Position numbers and translations under genes: made by a program. A stretch of DNA of 64,000 nt from Schmidtea nova (lineage: Eukaryota). Location: positions 154,380,001 to 154,444,000 of the forward strand of contig CM097883.1 in the NCBI GenBank assembly GCA_044892505.1. The letters run 5' to 3'. Within the stretch, counting starts at the first letter, position 1. Every line of letters begins with the position of its first letter. This document shows, piece after piece, positions 1 through 64,000 of the stretch. The notes below the pieces were generated by a model. That model was not told where the DNA came from, made no database searches, and saw only the letters and a program-made list of their open reading frames with translations.

Positions 1-1758
1 CGTTATTCGCTGGGAAAAGTGTGTCAGTGCAGAAGGAAATTATTTTGAGAAATGATGCCTATTTACCATGCTTGTTCTAAATACAAAGTTTTGGTGTTGA
101 TATCTTAAGTCTTTCTTTTTTAGTCTCACGACTTATTGGGCGCACCACGTAAGCTCGAGTTGATGAAAACATTAAAAAGTAATGAAGATATTTTCAGTAA
201 ATACAAGATGGACATTGAAAAATCGGATGAAGTGAAACATTACATTGATACCAGAAATGCAAGGCCTTTAGTGTTTTAATTACGAAAGGTTCCGATAGTA
301 TTAGAAGATGAGGTTGATTAATGGTACAAGACTTATTAGATGCAAGTATAATTAGAACCAATTCATCACCATAGGATTTCCCTATAGTTGTGGTAAAGAC
401 AAAAATGGGGATAGAAGAATGTGCGTCAATTATCGAGCACTTAATGCTAAGACGGTTTGATCGAGTTATCCAATACCAACTGCAGAAGAGTTATTTGATA
501 CTATCGGTGAGGTGAGTTATTTTAACACAGTAGATTTATTTAGTGGATATTATCAAGTACAAATTGACGAAAAGGATATCCAGAAAACAGCTTTTAGCAC
601 AAAATACGGACAATTTGAGTACAAAAGAATGTTATTAGGACTTTGCTTAGCTCCTGGTACATTTCAAAAACTCATGAACATGGTTATAAGGAAGAAAAAC
701 TCGATTAATTGTGTCGTGTACTTGATGACGTGTTGAATTTTGGAAGAACAATAGAAGAACATAATGAATGACTTGATAAGGTGCTAAGTCGCATTAGAGA
801 AGCCGAACTTAAATTATCTCCCGATAAGTGTGTATTTTTAAAAACAGAGGTTAGCTATCTAGGGTATATCATAAATAAGGAAGGTGTTAAAACAGATCCA
901 GAAAAAATCAAAAGTAGCAGTTCATGGGAAATTCCAGCATGTAAAAAAGAGTTGCAGTCATTCTTGGGATTTTTCAATTACTACAGACGTTTTATTAAAG
1001 ATTATGCAGAGACTTCAGAGAAATTGAGTGCGATGCTAAAAATTGAAAGCAGTTTCCAGTGGAATGAGGGCAGAAAAGCAGCGTTCTATGACCTAAAGCG
1101 GTTATTGTTCACCCCGCCATTCCTGGTATTACCATGCAAAGAAGGGCAATATATTTTAGACACTGATGCATCACATAATAGCGTTTGAGATGTCATATCA
1201 CAGATGCAAGAAGGCGACGAAAGTGTACTATGTTATTCTTCAAAAACTATGACTAAGTGCCAGAGACGGAATTGCATAACAAGGAAAGAACTTCTGGCAA
1301 TTTATACATTTGTGATAAAATTTAAGCATTTTCTCATTGGATTCAAATTTATAGTAAAGACTGATCACCAAGCATTGAAATGGCTTTTGAATTGGGATAT
1401 CCCAAATACATCTCAATATTGCCTAATGAAAGCTGAATTGGAAATTTTTGACATGGTGGTCGAATATTGGAAAGGTAGCGAACATGTTAACGCTGATGAA
1501 ATGTCATGATTACCATCATGTGAACAATGTATGATAACCCCATGGTGACCGTAAGAAACGGAGAAATGTCAAAGTATACAAGAATTAAGAGGTTGAGGAA
1601 AGTGACAGTGAATCTGAAAGAACGATGAATCATATAGTTAAGAAAGAGGATGATTAGGGACAAGACAAGATGCAGATATTCAGTTTATAATTAAATTGAT
1701 GGAGAAAGGTGATTATTTAACTGAAGTAAATCCAAGTAATTTGACGAATGGCAGTAAA

Positions 1759-2538
1759 GAACGAAAAGAATTATGGGCTCTTAGAACATACTGGAGAGTG
1801 CAAGGTGGTTTACTATATATTTGCCGAGATGATAAATATTTATTTGTATCACCAAGAACGGAAAGAGATTCCAGCATTAGGCAGTTTCACTCCTGTTAGG
1901 GCATACATATATTGAAAAGACAATAGGAGCTATTAAAATGAGTTTTATTGGCGAGCAATGGATAGAGAGATACGGGAAGTTATTGTAACATGTAATGAAT
2001 GTTTACATAATAAAAACTTAAACAGTCGAGATAAAAAAAGACCTTTACAAAACATTGTAGGTAAAAGACCATTCCAGATTATTGGAATCGATGTAACAGG
2101 ACCCTTTAAAGCAACAACGGGGGTTACAGATATATACTAGGAATTATCGAACGAAAAGAATTATGGGCTCTTAGAACATACTGGAGAGTGCAAGGTGGTT
2201 TACTATATATTTGCCGAGATGATAAATATTTATTTGTATCACCAAGAACGGAAAGAGATTCCAGCATTAGGCAGTTTCACTCCTGTTAGGGCATACATAT
2301 ATTGAAAAGACAATAGGAGCTATTAAAATGAGTTTTATTGGCGAGCAATGGATAGAGAGATACGGGAAGTTATTGTAACATGTAATGAATGTTTACATAA
2401 TAAAAACTTAAACAGTCGAGATAAAAAAAGACCTTTACAAAACATTGTAGGTAAAAGACCATTCCAGATTATTGGAATCGATGTAACAGGACCCTTTAAA
2501 GCAACAACGGGGGTTACAGATATATACTAGGAATTATC
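1759..2538 (+). repeat. Perfect 2 x 390 bp tandem duplication within the integrase region
   Basis: 1759-2148 is repeated at 2149-2538. It yields two identical 60-aa ORFs (1958 and 2348), with GA microhomology at the junctions. Confidence 0.95.
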
Positions 2539-3386
2539 GATTATTTCTTGAAGTATATAAGCTTAATACCAATGACAATGACCAATGAAAACTGGATATC
2601 GAAATTCGGTTTCCCAGAGAGAATACACTCTGATTGTGGAAGTAACCTTCAATCACAACTTTTTCTCGAATACTGCAAAATCAGGGGAATTTAAAAAACC
2701 TTCACATCACCATATTATCCACAAAGTGATGGAATGGCAGAAAGATTATTTGTAACGGCTAGAAGTATGATAAGCTTGTAGTTGGAAGAAAGGAAGACTA
2801 GGGATTGGAGAACAATTCTACAAACCATATAGTTTGGGCTAAGTAAAACTAAACAAAAAACTACAAAGCATTTCCCTTACGAGATTGTATTCGGTAAGAC
2901 AGCAAGACTCCTAATCGGACTGACACGAGTACCAGGATAGAAGATCACCAATTATGATGACTATGTAGAACAACTACAGACAGATATACATACTATTCAA
3001 GAGAAAGTTAGACGTATTACTGAAGAAAGTAGGAAGAAAACTGCAGAAAGATAAAATTTAAATCGATGGAATAAGGATGCACGGATTGGATGCCTATTGA
3101 TGGTTAAAACTGAAGACAGAAAAAGGTTTGAAAGAAAATTCATAGACCCTTTTATTATTCAGGAAATAATAAACAAATGTACATTTGTATTATATAATGA
3201 TAAATTAAGGAAGACAATAGGAAGAAACTTCATTAAAATTAAAATAATCAAGGAAATCGATAAGAAAGTAGATCTAGAGAGCATGTTTGGTCAGGAAAAT
3301 CGAGTGTTCAGGCAAAAGACAGAAATATTTATCCAAAGAGAAAGACGAGAAATCCAAATCCTCTATACGATTGTCGGCAAGGGGGA

Positions 3387-3610
3387 TGTTATATGGATTA
3401 AACTAATATGTAATTCATATATTATAATTTTAAATTAATACAATTTTAAATTGTTTTAATAATAGTGTAATATTAATAAATCTTATTTGAATCTTGATTA
3501 ATTTTATTTTGCATTTTTAATTCTAGAGAATATAACAATTAATTAATTAATATAGTTTAGCGTCATATAGTTTAGCACGTTGTGGCTTCCGAGGCCAAAA
3601 TGAATTAACA
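3387..3610 (+). repeat. 3' LTR of the Gypsy element (~224 bp)
   Basis: Starts TGTTA immediately after the PPT and ends TAACA before an (AT)n tract. Confidence 0.65.
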
Positions 3611-3614
3611 ATAT

Positions 3615-3616
<2 letters not shown>

Positions 3617-3662
<46 letters not shown>
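3617..3662. repeat. (AT)n microsatellite
   Basis: Read directly from the sequence. Confidence 0.95.
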
Positions 3663-3665
<3 letters not shown>

Positions 3666-3669
3666 TATT

Positions 3670-4320
3670 TAAAATTAGGTCATGAAGTAGATATTCAAAA
3701 CGTTTCTTTCAACAAATGGTGAGTGAAACTGTTGATAAATGTATTAATGAGTTGTATGTGGTTGATGATAAAATTTCGCCGGGTATTGATCTGTTTAATA
3801 CCCTTGATAGTGTTCCTTTGATAGAAATAGGTGATGTTGTAATAGGAATGAATGATGATGTTGATAGTAATAATAATGAAACAAATAAAAATAATTTGAA
3901 GGATAGCATTGGTTCTTTTATAGTTTTTACTGTTTTCTGAGGGTTTTGTAAATTTTAGGAAATCTATTAGAAAAAATATTAGAAATACTAATGTTAAAAT
4001 AATTTCTAAGTCTAGCAAAGTTCGAGACACGTTCAGTAATAAATCTGTGACATCATTTGGTAGGTTTTCTAATCTCGTATATCGTTTTACTTGTAATGGG
4101 TGTAATGCCACATACATTGGAGAGGTTGCCCATCATCTCTATACACGAGTTCAAGAGCATGCCAGAAAGAGCGGAATGAGTAATATTTTTGAGCATGCAA
4201 GAAAAGCATTGATATTTCCTATTTCAAAATATTGTCTTAGCGTTTTAACAATTATTATAAGTGTGTGAATTGTGAGGCTTTGATGATAAAATCATTTAAT
4301 TATAAAAAAAATATCTAAAT
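3670..4320 (+). mobile_element. Penelope-like element 3' fragment (GIY-YIG endonuclease, pseudogenised)
   Basis: ORF 4047-4268 reads SNLVYRFTCNGCNATYIGEVAHHLYTRVQEH, matching the PLE GIY-YIG pattern VYxFxCxxCxxxYIGExxRxLxxRxxEH. Confidence 0.8.
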
Positions 4321-4399
4321 GCATTTTGAGAGTATAATTAATTTCCCTAGAGTTAATAAAATATGTTTTAGAATTGTACACATGCGATTACGTAATCAC

Positions 4400-5208
4400 T
4401 GTTGGGTAATTGGGATGTTTAGTCGGTGCTGTTAGCCTGATTCCTCGGTGTTCTTTAAATTTGATTCAATAAAATAATCCAACACAGTAGAATTTATTTG
4501 CAACTATCACAATTTTCTAACACACCAAGTCTACGTTCAAATTTAACAATAACTTTTATGAACTGCTTCTCCGACTTTGCGTAGGGATAAGTCTCCTAAA
4601 GGAAGATCTCCCTTTCTGGTACGCTAAAAGAAGGAATTTGAGTTGGAACGTTTTAATTGTCTCTCTTAACTCTGTAACGAATTCTCTCGTTGTGACTTCA
4701 CTTAATTTTTGCTACGACCATTCTGGCAAACTTTAATATTTGTCTTTCCCTTTTATACTGCTTCTGATGATTGGTTTTCCACTCCGCTGCAGCTGTCAAA
4801 TCGTAGTTTCCGATTTGACATTTTAATTTTCCATCTGCCGGTTACTCTCCGGATCTCCTCTAAAGTTAGTTTTCTTAGGAATTATTACCTGTCATATTGC
4901 TTGTCCGGGTTTCCCATTAGCTCGGGCTTTCCATTAGCCAATTAATTCTTAATTAATATTTTAATTTGTTAATTCTTTTTTTCTGGGGACCCCCATTAAT
5001 TTTATATGCCAATATCTGAATTCGTCTCATCATTTGGCATCCTCCCATACTAATTTCCCCCTCTAAATCTTTATTTTTGAGTTTTATAAATTTTTAATTA
5101 ACGTTTGCATTTTAATTAATTATTTTTCCAAATTTCGTATTTTATCGATTTCAACATAGTTTTTGTACTTTTTAATTTTAAATTTCTGTTTATTTAACAA
5201 CCCCAACA
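4400..5208 (-). mobile_element. Solo LTR (family A) with 4-bp TSD TCAC
   Basis: Ends are TGTTGGG...CCCCAACA. TCAC sits at 4396-4399 and 5209-5212. It is the reverse-complement homologue of 25174-25977. Confidence 0.8.
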
Positions 5209-6583
5209 TCACTAATAAACGCATATATAAGATCAATTTTTAATTTAATGAATTTGTTTAGAGCGTGATAATAACAGTTGAACTGTCGAAATATATAGCA
5301 AAAATATATTTTAAAAAATGATGTTCTTTTATTTATATTATTTTTATTTAAATTATTATTAATTATACATTTATGAAAGAAATATTAGCAGATAAAAATA
5401 TATTGTATAGAAATCAAAAGAATTGAATAGTCAAAATGTGTAGCAAAGGTGTATAAATAAAACAGAAATATTCTACATCTATTAATGCGTCCATCCTTTA
5501 AGAATTTTTCAGAAAACGACTGTACTTTTACCTATTGTCCAATTTCTGGTAAACAACATCAATGGACACTTTTCAGCACTCACCCATGTTATCAGTGCCA
5601 TTAAACGCAACACTCTTTCCACGAGGAATAAATTTTTTGATGAAAAATTCAACACAATATTTTTCAACTGCAATATATTAAATGAATTTTTCATCAATGA
5701 TTGACGTTAGAATTTCAAAACAAAATTTTCTTGGTAATGTCAGTTTTGGAACTAATAATGAAAATGTTATTTAAATGTATCAACATCAAATGTAGACATC
5801 AGTGACCTAAATTGTCATTGTCAAAGTCAGTGATTTAATGCAAAAGATTGTAATGAACAAAATTTTAAGCCTTTTGCAATTTTCAATAGTTTTAATAATG
5901 GACGACTTTATACTAAAATTGTCATAATAATTATAAAATAATAATTATAAAATAAATTCTTGTTATTTGTTGATAAATAGTTTATTTAATTGGCAACATG
6001 GTTAATGTAAATTTTTCAAAATGGCACATAAACAGCCACGAGAAAATGCGGCAGAACTTATTTCAGGCAAATTAATGAGTTTAGAATTTATCTACAAAAG
6101 TTTGAAATTTCTTAAAAATAGGTACGTTGGAATAAATCTAACATGCATATTAAAAGCTCTTTAATAAAAATGTTAAGGAATCGTAGATTGGAATTATTTG
6201 ACTTGAACGAAGAATTCCTTGAGAGCGCAAGTCACAAACTTGTTTTTTTTAATAATAACGCTGATAATTAAATAATTTGCACTTTATGTATTTTAAGGTT
6301 TTATAGGATTTATTATAAATTTTAAATTAAAGCTTTTCAATAAGTTTTGTATCATAATTTATAAAACAAATATCTTTTCAAAGAAAATTCAGTTCATTTG
6401 GCCTATCTTACACGGGGACGTTAAAAAACATTTGTAAGTCCTAGTCGTTTTTTTTCTCAAAGAACATACATTATTTTTTATGAATTTCGATTGATATCTG
6501 TTATATAATGGTTTATGGAGAGCGTATGATATCTGTACGATATTTTTTAGAAAATTATTATTGGATATATATGTGACGAGAAC

Positions 6584-7210
6584 TGTAGAGCCCAACAGAG
6601 TCTCCTAAAAAATCACTGTGTAGGGACAGTTGGGGTGCTTGCTATTTAGGTGCTTGCGTGTTTGCTTGAGTGATTATGTATATGTTATAAGTGCATAAAA
6701 AACTAACAATAAATAAACAGTTGATTTATTAACTTTTATTAAACAAAATATTAAAAAACTGAATCACTACTCACGTGTTACAGTAGGAAAAGGCATAAAA
6801 CCACAATTATAAAATTCAATGATTCGTCTTTGTATCTTTTTCTTTTTCAGGAATTGTAAATTTTCTTAATTTCGTATTTTCTGATTTTCTTAATTTCTTG
6901 ACTTCTTTATTTATCTATCATTATTTCTATAGTTTTATTTTTTCTAGTATTTCGTTTTCATTTGGTAATTTTATTTTTAATTCAATTCCAATCTCGATCC
7001 CTTTCCCAATTCAATTTTCAATTAGCTTTTTTAATTTCAATTGTTAATTTTTCTTTAATCAAAATCTAATTGTCATGGATTATTGATGTTTTATTTGAAT
7101 AATTTAATTTTGAATTTTGAATTTTTTTAATAATTATTATTATTATAAAATTCACCACCATTGGGTGCTATCCGGTGTCCGCAATGACGCTCGCAATAGC
7201 AGCAGTAACA
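6584..7210. repeat. LTR-like dispersed repeat (family B), homologous to 40612-41348
   Basis: Shares the blocks TGTAG(A/G)GC..AGAGTC.CCTA, GGGACA...GGGGTG.TTGCT and CAATGACG with the 40.6 kb copy. Confidence 0.45.
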
Positions 7211-8361
7211 ACAATAACAAAAATAATGCTAATAATAATAATGACAATTACAATAATAAAATATATAGCATTAACAACAATAATAACTCAACGATAACAA
7301 TAATAAAAAAAGGAACCCATAAAAACAAGTTTTTAATGTAACTCTTTCTTTTTCTCATGTTCTCGGTTAATTTTATTGTTGTTTCATTGTTTGGAAGTTT
7401 CTTGGCAACAATAAATTGAAAAATCACTTTGCTTCAAAATTTTTCAATTTTCAATGGAATAATTTGTGGGCCACCACGAGTCTGCTCGCAAATTTTCAGA
7501 TCGATTGGATATCGGGAAGTGGGTTAAAAATCGATCCAAAGTTTGACAAGAAAACAAACAGAAATTGGAAGTTAAAAGAAAGAGTTAAAAAATATACATC
7601 ATTAACAATATCTTACAACTGTAACACAAATATCTCAATGTTACAAAGACTAATTTCAAATTGATTGTAATTGTTGGATCAAACAGCATTACCAGATCAT
7701 GTAATTTTTAAGTTTTCTCGATACAGTTTGATTAGCGCTCACCAATCATCATAGAGAAAACCTTAATGATTATTCCTAGAACAAACTGATTTTCATAATT
7801 AAAAAAGAAATTTCAAAAATTTGTATAAATATTGAGTTTTTCAAAACTCACTTTGTTAAAATAATTTTCTTATTTTCATATTTTTTTTTACTTTATAAAA
7901 TAAAACGATGTTTCTTTATATATATTTCTATTTAGAAATTGTTAATAATTAATTGTATATACTATTTTGAGCAAAAAAGATCTATACAAATAGCAATTGT
8001 CAAGATGTAATAATGTTAATTCGCCATTATTCAAATTTTTGATTTGGTAAAAATTGAAAACATTTCTTTTTTCACTTCTACGTTAAAAAAATTAAGCCAA
8101 TAAAAGTATTTTATAAAGCAGTTCAAATTTGTGTTTCAATTATTTACAGAAATTAGCAATAAATTTCTGTAGAAACAAATACGACAATAATTTATTTGTA
8201 AATATCAGTGGGTAAGTCTAAGAACCAATTAGAATCATTTAAGCAATTCCATGTACCAAATATAATTAGAGACTTGAATTTTATTGGTGGATATGTTTAG
8301 AAACAAAATTAGATTATAAAATAAGAGAAATCGTCAATTATAAATGAATTGATTGTAAATA

Positions 8362-8512
8362 ATGATAAGAACCAATTTCATTTTGTTTATCATTTCCAAT
8401 TATTGTTTGGAATTTTCCATTGGTGGATATTTTTCTACGACTTATTGCACCGGCTACGGAGAAGAAACATATTATGATATAGTATGCACAAACCCAGTTG
8501 AGTTTCCACGTG
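8362..8512 (+). CDS. Exon 1 of a secreted/membrane LRR-Ig protein (signal peptide + LRRNT start)
   Basis: ATG at 8362 gives MIRTNFILFIISNYCLEFSIGGYFSTTYCTGYGEETYYDIVCTNPVEFPR. Donor G|GTTAGT opens a 48-nt phase-1 intron. Confidence 0.75.
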
Positions 8513-8560
8513 GTTAGTAAAAATTCAAATTGGTTAAATTTTAATTATGAAATCAAACAG

Positions 8561-8761
8561 ATCTTCCAAAAACTACAGAAAAACTATCAATCATTTGTAC
8601 GAATAATTCAACAAAACCTCGAAAGATTATTTCACAAATTAGCCTTAAAGAAATCAGTCAATATGATTCATTGGTTTCAATTTCATTCCAAAATTGTCCA
8701 ATTAATGATTTGCCTGAAAAATTATTCACGAATTTCCCGTATCTCCAGTCAGTTACTTTAG
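8561..8761 (+). CDS. Exon 2 of the LRR-Ig protein
   Basis: Acceptor AAACAG|. Reads DLPKTTEKLSI...LVSISFQNCPINDLPEKLFTNFPYLQSVTL (LRR consensus). Its phase-1 end joins the phase-1 exon at 23291 in frame. Confidence 0.8.
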   Translation: MFQKLQKNYQSFVRIIQQNLERLFHKLALKKSVNMIHWFQFHSKIVQLMICLKNYSRISRISSQLL

Positions 8762-10292
8762 GTGTGTTATTTTATTTCAATTATTATTATTTATAAAATG
8801 GTAAGCTTTTTCTGCAATGTTTATTCATTGAAATATTTTATTTAAATTATATTATTGTATTTTAAATTATTTCACTACGTAGTAGTGACTACGACAACAA
8901 CGAGTTTTATAATTTAAAAAAAATCTGAGCTAGGCTAAAATTCCGAGTTAAAAAACCGAAACTTATTAAAAAACTTTAATTTATAATTAAAAATTATTTG
9001 AAGAAAATTTTTGAAGAAAGGTTTTTATTTGTTTATTTTTTTTAATTATATAAACATTTAACGAAATAAAAACAGAATGAAGTGAAATATCTATTAGTAA
9101 GAACAGAAACTCAGTTGAATAACCAGGACCTATTCTAGGCCGAAATATTTCAATGAATCAACATAGTGGATAAGACTTATTATTTTATTTAAATTATTTT
9201 ATATGCTGTTATTATTATTATAATTATAATAATAATAATTATTATTATTATTATTATAATTATTATTTTAATTATAATTTTTATTACTATTAAATAGTTT
9301 CCTGATAGCAACATTAATTAAATATTATCTATTTAATATTATTATAATCATATAAAATGGTGGTTTCTTGATAGTTTCTTTTGTTATTTGTTAATTTTTT
9401 TAATATTATAATCATAATCATAATCATAAAATAATTATTATTAATTACTTTATTTTTGAATAAAATTAAAGAATATTTATTTTTTAGAATTAAATAATTT
9501 TCATTTTACTACGTTGTATCAAAATCCATGCCTGTTTAAATGTATTTTGTTTACTACAGTAAAATATAGCAACAAAAAAACAATAAGTTAATAATGGATA
9601 ATCTTTGATTTTTTTTCTTATTTTAATCACTCTCGATTTGATAGATCAAAATGTTCATATTCAAAAGACTTACTACTTGATTTCAGCATGTCATTGAGTT
9701 TGAGCATCTTTCAAAATACACGGTTCATGTCTCTGAATGTTTAGCACAAGACATCATTTTTAATGATTTTCAAACTAAAGGTTGCCAATATTCTACGGCT
9801 ACTGAAAACTAACTTGTAGAACTTCATTGTCCCCAAATATTTAAATATGATACGTATCTCTATTTATGATTGAAACGCTGGAATCAGATCTTCTATAAAA
9901 ATCTTTTCTAAATCTCGAGTAGCACTTTCATGGGTTTTATTTTTCCAAAAGAAACAAATCAAGATTTGTATGTCAGTTTCTTTAATAAAAATATTATGAA
10001 TAAAACTGTTACATAAAACGAAACATTTACATATTTAACAAAACATTTAATAATAAACTTAATTTTTAATTTTAATTTTTTTTAATTATATAAAATTAAA
10101 CCAATGAAATTAGTTAAAAATATAACTTAAATTATCCTCTCTTTCTTTTATAATGATAAGAACCAATTTCATTTTGTTTAGTAATATGATGAAAAAAAAG
10201 AAATAAAAGTAGCAGTCGTAAATGGTAGTATTGATGCCTAAAATAATAATAATAATAAACTGCATATACTAAAGCAAATCTTAAATAAATCT

Positions 10293-10870
10293 TTAACCTT
10301 TTGCACTCCGATGTCGACTGTATGTCGCCACTATGTATAAATAATAATAAAATTTTATTTCAATAAAATATGATAATTTTCCAATGGGACATAGCTCAAC
10401 ATGGAGCATCCCATACTGACAATATTCTAGGGCAGAAGAGTCTGAAATATCTGGATCAATTGGATGATATTCAGGGTTTTCTCGACTCGATTGTCACTTG
10501 AATTTGCCTGTATTGTCCCTGGCAGTGAATGTGATCTTCATCGGATTTGGATTCCGGCATTGCAATATTGGATAAACTTCTCTTTGATTTCGAACAATAG
10601 GAATCATTGAGGTGTTCTATTGTCACTTGAAATTGTTTGTATTGTCGTCAGTGGTAAAGGTATTCTTCTTTAGATTTAAATTCCGGATTTTCAGTTCTTA
10701 GTAAGTTTCTCCAGATTTTGTCAAGTATTCGAAAATGTACAATAATTATCTGTAAGTTTTCTTTAAAGATTAAAGTTTCCTTTTGATTGTGCTAAAGGAA
10801 AAATAATAATTAGCTAGACGCTGTTCCTGGACGAGGAAACAGTGTTTATTCATCGGAGCAAAACGTCAAG
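10293..10870. mobile_element. Possible degenerate piggyBac-like nonautonomous element
   Basis: TTAA|CCTTTTGCACTCCGATG at 10293 has only a weak inverted partner (CATCGGAGCAAAACGTCAA, 10851-10869). An internal diverged 129-bp duplication is present. Confidence 0.25.
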
Positions 10871-11244
10871 AAAAAGAGGGTAAGATGTTTTCAGGTCAAA
10901 GATAGAAATTTATAAACAAAATGAAGTAGTAAATAAGAAATAATTAAGAAAGGAAAGAAAAAAGGTAAATAAAAGTGAATCAAGAAAAAAAAACCCTCCA
11001 AAACTAACAAGCTCATCCACACGAGAGGAGAGAACACATTGTTCATTTCCAAATTTATATTCACCATTAGGCATTTGAGTTTCAGTTGGAATCATTTTTG
11101 AAAAGAGAAGAATTAAAAGAGATTATTTAAACAATGCTATGATATTTCAAACTTTTAATTTAAATTAAAAAAAAAAAATTAAATAAATATCCAACAAAGT
11201 TAAGTAATTGTTATCAAAAATAAAAAAGGAAAAGGAAATAAATT

Positions 11245-11274
11245 TAAAAAAAAAAAAAAAAAGAAGTTTGAAAA
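11245..11274 (-). terminator. Pol III oligo-T terminator
   Basis: TTTT directly follows the 5S 3' end, with a long T run about 10 nt further on the minus strand. Confidence 0.7.
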
Positions 11275-11393
11275 GTTTCACAGCACCTCGTATTCCCAGG
11301 CGGTCACCCATCCAAGTACTAACGAGGCCTTAACCTGCTTAACTTCCGAGATCGAACGACACCGGTTGAATTCAGACTCGTTTAGTTGTTGTT
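11275..11393 (-). rRNA. 5S rRNA-like sequence; nt ~35-119 well conserved, nt 1-34 diverged and overlapping the end of the retroelement ORF2
   Basis: The minus strand reads ...CTGAATTCAACCGGTGTCGTTCGATCTCGGAAGTTAAGCAGGTTAAGGCCTCGTTAGTACTTGGATGGGTGACCGCCTGGGAATACGAGGTGCTGTGAAAC-TTTT. It is colinear without gaps with the canonical metazoan 5S up to ~nt 114, and helix V is compensated (CTCG/CGAG). Confidence 0.9.
11297..11344 (-). promoter_or_regulatory. Pol III type-1 internal control region (A box, intermediate element, C box) of the 5S copy
   Basis: 5S nt 50-97 map to 11344-11297 and match the consensus (AGTTAAGCAGG; TGGATGGGTGACCGCC). Confidence 0.7.
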
Positions 11394-14300
11394 AATTCGA
11401 ATGAATTGCTCCTCGTTTTCGAAAATAGGCAGTGTACCATTCTTGTGGAAGTACCATCGTTTTGCCGAGTGTGCAATATTACTAATTGCAAACTTTTTTA
11501 ATAACCCAGCCACCTGGCCTTTATTTATGCCAATTTTCTGAAGGATCTGAGGAGTTTCTACAGGAAAAGAGCCAAGAGCGCCTATAATGCAAGTATCGAG
11601 TTCAACTTTAAAGTCTGGCTTGACAGTTTGAATATCGATTTTCAGAGAGTTGTATTTTTCCAAATTCAATAAATTTACACGCTCAAAGTTACATAAAGAA
11701 TCACTCGGACATTTAAGGTCAACAAGGAAGATTCTTTTTCTAAGAACATCAGTTATCAGCAAATCCACCCGCTCTTTAGAACTCGGAACAAGTGAACAGG
11801 CATGGTTGACAACAACAATTAGGTTTTTATTAAGTTGGAGATGATTAGAAATGAGTTTAAGGCAAGCATCGTGTCGTTCAGAGCCCAAAGTCATATGAAC
11901 TTTGCACGATTGAAGTACATGTGATGAGGTTTCATCCTCATCATGACATCGACGACAGAGTCTTTTCTCTCCACTATTATAAGGCTTTGCAAGGGTGGAA
12001 AGAGTGTTGGTGCGTGCTCTATGGACAAAGTTCCAAGCAAACTCGGATAAATCACTGCGATAGATAGCTTTGTTTACTGTCGGTGAAAGCTTTACAGCTG
12101 AAGCGATAATGTTTGAGACACAGCTTTTTTCCCATTTAACCAAGTATGAATCATTGAGCGCTAAGTGCAACACTTTTGCCGTGGTCTCACGTTCGTCCGG
12201 AGTTACAATACATGTACCACGTGCGTTCGTATTAATATAGAGACATAGTACATTATTGGTGATAGTAAACGTGATGTTGATGTCGTGCGTCTTCTCAAAA
12301 AAAGCAATCGCAATCCTAGCTCTTTGAAATCGAGTTTTCTTTCCAGAATGGGGAGAAAGAGACTCTTTTCCATTGAGCCATTCAAGACTTTTCTGAAGAG
12401 TTGGATTTTTTATCCCAAGACGTGGACTGGTGACAAAAGCTAAAGAGTCAAGATTAATTTTCCTTGCAAAGTCACACTGTGACGTGATTAATCGAAAAAA
12501 GTGTGTGATAGTCTGTGTGTGATATTCGTCGAGGAGATCAACACAGTTTGCTCCCCCATTTTCAGTTGAATTGTAGAAATAACTCACTTCCGAGTGATTA
12601 GGCAAAAGCAGCATTTTTCTTAAGGTTTTCCTTAACTGTCTAGTGATGTTAACTGAAAGATTTTTATTATCATAAGATTTTGAAAGTGCACTAGTTTTAA
12701 TTTCACGGGTTCTAAAAGGGAAGATCAAGCGAGAATGGATAAATACTTTGTAAGCTTTAAGATTTTGCCACCCAAGCAAATCCGAATCAGCAAGTTTTTT
12801 GGTGTCTTTAAGTGCCTCCAGTAGAATGTCGTAAGGACTTTGGTCAGTTCCTTCGCCAACTGGCACACCTAGGTATTGATAAAATTCATTAGACAGTAGT
12901 TTTTTTATTTTAACTCCATTGATTGAAATTTCACTGTCAATGTGAATTCTAGGAAGTTGCAGATAAGCACATTTCTCTGGCCGATATTCAAAGCCTATAT
13001 TGGTTGCAGTTGTGACAGCAGTGTTAATGAGTTTTTGCAGGTCATTAGGAGATTTAGCGAAAATTGCGATGTCATCTGCATACGCGAGAATTTTGACAGA
13101 TGATTCTCCAATAGCAAAAGCATCACAGACTGTTCTGGAAACAGCTTCCAACACAGGATTAATCGCCAAAGCAAACAAAATCATGGAGATGGGACATCCT
13201 TGCTTGACACCCTTTTTAATTGGGATCTTTGGTGTCAGAATAGGACCACAACTATAGAAGGAGCTTGTGTCAGAATATAAAAGTTCTAAGATGGAGGTAA
13301 AGTCTTCACTTACCCCAGTGTATCGGAGTAAGGACCACATGTAATCATGTGGGACACTACCAAAAGCATCTTTTATGTCGAGCCAAGCAATGGAAAGAGG
13401 ACAGTTTTTACTATATTTGGAATGTTCCAGAGCAGCAGACAGAATCGAGTTGTGTTCAACGCAACCTTCATGTTGGGAGCCACCTTTTTGTCCAACATGT
13501 AATAGTTTATTAGAGTTTATCCAGCGTGCAAGACGAGAGGCTAGACAGGACGCAAAAACTTTGTAGATGACGGATAGCAAGGCAATCGGGCGCCAGGATG
13601 ATATATCTGAATATTTATCATTTTTATTAGGTTTCGGGATTAGAGTGGTTTTGTAGACCTTCCAACTGTCCGGTATGGACTTCTCTGTAATGATCTTGTT
13701 GAACAAGAAAGTAAGTATATGACCATCAGGATCTAGACGCAACAAGTCACGATATTGTAATCCATCAATACCAGGACTAGTGTTGTCAGCCCTCCTAAGT
13801 TCATACATCACTTCCCTATTCGAGAAGCATTTCAGAGGAAGTACATTTTGAGAGTGTTTACAAAAGTCAAATAGTTTCTCCCAATGCCCACGTGCAGGTG
13901 TTTCATGAGAAAAGTTTTTAACTATGTTCTGAAAAGTTTGTCGAGCCGGTACATCGAAATTGTTGATGACCTTATTGACAGCTGACTTCATATCTTTCAT
14001 GAATAAATCGATCAATTTATTTTTGCTAATTTTAGAAGTTTTAATTTTGGTTCCCAAGTATGGTTTTTTAGCTGGTTTCACTTTTTCAGGGAATTGCTCC
14101 ATAATCGCGTGAATAATTTCATTTGTGCTATAATTTGCCCATTTAATTAAAAATAGTTCAGCATTAGTTCTCTTTTGTTTTATCGGAACTCTCAATATAG
14201 CTTTATGAATAATTTTAGTGTTACTTGGGTTCTCTATATTATCGTGCTGCCTGACAAAGATAAGCAAAGAGCCAACCACGTCTCCAATCTCGCGCAAGTT

Positions 14301-16085
14301 TAAATTTACAAGGGGCAAATTTTTCGAGAAATTATTAATAAACGCACACAAGAGAATTTTACTAACAAGACCTGAGCTCCGGATGTCATGGGGACATTCA
14401 GAAAGATTCAAAACGCGGCCAGGTGTATCTTTTATGTCATTTATTTTATTTCTCAGAATTCTGCAAGTAGACAGATAATTGTCATTCACAGTTAAAGTTG
14501 TTGGGTTTACAAGATAAAAGGTGTCAACACTATAATCGAGAATGAGCAAAATTTCACGATGTTTAGGGGGAGCAACAATCGCAAAGATGATTTGTGATTT
14601 GCATATATTTTCAAAATTCAGAAAATCATTTATGTGTTGAGTACAATCGTCAAGAATAGCCGTGCACATGGTCGCACTCAATAAAAAAAAAGTCTTGGGT
14701 AAATTTAAATTATCAAAAAACATTGAAATTATTTTATCCGAAATTTTAGAATTAAGTAAGTTTAGATTCTGAGAGATTTCATTTGTTTCCCTTAATTTTA
14801 TTGAGTTTAATGATTTGTGTATATTTAAAAAATGAATAACTTTATTAAACAAAAGTTTCTCAAGAAGCTCAATAAAAACCGACGCAAAGAGAATTGTATC
14901 ATCAGAGATGTTGGGCACCAGTTCCAAGCCGTGGTTAGGTTTAAAAGAAATGTTTGTTGATAGAAAGAACTTATTCAAGTAGTCAGTAATATTTTCGCCG
15001 ATGCCAAGTAAACGGTCAGAAATAGGTTTTTCTTGATTGTTAAAAACGTAACTTGCACCATGTGTAATAGAAAAAAGATATAAACACCAGTAATTATCAT
15101 TTGGGATAACACTGATGACATGGTTAATCCCGAGAAAATTTTTAAACGTGACATTTTCTCTAATAAATGAGTTATTTCTAGAGATTATATTTAGTGTAAG
15201 TTCTTGGGACAGGACCAAGATGTCTTTATGGTCTTTAAACCATTCGGTAATCAAAGACGAGATGCAGGCATTACGTTTCATAAGGAAGATGTGGTCGTGT
15301 TTATTAGAAATATTTAGAGTTGTGTCTTTTTTCACTCTCTTAGGGTTAGTGAGTTTAGATTCACCACCTCCAGATGATTTTGGGACCATGTTATTTAAAG
15401 TAAGTTTAAATTGGTAGACATCTTTTCTGATATTTTCTATAAAATCATCAGGAAATTTTTGCCATGTACCACTTATCATCATAGCATAAGCACAGATGTA
15501 AGGCCCACAGTCATAGTTATTATTTTGGTAGACAAAGTTTTTATGTGGGTGGAAAAATAGTGCAGCTTTAAGGTTAAAAAGACGATTCAAAGCGATTGTA
15601 GTTTGAAGAGCGTCGGCTCTATTGGTCAACGAATGGCGGTTGTTGAAAAGAGGATCTACAAAGTATGAAGTTAAAGAAGTTTTACAATACACAAAAATAA
15701 TCCAATGAGTTTTATTAATATTTATTGGACATAGTAGAGTTTGCGCAGATATTACTCTGTCTGGCATTCGAAAAATGGTTTCGCAAAGATTTGCCCGTAA
15801 GATTTCTATTTGAAAGCATTTTATTGGAGCAAATTTAGGGTCATTGATATGACATTCAAGATAGTTATCAATGTCATCATCAGTAAACCATATTTTAGGG
15901 TCACGCAATATATATGATTTTAGATGGTTTAAATTTTTTGGGAAATGTGCTGTCTGCATCAGTCTCTGTTGAGATTGGGGCAGATATTGAGACTGGTGCA
16001 GGCACACAACTTCATTTGTTTTTGATAGCCATACGTTTGAGTTTTTTAATAGGCTTTTTCGAAGAGTCTTGAGACTCACTATCAA
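11382..16085 (-). CDS. ORF2: Ulp1/C48 cysteine protease + two degenerate Ulp1-like units + reverse transcriptase + CCHC knuckle + PD-(D/E)xK endonuclease (1567 aa; first ATG at 15959)
   Basis: Protease: THW(H127)...VDPL(D144)...QNNNYDCG(C193). RT: SPGIDG, WRPIALL, QKG, LDIKDAFGSVPH, GVKQGCPIS, YADD, YQYLGV. Knuckle: CRRCHDEDETSSHVLQSC. Nuclease: RHD, RVDL, VDLK, EKY, GALG. Confidence 0.93.
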   Translation of the reverse strand: MIVSLKTLRKSLLKNSNVWLSKTNEVVCLHQSQYLPQSQQRLMQTAHFPKNLNHLKSYILRDPKIWFTDDDIDNYLECHINDPKFAPIKCFQIEILRANLCETIFRMPDRVISAQTLLCPININKTHWIIFVYCKTSLTSYFVDPLFNNRHSLTNRADALQTTIALNRLFNLKAALFFHPHKNFVYQNNNYDCGPYICAYAMMISGTWQKFPDDFIENIRKDVYQFKLTLNNMVPKSSGGGESKLTNPKRVKKDTTLNISNKHDHIFLMKRNACISSLITEWFKDHKDILVLSQELTLNIISRNNSFIRENVTFKNFLGINHVISVIPNDNYWCLYLFSITHGASYVFNNQEKPISDRLLGIGENITDYLNKFFLSTNISFKPNHGLELVPNISDDTILFASVFIELLEKLLFNKVIHFLNIHKSLNSIKLRETNEISQNLNLLNSKISDKIISMFFDNLNLPKTFFLLSATMCTAILDDCTQHINDFLNFENICKSQIIFAIVAPPKHREILLILDYSVDTFYLVNPTTLTVNDNYLSTCRILRNKINDIKDTPGRVLNLSECPHDIRSSGLVSKILLCAFINNFSKNLPLVNLNLREIGDVVGSLLIFVRQHDNIENPSNTKIIHKAILRVPIKQKRTNAELFLIKWANYSTNEIIHAIMEQFPEKVKPAKKPYLGTKIKTSKISKNKLIDLFMKDMKSAVNKVINNFDVPARQTFQNIVKNFSHETPARGHWEKLFDFCKHSQNVLPLKCFSNREVMYELRRADNTSPGIDGLQYRDLLRLDPDGHILTFLFNKIITEKSIPDSWKVYKTTLIPKPNKNDKYSDISSWRPIALLSVIYKVFASCLASRLARWINSNKLLHVGQKGGSQHEGCVEHNSILSAALEHSKYSKNCPLSIAWLDIKDAFGSVPHDYMWSLLRYTGVSEDFTSILELLYSDTSSFYSCGPILTPKIPIKKGVKQGCPISMILFALAINPVLEAVSRTVCDAFAIGESSVKILAYADDIAIFAKSPNDLQKLINTAVTTATNIGFEYRPEKCAYLQLPRIHIDSEISINGVKIKKLLSNEFYQYLGVPVGEGTDQSPYDILLEALKDTKKLADSDLLGWQNLKAYKVFIHSRLIFPFRTREIKTSALSKSYDNKNLSVNITRQLRKTLRKMLLLPNHSEVSYFYNSTENGGANCVDLLDEYHTQTITHFFRLITSQCDFARKINLDSLAFVTSPRLGIKNPTLQKSLEWLNGKESLSPHSGKKTRFQRARIAIAFFEKTHDINITFTITNNVLCLYINTNARGTCIVTPDERETTAKVLHLALNDSYLVKWEKSCVSNIIASAVKLSPTVNKAIYRSDLSEFAWNFVHRARTNTLSTLAKPYNSGEKRLCRRCHDEDETSSHVLQSCKVHMTLGSERHDACLKLISNHLQLNKNLIVVVNHACSLVPSSKERVDLLITDVLRKRIFLVDLKCPSDSLCNFERVNLLNLEKYNSLKIDIQTVKPDFKVELDTCIIGALGSFPVETPQILQKIGINKGQVAGLLKKFAISNIAHSAKRWYFHKNGTLPIFENEEQFIRINNN

Positions 16086-17451
16086 TTAATTCAGTGTTTA
16101 ATGTCAAATTTTCATCAATATCGACAGGAAGTTTATTTGTAGGGTTTTCTACCAAATTGTAATTTATTTCAGCTTCATCGCATTCAGGAATAGAAAAAAG
16201 AGGCTCGTTTACAAGCTTTTCAGTATTCTCATTGTTCCCCATCACAGGCTTATCAACCTTTTCTATAGCAGGTTTTTCATTGACAGTTAGCTTAATAGAG
16301 CATAAGATTCTAGATATACCTTCGCTCATTTCTGGAGTACAAATCTTTCTACAGTACTTGGGAACGCGGAAGGTAAATTTATTTTTTAAAAGAAAAGTTT
16401 TTTTATCTCTAATAAGAAAGAATAAGAGTCTTTTCGCTTTCAAGGTGTTTGAGTTATCCAAATCGTCTTGGAATTCGTTAATTCCACGTCCTATATTTTC
16501 AAGTGCCGTTAGTTGTTGTGCTTTATTTGGCAAAAGATTATCGATAGAATCAAAGAAGTTGTTAATATCCAAAATAGTTTTTGGAGAGATGATGTTGTTT
16601 ATTTTATCGATCTCTTGAAGTATAAAAGTTTGTTTGAGTTTTAGGAAGCGCTCATGGCAGCTTTTGTTATAATAGGAGTTGGTAGGTAGTTTTTTAATTA
16701 GTTCCATAGCCCAGGATTCAATATTATCGTAGCATAAGGAGTATACACTCTCAAGCTTCACAATCGAGTGCATTAGGAAGCAGTTACGAATGTAATTATA
16801 AACATATATATTAAATGATAAATTTATTTTGCATTTTAAAGATCCCTGTAAGTTTAGGTAATTTAAGTAAAATATTATATTTATTAATTTCTCAGGTGAC
16901 TGAGGCTGTTTTAATAATTTATTGAACTCAATGTCCACATTTGACATTTCTACAAAGTCTAATAAGCCAAGATTAAACATTATGTCAGACGCACCATTAT
17001 CGTGCAGTCCAACAGAGTTTTGAAAAATTTTATTTTTAACAAATTTACCCCCAACAAATGAAATCTCATTAGGAAAATGTTTTATAGTTTTTAATTCTTT
17101 AATTAAATTAATTAATAAATCAGGATACCTGTTCACGTTTTCCATAAAGTAGAGCTTTGGAATTTCAGGAAAGGATCTTGTTAATTCTTCCAATTCAGAG
17201 CGAGAAAGATCGATTGGGTTTAGATCAGTGCTGTCGCCAACTAATTCATCGGAATTAATAAGGTCTAACAGAAGAAACTCTCCATTTGAATACTTTAACT
17301 GTATGTATCATTCAAAAGAGAAAAATCGATTTTCAAATAACTTTAAAATACAAATGTCATATTTTTTTGTTAAATTAATTAAAGGCTGTTGATTAATTAA
17401 GTGATAATAATTACGGAATACATTAGAGAAATATGTCATAGATTGCAACAT
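16012..17451 (-). CDS. ORF1 of the retroelement (about 479 codons from ATG 17451 with one in-frame TGA at 17310-17308; 393 aa if read from TTG 17193)
   Basis: Long open frame overlapping ORF2 by 74 nt. It has a PUB-like segment near the N-terminus and an acidic then basic C-terminal tail. Confidence 0.75.
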
Positions 17452-18609
17452 GCATCCTCAAATATTGGATTTTCTATATGGAATATATATTTCCAAGAAT
17501 CAATAACGCCATGAAGTTAAAGTTCCGGTAATAAATCGGAAATTGAAAGGTTCAACTATTTTACTGACATTAATTTTAATTTTTTTCAGACAATAGATAA
17601 AAAATATTTTTTTCTTCTATCCAATACAAATTTTCGGTACTGCTTTTTTCAAGTGAATTTATAAGTAATTCTCAATTTGTAAATATTTTAAATATTGAAA
17701 AAGCTATGATGTATTTTATTTACGATTGTCGACGAAAGGCAAATCGGCAGTGGTGGTTCAAAATGTGATATTTATTTACAATACGTAAAGTTCATTTGCT
17801 ATTTTAATTGAGGATGTGTCTGAATGTCGTATTTTGTCATTGAAATTCAGAATTCAGAACATGAAATCAACGAGGAAAATATTATTGCAATTATATATCA
17901 TTAAAACAAATTATGAAAAATTTTAAAAATATTTTAAAAAATTTAATTCTGAATAAATTAAGAAATTTAGTGAAAAAAAAGTGAATTTTGTAAAAATGGA
18001 TTTCTGGTACATAAATTGTAAATCGGCCTGTTGAATAAAAAATATACAATCGTATGGAAATCTATGGAGACTGATTGATGTCCAGATTTTATATATCTAG
18101 CAGCAAAAATAATATTTTGTTTTAATGACTGAATAATACGTGACGACAATCAGATAAATTCATTTAGAAATTTTTTTTCTGATTTATCGAAATGTTTTTT
18201 TATCACATGTTAAATTTTGTATATTTTTTTAATGTTTTTTATTAAAATTTTTTAAAATTGATCCCAATTAGCGATTAAATTTTTTTAATAATAAAAATTT
18301 AATGACAAAATTTAATTCTGGAATTACCTATTCCAGTTATGCCTAATATTCTTTTTCAAATTTGATCAAAAGTAAAATTTAGTTGCTATTTGATAGAACA
18401 AATTTATTTTACTTAGACGAAAAAATAATTATTTTGAACACAACTTCTCTCCATCATCCTCCTTATATTTCTTGTAATATCAATTTTCTCTTCAAATGAA
18501 TTTTCAATATATACAGATAAAATTCTTTTGCCTTTTATTTTCAATTAAAATATTTAGAAATTATTAGAAAGAAAAAAAGAAATATTTTTTGAATGTATAT
18601 TTTAGTTGT

Positions 18610-19745
18610 CTATACGCTTTCGACACGAATTTCTGGTACTGACTTTTTTTCGTTTTCTTTAGTATATATTTCCACACTTGAAAAAAGGTTTCGTAGAAAC
18701 TTCACGTAACTTTTTAAAAGTATTTTGATCTAGTCTTTATAAAAAATGAGAATTTTCGAAAAAGAAACAAAAAAGATCAAAGATGAAAATAGGAGATGTT
18801 AATGGTAGTATATTTTTATGTAAATTATTTGTTTTATTCATTATGAAATTTTAATGTTACATTTTTAATCTACGTGATGTGCTCAATAATAATAATGAGC
18901 AGCCAATTTAATTCGAACTTTCAGCAATAAACAAGAAACGTGAAAAGGTTTATTTCTCAATATAAGCATCGCCAACTTCCACACATTTTCACTATCTTCT
19001 GCCTTCTTTTACAAGTTGTACATAATAGTCGCTATTGATTTTGACATTTTGAAAAATTCTTTCATGTTCCATATAATATTGAACACCAGAAATTCCTTGT
19101 GGATGTGACAGTTCTCATTTTCAGTAATGGTTTCTCCTCTGGCATCTTCCATTTGGCAAATTCATGTTTAGTTTCAAGTATGTATATGATCAGAAGTGTC
19201 TCATCTTCTGTGATTATGTGATGCAGAAAGGCATCACCAAGTTTGTCAAAGATTTAAAAAATTTTCTGACAACACTGAAATAGTCTTTGTTGCATGTCAT
19301 CTATATAAAATCGTGGAAAAATTGTAAAAAAATAGTTTCCTGATGTCCATTTCATTCAACAAGTTATGCAACATGCCTTTAGAGATGTTTATACGTTGTA
19401 CAAGGTCTCTTGCTATAATGTCACTGTCTATCATGATGATTTTCTTCAGCATTCCTTTCTTCTCATATCTAACTTCTACAAGTCAGCCAGGTTTTCCAAA
19501 TCAAAAACACCAGTGCATCCACTTTTAAAATCACAAATCCAGTTGTAAATGGTTGCTTTACAATGGCACTTACTATTGTAAACAACCTGCAGTTGGGCAA
19601 TAATTTCTTGGCTAGTAGTTTTCTTTAAAAGAAAAAACTTTATAACGTTTCGAAATTCAAAATTATCTGACATTTTCTGACGCAATTTCTTTTCAAAACA
19701 AAAATAGCTTAGAGAAACTAAAACACTTTTCTTTACCTATACATA
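18610..19745 (-). mobile_element. Degenerate mariner transposon
   Basis: N-terminal HTH (FRNVIKFFLLK...ATIYNWICDFKSG, ORF 19476-19685) and an IITEDET...ETK..W catalytic-region remnant near 19150-19220, with many stops. Confidence 0.75.
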
Positions 19746-20129
19746 TTCAAGTCTAATAGCCTGCAATATCTAATTTATAAAGTCATTATTTCTTGCCAAG
19801 TGCGTCACGTAAATAACATCAGATTTAAATGAATTTTGTTTCACTTTTTAATTATTCATATTAAAGGATCACGATAAATTAAATAATAAGTTTCTTACTT
19901 AAATAACTAATTTAATTAAGTATATAATATTAATTAATTTAGAATTCATTAAGTAATTTATATATCGAATAATTGTACCCAAGTAATAATTAATTATTTA
20001 AAAGTAATGTAAATTTGTAATAAAAAATAATTGTGTGATTGTAGAATATAATGTTTGATGTTCTTTGATTATGATATTGTTGACGTTAAGGATCGTTATT
20101 GTTTGAATATTGATATAAAAGTTGTTTGA

Positions 20130-20950
20130 ATAATATAATAAACATTTTCAAATTGGTAAGTATTTTAATAGATATTATAAATACAAGTACAACGGAGTCT
20201 AATATAGTGACCACGCTACTGGCTAATTTTGTGAAACCTTCAAAGACTTTCGACATTGTAGATGATGTTGTGAAATTTATTGAAGAAATCGAACGATTTT
20301 TAGCGTTTGTGAAACCTTAAACAGTCATCGAAGATTTACAGGAAGCTCTACAATATAAGCAAGATTAAGATTCAGTCAAAGAATTTTGCCAGAAAATCAA
20401 GAAGTATGTTGACGAAATCCTCAAGCATAAATTCGAATTTGAATCTAAAATTGCAAGAATTAAATTCATTTGAGGCAATAAAAATAAGAATGACTAAACA
20501 CGTGAAGATTATTTAAGCTATCAATAAGAAACATTTTTCTGATATTGTCCATAGTCAAAAATACCACCAAGCAAGGTTTTAAGCCTAATAAAAGAAAATA
20601 AGCATTCGATAAACCAAATGATGAATATTTTCTTTAGAAATATAATTTCAAATATCTACATGAATACAAATTATTATCATAACAAAGAAGATTCAATTAA
20701 ATATTTTTATTCAAATAATGATTACAAAAATAAAAATCGATTTGAGAATGATCATGACGAAAAAAAAGTTCTACGAGGCTCGGTGTGTACGGAAGTGGAA
20801 CACTGTAGAGCTGAAGGTCTAAATGTGAAATGTGCAAAATGCCACAAACAGAGACATTTTCTACACAATTTCTGGGAATTGCAACAAGATGGAAACCATC
20901 AGTACTCGAAATCAATGACTGACCATTTGATGTTAATAAAAATTAAACTC
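20130..20950 (+). pseudogene. Degenerate retrotransposon gag-like remnant
   Basis: Broken ORFs with a CAKCHKQRH zinc-knuckle-like motif. Confidence 0.4.
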
Positions 20951-22410
20951 AATTTTGACTCACTTGTCGAAAGGTTTTGCTATTACTGCGATAAGAAGAA
21001 AGTCGATTTTCCGATAACATTTAAATACAAATGTCATGTTCATTAAAAATAAAAGTATTTGTAAAATTNNNNNNNNNNNNNNNNNNNNNNNNNNNNNNNN
21101 NNNNNNNNNNNNNNNNNNNNNNNNNNNNNNNNNNNNNNNNNNNNNNNNNNNNNNNNNNNNNNNNNNNNNNNNNNNNNNNNNNNNNNNNNNNNNNNNNNNN
21201 NNNNNNNNNNNNNNNNNNNNNNNNNNNNNNNNNNNNNNNNNNNNNNNNNGTTAAGTGATAATAAATATCATAAATTTCTATATCCTATCAACCTGTTGTA
21301 ATATTAAAAATAATTTTATTATTCGTAACATGTTTTTTTCTTATTTCTGTCTTGTAAGGAATTTGTGGAATTATTGTGCACGTCACCTTGATGTCTATTT
21401 GCAAATGCGTTTCTTCATTTGACTGACTCACACTTGGGGGCTGCAAATGCCATTTCTTACTGACATCCCATTTTTTGCTCGATCACACTTGATCTGTCTG
21501 AGATCCAATTTAAATTTAGAATTTTTTTTCTTTTCATTAATAAATGTAATTATTTATTTAGCCAATCCTAAGCCAATAGGTTATTTTTATTTTTTCATTT
21601 CCTCGGAATATTTTGACTAAACGCCTCCGAAATTTACCAATTATAATAATTAGGCAATTAGTTTCGGGTTATATCAAATTCTGGTTTCGGGTAGATGAAT
21701 ATTTATAGGGGAAGAATAAATATCTCTAAGTATCTATATGAAATACATTCANNNNNNNNNNNNNNNNNNNNNNNNNNNNNNNNNNNNNNNNNNNNNNNNN
21801 NNNNNNNNNNNNNNNNNNNNNNNNNNNNNNNNNNNNNNNNNNNNNNNNNNNNNNNNNNNNNNNNNNNNNNNNNNNNNNNTTCCTTAAGAATGAATTTATT
21901 AGTGGTACAGCAAAGTCCACTAATATCTCAATGTAAACTCCTAATTTCATAGATATATAAGCTTTATGAAGATAACTCTGACCATTTCTATTTTAAGATT
22001 TTTATTTTTAATTTGCTATTTTATTACAAATAAAATGTATGTTTTATATTAGAGCACAAGTCTTATATATAATTATTCTTTCACATTTCAGCTGTTTTTT
22101 GATTTTAGAATTTTATTAATTTTCAATCAGTTGTAAACTAAAACATCAAACATAAAAACCATGGTTTTTGAAACTCTCTCTCGCCATTTATATTGCCAAG
22201 TATTGCTCAAAGAATGAGCCAACAACGATGTCTTCAAGGTTTCGAGAGGCCATCCGAAAGATTCGTCTAGAGGAGAAAAACAGTTTCAAACTTATATAGC
22301 ATATTTTAGATATAATTACGTTATCTCATTAATCCGAAGTTAATGAATAGATAAGAATTTATATTGAAACAAGGAAATGACAATAGATTTGACATATCAA
22401 TATTTTTTAA

Positions 22411-22555
22411 ATTAACCCACTTTCCGTGATTGGATGGATCTGAAAATTTAATAGCATGCCGTGTTTTCCACAACAAATCTATTTGTCAAATTTCAGCTCA
22501 GTCCAATTATGGAAAGTAGGATAATTTGACCTCACAAAATTTGCGTGCCACATAC
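22411..22555. mobile_element. Small palindromic MITE-like element (mariner-type internal palindrome)
   Basis: Imperfect inverted repeat CCCACTTTCCGTGATTGGATGGATCTGAAAATTT / AAATTTCAGCTCAGTCCAATTATGGAAAGTAGG. Confidence 0.5.
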
Positions 22556-23290
22556 AAACATACAAAGATTAGCGAAGTTAATGCAGAGAGTAAAAATCAC
22601 TATTTTTGTTATTCAACTGAAATTTTAAAATTACCAATTCCAATTGAAAAAGGCTAAATGGGTAATTTGTTTTAAATATAAAACATTGACCTATATGCGA
22701 AAGCTCACCTAAGACAAAGGAAAATTATAAATATAATTTTGACTAAGACCATTTATAAATTCAAGTTCACATGAAAATTTGTTTGGTAAAAAGATGATTG
22801 AACACTCAAGCTTGACATGTGTGAGTAATTTCGATGTATTTATTATTCGCTTATCTAGCTGTTCTGTTATTTTGGTTGTATATCATAAATGTGTATGTGT
22901 GCATGCCTCGAATTATCTACATATTTTTTGAAATGGTATGTCAATTTAGTATTACACGAGTTATACTTGTATTTTGATTGTTACCATTTTAAACCATGCC
23001 TCTCTATTTGAACAATGTCTATATATTAAAAGAAATACAAATTTTTAAAATTTCCTTAAAACTTTTAATTGTCTTCAATTATTATATCTACTGTAGATTC
23101 ATTTGATTCCGGAAAAAAGCGAAAAGTAATTCCATGTAACTTCTATTATTTTTTTAATTACTTTCGTATTTTTTGGTATTTTAAAAAGTGTATATGTATT
23201 ACTAAATGATACATAGAAGTACAATTAAAAATGAAATTTAAATAATTAATTTATTAAAATTTAAATATTTAATATCTTTTTAATTTCCAG

Positions 23291-24228
23291 ACAAATTGCC
23301 AATTAAAAGGCTACGAAACATATTTTTCAAATCCGTAAATCTTGTTGAACTGGTACTAATGAATCTCTTCAATTTAGAACATATAGACTTTCATTTACTC
23401 GATTCCCAGAGATCTTTTAGTCGGATCGTCTTAGACAACACAACAGTAGGCCCTGACAATTTGAAAGAAGTACTAAAACCAGTAAGGCGTTCCATAAAGG
23501 AATTTCGATTTATCAACAATCGCAATGAAATAGTGAAATTACCTCAAAGATTCTTTCTGGATTATCAGTTCGGATTGTTAGATCTTCAAAACAATTTTTT
23601 CCTCGACTGGGTCTTTCTCAATGTCACTAAATCGAGAAAGCTTCTTCTGAAAAATAGTCAAGTTTTCAAATCAAGCTTTGATTTATCAAAGTTTTCCATT
23701 CTCTATCTGTATTGTGAATTGTTTGACTTGGAAAAAATCGGCATCCAAGGAACATTTCCGTTGAAGATTTCCAAACCATTTCAACATGTCAAAAGTCTCA
23801 GTGTGAAATTGAACAGTATCGAAAGTCTAAATAATAACATAGACGAAATGTTTCCCCATTTACAATTGCTTGATATAAGTTACAATAAAATAAAACATTT
23901 GCAGCCAGAGTTAAACAATCTATTCTACAGAACCGAAATTTTCAAACTCGAAGGAAACCCCCTCCACTGTAACTGTCAGGTACGATGGCTATCGGCCAGA
24001 TACAAATCGAAAATTCGAGATTTCCCTCGTTGCAATTTCGGTTATCGAAATTCTAATTTATTCGAGCAAACAAAACTGAAAGATATATTTTTCTCCCAGT
24101 TGGCTACAGATAGCCTTATTTGTCTTCCACCACGAGCTCCGGTTTTGTCAATTTCCAAAGCTGAAAATCCTATAAAGCTAACAGTTTCTGGAAAGGATAA
24201 GCCGAATAATATTTCTATTGTCAAAAAG
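23291..24228 (+). CDS. Exon 3 of the LRR-Ig protein (LRR array + LRRCT)
   Basis: Acceptor TTTCCAG| in phase 1. Contains repeated LxxLxLxxNxI motifs and LRRCT GNPLHCNCQVRWL...C...C. Donor AAG|GTAATT in phase 0. Confidence 0.88.
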
Positions 24229-24345
24229 GTAATTTTTTGCATATTTTGGATTTTGGATTTTTGATTTTAACAATCATTTATATTTATATTAGTAAAATAT
24301 TTAATTTTCATCTTCAATTGGTAAAGCTGGATTTAAATGAAATGT

Positions 24346-24600
24346 CGGATCAGGTAAAAAAAAGCCCCAGAGAGCATCAGGTAAAAAAGCCCCAAAAAAA
24401 TAAAAAGGGTTAATAAATAATAAAGGGTTAGGGTTAGGGTGGAATGCTTTTTAAATAATTAAATTAAATAATTAATTAAATTAAATAAATAAATAATTAA
24501 TAATTAATTTAAATTAATTAATAAATAAATAATTATATCGTTTTAATATTATTTTTCTTGAAAAAGAGATCAGGTAAAAAAAGCCCTGGGGAAATGTCAG
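24346..24600. repeat. Short repeat element with three GATCAGGTAAAAAA(A)GCCC-type units and a telomere-like (GGGTTA)2GGGT core
   Basis: Units near 24347, 24376 and 24569; GGGTTAGGGTTAGGGT at 24425-24440. Confidence 0.5.
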
Positions 24601-24879
24601 TGAAATAATTGAAATTGTCAAAAAAAACTTTTACAAAAGAATGAAGTTTATTTTTAGCAAAATATTTTGCATTTGTATGTATATAATTTCAATCACAGCT
24701 CAGCTTTATAATATTGAAATTATAGTCTCTGAAAATTTCTACGAATTCTTCAAATAAATGATAATATAAATTTTTTTTTGAAATAATTTTTTTATTTGAA
24801 ATTTAATTATTATGAATTTAGTAATTAATAATTATAATGTTATTTCAACTGAAACATTCAAAAAATTTACAATTTGTAT

Positions 24880-25170
24880 AATTTAATTAAAAGTCTTTTG
24901 GAAACCCAATGAAACCCAGTAGATAATACATACGACCTAAATCTAATATCGTAAAATAATTGGAACTATTTAATATATCCAGCATTTTATTCGTGCTGTG
25001 AATATGAAATATTGTTCTCTGAGCTATAAGATTAGGAGCTCTAAAATTCAGACAAATTTTAATATGGTCTTATAATTTTTAACGCCAACTAAAGGATAAT
25101 TCCACAGAGACCAATATTTTTCAATAATTCCGCTCTTCTTCATCTCTACAACATTTTTTTCAGTTCTAAT
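24880..25170 (-). pseudogene. Gypsy RT remnant
   Basis: The minus strand reads MKKSGIIEKYWSLWNYPLVGVK, matching the Gypsy RT start (GIIExSxSxWxxPxVxVxK). Confidence 0.5.
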
Positions 25171-25173
25171 TTT

Positions 25174-25977
25174 TGTTGGGGTTAAGAATAAAATCACAAA
25201 AGTTAAAAAAAATAATAGTAAAAGCAAAGAAATATCAAAATAAGTAAAAATGCAAAAATTAATTAAAATTTATCAAAAATTTAAAACTAATATTTATCGG
25301 GGGAAATGGGTATGATGGAATGCCAATTCAAAAGACGAACCCAAAAATAATAATAGAAATTTAGTCAAGGGTCCTCAAAAAAAGTTATATAGTAAAAACA
25401 AACTAATTAAAATTAATTAATCGCTCAATGGTAAGCCCAAGGCAATGGGAAGCCCGAGGCAATTGGAAACCCGAGCACAGTAGAGACCTGTGACAGCAAA
25501 GGCGGGAGATTGCGCAGGGCAATTAAGGAGAATCCACCCGAGCGCCAACATAATAATTTGTTGATGGACAAATTAAGGGTAACTTTTGGGTTGTTGATAA
25601 AATTAAATTGCCATTTGCGATTTGTATAAAAGGCAGTGCAAAGTAAATGACGGGGCCAGAAACTTAGAGCTTAAGTAACAGAAAGGTGGTAAAATTTATT
25701 GAAATTTACCCAGAGAGAACTTGCTTAATTCGAAAATTAAAAAGACAAAGTGAGGAAAGACCATTTTATTAACCGTCCTAACTAGGGGATCAAATCCGAA
25801 TCAGAAAGAGAGTGCAAACTGTCGAGAGTGTAGATCCTAGTGATTAAAAGAAGTTGTAATTTGTGATGATCAGTTAATAAATTGTTCTGTGTTGGATTTC
25901 ATTGATTTTTGATAATTAAAGGACACGACGAGTCAGGTGATTGAACCGATCTTAAACAACACAATAATAACCCAACA
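25174..25977 (+). mobile_element. Solo LTR (family A)
   Basis: Ends TGTTGGGGTTA...TAACCCAACA, flanked by TTTT on both sides, with internal ~17-bp CAATGG(A/G)AA.CCC.AG repeats. Confidence 0.8.
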
Positions 25978-26287
25978 TTTTTAAATGTAGTGAGTTCCAT
26001 ATCGGATTAATCGTTATCGGATGTGCTGTCGTTACAATTTCGTGTTTTATCATTGATGTCTTACTGATATTGCACTCGTTTTACATAAAAATGCGTCAAT
26101 ACCTTTTAGAAAAATTTTAATTCCTTCATCTAATATTTATTTTCTTTCAAATAATTTTTTATCTTTAAATATTTTTAGATAAATATTGAACTCTTTAATA
26201 AATTTATTCCATCGATAGCCTTTGATAATACTCCTTTAGTAAAATTCTACTTATCTTATGTTGTCTCTAATTTTTATATTTAACTTA

Positions 26288-27230
26288 TGTTATTGTTAAT
26301 ATTAAAATCACAAAGATAGAAAGAAATAAGAGTAAAAGCAAAAAATATCGAAAAAACAAAAGTTCAAAAAAAATAATTATAAGTTTCCAAAAATTAAAAT
26401 TGATATTCATCGGGGAAATGGGTATGGTTGAACGCCAAATCTAGAAACAGATCCAAGAATAATAATGAAAATAATGAGGGGCCCTCAGAGAAAGTTATAT
26501 CGTAAAACAAGTTAATTAAAATTAATTAATCGCTCAATGGAAAACCCAAGACAATGGAAAACCCAAGACAATGGAAAACCCAAGACAATTAAAACCCGAG
26601 CGATGAAGAAAACCCGAACGCATTAGAAACCCAAGAGATCAAAGGCGGGTGATTGTGCAAACCAATTATGGAAAATTCCACCTGGCGCGAATGGGAAAGC
26701 AGCAATATAATTTGTTGATGGGTTAATTAGACCAGAGATTTAGATAAGTTTCGTTCGAGAAATGTAAAAAAGGACAGCAGAAAAGAAAAAGGTGGCAAGT
26801 GGTCGAAAGGAAAAATTGAAATATTGGCACTGAATTTGAAATATTATAAAACTTAAATTATCAGTGCCAGTGGTTCAAATCGAAAGCAGTCGAAAAGAAT
26901 AACATTGAAAAGATTAATTTGCGGAGCCTGAGAAGATAATAAAAGGAGGTGAGAAAAGATTTTAATAAAACCTATTCAAACAAAACTTACCAGAAAAGGC
27001 TATTACCACTTGGGTTATATGCCTTAATGTAAATTAATCGAGAGCGTGAGAAAGTGCAACTTATTGAGATTGTAAATTGTACTGATAAAAACAAGTTTCT
27101 TTCAAAGACGAATTGTATTTGTGGTGACTATTCAATAAAATATTCTGTGTTTTATTGATTTATGATTAATTTAAAGGATACGATGAGTTAGATATTTGAA
27201 CCGATCTTTAACAACAAAATTAACTCAACA
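26288..27230 (+). mobile_element. Solo LTR (family A, diverged copy)
   Basis: Colinear with 25174-25977. Ends TGTT...AACA, flanks CTTA/CATA, internal CAATGGAAAACCCAAGA tandem. Confidence 0.75.
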
Positions 27231-30200
27231 CATAGTTCTACTCGCTATTGCTATCTCAGAAAATTCCTTGACCTTTCCAAGACTCTCATTGATCACTATC
27301 ATCCTCACATGTACTATTCAACGTTTCCTGATCTAAAAACTTCAAAAGGTCAGTGTTTAAGCCAAATAGATTACATGTGACTTGTGCAACACTCAAAAGG
27401 AAAACTGTGTTTCAGGATGTAAAGACATTCTACGTTTATAGATGACTCGTAACATTAAAAAGAGATTGTTCATTACAAATAAGAAGTGAATATATGCTCA
27501 ATGTTTACCATTTTTGTAATCCACTAGAGAGTAGGTAATAATGGAGGCGAAAGACAAAACTTTTCTATGATAAATGGGCGCAAATTTCGATGATAACTAT
27601 TACTTTGAGGTTCTGGAAAAGAATAACAACCTACTCCTACAGTCCGTTATTTTCATGATCTGAATTTAATAGTACATCTTCAGGAACTTTGAGGCATTTC
27701 GAGGGGTGACTTTTTTGTCTAAAGAATATTTGGCATAAAAAAAGATCAAAGATGTTAGTGCAACATTTACTCATGAGCAATTTAAAGGGGTTTACTGAGT
27801 TCGTAGACCACATCAGCAAAGTAATTGACAGTAGTCGGGACTATTTATAAAGTGTTATTCCGCTTTAATCCATGTTTTTTTGTTTTTCTTGAATGCTTTG
27901 TAATTGAATTTTGTTAAAAATAAAAACAAAACTTAAAATAAGTTTTTAATTTTTCAGAAAAAAATCAAGAAAAGCGAAATGATTTTTGGAACTCTCTATA
28001 TTTTTATTTTTATTCAAATTGTGTACAATATAATATGATATTTAATATTACAATTATTTATATAACATTTAAATTTAAATTAAATAAATTAACATAATTC
28101 ATGCGATTACAAAATTTCCATTTCATACAAACATGGCTCAAGGGGTTACCTCAATCACTTCTCCTAATGAAGGAGCGTATTCGCCTGGGGTTTCCATTCC
28201 TTTTATTTTTTTGATTGAATGCAGAAATATCGTTTTTTCTTACAATGAATGACAATTACACTTGTGCAATTTGCGTGAAAAAATCTGTTTCTCTGCTTGC
28301 CTCCCTAGCATCGTTTGTATTGATAATTGACTCTGAAATTTATTATTTTGGAATAGGATTGGGCCTTGTGAAAATTCCACTGTTACTTTATCTGATATTT
28401 CCCTGTCTTTTCTTGAGAGACAATTATTCGTTTCAGTAATATCTTCCATTAAAATTTTGAGCCTTCTCTTTCTGAGGCCTCTTTTGGTTTCAGCATTGAC
28501 CGACTCCGATTTTACAATCTGGGCATAATTTTTATTTGATTATTTTATTGAATTGTGATGAAGTTTTCTGTCTCAATTTCTCGTTTTACTTCTCAAAGTT
28601 CTTTCGATTTTGGAAATTTCTGATGGTTTAATAAATTTCAGCAAAAGCATGGTCACCAATATTAAAACCATTGATCTTGTTTTTATTCATAATTCAAAAT
28701 ATTTCCCAAATTCTATTATTAAAACAACAACTTCTAAAACAAAATAAATTAATAATGCATTTTGATATTCTGAGAGATACCAATGTACTTCAATCATACA
28801 TATTAGTTGCTATTTACGGTATACTTATTGTTTAAATATTTTCAACTACATTTCGTATTTTCTATAGTATTTACGCGTTCTAACGGATTTCGGATTTATC
28901 TCATAACTTTTAATTTTTTCTTTTTTTGCAAACAACTTAATTTTGAAAACTTAAAAATTATTAAAAAAAATTTAAGTCTTCATTTTGGTTACTTTATAAA
29001 GAACATATCTTTATAACTAGTAACATATTTTGGACTAAAATGTAAAGAAATTCTAAATTATGCAAAACAAATACTTGTTACTGTATCAAAACATTTATAA
29101 TTCATAATGCGTGTTTCCATAATATATAATGCAAAGAATATAATTCAGAAATCCCAATAATATGTCCACACATTAACGCATATAAAATTCATTCTGATGA
29201 CATTATCAGTTATTGGGATTTTTAAAGTGTTATTTTTTTGGTGAGTTTTGTGAAATTGTTTTGTTTTAATTTTTTAAAATAGTATTTGGCGTAATTTTTT
29301 AATAAATGTTTTTTTTAAATAAGCTTTGTCGGGATTATTATCATTNNNNNNNNNNNNNNNNNNNNNNNNNNNNNNNNNNNNNNNNNNNNNNNNNNNNNNN
29401 NNNNNNNNNNNNNNNNNNNNNNNNNNNNNNNNNNNNNNNNNNNNNNNNNNNNNNNNNNNNNNNNNNNNNNNNNNNNNNNNNNNNNNNNNNNNNNNNNNNN
29501 NNNNNNNNNNNNNNNNNNNNNNNNNNNNNNNNNNNNNNNNNNNNNNNNNNNNNNNNNNNNNNNNNNNNNNNNNNNNNNNNNNNNNNNNNNNNNNNNNNNN
29601 NATTCAATGAAAACACTTCTCAAAATATTAAAAACAAATAACCAAATGAGACGAATCTGCACAACAAATCAAATTAAAATGTTCAAACTATGTTCAAACT
29701 ATGAAAGCTAAAGGTCGCACATGGATTGTTTTTATAATAATCACATTTTTCTGTTCCGATAACCAGAACAACAAATAAAAATCACCAGTTGTTTACTACT
29801 AGAATTGAAAAAAAACGGTTCTGGTCAACATAGAAGATAAATAAATAAAAAACCAAAAATAAAATCTTGGCATATGATTATTATAAGTGAGGTGACTCGG
29901 ATAAAGGTCATGAAAAATATGAATCTACCAATCATGATCCTAAAATATTAGAAAAATCAAAACAGTTCAGCATTTTCAATATCCAGAATTTTATTAAATA
30001 AAACTTTGTTAANNNNNNNNNNNNNNNNNNNNNNNNNNNNNNNNNNNNNNNNNNNNNNNNNNNNNNNNNNNNNNNNNNNNNNNNNNNNNNNNNNNNNNNN
30101 NNNNNNNNNNNNNNNNNNNNNNNNNNNNNNNNNNNNNNNNNNNNNNNNNATCTGTTGTGTAGATTCGTCTCACTGTTATTTGTTTTGAATATTTTGAGTA

Positions 30201-31199
30201 GTGATTTCATTGAATGTTTTTATTGTATTTATTCAATAATAATAATAATTATTGTAATAAAAATTAATAAAATTAAAAATAAATACAATTAAAATAACAA
30301 TTTTCAAGAAATAAATAAAATAATAATAATAAATAATTAACTTAAAAATAATAATAAATCATACAAAGCTTATTTAAACAAAAATTGCGCCATTTATTTG
30401 TACAACAAGAAAATATATTTAAACAAAACGAATTTCAAAATTGCACCAAAAACATTTTAAAATATTTAAAACACATTTCAAAAATATCGCCCAAAAATTA
30501 CATTCCAACAAAACACTTTAACAATCCCACCAAAAGGCATTTGCACGATGACTGACAATGGAGGCAGTCTGGAAATAGTTAATGACTCAAATTGTGGTCA
30601 AATTGGGTATCAAACTAACGAACTGCCAACACTATATAGAGTTATTAATTCCGAATACATAAGCAATAATATCGCGATATTTTCAATAGATCAAAACTGA
30701 TTCTCTTTGTGCGGTACATGTAGCAAAAATACAGCAACTATGGAAATCAATAAAAACGGTTTATAGACTTATTGATTGGTTTTCTTAGAATTTCAATCTA
30801 TTTTTAGCGTTTTATAATCACGCTCACAACTGAGTAAATCTTTTCGTTAACTGAATTTGTTGTCGCTTTTATAAAGATTTTAAATCTGACCATTTCCTGC
30901 CATGAATATACAATGTTCCCAAATAATTTAAATGATTAATTTTATTGTTTTGAAGAAAACAATCCTGTTCCACATTTTAATGATTTTTTTTTATTGTTTT
31001 TTTAGATTTTGAAGAATATTTTCTAAATCTTAACATTAATTTGAAATTAAATTTTGAATTTTTACATATACTATTATTTTTTAATGTCAGAACTACGAAA
31101 CCATCCACTTTCACTGGTTAACTCTTTAGACGAATTCATTTCTTATAAAGAAAGCACATTTTATATGATAAATAAAAATTTAATTATCAACAAAAACTA

Positions 31200-31861
31200 A
31201 TTAAAATTTGGAAAATTAAAAAATAAAAATTTTGCGTGGAAAACTGGAATTGGAGAATGCCAAATTATAAGATAAATTTAAATAAAAAAGGGGTTCCCAG
31301 AAAGAAATATAAAAAAAAACAAATTCATTTAAAGAAATTCATTACCTAATGGAAAACTAGAGTCATCAACAAAATCATTTATTTACTAAGGTAAATTGAA
31401 TGATGAGGAAGCCCCGGTGAACTATAGATAAATCAATTACCCTGAACCAATTAACTATTGGGAAACCCGTGCGAAGAAGGAAAACCAGAGTGGTCAAGAG
31501 AACCCGAACCTAAATAACATAATTGATTTTATATATTATTTAATCAAGAGGTGCTGACCAATAATTCAATCAAAAAATATTATAAAAAGAAAAGGAAGTT
31601 TAGTATTCTTGCCTGTTGGTCGAAGGTAGTTTTGTGAGTTATACAGAGTTTCACTTCAAATAAATTATTGCGTACCAGACAGGGGGATCTCCATTGGAAG
31701 ATCTATCCCTATAGCTGAAAACACCAAATTATTAACAAGTGTTAACTACGTTATAATAGTGTATTGAAATTAAATAAAAGTTATTGTTTCGGTTGACTTA
31801 TTTTTTAAAAGGAGCACGAGGAGTCAGAGGTCTGTACCGACTTAATAAAAAAAACCTAGCA
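31200..31861 (+). mobile_element. LTR-like repeat related to family A
   Basis: Shares the GGGGTTCCCAGAAAG, GGGAAACCCG and GGAGCACGAGGAGTCAG...ACCGA blocks. The left end was not resolved. Confidence 0.5.
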
Positions 31862-32613
31862 CATATACTACAGAATTAATCATACATCTATTTGGCTGGT
31901 CGGCAGTTTTGGATAAAGATATTTTTAGTAGTTTTAGAATATAAAGCTTACCATTTAAAGTTCATAAATATTCAAAGGGAAAAATTTGAACTTAATTATA
32001 TTTTTGTTTTACTATATTATCTGATTGTAATAAAATAAATTTACTTATTGACTTAATACAACTTTTANNNNNNNNNNNNNNNNNNNNNNNNNNNNNNNNN
32101 NNNNNNNNNNNNNNNNNNNNNNNNNNNNNNNNNNNNNNNNNNNNNNNNNNNNNNNNNNNNNNNNNNNNNNNNNNNNNNNNNNNNNNNNNNNNNNNNNNNN
32201 NNNNNNNNNNNNNNNNNNNNNNNNNNNNNNNNNNNNNNNNNNNNNNNNNNNNNNNNNNNNNNNNNNNNNNNNNNNNNNNNNNNAACAAAATAAGCCTTTG
32301 CTGCAAAAGTAATTTTATTAAATGAGAAAATTACTTTTGCAGCAAAGGCTTATTTTGTTACTTATTTACTAATTAATTTAATACTTAATGCTGCNNNNNN
32401 NNNNNNNNNNNNNNNNNNNNNNNNNNNNNNNNNNNNNNNNNNNNNNNNNNNNNNNNNNNNNNNNNNNNNNNNNNNNNNNNNNNNNNNNNNNNNNNNNNNN
32501 NNNNNNNNNNNNNNNNNNNNNNNNNNNNNNNNNNNNNNNNNNNNNNNNNNNNNNNNNNNNNNNNNNNNNNNNNNNNNNNNNNNNNNNNNNNNNNNNNNNN
32601 NNNNNNNNNNNNN

Positions 32614-33000
32614 GAATATACGTTGGTAATGAATTCAAATCAACTGGTGGAACTAAATTGTGAAACTGAAGGTGATCCTACCCCTACACTGATTTGGTCA
32701 GATGAAGTTGGTCCAATACTTACTCGCCATCCATCATCCCACATTAACCATTCATCTAACAGAATCACAGTTGGTTTAGAAGGTTCAAACGTCTCGTCAA
32801 TATACATATGTACTGCTTCTAATATTGAAGGCATTTCGTTTGCTTTACTGAATCTAGTATCGAAAAAGGTCGACATACCGGTCCACAAAAATACCTCAAA
32901 TATCGTTTACGATCGAATAATATCAAATGTGAACTATAGAAATTGTGCCTCGACATACTTTGCTCAAATTTCAGAATTCAAAATTATTGAAACTTTGATG
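32614..33000 (+). CDS. Ig (I-set) domain exon, most likely exon 4 of the LRR-Ig gene; acceptor hidden in the N gap, 3' end uncertain
   Basis: Reads EYTLVMNSNQLVELNCETEGDPTPTLIW...YICTASNIEG (C-W-YxC pattern). The frame is compatible with the phase-0 end of exon 3. Confidence 0.8.
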
Positions 33001-33799
33001 TGGCAGATTTTATATATTTTTATATGTATTATGAATAAATATTATTTATAAACAAACACTTTTGGAAACAATTGTTTCCATTTGAAATCGTAAATAAGAT
33101 TTTGTGATCATTTTCTTGTGAAGTTCGAGTCGCTCAATATTTTTGTTTAAATAGTAGAATATTTGTTGATTTGTACACACTCCAGATTTCAGCAAATTGG
33201 TGCGGTAAAAAAAGAATTGGTTTTATTAAATGCAATTTATTTTTAATATTCCTTATTTTTTTGGTCGTTTTGTTAAAGTTCATGAAAATTAAAAAATTTA
33301 TTAAAATAAAATAAATTTATAAATACAGAAATTAAAATTTGAAAATTCACTAAAAAACGAATTAATAATTATTAATTTTATTAATAAAAACGCCACTCGT
33401 ATAACCCTCGTATTAAAGATTTCGGCAGACTCCCTGTCATTATCAGGAGGAAAAATACAGAAAACTATGTTTATTTCAATTTATTCAAACAAATTATAAA
33501 CTATAATGAAATAAATATTAAATTTTAAATATTTTTTAATTAATAGACATTTTTAATTTATTAAAATCCAATAATGAAAGGATTCATGAAGGCATATCAT
33601 GCACCAAGAGGAAAGAAATTGGATATTTGTTTTCTCAAAGCGTGCTAAGAAGAAAAGGTGACACTTTTCTTCATTTATAAATTGAAAATTAGCGAATGTC
33701 TTTCAAATATAAATGCCCAACAATTGCATCAAAGAACATTAAGAAGAATGTTGGAATCAGAGAAGATACGGAGAACGTCCTTAGATAAAAACATAATCA

Positions 33800-35008
33800 A
33801 GTAGAGGAATGTGGTTTAACAAAACTAATGAATTTTGTACTAAATGGTGTATTAGACATTCAATTTCTCTATTAAAATGCAAAGGTGATTTGCATATTAA
33901 TTATGTAACTAGCTAGAAAAAAGTTTCCGGATTTCAGAAGCTTGTCAAAAGATGAGGAACGGATTTTGAAATATGGTCCTAATTAGTACATTTAAAATCC
34001 GTTTGATGAAAGTGTTAATTACGAATGTTGATTTGCGTAATGTTAAAGGCAAAGTTCGAGTACAATCGAGTATGTAGATAAAAATTTTAAAAAAACAGAA
34101 AAACAAGAATTATTTGGTCTTAAATTACATAATCAAGAAAGATATTAATGTGTGTTATTTTGATAAAGAAACGAATTGGTGATATTGGAGAATGATGTGT
34201 ATGGTAGACTTATTGATGAAAAAGTGATTAAATTAACTATTCCAAGTGGTTCACAACCAGCAAAATTATACGGAATCCAAAAATTTATAAAAAGGTGTAC
34301 CTATGAGACCTGCTTTATATATGATTAGTACTGTAAAATATAAGATAGCAAAGTATTTGGATAGATATTTAAAACCTTTAATGCAACCAGAGTTAATATA
34401 TAAGGATAGCTTTGAATTAGCGTTGTGTATTGCACAGTTGAATAAAAATACTGTGAATGTGTATATGGTTTCATTTGATGTATTTAGTTTGTTTACTCAT
34501 GTCCCATTGGTAAAAATAATGGATTTATTTTGTGAATTGTAGAATGAAAATATATATGAACATCATCTGTGGGATTGGAGTGCATTTCGTAAACTTCTGC
34601 TACTTTCAAAGTTAATTTTCTTTTCAATAATGAATGGTATCAACAGATACATGGAGTAACTATGGGTTGTCCTTAGCACCAATTTACTAGCGAGCTTCGA
34701 AAAGAAAATTACTTCTTTCCAATTTGAAAAACAAATTCTATATGAAAGATATGCCGATGACATTTTTCATATGTTTAGAAATCAAGATTATGTGCAGCCG
34801 TTTTTGGATTATATGAATGGTTTACAAAAAAACATCGTTTTCCCATATGAAACCGAGAATGAATCTTTTTAGATATGTTAATCAAACTTAAGGATGAACA
34901 GTATTAGACAGAGATATATAGAAAAAGAACTGATACTGGTCTTTATACTACGCCAGAAGGTGTTTGTGAGTGTAAATATTATAAAAATATTGTTAAATGA
35001 TTAATTTA
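33800..35008 (+). mobile_element. Penelope-like reverse transcriptase remnant
   Basis: Contains GSQPAKLYG, RPALYMISTVKYKIAKYL, SFDVFSLFTHVP, RYADDIF and YRKRTDTGLY, broken by stops and frameshifts and cut by a gap. Confidence 0.8.
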
Positions 35009-35209
35009 NNNNNNNNNNNNNNNNNNNNNNNNNNNNNNNNNNNNNNNNNNNNNNNNNNNNNNNNNNNNNNNNNNNNNNNNNNNNNNNNNNNNNNNNNNNN
35101 NNNNNNNNNNNNNNNNNNNNNNNNNNNNNNNNNNNNNNNNNNNNNNNNNNNNNNNNNNNNNNNNNNNNNNNNNNNNNNNNNNNNNNNNNNNNNNNNNNNN
35201 NNNNNNGGT

Positions 35210-36619
35210 TAAATCACCGACTCATGCAGATAAAGTTAAGAATCTTTCGCTAGTTGTTGGAATACAAGAAATTTTCCAAGTTTTGAAATTAACCAAACCA
35301 TGTTTAAGAATATGGTGCAAGTCAGCACTTTAAATTATGAAAAATAACGGGCAAAATCTTGTATAAACGACGGGATTGATTACAAGAATTACATGCTGCA
35401 CCCAAATATTCACCAGTGTAGTGATCATGGTCTCTGACTGGTTGTACTAAAGTTTTCTTACAAAAATAACAAATAGTAGCAGAAGCAAAAGATTGTTGAT
35501 TAAACACTGTCATAAAAAGAGGTTTATTGTAATTATTTTTATAAAAAGGATAAACAATAGTTTCAGAAATATCACTAATTTCAGTAAGAAAATTAGTCAC
35601 GCAATTAAGACCTAAGAAACCCTTCTAAGTTTTTTCTCAAGTGAAATTATTTACAAGTAAAAGACCTGCAGATATTGGGACATGTCTTTGAAAATATTTA
35701 TCATCAGTAGGTAAGATTGCCTCAAAATCGGCGTAAACAACAAAAGGTTGGGTAATTGTTTTGCCCCAGTTACTAAATTTCAAATTTTGTTTCTAGGCAG
35801 AGTATAAAGAGTTGTGCCAAATTGATTTTGAACACAAAACTGTTGATGACAATCAAATGCTTCCTGTTTTCTAAATCCATTCAAGCATCAATGACACTAT
35901 ATACTTTTAATGCGAGTATTGAAAATTGAACGATCATCTAGATTCAAAAGCCTGTCAAGATAGGTGACTGCAATACAATGATATACATCACTAATTTCCA
36001 ACAAAATTAAATTGATTGAAATTCCCCCAACTCCTTTCGACCTGCGGATAATGTCAACACAGAAATGTTTAAAAACTTCAGGATTTGCCAAAGTATCAAG
36101 CAAAGTATATTCATTATAAAATAGAACATTAATAGCAAGTCCAGGGTTTTTAGCCTCAAATTTTGGAATATTACAGAGTCTCATGGGAATTTCAGAAGGG
36201 TCAAAGTCAAGATCATTAATATTATAATTAATAGCCCTATATCTATGAAAACGATCAGCTACATCATATTTCAAAATAGCCAAAATGCTATAAATGAAAC
36301 ATAAATCATCGGAATTAATTACATTTACTGTACAATGTTTTAATTGTAAAGATTGAGAGGCATTTATATGACCTCTGTCACTTAATCGACTAATTTGGGC
36401 AAATTTAGTTAGTACAAAATGGATTTCGTTGAGTTTGTTGATAACGCAATTACTCCCTTTATCGTTAATTAATGCTATTTCTTCATTTAAAAGAGCAATA
36501 CCCTCATTAAAAAAGGTATTACTCGTTGGTCTTGCAGAGTTCGAAATGATGAAGGATTGAAATTCTTCATCTTTTTCAAATTCTACATCAATACGAAATT
36601 GTATTTTCACTGATCCCAT
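35210..36619 (-). mobile_element. Degenerate Polinton/adintovirus-like DNA polymerase B gene (N-terminal region, exonuclease start, endonuclease VII insert)
   Basis: Contains VINSDDLCFIYSILA...IPKFEAKN, PFVVYADFEA near 35740 and CYFC...VRDHDHYTGEYLGAACNSCN...VIFHNL, with frameshifts. Confidence 0.75.
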
Positions 36620-36663
36620 CTCATTAATAAAATTAATTAATTAATTAAATTTTCAGGTGAAAT

Positions 36664-37089
36664 TTATGTTTTCAAAGCCAAGTCAGAAACAACAATTTTC
36701 ACAATGTCTTGCGATTTTCTTAAATCAAATTTAACATTAGGAAGAAGGGAATCACCATATTGAACATCTATGGTGTTAATGTAATTATTAGAACTTGTGC
36801 CAGACTCGGACAGAATTTTCATATCAGACCTTACCTCTTCAACTATATTACTTAATTTTCTAACTTTTGTGGGTAGTGGATTATCGCTAAAGATTTTTCT
36901 TTTATTAATAATAATGTCACTATTATTAATTGTTAAATTAAAAATAGATTTTTTCGATGATCTATATTTCTTTAAATGCTCCTTATGGTCATCACAAAAA
37001 TTCAAAAAAGTCGATTTTTGGGTTGTCTTACATACAGGACATATAGAAAATGTGACTCTTTTATACAAATATCGATAATATTTCCCCAT
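36664..37089 (-). CDS. Hypothetical 141-aa ORF upstream of the PolB relic
   Basis: ATG-started ORF with CPVC...C..H, on the same strand just upstream of the PolB-like ORF. Confidence 0.35.
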   Translation of the reverse strand: MGKYYRYLYKRVTFSICPVCKTTQKSTFLNFCDDHKEHLKKYRSSKKSIFNLTINNSDIIINKRKIFSDNPLPTKVRKLSNIVEEVRSDMKILSESGTSSNNYINTIDVQYGDSLLPNVKFDLRKSQDIVKIVVSDLALKT

Positions 37090-39171
37090 TAATTCAATGC
37101 ATTTATTATCATGAATTGATGATCGGTAAAAATTCGAGAAAAGTTTACCTTAAATATAAAAAATAATTAAAAATATGAACAATAAATGTCAAGTATTTCA
37201 ATATTAAAATTATTGTCAATTTAAAATAATTAATATAAATTAATTAATAAATACAATAATAAAAATTTAATTAAATAATAAAATATTATGAAAAATAATA
37301 TTAATTAATTTCAATTATCATATTCTTAACTAGAATTGTTTTAATAATTAGTTATACTCAAAGATGTAAAATTTAATTTATTTACAAGTAATTTAAAAAT
37401 AAAATTTTAATATAAAATTTGTCATTAGGAACATATTAACTATGATAGAAAATAAATAATTTATTAATAATTAATTTACAAAAACTTTAATTACTAGAAA
37501 ATTATTAAAATAAAACAATAAGTAATATTATGAAATATTAAAATAAAATTTATATTCAAATTAATTAATTAATTATTATAAAAGATTTATAATAATTATA
37601 ATTAAAACTAGAATTTTTTTAATAATTAGTTATAAAATAAAAATTCAAATAATGTAAATAAATTTCAAAAATTAGTGAACACTACAAAAATAATTAAAAA
37701 ATTAGATAATACAGTTAATTATAGGGAAAATTTAAGTTATCAATAATATTTATTAAATTACACTTCAAATAATTGAAAGATAATACAAATCCTATTGAAT
37801 AAAAATTAATCATTAAATTATAAAATTGATAAAGTAAAATAATTCTTAAATAATTAAACTTAATATTTATTTATGAACAAAAGTAATTATAAAATAAATT
37901 GCATTCATTAAATAAATTTATAAAATAAATTGCATTCATTAAATAAATTTATAAAATAAATTGGCACTTACAGTTACTTTCTTTTATCTTTCCATTGTTC
38001 AGTTTATTTTCTTTTGAATTATCCATTGTTTGAAATGTTTCACATTGTAACCAATAGCATTGTTCATGTTGTTTTCGACATCTTTGTTGTTGATGTAATC
38101 ATTGTTCTTGTCAATATCCATATTGTTGTTGGTGTTGTTCATTTTATCTAAAATAAGTTGATTATTTAAAAATTTTAAAACAAAAATTAACTTACCAAAT
38201 TTAGGTTAATTTTAATTTTTAATAATCTTTTATAATTTATTAGTGTAATTAAACTTTAAAATTAATCTAAATTTATTACATAGTATTTTAATAATAATAA
38301 TTCNNNNNNNNNNNNNNNNNNNNNNNNNNNNNNNNNNNNNNNNNNNNNNNNNNNNNNNNNNNNNNNNNNNNNNNNNNNNNNNNNNNNNNNNNNNNNNNNN
38401 NNNNNNNNNNNNNNNNNNNNNNNNNNNNNNNNNNNNNNNNNNNNNNNNNNNNNNNNNNNNNNNNNNNNNNNNNNNNNNNNNNNNNNNNNNNNNNNNATTA
38501 TAATGTGGTATTTACAAACGTGTGTGTGTTTCCTTGAATTTGATTGGTTAAAAATTTTTGAATTTAGTATATAAACAATAGTTTTTCATTTAAGAATCAT
38601 TTTTTACTGCAACCTAAATTTGGTAAGTTTACAATTTGGCAATAATAATAGTATAATAATAATTGTTTGTCTATATATAGTGTAACACCAATTTACTTGT
38701 TAAAGATCAGTTCCATGCACTTAATATTTTAAATGAAATTTGCCTCAGAGGGTACATCCGCAAGATATATCAGCTTGTTACATGTCTTTCAAGGATATTG
38801 TTTGTTGTAACGCACTGTGTTGTAATGCAAAACATAATTTTATTTTGTTTATAAAAAACAGTTTTTCTCATCCAAAATTAAACTTATAATATTTTTCAAA
38901 TATAAACAAAATTAAATTATTTATTTAAATTATTTATTTCATCTCTAAAAACTAAAACAACTAAGATGAGATCTTTTGCTACATAAATTCATTAAAGATT
39001 GAAGGGCATATTATAATCGGACCCTTAAGTTTTGAATAACTTACATATGTGACCACAAAACTCACAGGATGAGCCGACGTGTTTGTATATTTCTGTATAT
39101 TTTTCAAGAAGAATTGGGAACATACGGTATATAAAAAGATGTTTAATTTTATATAAAAATATCGGAATTCT

Positions 39172-39790
39172 ATTAGGTTGTCCTATAAGTTTCTTTTGTT
39201 TTAATAATAAGAAAAAAATTAATTAAAAAAATTACATAAAAATAACAAGAAAAAAATTAATTAAAAAAATTACATAAAAATAACAAGAAAAAAATTAATT
39301 TAAAAATTTACACAAAAATAACAACATAGAAATGTAATTCATTAAAATAAAATAAAAAATTCAATTTACATTTTGCCAACTGCCTGTAATAAGCTTCCTT
39401 GTCGCCACTAATACGAGAATATCGCGCATCAAAAATCAAACGGTCTCAATGAAAATTGGATCTTTTTATGCGATCACCTCGATTTATCTCGTCAACATAA
39501 TTAATAATAAAAGCAGAGGCTGGGTAATTACACCAACCCATACAATTATTTATTTGATCAAGCATTTCCATCAATTATCATTGAGAAGTACAAACTTGGT
39601 TATCTATTATTATTCTTCCATAATTTATCGGAACAATTATGTCAACTTCACAAATTTTGATGAAAAATCAAATAAGTTGCCGGAATTTAGATTAAATCTG
39701 TTTTTATTCCAATTAAAATATTTCATTTCCCAAACGATGGGAAACTATTTCATCAATTTCACAGGAGGGTATCAAGGGTCTTTTTAAGGA
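39172..39790. mobile_element. Mariner-type nonautonomous element (one TIR seen), with an internal 39-bp x3 tandem at ~39200-39325
   Basis: TA|TTAGGTTGTCCTATAAGTTTC resembles a mariner TIR. The right TIR was not found. Confidence 0.4.
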
Positions 39791-40611
39791 ATAATAAAAA
39801 ATTATTTTTCTTTTGAACTCATTTCTGAAAGTTTTTTTTAACAAAATTATTAAAATGTTTTAAACTTTTCTACCCCAAAAATGAATAATAAAGCATTTGC
39901 AGGTATCATAAAAACCACCTAGAAGACCGTGGTTTGCTCAGTAAGTAGTTTCAGCTGGTGTCAAATTTTGAGATCTTGCACAATGAGATAATAATAACTT
40001 CAATAAAATTATTTCAATTTTTATCCTTTTTGGTCCTTCCACCTTTTTAGCATTTCAGCGCCTACCTTTGAATTCCATTCTTAAGTTCTTCGTTTCTTAC
40101 TAAAGGGAAAAATGGAAATTATACTATGTTCATTTCCATCATAAGTAATGATATCCACTATTTAAGTAACGACTTTAGAACCAAATTGACCGTCCCGAGA
40201 CAATCTTCTCTTTTGTGACTTCCTTTCAGATCGTTTGAAAAATAAAATAATGAATTGTTTTCAAATTTTTTTGTTAACCAGTTTTTAACTCATTCCCATC
40301 AACGTACTGTCATGATACTGGTTTTTCAATTTTTCGTTTATTTTATCCGTTGTCTTCTGACCCGAGCTTAATTTAATTGAATAACTACAACATTTGATTT
40401 AATATTAGACCACCATAATTTTAAGATAGTCCCTAATTTTTGTTGAAAAAAATCGGTAAGTAAACAATTTTTTAAGACCCCTATTGTAAGATAATTTATT
40501 CAAAGATTTATGGTTCGATTATAAGACGATCTTCAATTTTTAATATATTTGTAATTTTAGTTCTGTGAGTAGGAGGTTTACGTGTGTACGATTTATGTGT
40601 GTTCAGAGAAA

Positions 40612-41348
40612 TGTTGTAGGGCTCGAGAGAGTCACCTATTAATTGTTGGGACACTCGGGGTGTTTGCTGTGTAATAGATTGCGTTGAGTAAAAGGTACAA
40701 ATACGGAATATAAAATATAAAAAAACTATGAAATCACTCAATTAACTAAACAAGTTTTATTAGGAAAATAACCCGAAAAACCAAGTAAATGTTACTTTGC
40801 TTTTGTCTCGATATAGGTTCTTCGGCCTTGGATCTTCCGGTTATCTTGTGATGTTAAAGACAGGTTGATTAGATTATGCTTAGATTACTCTTAGATTGTT
40901 CTTAGATTATTCTGAGATTATTCTTAGATTATTCAGATTATTCTTCTATTGAGATTATTCGGGTTATTCTTCTATTGTTCAGATTATTCTTCAGATTATT
41001 CTTCTATTCAGATTAGGCAGGTTACTCTTCTATTATTCAGATTATTCTTCAGATTATTCTTCTATTCAGATTATTCAGATTATTCTTCTATTCAGATTAT
41101 TCAGATTATTCAGATTATTCTTCTATTCTTCAGATTCTACAGATTATTATTTTAATTTTTCCAATCGATTTTTTTCAATTTGTCAATTTGGCTTACTATA
41201 GCTTTTGCTATAGCAAGCCAAATTTGAAATTCAAACTTTTAAATAATAATAATAACACCCACAAAAACAAATATCACCACTCACAAGAAAAAGGGGGGCC
41301 CCGGTGACCGCAAAGGCACTGTCCATAACAATGACGGCGCTTACAACA
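40612..41348. repeat. LTR-like repeat (family B) containing a CAGATTATTCTTCT-type minisatellite (~40860-41150)
   Basis: Terminal inverted repeat TGTTGTA...TACAACA and homology to 6584-7210. No TSD found. Confidence 0.5.
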
Positions 41349-44300
41349 TAATACCCGAATGTCTCTAAACATAAAATAAATTAGACCATAAAATATGACA
41401 TCCGCAATATTATTTTTACGTATATTCGGGTCAGTGATTTTATCTTTTTTTATTTTTGGTTCGAAGCATCTTTTGAGAAAACAATTATTATCATGTTACT
41501 CTCGGTCATCTACTCTATCCCTGACACATTTTTCAAAATGTACGTTATTTTACATTATTTCAGAACACTGATTCCGTCCCATAGTCAGGTTTCCAGATTC
41601 CATCTCAAAATATTTGACTTATTATCATAATTATATTTTGTTTCACCTTTGATTTTTTTTAGTATTAATATCAATATTTCTCTGAACGGTAAGACTATTG
41701 ATAAAATTTTTTTTTAAACAAGTACTTGTTTAAAAAAAATTGTGATCTTAAGTCTTACTATTATGAGAAATATTGATAGTAATATTTGACTTATAATGAA
41801 TTTTTTATAACCTAATAAATAATATCCGTATATAAATTATATTTCAGTGAAGAATACGTAAGAATATTACACAACACGGCATTTGAATGAAAAATTGTAA
41901 ATTGAATTGAGACTATTTGTAATTATCATTTTCTAAAAATTAATGTAACATTTATTACTGACAAAAAAAATCTTTAAAAAAAATTAGTATTTAAATAATT
42001 TAATAAAATTTATAACGAAAGATTTCCTGTCGCATTCTTCTTATAACATATCTTGGTTACACCCCTATGATAATGTATAGGTTATATATTGAATAAAATT
42101 TGACTACTGTCTATGACAAAAAATATGTTGAAAAAAACATTTTTAAACTTGCCTTGCAGGACACAAATGGGAAGTTTGATTTTGTTTTAATGATGGGAAA
42201 TATAATAAAAAGAAATCAAATGGAATTTTATTTCACCTTCATTTTATAATCTAATGATCTGATATTTGTCATTTGTATAAATCCTTTTCGATATTTCAGC
42301 TACATTCGAATACATGCAGACGTCTATTAGATTGACATGTTGATGTTTGTTATATAATGTTTACGTAAATGCAGAATTATTAATGTCTATTCATGACTAC
42401 TGTTTATTATGACGCAGCAGGCCGTGTCATTCATATTCTTTTTATGTTTGCATGCAGTTTATTTATCTCTCTGTTTATTAAATCAGTTTTTACAGTCTTT
42501 ATTCATGATCTCACCAAATCGTGATTGTATACCTATATATATTATTTTAATCATTTTACACCAATCACATGATCAAATCTCGTTCGACATTCAATAAAGA
42601 GAATCCTTTAATGCCGCCTTGATATACTATGAATTTGGACCCGAATTAACTAATTTAAGTTTACTGAATAAAAATGGGAGAACTTTTAGTGTCATTTATT
42701 TCATTGAAAATATTTTGAGAAAAGAAATTTCAAATGTACATGTATTTTTTGAGTAAATTTAAAAAATGTAAAAAATATAAATATTATATATATATATTTA
42801 TATTTATATAATAAAATATTCAGCTATAGTGGAAAATTATAATTTTAATTATTCATTTTGATTCCTTGAAAATCATAATTGACCATTGATGTCAGACTTT
42901 AAGTGAAGCTTTTCTCATCATTTAGCATTTGTGGGTAAAGCACGATCCACGGATTTAATTTAATATTTTGACTTATTTTATAATGCTTTTTATAACAGTT
43001 AGCTGGTAACATAAAAAAATCCGCAGACTATCCCATTTAGAAGCAAGATATGAGCTTCAGATTTTTTATGTTGTTGCTGAATTGGTTGTTAAGAATTATT
43101 GTTACTAGGGATTACCATAACCCACACACCATCATTAAATGTTACACCTCCTATCATACCTTGGGATAATCTGACCAAGTTTGAAAAAGTGTTATACCAA
43201 AATAATCTATTGCGTCTCAGAGAAGGTAAAAACGTATATATATATATATATAATATATATATATATAAGATCAAATAAATAAGATCAATTTTTTTATTTT
43301 ATTGAGTTTGTGGAAAGCCTGACAGCTAAGCGGTTGAAATATATTGCATTAATATATTTTAAAAAATGCTGTTCTTTTATTTATTTGAATAAATNNNNNN
43401 NNNNNNNNNNNNNNNNNNNNNNNNNNNNNNNNNNNNNNNNNNNNNNNNNNNNNNNNNNNNNNNNNNNNNNNNNNNNNNNNNNNNNNNNNNNNNNNNNNNN
43501 NNNNNNNNNNNNNNNNNNNNNNNNNNNNNNNNNNNNNNNNNNNNNNNNNNNNNNNNNNNNNNNNNNNNNNNNNNNNNNNNNNNNNNNNNNNNNNNNNNAT
43601 TTATTCAAATAAATAAAAGAACAGCATTTTTTAAAATATATTAATGCAATATATTTCAACCGCTTAGCTGTCAGGCTTTCCACAAACTCAATAAAATAAA
43701 AAAATTGATCTTATTTATACGCTTAATAGTGATTACATAATTACATGTGCACTATCCAATAAAACTTTTATTTACCCTAGTAAAATTAATTCAAAACTCT
43801 CAAAATGCATGTAGATATTGCATTTTGTATGTTTATTTTAGGATTTATATATATCTCGTTTGTAAAGGTTGGCATTTTGTTTCATGAATGAATGTAGCTT
43901 TAGTTTATCTTTTAATATATTTAATATGTTGATTGTTCGAATTCCAATGCGTTTGTTGAGTCACATCTTAAGTCAAAATCTTTTAAACATTTTTTTCTCC
44001 TGAAAATATATAAACATTTTTCAATAAAGACAATTATGGCAAAAGTAATTTATTGTTAGGAATTTATAAAGCTGCGATTTTAAAGGTGCTGAATTGATGG
44101 ATGATTGACGAATGTTGACGGTGGCCGGGTAAATGGTAGCGGGCTTAATGGTGTGCGGATAAAATAATATGGAATCCTTAATACTTTTACAATCAGAATA
44201 TTTAAGACGAAGACCAATTTATTTGATAACTTTAATGTTCGTTTTTGTCAGAAAACTTTAATAATACAAAATTTATCTTCCATGAACTGAAAACAAATAA

Positions 44301-44608
44301 AGCTTATAAATGATATTCAATCGTCCGTAACTCAAACTCGTGGATAAATCAAGAAATATTCTTGGATTTATCCGTACGACCTGGACAAGTAAATCTATGT
44401 TAAGAAGGAAGTTTCTGATTTTTATTATTTTTTTATTTAAAGAAATATTTTCTTTTAATTTAATATTATTTTAAAAGTATTTTGAACTTTTAGAACATTC
44501 CTTCAAATGCATCTGGTAAAATTATACTACTAAAATGAAATACTTTCATAATTAAAAACACGAATTATATAATAATGAGCTAGGAATATAATTTCCAGGA
44601 GAACGCAA

Positions 44609-44776
44609 TTAAATTGCAGTTCTAAAAATGATAAAAACAAATCTATCTATCTGAATTATCAATGAGGATCCTTCCAAATGGGAGAAATATGCCCAATGTT
44701 GACCCTTGACCAAAAAGCACTGCCAACCAGCTCCATAATAAAGATTTAGATTTTCATGGATATCTTTCAAGATTCC
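44609..44776 (-). CDS. Exon 5 (last) of the TAL gene: C-terminal dynein-light-chain-like domain
   Basis: Acceptor TTTTAG|. Reads GILKDIHENLNLYYGAGWQCFLVKGQHWAYFSHLEGSSLIIQIDRFVFIIFRTAI*, aligning ungapped to the LC8 pattern I...I...(F/L)D..Y...W(H/Q)C. Confidence 0.9.
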   Translation of the reverse strand, partial: GILKDIHENLNLYYGAGWQCFLVKGQHWAYFSHLEGSSLIIQIDRFVFIIFRTAI

Positions 44777-45639
44777 CTAAAATGTATCACAATTAAAAAA
44801 TACATTTACAGATTCAATACAAAAAATATTTATTCAATTTTAGATAATTTTATAACTAGTGCATTCTAGATCAGAAATACTCAACCTCTAACGCGAGGAG
44901 TGAAGATAGACTTTTGAAGGTTTAACTTCTATACACAGAATTTTTGAATTTCAACATTTAATAAATTCAAAAAGATAAGCATTCATAAATGCGCGCAATA
45001 TATTTATAAATTTGTTTCAATTTTTCTTGCAAAATCATTTAAAGTAGAAGTGTCTGAAAAATCTCTCAAATGACACCTTTTACTCTTGTTTTTATCTAGT
45101 GCCACTTGTAAGGATATACGAAATTAAAGATATTAAATAAATAATTAAAATAATTAAAATGATTAATTAAATTAATTAACACTTATAAATTACAAATTAA
45201 TAATTTTTCGCGTGGGTGTATGTTGTTTGCTGATGTTGTGTGTTGAATTCCTGAAATTTCCTGGCAGATTTTATAAAATAATATTATCGAGAGGAAAATC
45301 TTTTAAATAAATTAATTTTAACTGTTTTTATGGACGTTATATACAGAAAAGACAATGTTTCTAGTGCCATCTTGAATAGGTCTTGGGAACTAAATGTGTT
45401 TTCGATTTCGTTACTACACATGTTTTTTTAGAAGTGAGGTAGGTATTTCTTGATTATTATATAAAAAGCAGAACCAAAATATATTTACAGCTCATACTTC
45501 AACATCTGATAAGACAGTTTAATTGTCATAAAAAATGAAGCCTTTTTTTGATGGGAAATAAGTGTTACTCTGCCATATAAAAAGATAATTTAAAAAAAAC
45601 AGTCAATTGTAATTTAAGTCGACATTTGCAAGAAAAACT

Positions 45640-46260
45640 GACAAGATGTCAGAAAACATCGAAAACTTTTTAAAAGTAGAATTTCTAAATTTTTTAGATT
45701 TCTCAGGTTTTGGATTAAAAATTTTTGAAAGAAAAATAAATTTTGCATCATGTTTAAAATCACGAGGAAAAATGAAATGTTACTGGTGATGAAAGGTTGG
45801 TTCTCTATTTAAATATTAAACATAAAAAACAAGGGGTTTTTCCCGATTCCGGCACCTAAAACTAATCCAATATGAGTTCAATTCAATCTGACCAGAGTAT
45901 TATAGCAGAAATTTATTGTGAACTTTTAGATCGTTTTAATTTGCTTTTGACATCTTTCTGACCAGCAACAGTCAATCGGAAATGGTTAATCTTGCAACAA
46001 GACAATACAAAGTGAAACTCATGCAACTGGGCTGGAAAGTCTTACCACATCATCTGTATTCACCTGACATAGCTCCTTCAGATTATCATCAATTCCGCTT
46101 TCTGGAACGCAATTTGAAAACAGGACATTCAATGAATTTTGAGGATGTCGATTCTGACTTAACATCTTTTTTGAGTGTTGAAAGATGGAAATATTTTGAG
46201 AAATAAAATTGAAAAGCTTCAAGGACGTTGAGAAAACATTATAAATAATGATAGAAATCA
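45640..46260 (+). mobile_element. Degenerate mariner (Mos1-like) transposase
   Basis: VTGDERLVLY near 45780 and WKVLPHHLYSPDIAPSDYHQF. Confidence 0.8.
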
Positions 46261-46551
46261 CATAATTGAATAACATGTATTTTTTCTAACAAAATTAATA
46301 TTTAAAACTTTGTTAAAAAATAATAATTGATTACTTTTCGATAACTCTTAGAATACAAAGATCCAGGGACGATCATTAATAAGAAACGTAACCGGAATTA
46401 TTGTGTAGAATTACAAAATAAAAAATATGAATTCGTAAAGTATATTGGATGAAGGAATTTTTGTAACAGAAGGTGCGAGTTATAACGTAAATTATATGCA
46501 ATTAATGCTTAGTACAGAGGTACGTAAACTATATGCCATGACACATTAGTG

Positions 46552-46906
46552 CAGTGTTTCTCAAACGGTGTGCCGCGAGGTTGGGCCAGGTGTGCCGCGA
46601 GACTTATTTTCCCAAAAAAGTTAGTAATAAAAAAATTTACAAAAACTATATCAAGCTTTTTACATTTGATATCAAAATTTAGCTAATAAAAAAATCAACC
46701 AAAAAACATTTTTTTAATATTTATTATTTTGAATTGTCTATATTACCTTATAAATATCTCTCGTAATAATATTTAATTAGTAAAAAGTAGCTTTTTTATA
46801 TATCATTGGAAAATCAAAAAATTTGTAAAAATCTTTCATTTTTGGGCAGGTGAGCTTTTTAAAATTTTTTAGTGTGCCGCGAGCGAGAAAAGTCTGAGAA
46901 ACACTG
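46552..46906. mobile_element. hAT (Buster/Charlie-like) MITE
   Basis: TIRs CAGTGTTTCTCA / TGAGAAACACTG with subterminal GTGTGCCGCGAG repeats. The TSD is degraded. Confidence 0.8.
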
Positions 46907-47553
46907 CGTTGTGTGCCATAGAAGAATTCAAAATGTGCCACTATTCATTAGTTTTCTTTCTATTTTGAGTCGGGTAGTAAAAGGTTTACGTACCAATGAC
47001 TTAGTATATTAAATTATAGTATTCGGCTCGACACACCATATTTTGCTGCCTGCGCTTGGTATAACAAATATAAATCATTCCGATGTTGATGTTGTGTTTC
47101 ACCTTTTTCCTAATCTAAATGCAATTAAAATTAATTCAATAGCTATTTACGCAACTAAGGAGAAAATTTGTTAGACGAACATCATTATTTACGAAAGATT
47201 TTTGATATGCCATGTACAATGTATTCTTCATTTTTATAATAAAATCTTTTATATGTATGTCAATAATTTCCAATAATTTTCAAATAATTTTTCAATAATT
47301 TTCCAATAATTTCCAAATTTTTTTTTAAGTACACAATATTTTGGCACATCCTTTATCAAATGTGTATTTTAAATGTAGTTGACCTTTTTATGCGGCCCGC
47401 TCACCTTCAAAATATTTTCCATGTTGCCGAGATACAGCAAAAGGTTAAACACCCTGGTTTAGTCCAAATATTAATGTGACCTAATATTCAAATGATTACG
47501 TAACTATATGAATGTTATATGAGTATTTGCACTGCTCATGATATTATTATTAT

Positions 47554-47970
47554 TATTGGGTTTTATTTATAATTGTTGTGATAGGGTTTGGTTTTCCTGA
47601 CTCCGCGTGAACATTTGATTATACAACACAACTTCTCGATATTTTTCAAGTAACTCTGATTTCTGGTTCTGGTCTAATCGTTAGTCCTGGTTTTATATAA
47701 TTAAATAAATAATTAAATAATTTTTTAAATAATTAATTAATTGGTTAATTAATTTTTAATTTTTGTCATGTCCTTTTCTCGGGACTCCTCATCTATTTTT
47801 ATTATTAAATTTGAAACTTTTTATTTACAACCCGCACATACCTTCCCCCCGCAAAATATTGATTTTTGATTTTATTAAATTTTTTATTAATTTTACTCGT
47901 AATTTCAAAATTTTAGTTTTACCTACTTTAAACTTAAATTGTGCACTTTAAAATTTTAGTTACACACATT
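47554..47970 (-). repeat. Deleted or degenerate family-A-like LTR
   Basis: TATTGGG start plus CCTGACTCCGCGTG and GGGACTCCTCA blocks shared with family A. Confidence 0.4.
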
Positions 47971-48944
47971 TTGGAGCACCAACGTTATTATCTTATATAC
48001 TTTTCGACCAGTGGAATCATTATTTTTATTTTTGTGAAATAAAGTTTTGACGCAAACTCGTTTTTCTAAAAATCGTGAACAATAGGGTGAATAGTAAAAG
48101 AAAAATTTTTAAATTATTTTTTATTTGGCTCCAACTGGGGTTTTTTGATTTTTTTTAAAGTATAGCTATTTTTAACTTAAGAAATTATGGGCACCCGAAA
48201 ATTACTGGAGTTAAGAGGTTACCAGTCTGCTTAGGTCAAAGGCTGCCTTTGGTTAGCTCATATCTAATACAACACAAATTGAACCTTCAATATGTTTTTC
48301 ATAATTCCATAACATTTAAAATTTAAAATAAAAAATTAAAGATTTCAATTTTAGAATTTATTTTAGAATTTTAGAATTTATATATTCTACTACTTACTAA
48401 TGTGAACCGTTTATTTAGCAATTAATTGTCGTTGTTTCTATATTATTTTGTCTCTGTAATTTTTTAATTAAATGATTCTTGTCGTTGGATCTGTAATGAA
48501 ATTCATCTTTAAATGACTTCGTAAATGTTGTAACCCGAAGTCTATATAAATGCTATATAGGGGGTGGTGTTCAAATAAGCGGTCTTGTAAAAAGTACCGA
48601 GGGTCACAATATTTTCAAGATATTTAAAGAAAAGCAATTAAATTTAAAAGTCATGACTTCTTTTTACTTTGAAAGATAAAATGAAATTGAAAATTTAATA
48701 AGTCAAATCTTGAATATATAATATAATGTACTACAATATAATGCAATAAATATCAGTACTTGTTGCAAAAATTAAAACATATCAATTATGTCGAAATTCC
48801 GAAAACAATTTACGCTTCCTTATCTCCAAAATTATCACTTAAAGAAAACTTTGCTATTTCAACGCAATTAAATATTCCAAATAATTTTTATAAAATTATT
48901 TCCATAAACAGTTTCTGAATTACTTTAAAAACTGTCATTTGTAT

Positions 48945-49616
48945 TGTTGGGTTGTTGGTGAAATTTGAAATTTAACAATTAATTCTCTGACTCCAAAGCG
49001 TGCTTTATCTGATCCACAAAACAACAATTTTCAGACAATAAAAACCTTTATTGATTATCACAGCTGATTACATAATTTACAATGACATAACCAGTTCAAC
49101 ACCGAAATAGGAAATATATAAGGGCTTATTACAACACTTTGCGAGGAATAGCCTTAATGTATAATACCTAGATAACAATCACTGACCACTTATTTAGAGT
49201 TATTTATTAGCAATCGATTTCGGTTGTTCTAGTGCTTTGACTTGATACTTTATTCCATTTACGCTGATTCTTTACTAATTCTCGTTTGCTTCGTTCACTT
49301 TATCTAAACTTCTAATTTTGGAATTCCTTTCTGTTTTTGTACTTGTTAATTATAAATGACCTCTTTCTGCTTTGTTGTTTGCTTTATTTTATTTTGTTAA
49401 ATTTTCCTCATTTATCAATTTTTTTCTCTTTTTTCTTCTTCTCCGATTTCCAGAAGATTGTCTCATTTATCCTACCGGTCCCCCCAACTATTTTATTTAC
49501 TTGTGATGTTATTTAATTTTATTATTTAGGTATCATGAACAATATAATAAAATCATCATAAAATTAATTATTACTTATGTTAATTATGAAAATTAATAAC
49601 CAAAATTAATCAAACA
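48945..49616 (-). repeat. Family-A-like LTR
   Basis: TGTTGGG start plus CTGACTCC..GCGTG and GGTCCCCCAA blocks. Confidence 0.45.
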
Positions 49617-51181
49617 ACGACTTGTTTAAAATATCTTCTCACAAAAAAAGAAATAAATAAAACTTAAAAGTTTATTTTCCGATGAATTTAGAAGCTTTTC
49701 TATTTAGGGAAGGATACTGACTGGCAATTCATTTATTACATTTTTTAACTCAAAAATTCGTTAACGTTATTTTTCAAAATCTACTTTTTTGGTTAATTAT
49801 TTCCGCTGCAAATAGTTAATTCACATTTCATTAGTGAAACAATTTTCTCCAACGGAATTCAAGTCAGATAGGAGGGTGCACCGGTACAAATATTTCTCAC
49901 TATTTCTCACTATTTTATGTTCATTTTAAATAATATTATTATTAAACTGAGAAATTTTCGAATTATAATGCCTCAGAAGTTAGTGAGCCTGATGAAAAAA
50001 AGTGAATGTTAATTTTTAAATTTTATAAAGAAAATAAATTTTATGTATTTTACTTTAGTTATTTATGTTTTTATTTCTTGACCAGTTGCATTGCGTTACT
50101 TTGTAAATATAGATAATGTTGCCTTTATAACCCATGTAGATTTGATTCTTTTGTCTCAACATTTTCTTAAGTTTCCTAAACATCTCTTTTCAATGAAAAT
50201 TTAGGATCATGTAAAAACTAGGCCCCTTCGGGGCCTANNNNNNNNNNNNNNNNNNNNNNNNNNNNNNNNNNNNNNNNNNNNNNNNNNNNNNNNNNNNNNN
50301 NNNNNNNNNNNNNNNNNNNNNNNNNNNNNNNNNNNNNNNNNNNNNNNNNNNNNNNNNNNNNNNNNNNNNNNNNNNNNNNNNNNNNNNNNNNNNNNNNNNN
50401 NNNNNNNNNNNNNNNNNNNNNNNNNNNNNNNNNNNNNNNNNNNNNNNNNNNNNNNNNNNNNNNNNNNNNNNNNNNNNNNNNNNNNNNNNNNNNNNNNNNN
50501 NNNNNNNNNNNNNNNNNNNNNNNNNNNNNNNNNNNNNNNNNNNNNNNNNNNNNNNNNNNNNNNNNNNNNNNNNNNNNNNNNNNNNNNNNNNNNNNNNNNN
50601 NNNNNNNNNNNNNNNNNNNNNNNNNNNNNNNNNNNNNNNNNNNNNNNNNNNNNNNNNNNNNNNNNNNNNNNNNNNNNNNNNNNNNNNNNNNNNNNNNNNN
50701 NNNNNNNNNNNNNNNNNNNNNNNNNNNNNNNNNNNNNNNNNNNNNNNNNNNNNNNNNNNNNNNNNNNNNNNNNNNNNNNNNNNNNNNNNNNNNNNNNNNN
50801 NNNNNNNNNNNNNNNNNNNNNNNNNNNNNNNNNNNNNNNNNNNNNNNNNNNNNNNNNNNNNNNNNNNNNNNNNNNNNNNNNNNNNNNNNNNNNNNNNNNN
50901 NNNNNNNNNNNNNNNNNNNNNNNNNNNNNNNNNNNNNNNNNNNNNNNNNNNNNNNACATGATCCAAAACTTGTGACTACTTCAATGATATATGGTAGACC
51001 TTGAAACCCTTAGCATTTCGGAAATCTGGATAATTTTATATCGACTATAAAAAATCCTGACTGTTTAAAATTGACTTGTAATTTTGATTAGTAATTTTAA
51101 AAATTTACTTAAATAATAATTGATTTCAATAAAAATTAATTTATAATAATTAAATATTTTTTAATAAAATATCAAACTAAC

Positions 51182-51317
51182 ATTTGGAGATTTTTCAATT
51201 GAGTTTGCGTTTGAACAGATTTTGATACAGTTATCCCTCTGGCTGTCATCCATTGTGGAGCGCAAAACTTTCACATTGTCCGGAATTGAATACATTGACA
51301 TTCTTCTTTGTAAAGTT
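51182..51317 (-). CDS. Exon 4 of the TAL gene (linker + N-terminal half of the DLC domain)
   Basis: Acceptor TTTCAG|. Reads TLQRRMSMYSIPDNVKVLRSTMDDSQRDNCIKICSNANSIEKSPN. Donor GTTAGT; phases 2 to 0 fit the neighbouring exons. Confidence 0.88.
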
Positions 51318-52566
51318 CTGAAAGATATTTCTGTGGATTATTGTTGTTGCATTTTTTTTAATAAATAGTAAAATCTCAGTTTTCCATATCTAAAGAATGT
51401 TCGAAGACTTGGAATAGTAATTTCTTGAAAGAGTAAAATTGCTGGATTTCCAATGACTTCGAATGAGTTGGAACTCTAATCTTGCTACGAGCGACAATTA
51501 AGCTCTGTCATGCACTTTTCTATTGACCATAACTGAGAAATTTTACTAAGTTTTTTCTTTGCTTTTATAAACTATATTCAAATTTATCATTTTAATTTTG
51601 CAAACCAGATAAATTATTTTATCCCAATTTTTGTGATATCTCTAAATAAATAAATATTCATTATTGCAACTCTACGGCAGCTTGGCGGGCTTCTATTGTG
51701 CCTATAATGCGCGACGATTTTATGAAAAAGTTAAATGATTATTGTCACCAAAAAAGTTTAATAAATTTATTATTTGGTCTGCATTTTACAATTATTTATC
51801 CTGGGATTCCTCATCTATTTAAAATTATTGGTTTTGTCTTTATCTAACCGTTTGTGGCCTGCTTTTAACTTTCAATTGCCCTCCCGAGAAATATGAATTT
51901 TGAAATTTTTTAATTATCTAATTAAATCTTTCTGTAAAATTTTTAATTTTAATTAATTTTGCAATTGGATTTATAATTACTTTTATAATTTATTTCATTT
52001 CACTTTCATTTCTAACATAAATTTGCACAGTGACAAATAATTTAAAAATCTGTAAACGCATGAAAAAAATGTACAAAACATTGAAAGGGGTCTGGAGAGC
52101 GACAAAAGAACAATATAAAATGTTATACCTTTAAATTTAAAGGTTATAATTTCAGAAAGAAAATGACTAGTATAATATCAAAAGTTTTGCGCCAAAAAAT
52201 CCTAAAAAATATAAAAGATAAAAAAATTTAAATTTAATATAAGTAAATCAGATGTTTTTAATATAAAAAAATTGTGCGCAATTATTTTAGAATTGATACT
52301 AAAAGAGAAAACTGAGAGTGCTCCTTGTAATCACATTGCACTTATTAAACTATGAAGTCATTAGTAAAATTTTATAATTAAATTTAATCCAATATAAAAA
52401 TTCAGGATCCATCAATTTGAAAAGTTCAATTTCAAACTCTCATTTAAACAAATATTTTAAGAATCAACAAAAATAATTTTAAAAGTTCTTTTTTTGTTTA
52501 ATATTCACAGTACCTTTTTATTTTAAATAATTATTAATTAAAAAATTACAAATAAAAGACACGTAC

Positions 52567-52655
52567 GCCCGTTTGTATTCGATGCCCAAAACTTTGCAGT
52601 ACTCCTCCAACGTTATGGTACCACTGTTATCAATATCGAAAATTTTCAACCATTT
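52567..52655 (-). CDS. Exon 3 of the TAL gene (second EF-hand)
   Basis: Acceptor TTGTAG|. Reads KWLKIFDIDNSGTITLEEYCKVLGIEYKR. Donor GTACGT. Confidence 0.92.
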
Positions 52656-53089
52656 CTACAAAAAGAATGAATTAATATTTTTAAAAATATTCTGCAATAA
52701 TCATTGCACCATTCGCCGATTTAAAAAATAATTATAGTCTCCAAAGTATTTCTTTAAGGACGTCTAATTTTCAATTTCCATCATATTTATTATAATTTGT
52801 ATGATTTTTACCCTTTAAATCTATAGGAAAAAATACTATTTATTTCCAATTACTTTATCAGATGAGTGTCCTTTTTTCTTGGACCGGTTTTTAATTCATT
52901 GCATGGATCAGCGTCTTTAAGATTGATATAGCCTCTTTAAATTATATATTTTTAGAAGGGTACTCGTTCGCCTGTATTTGTTTTCTATTTTTGTATTTGT
53001 ATCAATATTTCTTAAATTGTATTTATTTAAGGTTACTGCTAAAATAGGGAACGAACAAATGCATTTTCGGCATTTTCGGCATTTTCGGC

Positions 53090-54290
53090 ATTTAATGCTT
53101 TTTTAATTCCCAAGGGCAAGAATCAGTTCAAGCTGCGAAAAGACATGTGGTATATATAGAAACAATACTGTGAGTAAACGAACAGTGAATGGTTTATAAA
53201 ATTTAAACAGGGTGAATTTATTCTTGAAGATCAGTATAGCGAAAACGATCGAGGGCTCATTCCAGTAAACCGCCATTAACATCCCCATAAATCAGGGGTA
53301 TCAAACTCAAAGTCTAACTTGGGACGAAAAGCATAACCCCAGGGTCCACAATACTTAAAATCTTTATACAATGATTAAAACACATAAATCAAGTAGTAAA
53401 GAAAGGAAAACTTAAAACTTTTTTAACACTATTCTTCTAAACTTTAGAAGAATAGTGTTAAAAAATGCCAACGAAGGTCGAACTCCTTTGGTACTGCATT
53501 AGTCTTCTGACCTATAAGGCACTGGATTTTACCTCTCCCTTCAGTGAAAAAATACAAATTACCCACTTCTCTTAGAAAATTCTTCTTTCATCAACAAGTT
53601 GTCTTTTTTAGGGAATGAAGTCATTTTGTAATGGGTTAATTTTTAAATATGCAAATTATTATTAACAAATAAACTGTTTTCAATAATTTTATTAGAATTA
53701 CATAGTGAAACTTTTATTCAGTTGTAAGAAGACGCAATCGTTCAAATAAAAAAAATTAAAGAAATTTCTAAATTTTAAAGATAATCATGATTTTAATTGT
53801 TATATAAGTTTGGTTAAATTATAAAATCAAAAGTCTTCGTTTCGGGCTGCAGAAGACAACGAAGCGGGCCGCGTGTTTGAGATTGGTAGGATTGGAAGGG
53901 CATTGTTTATTATGAGCTGTTTTAACGTAACTAAACAATCAACTCTGAAAGAAATTGTAATCAGACGAATAATTGATAGAATTAATTGAACAGAAATGCC
54001 TTAAATTAGCCAATCGTAAAAGAGTGGTCTTACAACAGGATAACACTGGACCACCACATCATTGGTACCAGGCCAAAATTATTAGAGCTTGGTTGAAATA
54101 TCGTGACTCATCAATCGTATAGAACTTACTTACCATCTGTTTCGCTCTTTACCAAATTCGTTCAATGGAAAATCATTCGATTCTCTGGAAGACTGCAGAC
54201 AGAACATCGAGAAGTTTTTTTAACACTTACCCAGGAAATTTCTGAGAGTGGGATAATGAAACTTCCAGAAAGATAGCAAAACTTTATTAT
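53090..54290 (+). mobile_element. Degenerate mariner split by a hAT MITE
   Basis: HTH remnant (VSKRTV..WFIKFKQGEF) at ~53150-53240 and C-terminal remnant (QQDNT.P.H; EDCRQNIEKFF) at ~54030-54270. Confidence 0.65.
53293..53882. mobile_element. hAT MITE
   Basis: Left end CAGGGGTATCAAACTC; right end GCGGGCCGCGTGTTTGAGA. Confidence 0.65.
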
Positions 54291-55866
54291 TATATTATTT
54301 AATATATTTTAAATATATATATAAACAATGAAAATCTTTTAAACTTTTTTCAAAAACATTTACTTAAACATTTTTAACCAATAAGAAGTTGAGATTAACT
54401 GATAAAATAAAACTTCAAATAACTCAGCTGATAACTGAAATTAATTATTTGAAAAAAAATAATTGAAATAATAACTTTAAATCTAAAAATAAACTATTTT
54501 CATTTACTTTCAACTTCTTGAAATAGAATATAAATGAATCTTTTTCTATCTCGCCAAGAGCGTCTGGCTAATTATAGAAAAAAGTAAATCTTTTCCATAA
54601 TAAATATTTAGATTTGCATTTTCAGGAAATAATAATAAATAATAGAAATGACAATAACAATANNNNNNNNNNNNNNNNNNNNNNNNNNNNNNNNNNNNNN
54701 NNNNNNNNNNNNNNNNNNNNNNNNNNNNNNNNNNNNNNNNNNNNNNNNNNNNNNNNNNNNNNNNNNNNNNNNNNNNNNNNNNNNNNNNNNNNNNNNNNNN
54801 NNNNNNNNNNNNNNNNNNNNNNNNNNNNNNNNNNNNNNNNNNNNNNNNNNNNNNNNNNNNNNNNNNNNNNNNNNNNNNNNNNNNNNNNNNNNNNNNNNNN
54901 NNNNNNNNNNNNNNNNNNNNNNNNNNNNNNNNNNNNNNNNNNNNNNNNNNNNNNNNNNNNNNNNNNNNNNNATAAAGTAAAAATTATTATTATTAAAAAC
55001 AAACGCCAATCCACAATTATATTTCGTACAATATATTTCAAGTAACTCATTCTCATCATCAGATGCTTTTCAGTCAAACATTCCAATTTAAATCAAATAA
55101 ATCAAATTAAAACAAATTAATCATAATCTTTTTTTAAAAATGTTATATAAAATTTTAATAAATTATCAATTCTTTTAAAACGATAAAATTATTTTATAAT
55201 TCAAAAAAATAATTTTTAAAAACTATATTATTTATCAAAAAAATATTTTTCCCAAGAAAAAAAATTGAAGTAAACACACGCACTAAAAATTCTCACTCTC
55301 ATATTCATAAACATCAATATGATTGAAAGCGACGTTCATTCCCATTAATTGACTATATTCTGAAACTTTTATTAATCTAACTTCTGATTAATTTATTTAA
55401 ATATAAAAATAATTTTATCGCTTTAAAAGTATTAATTATTTATTAAAATTTTATATTACACTTTAAAAAAATTATGATTAATTTGTTTAAATTCGATTTA
55501 TTTGATTTATATTAGAATGTTTGACTGAAAAGTGCTTGATGAAGAGAAGGAGTTTCAGCGCCATATTTGCNNNNNNNNNNNNNNNNNNNNNNNNNNNNNN
55601 NNNNNNNNNNNNNNNNNNNNNNNNNNNNNNNNNNNNNNNNNNNNNNNNNNNNNNNNNNNNNNNNNNNNNNNNNNNNNNNNNNNNNNNNNNNNNNNNNNNN
55701 NNNNNNNNNNNNNNNNNNNNNNNNNNNNNNNNNNNNNNNNNNNNNNNNNNNNNNNNNNNNNNNNNNNNNNNNNNNNNNNNNNNNNNNNNNNNNNNNNNNN
55801 NNNNNNNNNNNNNNNNNNNNNNNTTTTATCCCTATTACTATTATAGCGGAAATATAGATTAATAAC

Positions 55867-55934
55867 TTTAATGAACTCTGGTCTGTAATTATTCTTATTC
55901 ATGTAATCTCTTAACTCTTCCGTCGAAATTTCCC
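55867..55934 (-). CDS. Exon 2 of the TAL gene (end of first EF-hand)
   Basis: Follows a 42-nt intron and reads GEISTEELRDYMNKNNYRPEFIK. Confidence 0.92.
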
Positions 55935-55976
55935 CTGAAAAAGATTAAAACCAAAATATTTGATAAATGGTTATAC

Positions 55977-56025
55977 CCGAAGAATCCGTATCAATTGCAA
56001 AAAAAGCCTCGATGAATGAATCCAT
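55977..56025 (-). CDS. Exon 1 of a tegument-allergen-like (TAL; 2 EF-hands + DLC) protein, 169 aa in total
   Basis: ATG at 56025 gives MDSFIEAFFAIDTDSS(G). All five exons splice with GT-AG and consistent phases into 510 nt. Confidence 0.92.
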
Positions 56026-57123
56026 ATAAATATTGTCAACAGTGGCTAAATGAACCTGAAAAATAAATATTATCAGAAAATATTTTATCAGAAAATGCAC
56101 AAAATATCCCATTCGCCCGAACGCCATAGTATTCGCATATTCAGTATAAATAGTAATATTATGTATAGTAGCTGCCAACAGCGCCTCAATGACACGACCC
56201 ATCTGTGTTGATAAATGGAAATGTGATATTACTGAATAAGTTCTTTGCAGAGTAAAATAATAATTAAGTTTTTCTCAATTTTTACAATTTTTTGAATCAA
56301 AAATAATTTTTTTTTTGATTTATTAATTTTTTTATAATCGATATTATATTACAGAAGTGCGCAAAATGTGGAATTCCTTTTGATAAAAGCCTTTACCTTG
56401 GTTGATGATATCCTTTTATTTTTTACAACTATTAAAAAAACGAATTTTTATTTCAGTTTAAATTATAATATTTATTTTGATTTTAAAAATTTGATTTTAT
56501 CTCTATTAAAGTGTACATATCTTGTTGAAATGGTCATGTAATTCAAGTACAATTATATCTATAATAAATTTAAAATGTTATAGATTGTTACAAAATTATT
56601 TTAAATTAAATTCAAATTCAAATTTATATTAAATTGTCTATAAATAAATATTAAATTAAATAACATTTGTTTAAATAAAACAAAAAAATAGAATGCCAAA
56701 AGCAATCGATAAAGCGTCAAGCATGCGAGGAGCCGAGCGACGATAAATATTGATTTCGAGACAATTCTACTAAGAAACCAATTTATAGAAGAACGAAAAT
56801 TATTCTACACACGAAAGAAGACATTTGTTGTGTAAAATATAAATTATGTTGTGCTTCGAATTCTCATTTATTTATACCATCATTTTATTTATACAACATT
56901 TCTTAAATTTATTATCTATGTGAAATCCTTCTACCAAATAAAAAATCAAAAGAAAATAGCAATAAATGAGCAATGAATGAACATATATTTTTATTAAAAA
57001 TTTAAACGAGGCTAATCCTAAAAATCTTTAATATTGCTCAGCACTTAATCTTATTTTTATTTCATTTTTTTCCAAAATGGAGAGAAAATTTATTAAGATT
57101 AATTTTTTTTTAATTTTTTTTTT

Positions 57124-58413
57124 CAAAAATTTTCCGGCCTACCCTACTTAACAAATTGATTTTTTAATGGAAATAGGTTTATTTTATTGGAAATTTATTG
57201 AAAATTTCATGTTGAAAATCTTATTGACCTAATCCATTTACTTTATCTGTTGCAGATGGAAATGTCGTTGCAAGTGCATTCGCTGGAAAAAATTGAGTAT
57301 CACAGTGCCATTCGCTTTTGTGTTCTTCTCGGCCAAACCAACCAGGAAATCATGGCAAATCTGAATCGAGCCTATGGCGAAAAGTGTCCCTCTCAGTCTA
57401 CCATCAAGTTTTGGATTGCTGAATTCAAACGGGGTCGGCAAAGTGTGTCAAATGAGGAACGAGAGGGTCTACCAACGACTTCGAGAAATGAAGATGTGAA
57501 GGAAAAATTGGAGAAAATGGTACTTGAAGATCACCGTATAACTACCAGGCAGCTGGAAGAATCCCTACAAATATCACACGGCACCGTAGTGCAATTATTG
57601 AAAGACCTTAACTTCAACAAGGTGGTGTCTCGCTTTGTGCCTCGCTTTTTGACAACTGAGATGTGCAATAACCGAAAGAATGCGTGTCTCAAGAACCTCG
57701 CCATTTACCGCAAGTATGGAGAAAGATTTATCCAAAACATCCTCATTGTTGATGAGACACCGTTGCCCCTACATCAGCCTGAATCAAAGCAGGAGTCTAT
57801 GGAATGGAGAAAGCCGGAAAAAGGAAAAGTTTGGAAGTCTCGTTCCGGAATGTCGCACAGACGGAAACTCATGTTGACTGTGTTTTGGAGTCATAAGGGA
57901 GTGATCCTCACTGACTTTCTTGAGAAGGGACGGACAATCAGCGGAGAATATTAAGGTAATCTCGTTGAGCAAGCTCGTAGAAAGAGCCGAAAACCATATG
58001 GTCTTTCTCACTGGTTTCAACATGACAATGCGCCAGTTCACACCAGCCGAATTGCCCAAGCAAAACTCAATGACTGTGGCTTCGAGATCATTTGCCACCC
58101 TCCATACAGACCTGATTTGGCTCCCTCAGATTACGGAAATTGAAGATTTACGGAATTGAAGAAGCAACTGCGGGGACAGTATTTCATGAATGCAGGCGAT
58201 TAAGAGGAGGCTGTAAATCGGATTTTTGACCAGCTTCCACCCTCATTTTACCATGGGGCATTCGGAGCCCTCCCTGGTCTGGCAGAAGTGTGTCGATGCC
58301 GGAGGTAATTGGTTCGAGAAGTATTGGTATTGGTGTTGATAAAAATATAGTTGTGGTTTCTTGCTTTTACTTTTTTCTGGGGTAGGCCGGAAACCTTTTG
58401 ACCGCACCATGTA
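57124..58413 (+). mobile_element. Mariner transposon, near full length, transposase inactivated by in-frame stops
   Basis: TIR core CAAAA..TTTCCGGCCTACCC / GGGTAGGCCGGAAACCTTTTG...TA. Motifs: HTH, FVPRFL, VDET, then past TAA 57952 HDNAPVH and PYRPDLAPSDY (DD34D type). Confidence 0.92.
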
Positions 58414-58414
58414 A

Positions 58415-58448
<34 letters not shown>

Positions 58449-59931
58449 ATCAGCGGCATTTTCTAGGGATGTTTTTTAGGATTTTTATTCTATTTCTAAA
58501 AATTTTATTATTGTACATAAGTAGGACGACATGAGCGAACTGGATCCGTATGAGTTATCGAGCGTTTTTTGGCGCCATTTTGATTTTTTTGTTTAAATGT
58601 TTGGATTTTCTATATATTTATTAATTAAATTATTATTTTTATTTAATTTTTTTTAATTACTTACTTATTTATTTTTTTGTTAGTATAATTTATTATTGTT
58701 ATTATTATAATTGAACACCTTCAAAGATAAATATTCAATGAAAACACTCATCAAAATATTATAAACATTCAACAAAATGAGACAATTCTGCACAACATAA
58801 AATTACATGGTGAAATACGATAAATTTGTTATTAATTTTAAATAAACGCATTTCAGCGCAAACATTAAGCAAATTTAATTAGTAAATTTTATAATAATTA
58901 AACTTAGTAATAATTTTAAATTAACTTTTTATAACAATTTTTAATTTTCGTATTTTAAGGAAAATAATTAATTTAAACAAGATTATTAATATTAATTAAA
59001 CTTTAAGTAATTATTTTAGGAAAATTTTTGAATTTCAGTTAAAACTAATAATTTAAATAATGTTTAGTAAAATTAGTAATAGCTTTTTAGTAAATATTTT
59101 TAAAACTTTTGTTATTATTTTAAATAAATGTATTTCAGCGCATATAATTAATTAAAACAAATTTAATTTGTAATAATAATAATTATTATTATCAATAATT
59201 CTCATAATGACTATAGATCAAAATTTTTTTTTTTATAAACAATAACACAATATTTCGGCACAGCCTTTATCAAGTGTGCCGAAATATTGTGTTATTGTTT
59301 ATAAAAAAAATTTTGATCTATAGTCATTATGAGAATTATTGATAATAATAATAAAAAAAGATCAAANNNNNNNNNNNNNNNNNNNNNNNNNNNNNNNNNN
59401 NNNNNNNNNNNNNNNNNNNNNNNNNNNNNNNNNNNNNNNNNNNNNNNNNNNNNNNNNNNNNNNNNNNNNNNNNNNNNNNNNNNNNNNNNNNNNNNNNNNN
59501 NNNNNNNNNNNNNNNNNNNNNNNNNNNNNNNNNNNNNNNNNNNNNNNNNNNNNNNNNNNNNNNNNNNNNNNNNNNNNNNNNNNNNNNNNNNNNNNNNNNN
59601 CAGGAGAAACCTTTGGAAATGGTAATTTATTTCTAATTTAAATTATTTCTAATTTTAGATAAAACCAGATGCTTGATGACAAAAAGAAGATAAAAATTTT
59701 ATTTGTTTTTTATTTTAAAATATATTAGGGTGGGTTCCGTTTTTACCCGTTATTTATTGAAGCATGCCAGTCGTTGTGGTGGGCGACCGTAATCCAACCA
59801 AATTGGAGGCGTCTGCCATGTTTGCTTATTTTTGACAACATTTTAATTAAATTCGGTCAAAGTGTTTATGACGATATCTTGCAGGCACATTCAAGGCGTT
59901 TGAAACATTACGTTGTGGATGATGTCTTGGT

Positions 59932-60082
59932 AGCTATAGATAGTGAATTATCCGAGATGATCGAGACATGATCGAGACATGATCGAGACATGATCGCTAT
60001 TATCCGAGTTGATCGCTATTATTATCCGAGACATGATCGAGACATGATTATTATCCGAGACATGATCGCTATAGATAGTGAA
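59932..60082 (+). repeat. GATCGAGACAT/TTATCCGAG minisatellite flanked by a 15-bp direct repeat GCTATAGATAGTGAA
   Basis: Read directly from the sequence. Confidence 0.85.
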
Positions 60083-60949
60083 CTATTCGCGCCCAGGTCC
60101 TATTGACCCCACTTTGGGGGAGGCACCAACAATCCTAGTGGAAAAGATCACTTGCCAGAATGTATTTTAGTCATAGGCATTTAATCACAGCTCTTTAGGA
60201 CTGGCAATATTAAAGCACATGTTCTTTATCTTGTCTCTTNNNNNNNNNNNNNNNNNNNNNNNNNNNNNNNNNNNNNNNNNNNNNNNNNNNNNNNNNNNNN
60301 NNNNNNNNNNNNNNNNNNNNNNNNNNNNNNNNNNNNNNNNNNNNNNNNNNNNNNNNNNNNNNNNNNNNNNNNNNNNNNNNNNNNNNNNNNNNNNNNNNNN
60401 NNNNNNTAATGATAGTAAAAGTAATAATAAAAATAATTATTAATTATAATTGTAATAAAAATAATTATAAAAAATAATATTTAATAAAATAATACTTATA
60501 AAATATTATTAGTAATAAAAAATAATACTAATAAAATATTAATAGTGAAAAAATATTAATATAAATTTGAAAACTTTTGTAAATTGCGCCAAAAATTATA
60601 TATTTACTTTGATTAAACAAAAATTCAAAACGGTGGTAAAATTTCAAAACTTGCGCCAAAAGATTTAAACAAAAAATGACCTTGACCTTTGACCCTGATT
60701 ACACAATGACCTTGAGCTCGAAACGACCTTAAAGTTTGATTTTAAAATGACCCTTAATCATGTAATCATGGCATCATAACTCGTGTGTTATGTAAAAGGC
60801 CGAAAAATATTACATAATAACGAGTGAACTATGGAACCACAAATAGTTATGTGATGATTACATTATCATGTACTTTATGTGAAGGCCGAGCGATTATGCA
60901 ATATACACAAAGGGGTAGTGGTTCAGTGCGCTCATGTCCTCCTACTTAC

Positions 60950-61200
60950 ACAAAATATTTTTTCGTTCATTATTAAAAATACATTATGTATCCATTACTG
61001 TATTTTACTTTGTGAACATTGCAATTTACTATGTGCCAGGTATTTTCGGAAACGAGAAATTAATTTTGTCAATGCCATCAATTACAGTCCCGGTAGAACG
61101 AAAAGTTTCAACATTGAAATGTTATTCACATAATACAATTTCACAAGAACGTCTTCACTGGTTAGCCTTGATGTTTATTGAAAAAAAGATTACTATTTGA
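60950..61200 (+). pseudogene. hAT transposase C-terminal dimerisation-domain remnant
   Basis: KLILSMPSITVPVERKVSTLK...TISQERLHWLALMFIE matches the LxIPxxxxxxERSFSxLK...QERLxxLA pattern. Confidence 0.75.
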
Positions 61201-64000
61201 TTGAAAAGCAAAAGAATCTTTTCACAATGATGTGCTTTCGAAATTCATGGAAAAATACAGAAGTACGGACTTCATCTCTAAAGAATGATGGTAAACTCTG
61301 GAGTAATTATAGTGTTAAAGTGTATCTAAAGCGATATCTAACTAAGATAATTTTTTAGCAGCAGTTGAGCTATTTTGTAAATGATTTTGAGAGAAAAATT
61401 GTAATTGTGTTTTTTAATAAAACATTTTTGTTAAAACTATATTCGTTCTTATTTACACGCAACACCTAATATTATATTTATAAAGATTATTGTTTGGAGT
61501 CCGATAATTAATTGATTCATAAATTGTGAGGAAAAAATATTCTGTGTTGTTTCATAACCACTGATACGAACCGAACATTAATTTTATATAATTTTTAAAA
61601 TTCCTCGTCCTGGAATGTAAAATTTTTTAAAAAAATTTCAAAAAATTTAGAAAACAGAAATTTATCAAAAAATCTTATAAAAATATTTTTTCTAAGTAAT
61701 TTTAATTCTTTGTTGTGAATTTAAGTTCAACCAAATAACAAAAAATGAGAACTTTCGGCATGAAAGAAACTCCTTTGGTCTCAACTGGTCAATGAACTTT
61801 ATTTTTCAGCTAACAGTAAAATATTATTCTTTCAGTAAAAATTTAAACTTTGAAAAATTTTCTGGAAAAATTGGGAAAAAAGAATCAACGAAAAAAGTCA
61901 AAAATTTCATCCTTTTTCCAATTATTTAATCGCGCCTACTTTGGCTAATGACGTCAAGAGTGAGAAAAACAATTTTTATGGAACTTCGTTGACAGAATCT
62001 GGCATAATTTTCTGATATCCGCACGCTGCATGAAATATATGGGAGGAAATCAAGTGTTCAACTGGGGAAGTTAGGATATAATATAATTGAGTGATATTTT
62101 ATCTGTGGATTTAAACAACAATATACGTAATAAAAGTAACAATCCGAATAAAATGGGATAAAAATAGAATGTATCTAAATAGTGCATTTGTTTATTTCCA
62201 TATGTTGATAAATTGTGGTCAGAAAACATTTGATGAATTAATCGAGTAACAATTTGATAATTATACGATTGAAAGCCGATTAAAACAAAATAAATTATTT
62301 TTACGAAATTTAAAGCAATGACAAAATTTTGTTGTTGTTGATACGCTTACGAAACTCAATTTTGCCATGACATTTTTTACAATTTAATAATTTATTAATA
62401 AAAATATTTTTTTTCCATATAATTCGTTACAAATTCTTTTCGTTAAGCGAAGCGTAGAGCCGTCATGGAATAATATTAGACCTGAGGAAGGGTTGAGAAA
62501 ATTTGATTTTAATGCAGTAGAGGTTAGGTTTTAGAAGATTTCTTTAAAAAACATCCGTTACACATTACGAAACGTTTTATTTGCCATAACATACTACGAT
62601 GCAATATATTTTTACGTTAGTGTAGGAGGCTGGCAAGATAAATTGTTCTGTTATTTTCCCCCAGGCCCAAATCTATCTAATTATAAAACGAAGAAAATAT
62701 TAAACATAAAATTTATTCAAAAAATTTTTTTTCAGATTCATTTAATATTAATTTCTGACTTCTGATTTCTGTTTATGCTTGTTTGTTTGAATCAACTTAA
62801 ATTCAACTTTTCATGTATCAGAAAAAATCAGTGATTAGAATAGTCGACGAGAGACGCATTAGTTTGTTTTTGTTATATTTTGTTTTATTTAATGATCTAT
62901 CTGCAAAACAAGATTGTCAGAAATCTCCGGCTTTTTTATTCATGTGAAATTGTGAGAAAGAAAAATGAACAAATTGATAAATTAATTTATTGAGCTAGTT
63001 TTTGGATTTTTACAATTATCTAATAAACAACAAAAAAATCGATAATTTTTATGTATTATTTGCTATTATGTTTATAATTTAAAAAAAATAATTGATTAAT
63101 TAATTAATGATAAATCATTGAATAAAGTCTTGGAAAAATTAATTCCAAAAAAATTAACAGTTAAACTATCGATAACTTTATTCCGTATTTTTTTGATTCT
63201 ACGACTCCAAAAAGTGAATTGTTATAATCGATACAATTTCTAATGGCAGACTTATTTTGAATTTATCGTAAAATGAATCAGTATTATTTATTTATTAAAT
63301 ATTATAATTGAGCCCAAATAAATTTTAAAAATGTAAGAACAACTTTTGAAATTAATTACTTTTGACTTGGATTAATTAAATTCCAATTTTAATTTAATTA
63401 AATGAGATTGAAGAACCGTTTATTGTGGATTCCGCAATCAAGGGGTTGACAATATTGATAATAATAATTCTCTTGTGTAACTTTCAATTGTCAAAAAATG
63501 GTTAAAAGCACTTTTTTCAAAATTTTTCCCATTACAGATTTATAAAATAAAGAATATTTTTTGGAATATCCAAAATATATGCACGCAGATTAAAAAAATA
63601 ATAAAATAAATTTTCAAATTGTATGAAATTATATGAGCTGTACATGTGCGATTGAATATAAAGAATTTAAAAATGGGAAAATTTATAATAATTATTATAT
63701 ATAATTTCAGTATATATTTAATGTGGAACCGGGTACTTCTCTCAAATCAGGGGTTGAGAAACTATGATTTATAACTAGATATCACCAGTAAAAGACCACG
63801 CGAGGTACTAGCACAATTTAAATGTTATATTTCTCATAGATCAGCAAAATTATATCAAAATATCTATTATTTAGGTTGGGCTGGCGGAATCGAAAATAAA
63901 TTTAAATTAAATTTATCAAAAATTAAATATATATAAAAGGAAACACATTCAAAATGCACGATAAGACGTTAAACAGTAAAATAACGCAAGGGTAAATAAA

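What the first reader, a model, noticed from the sequence alone, without database searches (positions are those of the whole stretch)
11275..17460. RLE-type non-LTR retrotransposon whose ORF2 ends inside a 5S rRNA gene: candidate 5S-rDNA-specific (or 5S-carrying) NeSL/R5-like element
Seen: the ORF2 stop codon (11384-11382) falls at 5S nt 10-12. There is no conventional 3' UTR or poly(A); the sequence passes straight into a 119-nt 5S with a T-run terminator. Established: RLE elements are often site-specific. R2, R4 and R5 target 28S, NeSL-1 targets spliced-leader genes and Utopia targets U2. The 5S-targeting LINE I know of (Mutsu) uses an APE endonuclease instead. Inference: this is either an RLE lineage retargeted to 5S rDNA or a LINE that uses 5S RNA as its 3' end. 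Either would be unusual and relevant to R2-style site-specific gene insertion.
Basis: partly seen in the sequence, partly recalled or inferred. Interest (0 to 1): 0.92.

Follow-up and report, generated by a model that had tools for sequence, protein, structure and literature searches.

The report
Dead retrotransposon copy abutting 5S gene
A young but dead copy of a restriction-endonuclease-type jumping gene ends directly against a lone 5S ribosomal RNA gene, but its relatives sit in tRNA genes and keep a normal tail, so one copy does not show a 5S-dedicated lineage.

Summary
Rfam finds one 5S rRNA at 11275-11393 (-), 68 bits. The 1567-codon ORF (11382-16085, -) stops at 5S model nt 10-12. However, 5S nt 1-13 are not demonstrably 5S: helix I keeps only 4 of 9 pairs.

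The element is RLE-type: Ulp1-like protease, RT closest to solved R2 proteins, then CCHC and an R2-like PD-(D/E)xK fold. ORF1 ends in an invariant in-frame TGA followed by a covarying stem-loop, which suggests readthrough.

None of twelve relatives (40-59% identity) carries 5S. Four have 204-430 nt 3' UTRs ending in a shared terminus that abuts a 5'-truncated tRNA or tRNA-like sequence at the D-loop. One sits in a 201-bp tandem repeat. This matches the published planarian LIN/R5 branch of NeSL, whose targets are 28S, tRNA-Arg and tRNA-Glu.

The window copy differs. It has no 3' UTR, is 5'-truncated, has one frameshift, and the 5S is alone in 64 kb with no 5' piece upstream. No second copy of this family could be found.

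Best reading: a one-off, non-canonical insertion into a pol III gene by a clade that targets such genes. A 5S-dedicated family remains possible, at about 0.2.

The parts
11275..11393 (-). 5S rRNA-like sequence. Model nt 14-120 are convincingly 5S. Model nt 1-13 overlap the end of ORF2 and do not form helix I.
   Evidence: Rfam RF00001, 68 bits, E=3.5e-12. 5 of 9 helix I pairs are non-standard in the cmscan alignment.
11271..11274 (-). TTTT run directly after the 5S 3' end, like a pol III terminator. A 17-nt T tract follows 8 nt further on, at 11246-11262.
   Evidence: Sequence read directly.
11382..17298 (-). ORF1-ORF2 polyprotein gene of the retrotransposon, given as one part because it is broken. 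Breaks: the 5' part of ORF1 is missing (one 5' truncation, at least about 230 and probably about 400 codons) and there is one frameshift relative to all relatives. There are no in-frame stops other than the conserved TGA between ORF1 and ORF2. There is no 3' UTR.
   Evidence: the ORF listing. tblastn with the relatives' ORF1 and ORF2 gives one HSP in one frame for ORF2 and covers only the C-terminal part of ORF1. Stop counts are 0 and 0. Frame relation in relatives.
15468..15752 (-). Ulp1-like cysteine protease domain (Peptidase_C48), ORF2 residues 112-206.
   Evidence: Pfam PF02902, 24.1 bits against a cut-off of 20.7. The same domain scores 25-35 bits in relatives.
12864..13640 (-). Reverse transcriptase domain, ORF2 residues 816-1074.
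   Evidence: Pfam RVT_1, 99.8 bits. Best solved relatives are R2 proteins 9nl2, 9nl3, 9dou and 8gh6, E=5.5e-43 to 1.4e-23, ahead of L1 ORF2p at about 1e-19.
11466..11957 (-). CCHC zinc knuckle plus restriction-like (PD-(D/E)xK) endonuclease, about ORF2 residues 1377-1540.
   Evidence: Invariant C210, C213, H222, C227 and R272, D274, D289, K291 columns in 10 of 10 sequences. The AlphaFold model (pLDDT 79.8) matches the C-terminal part of R2 proteins at E=4.6e-9 to 2.6e-5, then PD-(D/E)xK nucleases.
15954..16014 (-). Conserved in-frame TGA that ends ORF1 (16012-16014), plus a downstream stem-loop with arms at 15992-16001 and 15954-15963. This is a candidate stop-codon readthrough signal.
   Evidence: The TGA is invariant in 12 of 12 sequences. 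RNAalifold predicts 10 pairs, 5 of them with compensatory double changes.
17299..17536 (-). Possible degenerate upstream remnant of ORF1, in another frame. The 5' boundary of the element is uncertain within this stretch.
   Evidence: A single weak tblastn hit to L003 ORF1 residues 41-77, E=0.012 in a 3.3-kb search space. There is no 5S 5' fragment or RNA family here.

Best explanation
This is a recent but dead-on-arrival copy of a NeSL-clade, planarian LIN/R5-like retrotransposon.

The element encodes one polyprotein. ORF1 comes first, then a UGA that is probably read through with the help of a downstream stem-loop. After that come a Ulp1-like protease, a reverse transcriptase, a CCHC knuckle and a restriction-like endonuclease.

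Its clade habitually nicks RNA polymerase III genes near their 5' ends and copies itself in by target-primed reverse transcription. This leaves the 3' nine-tenths of the gene downstream in the same orientation. This copy did so at a 5S rRNA gene instead of a tRNA gene.

The event was non-canonical. The template lacked the family's normal 3' UTR and terminus, and the copy was 5'-truncated. It is therefore a one-off junction, not proof of a 5S-dedicated family.

Shown: the domain content, the junction, the relatives' tRNA junctions, and the absence of a UTR. Inferred: that the 5S was the nicked target, readthrough, and the non-canonical template.
For: - Domains.
- The 5S and its junction are in the same orientation as the element.
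- L007: its 3' UTR ends at about 7040 and is followed by tRNA-Val(AAC) lacking its first 14 nt. The rest is identical to the intact copy 395 nt downstream, inside a tRNA-Val cluster.
- L008, L002 and L132 have junctions in the same D-arm alignment columns.
- L005 lies in a 201-bp tandem repeat that is present on both flanks.
- In an NJ tree, the tRNA-junction elements fall on both sides of the clade's deepest split, and the window groups with L001 and L002.
- The published planarian LIN families show the same type of junction (PMC4640811, section 10 and S6 Fig). L002 shares a 13-mer with the printed LIN25_SM 3' end at a similar distance from the junction.
- Non-canonical nature of this copy: relatives have 3' UTRs of 204-430 nt, against 0 here. 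The four tRNA-flanked relatives share 9-13 of their last 14 nt, against 7-8 for the window, which is background level.
- ORF1 is 5'-truncated.
Against: - Only one copy of this family is available, so a family-wide 5S junction cannot be excluded.
- TPRT starts at the RNA 3' end, so a copy without the 3' UTR needs a special event.
- No 5' piece of the 5S lies upstream of the element, and no target-site duplication was found.
- The 5S is the only one in 64 kb, unlike L007's tRNA cluster. A resident target gene is therefore plausible but not shown.
- There is no clear sequence likeness between the 5S site and the tRNA D-loop sites.
Confidence: 0.4

Rival explanations
1. A retargeted, 5S-dedicated family. 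This branch of the clade would have switched from tRNA genes to 5S genes and would have no 3' UTR of its own. The co-transcribed downstream 5S sequence (helices II-V) would then serve as the structured 3' end of the template. Every new insertion would recreate the same stop-codon/5S junction.
For: - Target switching among multicopy RNA genes is documented in this lineage (PMC4640811). It is also documented in Dada DNA transposons, which have a 5S-targeting group (PMC8869645).
- The orientation and near-5'-end position mirror the relatives' tRNA junctions.
- ORF2 is complete to within about 10 codons of the relatives' variable C-terminal tails. Its stop lies in the same aligned position as in L003.
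- ORF2 is open over 1508 codons, so the copy is young.
Against: - 0 of 12 relatives have 5S or a 5S-like 3' end.
- The nearest relatives, L001 and L002, have AT-rich UTRs of at least 234 nt and 430 nt.
- The conserved 3' terminus seen across the clade is absent here.
- The 5S is solitary, with no 5S array and no upstream 5S piece.
- There is no second copy to show specificity.
Confidence: 0.2
2. A chimeric retrocopy. The reverse transcriptase would have begun on a 5S rRNA molecule and then switched template to an internal site of the element's RNA. On this reading the 5S part is RNA-derived and was never a resident gene.
For: - The 5S part ends exactly at the mature 3' end plus a short U/T run, and it stands alone in a region free of other 5S genes.
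- There is no element 3' UTR.
- Template jumping by R2-type enzymes and LINE/small-RNA chimeras are known; this rests on my own knowledge, not on a tool result.
Against: - The switch would have left the 5S before its 5' end and entered the element RNA internally, exactly around the stop codon. That is not the end-to-end jump typical of these enzymes.
- In the known L1 chimeras the small RNA lies on the 5' side (my own knowledge).
- A TTTT run after the 5S is equally what a gene has.
Confidence: 0.15
3. A secondary juxtaposition. A later deletion or rearrangement would have removed the element's 3' UTR and the start of a neighbouring 5S gene. Alternatively, the contig is misjoined at this point.
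For: - The UTR and terminus are missing while the coding region is complete.
- There is no TSD and no upstream 5S piece.
- The copy carries other damage: a 5' truncation and one frameshift.
- The window is repeat-rich and has 14 N runs.
Against: - A deletion would have to end within about 30-45 nt after the last conserved ORF2 codon without entering the ORF.
- It would also have to leave the 5S in the same orientation and cut near its 5' end, just as in the relatives' tRNA junctions. That is three coincidences.
Confidence: 0.2

Closest known systems
R5/LIN lineage of the NeSL clade in planarians (LIN15_SM in tRNA-Arg, LIN25_SM in tRNA-Glu, LIN9/24/26_SM and R5 in 28S; Kojima & Jurka 2015, PMC4640811)
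   Same: - RLE-type RT elements that are specific for multicopy RNA genes, with targets that differ between sister families.
- The printed junctions show an AT-rich 3' terminus followed by a 5'-truncated tRNA and its T run. This is what L007, L008, L002 and L132 show.
- L002 shares a 13-mer with the printed LIN25_SM 3' end.
- The host looks like an AT-rich, TE-rich animal genome.
   Different: - 5S is not among the reported targets.
- The window copy has no 3' UTR.
- Membership by RT phylogeny could not be tested, because no named R5 or LIN protein came back from any search.
- The host species is not identified.
NeSL-1 of nematodes and Utopia (Utopia-1_TSP)
   Same: An Ulp1-like cysteine protease upstream of the RT, and a CCHC plus RLE at the C-terminus (for the published architecture; here).
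   Different: - Their targets are spliced-leader and U2 snRNA genes.
- They are described as encoding one protein with N-terminal zinc fingers.
- Here a long ORF1 without Pfam domains is joined to ORF2 through an in-frame TGA.
R2 (28S-specific; solved structures 8gh6, 9nl2, 9nl3, 9dou)
   Same: - The closest solved proteins by sequence.
- The closest by fold for the C-terminal 400 residues.
- The presumed mechanism is target-primed reverse transcription after an RLE nick.
   Different: - No 28S target.
- A protease domain and a long ORF1 are present.
- Only about 14-16% identity in the RLE part.
Mutsu (5S rRNA gene-specific LINE of the Tx1 group) and Dada-5S DNA transposons
   Same: 5S genes are used as a safe multicopy target (PMC4640811 introduction, PMC5340908 title, PMC8869645).
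   Different: - Mutsu uses an APE endonuclease, according to the finding and my own knowledge. states this for the Tx1 clade but does not name Mutsu.
- Dada is a DNA transposon.
- In both, specificity is shown by many copies. Here there is one.
LINE-mediated chimeric retrocopies that join small RNAs to LINE sequence
   Same: Template switching by a LINE reverse transcriptase can fuse a small pol III RNA to LINE sequence (my own knowledge).
   Different: In the known cases the small RNA is on the 5' side. Here the 5S is on the 3' side and is cut at its 5' end.

Membership tests
RLE-type (R2-supergroup) non-LTR retrotransposon | Non-LTR-type reverse transcriptase | tested here: met
   RVT_1, 99.8 bits. 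R2 proteins are the best solved matches at E=5.5e-43, ahead of L1 ORF2p at 1e-19.
RLE-type (R2-supergroup) non-LTR retrotransposon | C-terminal CCHC motif followed by a PD-(D/E)xK restriction-like endonuclease, and no APE domain | tested here: met
   Invariant Cys/His and D...D-x-K columns in 10 of 10 sequences. The model matches the R2 C-terminal region at E=4.6e-9, then PD-(D/E)xK nucleases. There is no PF03372 hit.
NeSL clade (NeSL-1 / Utopia / R5-LIN) | Ulp1-like cysteine protease upstream of the RT (present in nematode NeSL and Utopia-1_TSP, but not universal in the clade) | tested here: met
   PF02902, 24.1 bits against a cut-off of 20.7. Relatives score 25-35 bits.
NeSL clade (NeSL-1 / Utopia / R5-LIN) | RT groups with NeSL-1, R5, LIN or Utopia reference sequences in a phylogeny | not testable with these tools
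   No reference sequences could be fetched, and no named NeSL, R5 or LIN protein came back. The only link is a 13-mer shared between L002 and the printed LIN25_SM 3' end.
NeSL clade (NeSL-1 / Utopia / R5-LIN) | 3' end joined to a fixed position of a multicopy RNA gene | tested here: inconclusive
   Clade level: four relatives abut tRNA or tRNA-like sequence at the D-loop, and one lies in a tandem repeat. Each of these families is seen only once. Window: there is one junction, to 5S.
5S rDNA-specific element (as Mutsu is) | Several independent copies inserted at the same 5S position | tested here: inconclusive
   There is only one copy. No other copy was found in the window or in any collection searched.
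5S rDNA-specific element (as Mutsu is) | 5' flank carries the matching 5' part of the 5S gene, and the insertion sits among 5S genes | tested here: not met
   No 5S fragment lies upstream. The predicted helix I 5' strand is absent there. There is one 5S in 64 kb. A 5' truncation with target deletion could explain the absence.
LINE with a 5S-derived 3' tail | A 5S-like 3' module is shared by related elements or by other copies | tested here: not met
   11 relatives were scanned with cmscan and have no 5S. A twelfth, L132, was read by eye. Their 3' UTRs are AT-rich and unrelated to 5S.
R2 proper | Insertion at the R2 site of 28S rDNA | tested here: not met
   The flank is 5S, not 28S. There are no rRNA hits other than 5S.

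The most novel reading that the evidence does not exclude
This is the first restriction-like-endonuclease retrotransposon family dedicated to 5S rRNA genes. It would have given up its own 3' UTR and would use the co-transcribed, folded 5S sequence downstream of its stop codon as the 3' handle for target-primed reverse transcription.
Probability: 0.18. Interest if true: 0.75.

Novelty: new member of a known kind. Interest (0 to 1): 0.4.

Why it matters
If the family really is 5S-dedicated, it would add 5S to the targets of RLE elements. It would also show a template whose 3' recognition element is borrowed from the target. Both bear on how R2-like enzymes choose their DNA site and their RNA.

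As the evidence stands, the value lies elsewhere. The locus and its relatives extend a known planarian-type NeSL branch that lands in pol III genes, with a consistent tRNA D-loop site in four families. They also reveal a conserved UGA plus stem-loop that probably couples ORF1 and ORF2 by readthrough. I did not find that arrangement described for this clade in the papers searched.

Tried and rejected
Searches that led nowhere:
- Other copies in the window: blastn and tblastn found none.
- A 5' 5S piece upstream of the element: a permissive cmscan and a search for the predicted helix I strand found none.
- A target-site duplication: the longest shared word between the flanks is 9 nt of AT-rich sequence.
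- Same-family fragments: separate searches with the C-terminal 328 aa and the RT 401 aa gave best hits of only 49-55% identity and no named planarian protein.
- The search for related loci with the C-terminal alignment found nothing in the metagenome, viral or genome collections.
- A metagenome scan with a 16-nt piece of the 5S gave 120 loci. All were chance matches of 17-25 nt and none was a 5S, so the pattern was too short.
- The sample accessions of the relatives appear in no paper.

Ideas rejected:
- 5S likeness in the relatives' 3' UTRs. An apparent likeness in L003, seen by eye, did not survive alignment or cmscan.
- The 5S as an insertion inside a longer UTR. Downstream of the 5S there is no homology to the relatives' UTRs, no tRNA T-loop, no RNA family and no clade-type terminus.
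- Targeting by distance from the pol III start site, as Ty3 or TRE do. tRNA leaders make the distances unequal, and L005 lies in a repeat with no known RNA.
- The weak U4 hit at 11439-11555 (+), 19.6 bits, is chance.


Full report
**1. The observation**

Rfam's covariance model finds exactly one RNA family above threshold in the 64-kb window. It is a 5S rRNA at 11275-11393 on the minus strand (68 bits, gathering score 38, E=3.5e-12). A TTTT run follows directly.

The longest ORF in the window, 11382-16085 (-), has 1567 codons and ends with a stop that aligns to 5S model nt 10-12.

The 5' end of the '5S' is not convincing as 5S. In the cmscan alignment five of the nine helix I pairs are non-standard, whereas helix II onward pairs well and includes compensated pairs. 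The junction between element and 5S lies somewhere between the last conserved ORF2 codons and 5S nt 13. The '5S' is a gene cut at its 5' end.

**2. Anatomy of the element**

- ORF2 carries a Ulp1-like protease (PF02902, 24.1 bits, above the cut-off) and an RT (RVT_1, 99.8 bits).
- Its C-terminal 400 residues hold invariant CCHC and D...D-x-K columns in 10 of 10 aligned relatives.
- A model of that part (pLDDT 79.8) matches the C-terminal region of solved R2 proteins at E=4.6e-9 to 2.6e-5, and then PD-(D/E)xK nucleases.
- By sequence, the closest solved proteins are also R2 (E=5.5e-43), ahead of L1 ORF2p.
- ORF1 has no Pfam domain, either here or in relatives.

**3. The ORF1-ORF2 link**

In the 10 relatives checked for frame, ORF1 and ORF2 are in one frame and are separated by a single TGA. 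The TGA is invariant in all 11 relatives aligned and in the window.

Eight nucleotides downstream a stem begins. RNAalifold predicts 10 pairs, five of them with compensatory double changes. I read this as programmed UGA readthrough that gives a polyprotein, which the protease would process. This is inference.

**4. State of the window copy**

- ORF2 is open over its whole homologous span: 1508 codons, 0 stops, one tblastn HSP in one frame.
- ORF1 homology covers only the C-terminal part of the relatives' ORF1. At least about 230 and probably about 400 codons are missing.
- A weak hit suggests a degenerate remnant further upstream.
- Relative to all relatives there is one frameshift in the polyprotein.
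- Break count: one 5' truncation, one frameshift, no premature stops, and no 3' UTR.
- I give no positions for the breaks and read nothing across them.

**5. Relatives**

The protein search returned a tight group of 12 or more proteins. They share 40-59% identity, have the same C48+RVT architecture, and come from Logan and ENA metagenome assemblies. I fetched 12 contigs. None has a 5S (L132 by eye).

Where the 3' flank is long enough, the pattern is clear.

| Locus | 3' UTR length | What follows the 3' terminus |
|---|---|---|
| L007 | 215 nt | tRNA-Val(AAC) lacking its first 14 nt, otherwise identical to the intact gene 395 nt downstream, within a cluster of three tRNA-Val genes |
| L008 | 204 nt | 5'-truncated tRNA (Rfam tRNA, 30 bits) plus a T run |
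| L002 | 430 nt | The contig stops 12 nt into a D-arm-like sequence |
| L132 | 232 nt | A tRNA-like sequence that starts at the same D-loop columns |
| L005 | 389 nt | A 201-bp tandem repeat, present on both flanks; the element starts at the ORF1 ATG |

- L006 has the 3' part of an SRP RNA gene just upstream.
- The four tRNA-flanked elements share 9-13 of their last 14 nt.
- In an NJ tree without bootstrap, they lie on both sides of the clade's deepest split. The window groups with L001 and L002.

**6. Literature**

Kojima & Jurka 2015 (PMC4640811) place planarian R5 and the LIN families in the NeSL clade. They report diversified targets: 28S (LIN9, LIN24 and LIN26_SM), tRNA-Arg (LIN15_SM) and tRNA-Glu (LIN25_SM).

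Their S6 Fig shows AT-rich 3' termini followed by 5'-truncated tRNAs. L002 shares a 13-mer with the printed LIN25_SM 3' end at a similar distance from the junction. That text is machine-read from a PDF, so this is only a hint.

Ulp1-like proteases are described for nematode NeSL and Utopia-1_TSP. 5S targets are reported for Dada-5S DNA transposons. For a LINE they are reported in zebrafish, in PMC5340908, of which I saw only the title and abstract. That this LINE is Mutsu, and APE-type, is the finding's statement and my own knowledge. I found no RLE element reported in 5S.

**7. How the window copy differs from its clade**

- It has no 3' UTR at all, against 204-430 nt in relatives with a recognised junction. 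In the other relatives the post-stop sequence held is at least 85 nt; L010 is itself broken.
- It lacks the shared terminus: 7-8 of 14 identities, which is background level.
- Its 5S is the only one in 64 kb.
- There is no 5S 5' piece or TSD at the other end.
- Downstream of the 5S there is no UTR homology, no tRNA piece and no RNA family.

Three features do mirror the relatives' tRNA junctions. The orientation is the same, the cut is near the 5' end of a pol III gene, and the rest of the gene and its terminator lie downstream.

**8. Explanations**

- *Best reading (0.4).* A one-off, non-canonical TPRT insertion into a 5S gene, by a clade whose endonuclease habitually hits pol III genes. The template lacked the normal 3' UTR.
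- *Rival 1 (0.2).* A retargeted 5S-dedicated family that uses the co-transcribed 5S as its 3' end.
- *Rival 2 (0.15).* A chimera made by starting on 5S rRNA and switching to element RNA.
- *Rival 3 (0.2).* A later deletion, rearrangement or misassembly.

With one copy, these cannot be separated. A census of the family and of the 5S genes in the source genome would do it.

**9. Novelty**

The element is a new member of a known kind. It is of the NeSL or planarian-LIN type, though clade membership by phylogeny is untested and the host is unidentified. The host is an AT-rich animal genome with LTR, mariner and Ig-domain sequences.

The readthrough signal and the consistent tRNA D-loop site in four families may be new details.

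**10. Housekeeping and slips**

I dropped that row (A3) and did not send those letters to any other remote tool. The full protein P0006, which contains them, was later used in a local tree script.
All positions given here come from tool alignments.
- *Degenerate motifs.* I wrote three short degenerate patterns. One was adapted from the 3' ends printed in the paper's S6 Fig. Two summarised sequences of the fetched loci: a host tRNA T-loop and the relatives' shared 3' terminus. A notebook entry holds the terminus motif and the two stem arms. They are not repeated here, and consensus lines printed by the alignment tools were not used.
- *Human contigs.* No contig looked human.

Noticed in passing
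window 15954-16014 (-); same place in L001-L009, L011, L132 (for example L005:2622-2700): ORF1 ends in an invariant in-frame TGA, and ORF2 continues in the same frame in the 10 relatives checked for frame. A stem-loop starts 8 nt downstream, with 10 predicted pairs, 5 of them showing compensatory changes. It looks like a programmed UGA readthrough signal that makes an ORF1-ORF2 polyprotein.
   Followed up: partly
L007:7041-7101, L008:7475-7531, L002:6994-7005, L132:7375-7440: Four different families of the clade abut tRNA or tRNA-like sequence at the same D-loop columns, so the first 14 nt of the tRNA are missing. They share most of their last 14 nt. This suggests a common tRNA D-loop target site across 35-57% protein divergence.
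   Followed up: partly
L005:1-140 and L005:7515-8223: This relative is inserted in a 201-bp tandem repeat (3.5 copies, 95% matches) that matches no Rfam family. The 5' and 3' flanks overlap by about 70 bp of the unit. That is either a long duplication or a deletion of about 130 bp. The element begins at the ORF1 ATG, with no 5' UTR.
   Followed up: partly
L006:1-115: The 3' part of a metazoan SRP (7SL) RNA gene (60.5 bits, cut by the contig end), with its T run, lies about 200 nt upstream of this relative's ORF1. It is another pol III gene next to a member of the clade.
   Followed up: no
L003:6480-6790: The 3' UTR contains a direct duplication of about 160 nt that includes the last codons of ORF2.
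   Followed up: no
window 11246-11262: A 17-nt T tract on the element strand (A17 on the + strand) lies 8 nt beyond the 5S terminator. It could be the poly(A) tail of an unrecognised + strand retrocopy, or simple low-complexity DNA.
   Followed up: no
window 781-1509 (+), 1780-2500, 57250-57954 (+), 32623-33051 (+): - LTR-retrotransposon RT/RNase H fragments at 781-1509.
- A direct duplication of about 390 bp within 1780-2500.
- A mariner-type transposase fragment at 57250-57954.
- An immunoglobulin-domain exon at 32623-33051.

Together these point to a TE-rich, AT-rich animal genome.
   Followed up: no
   Followed up: no
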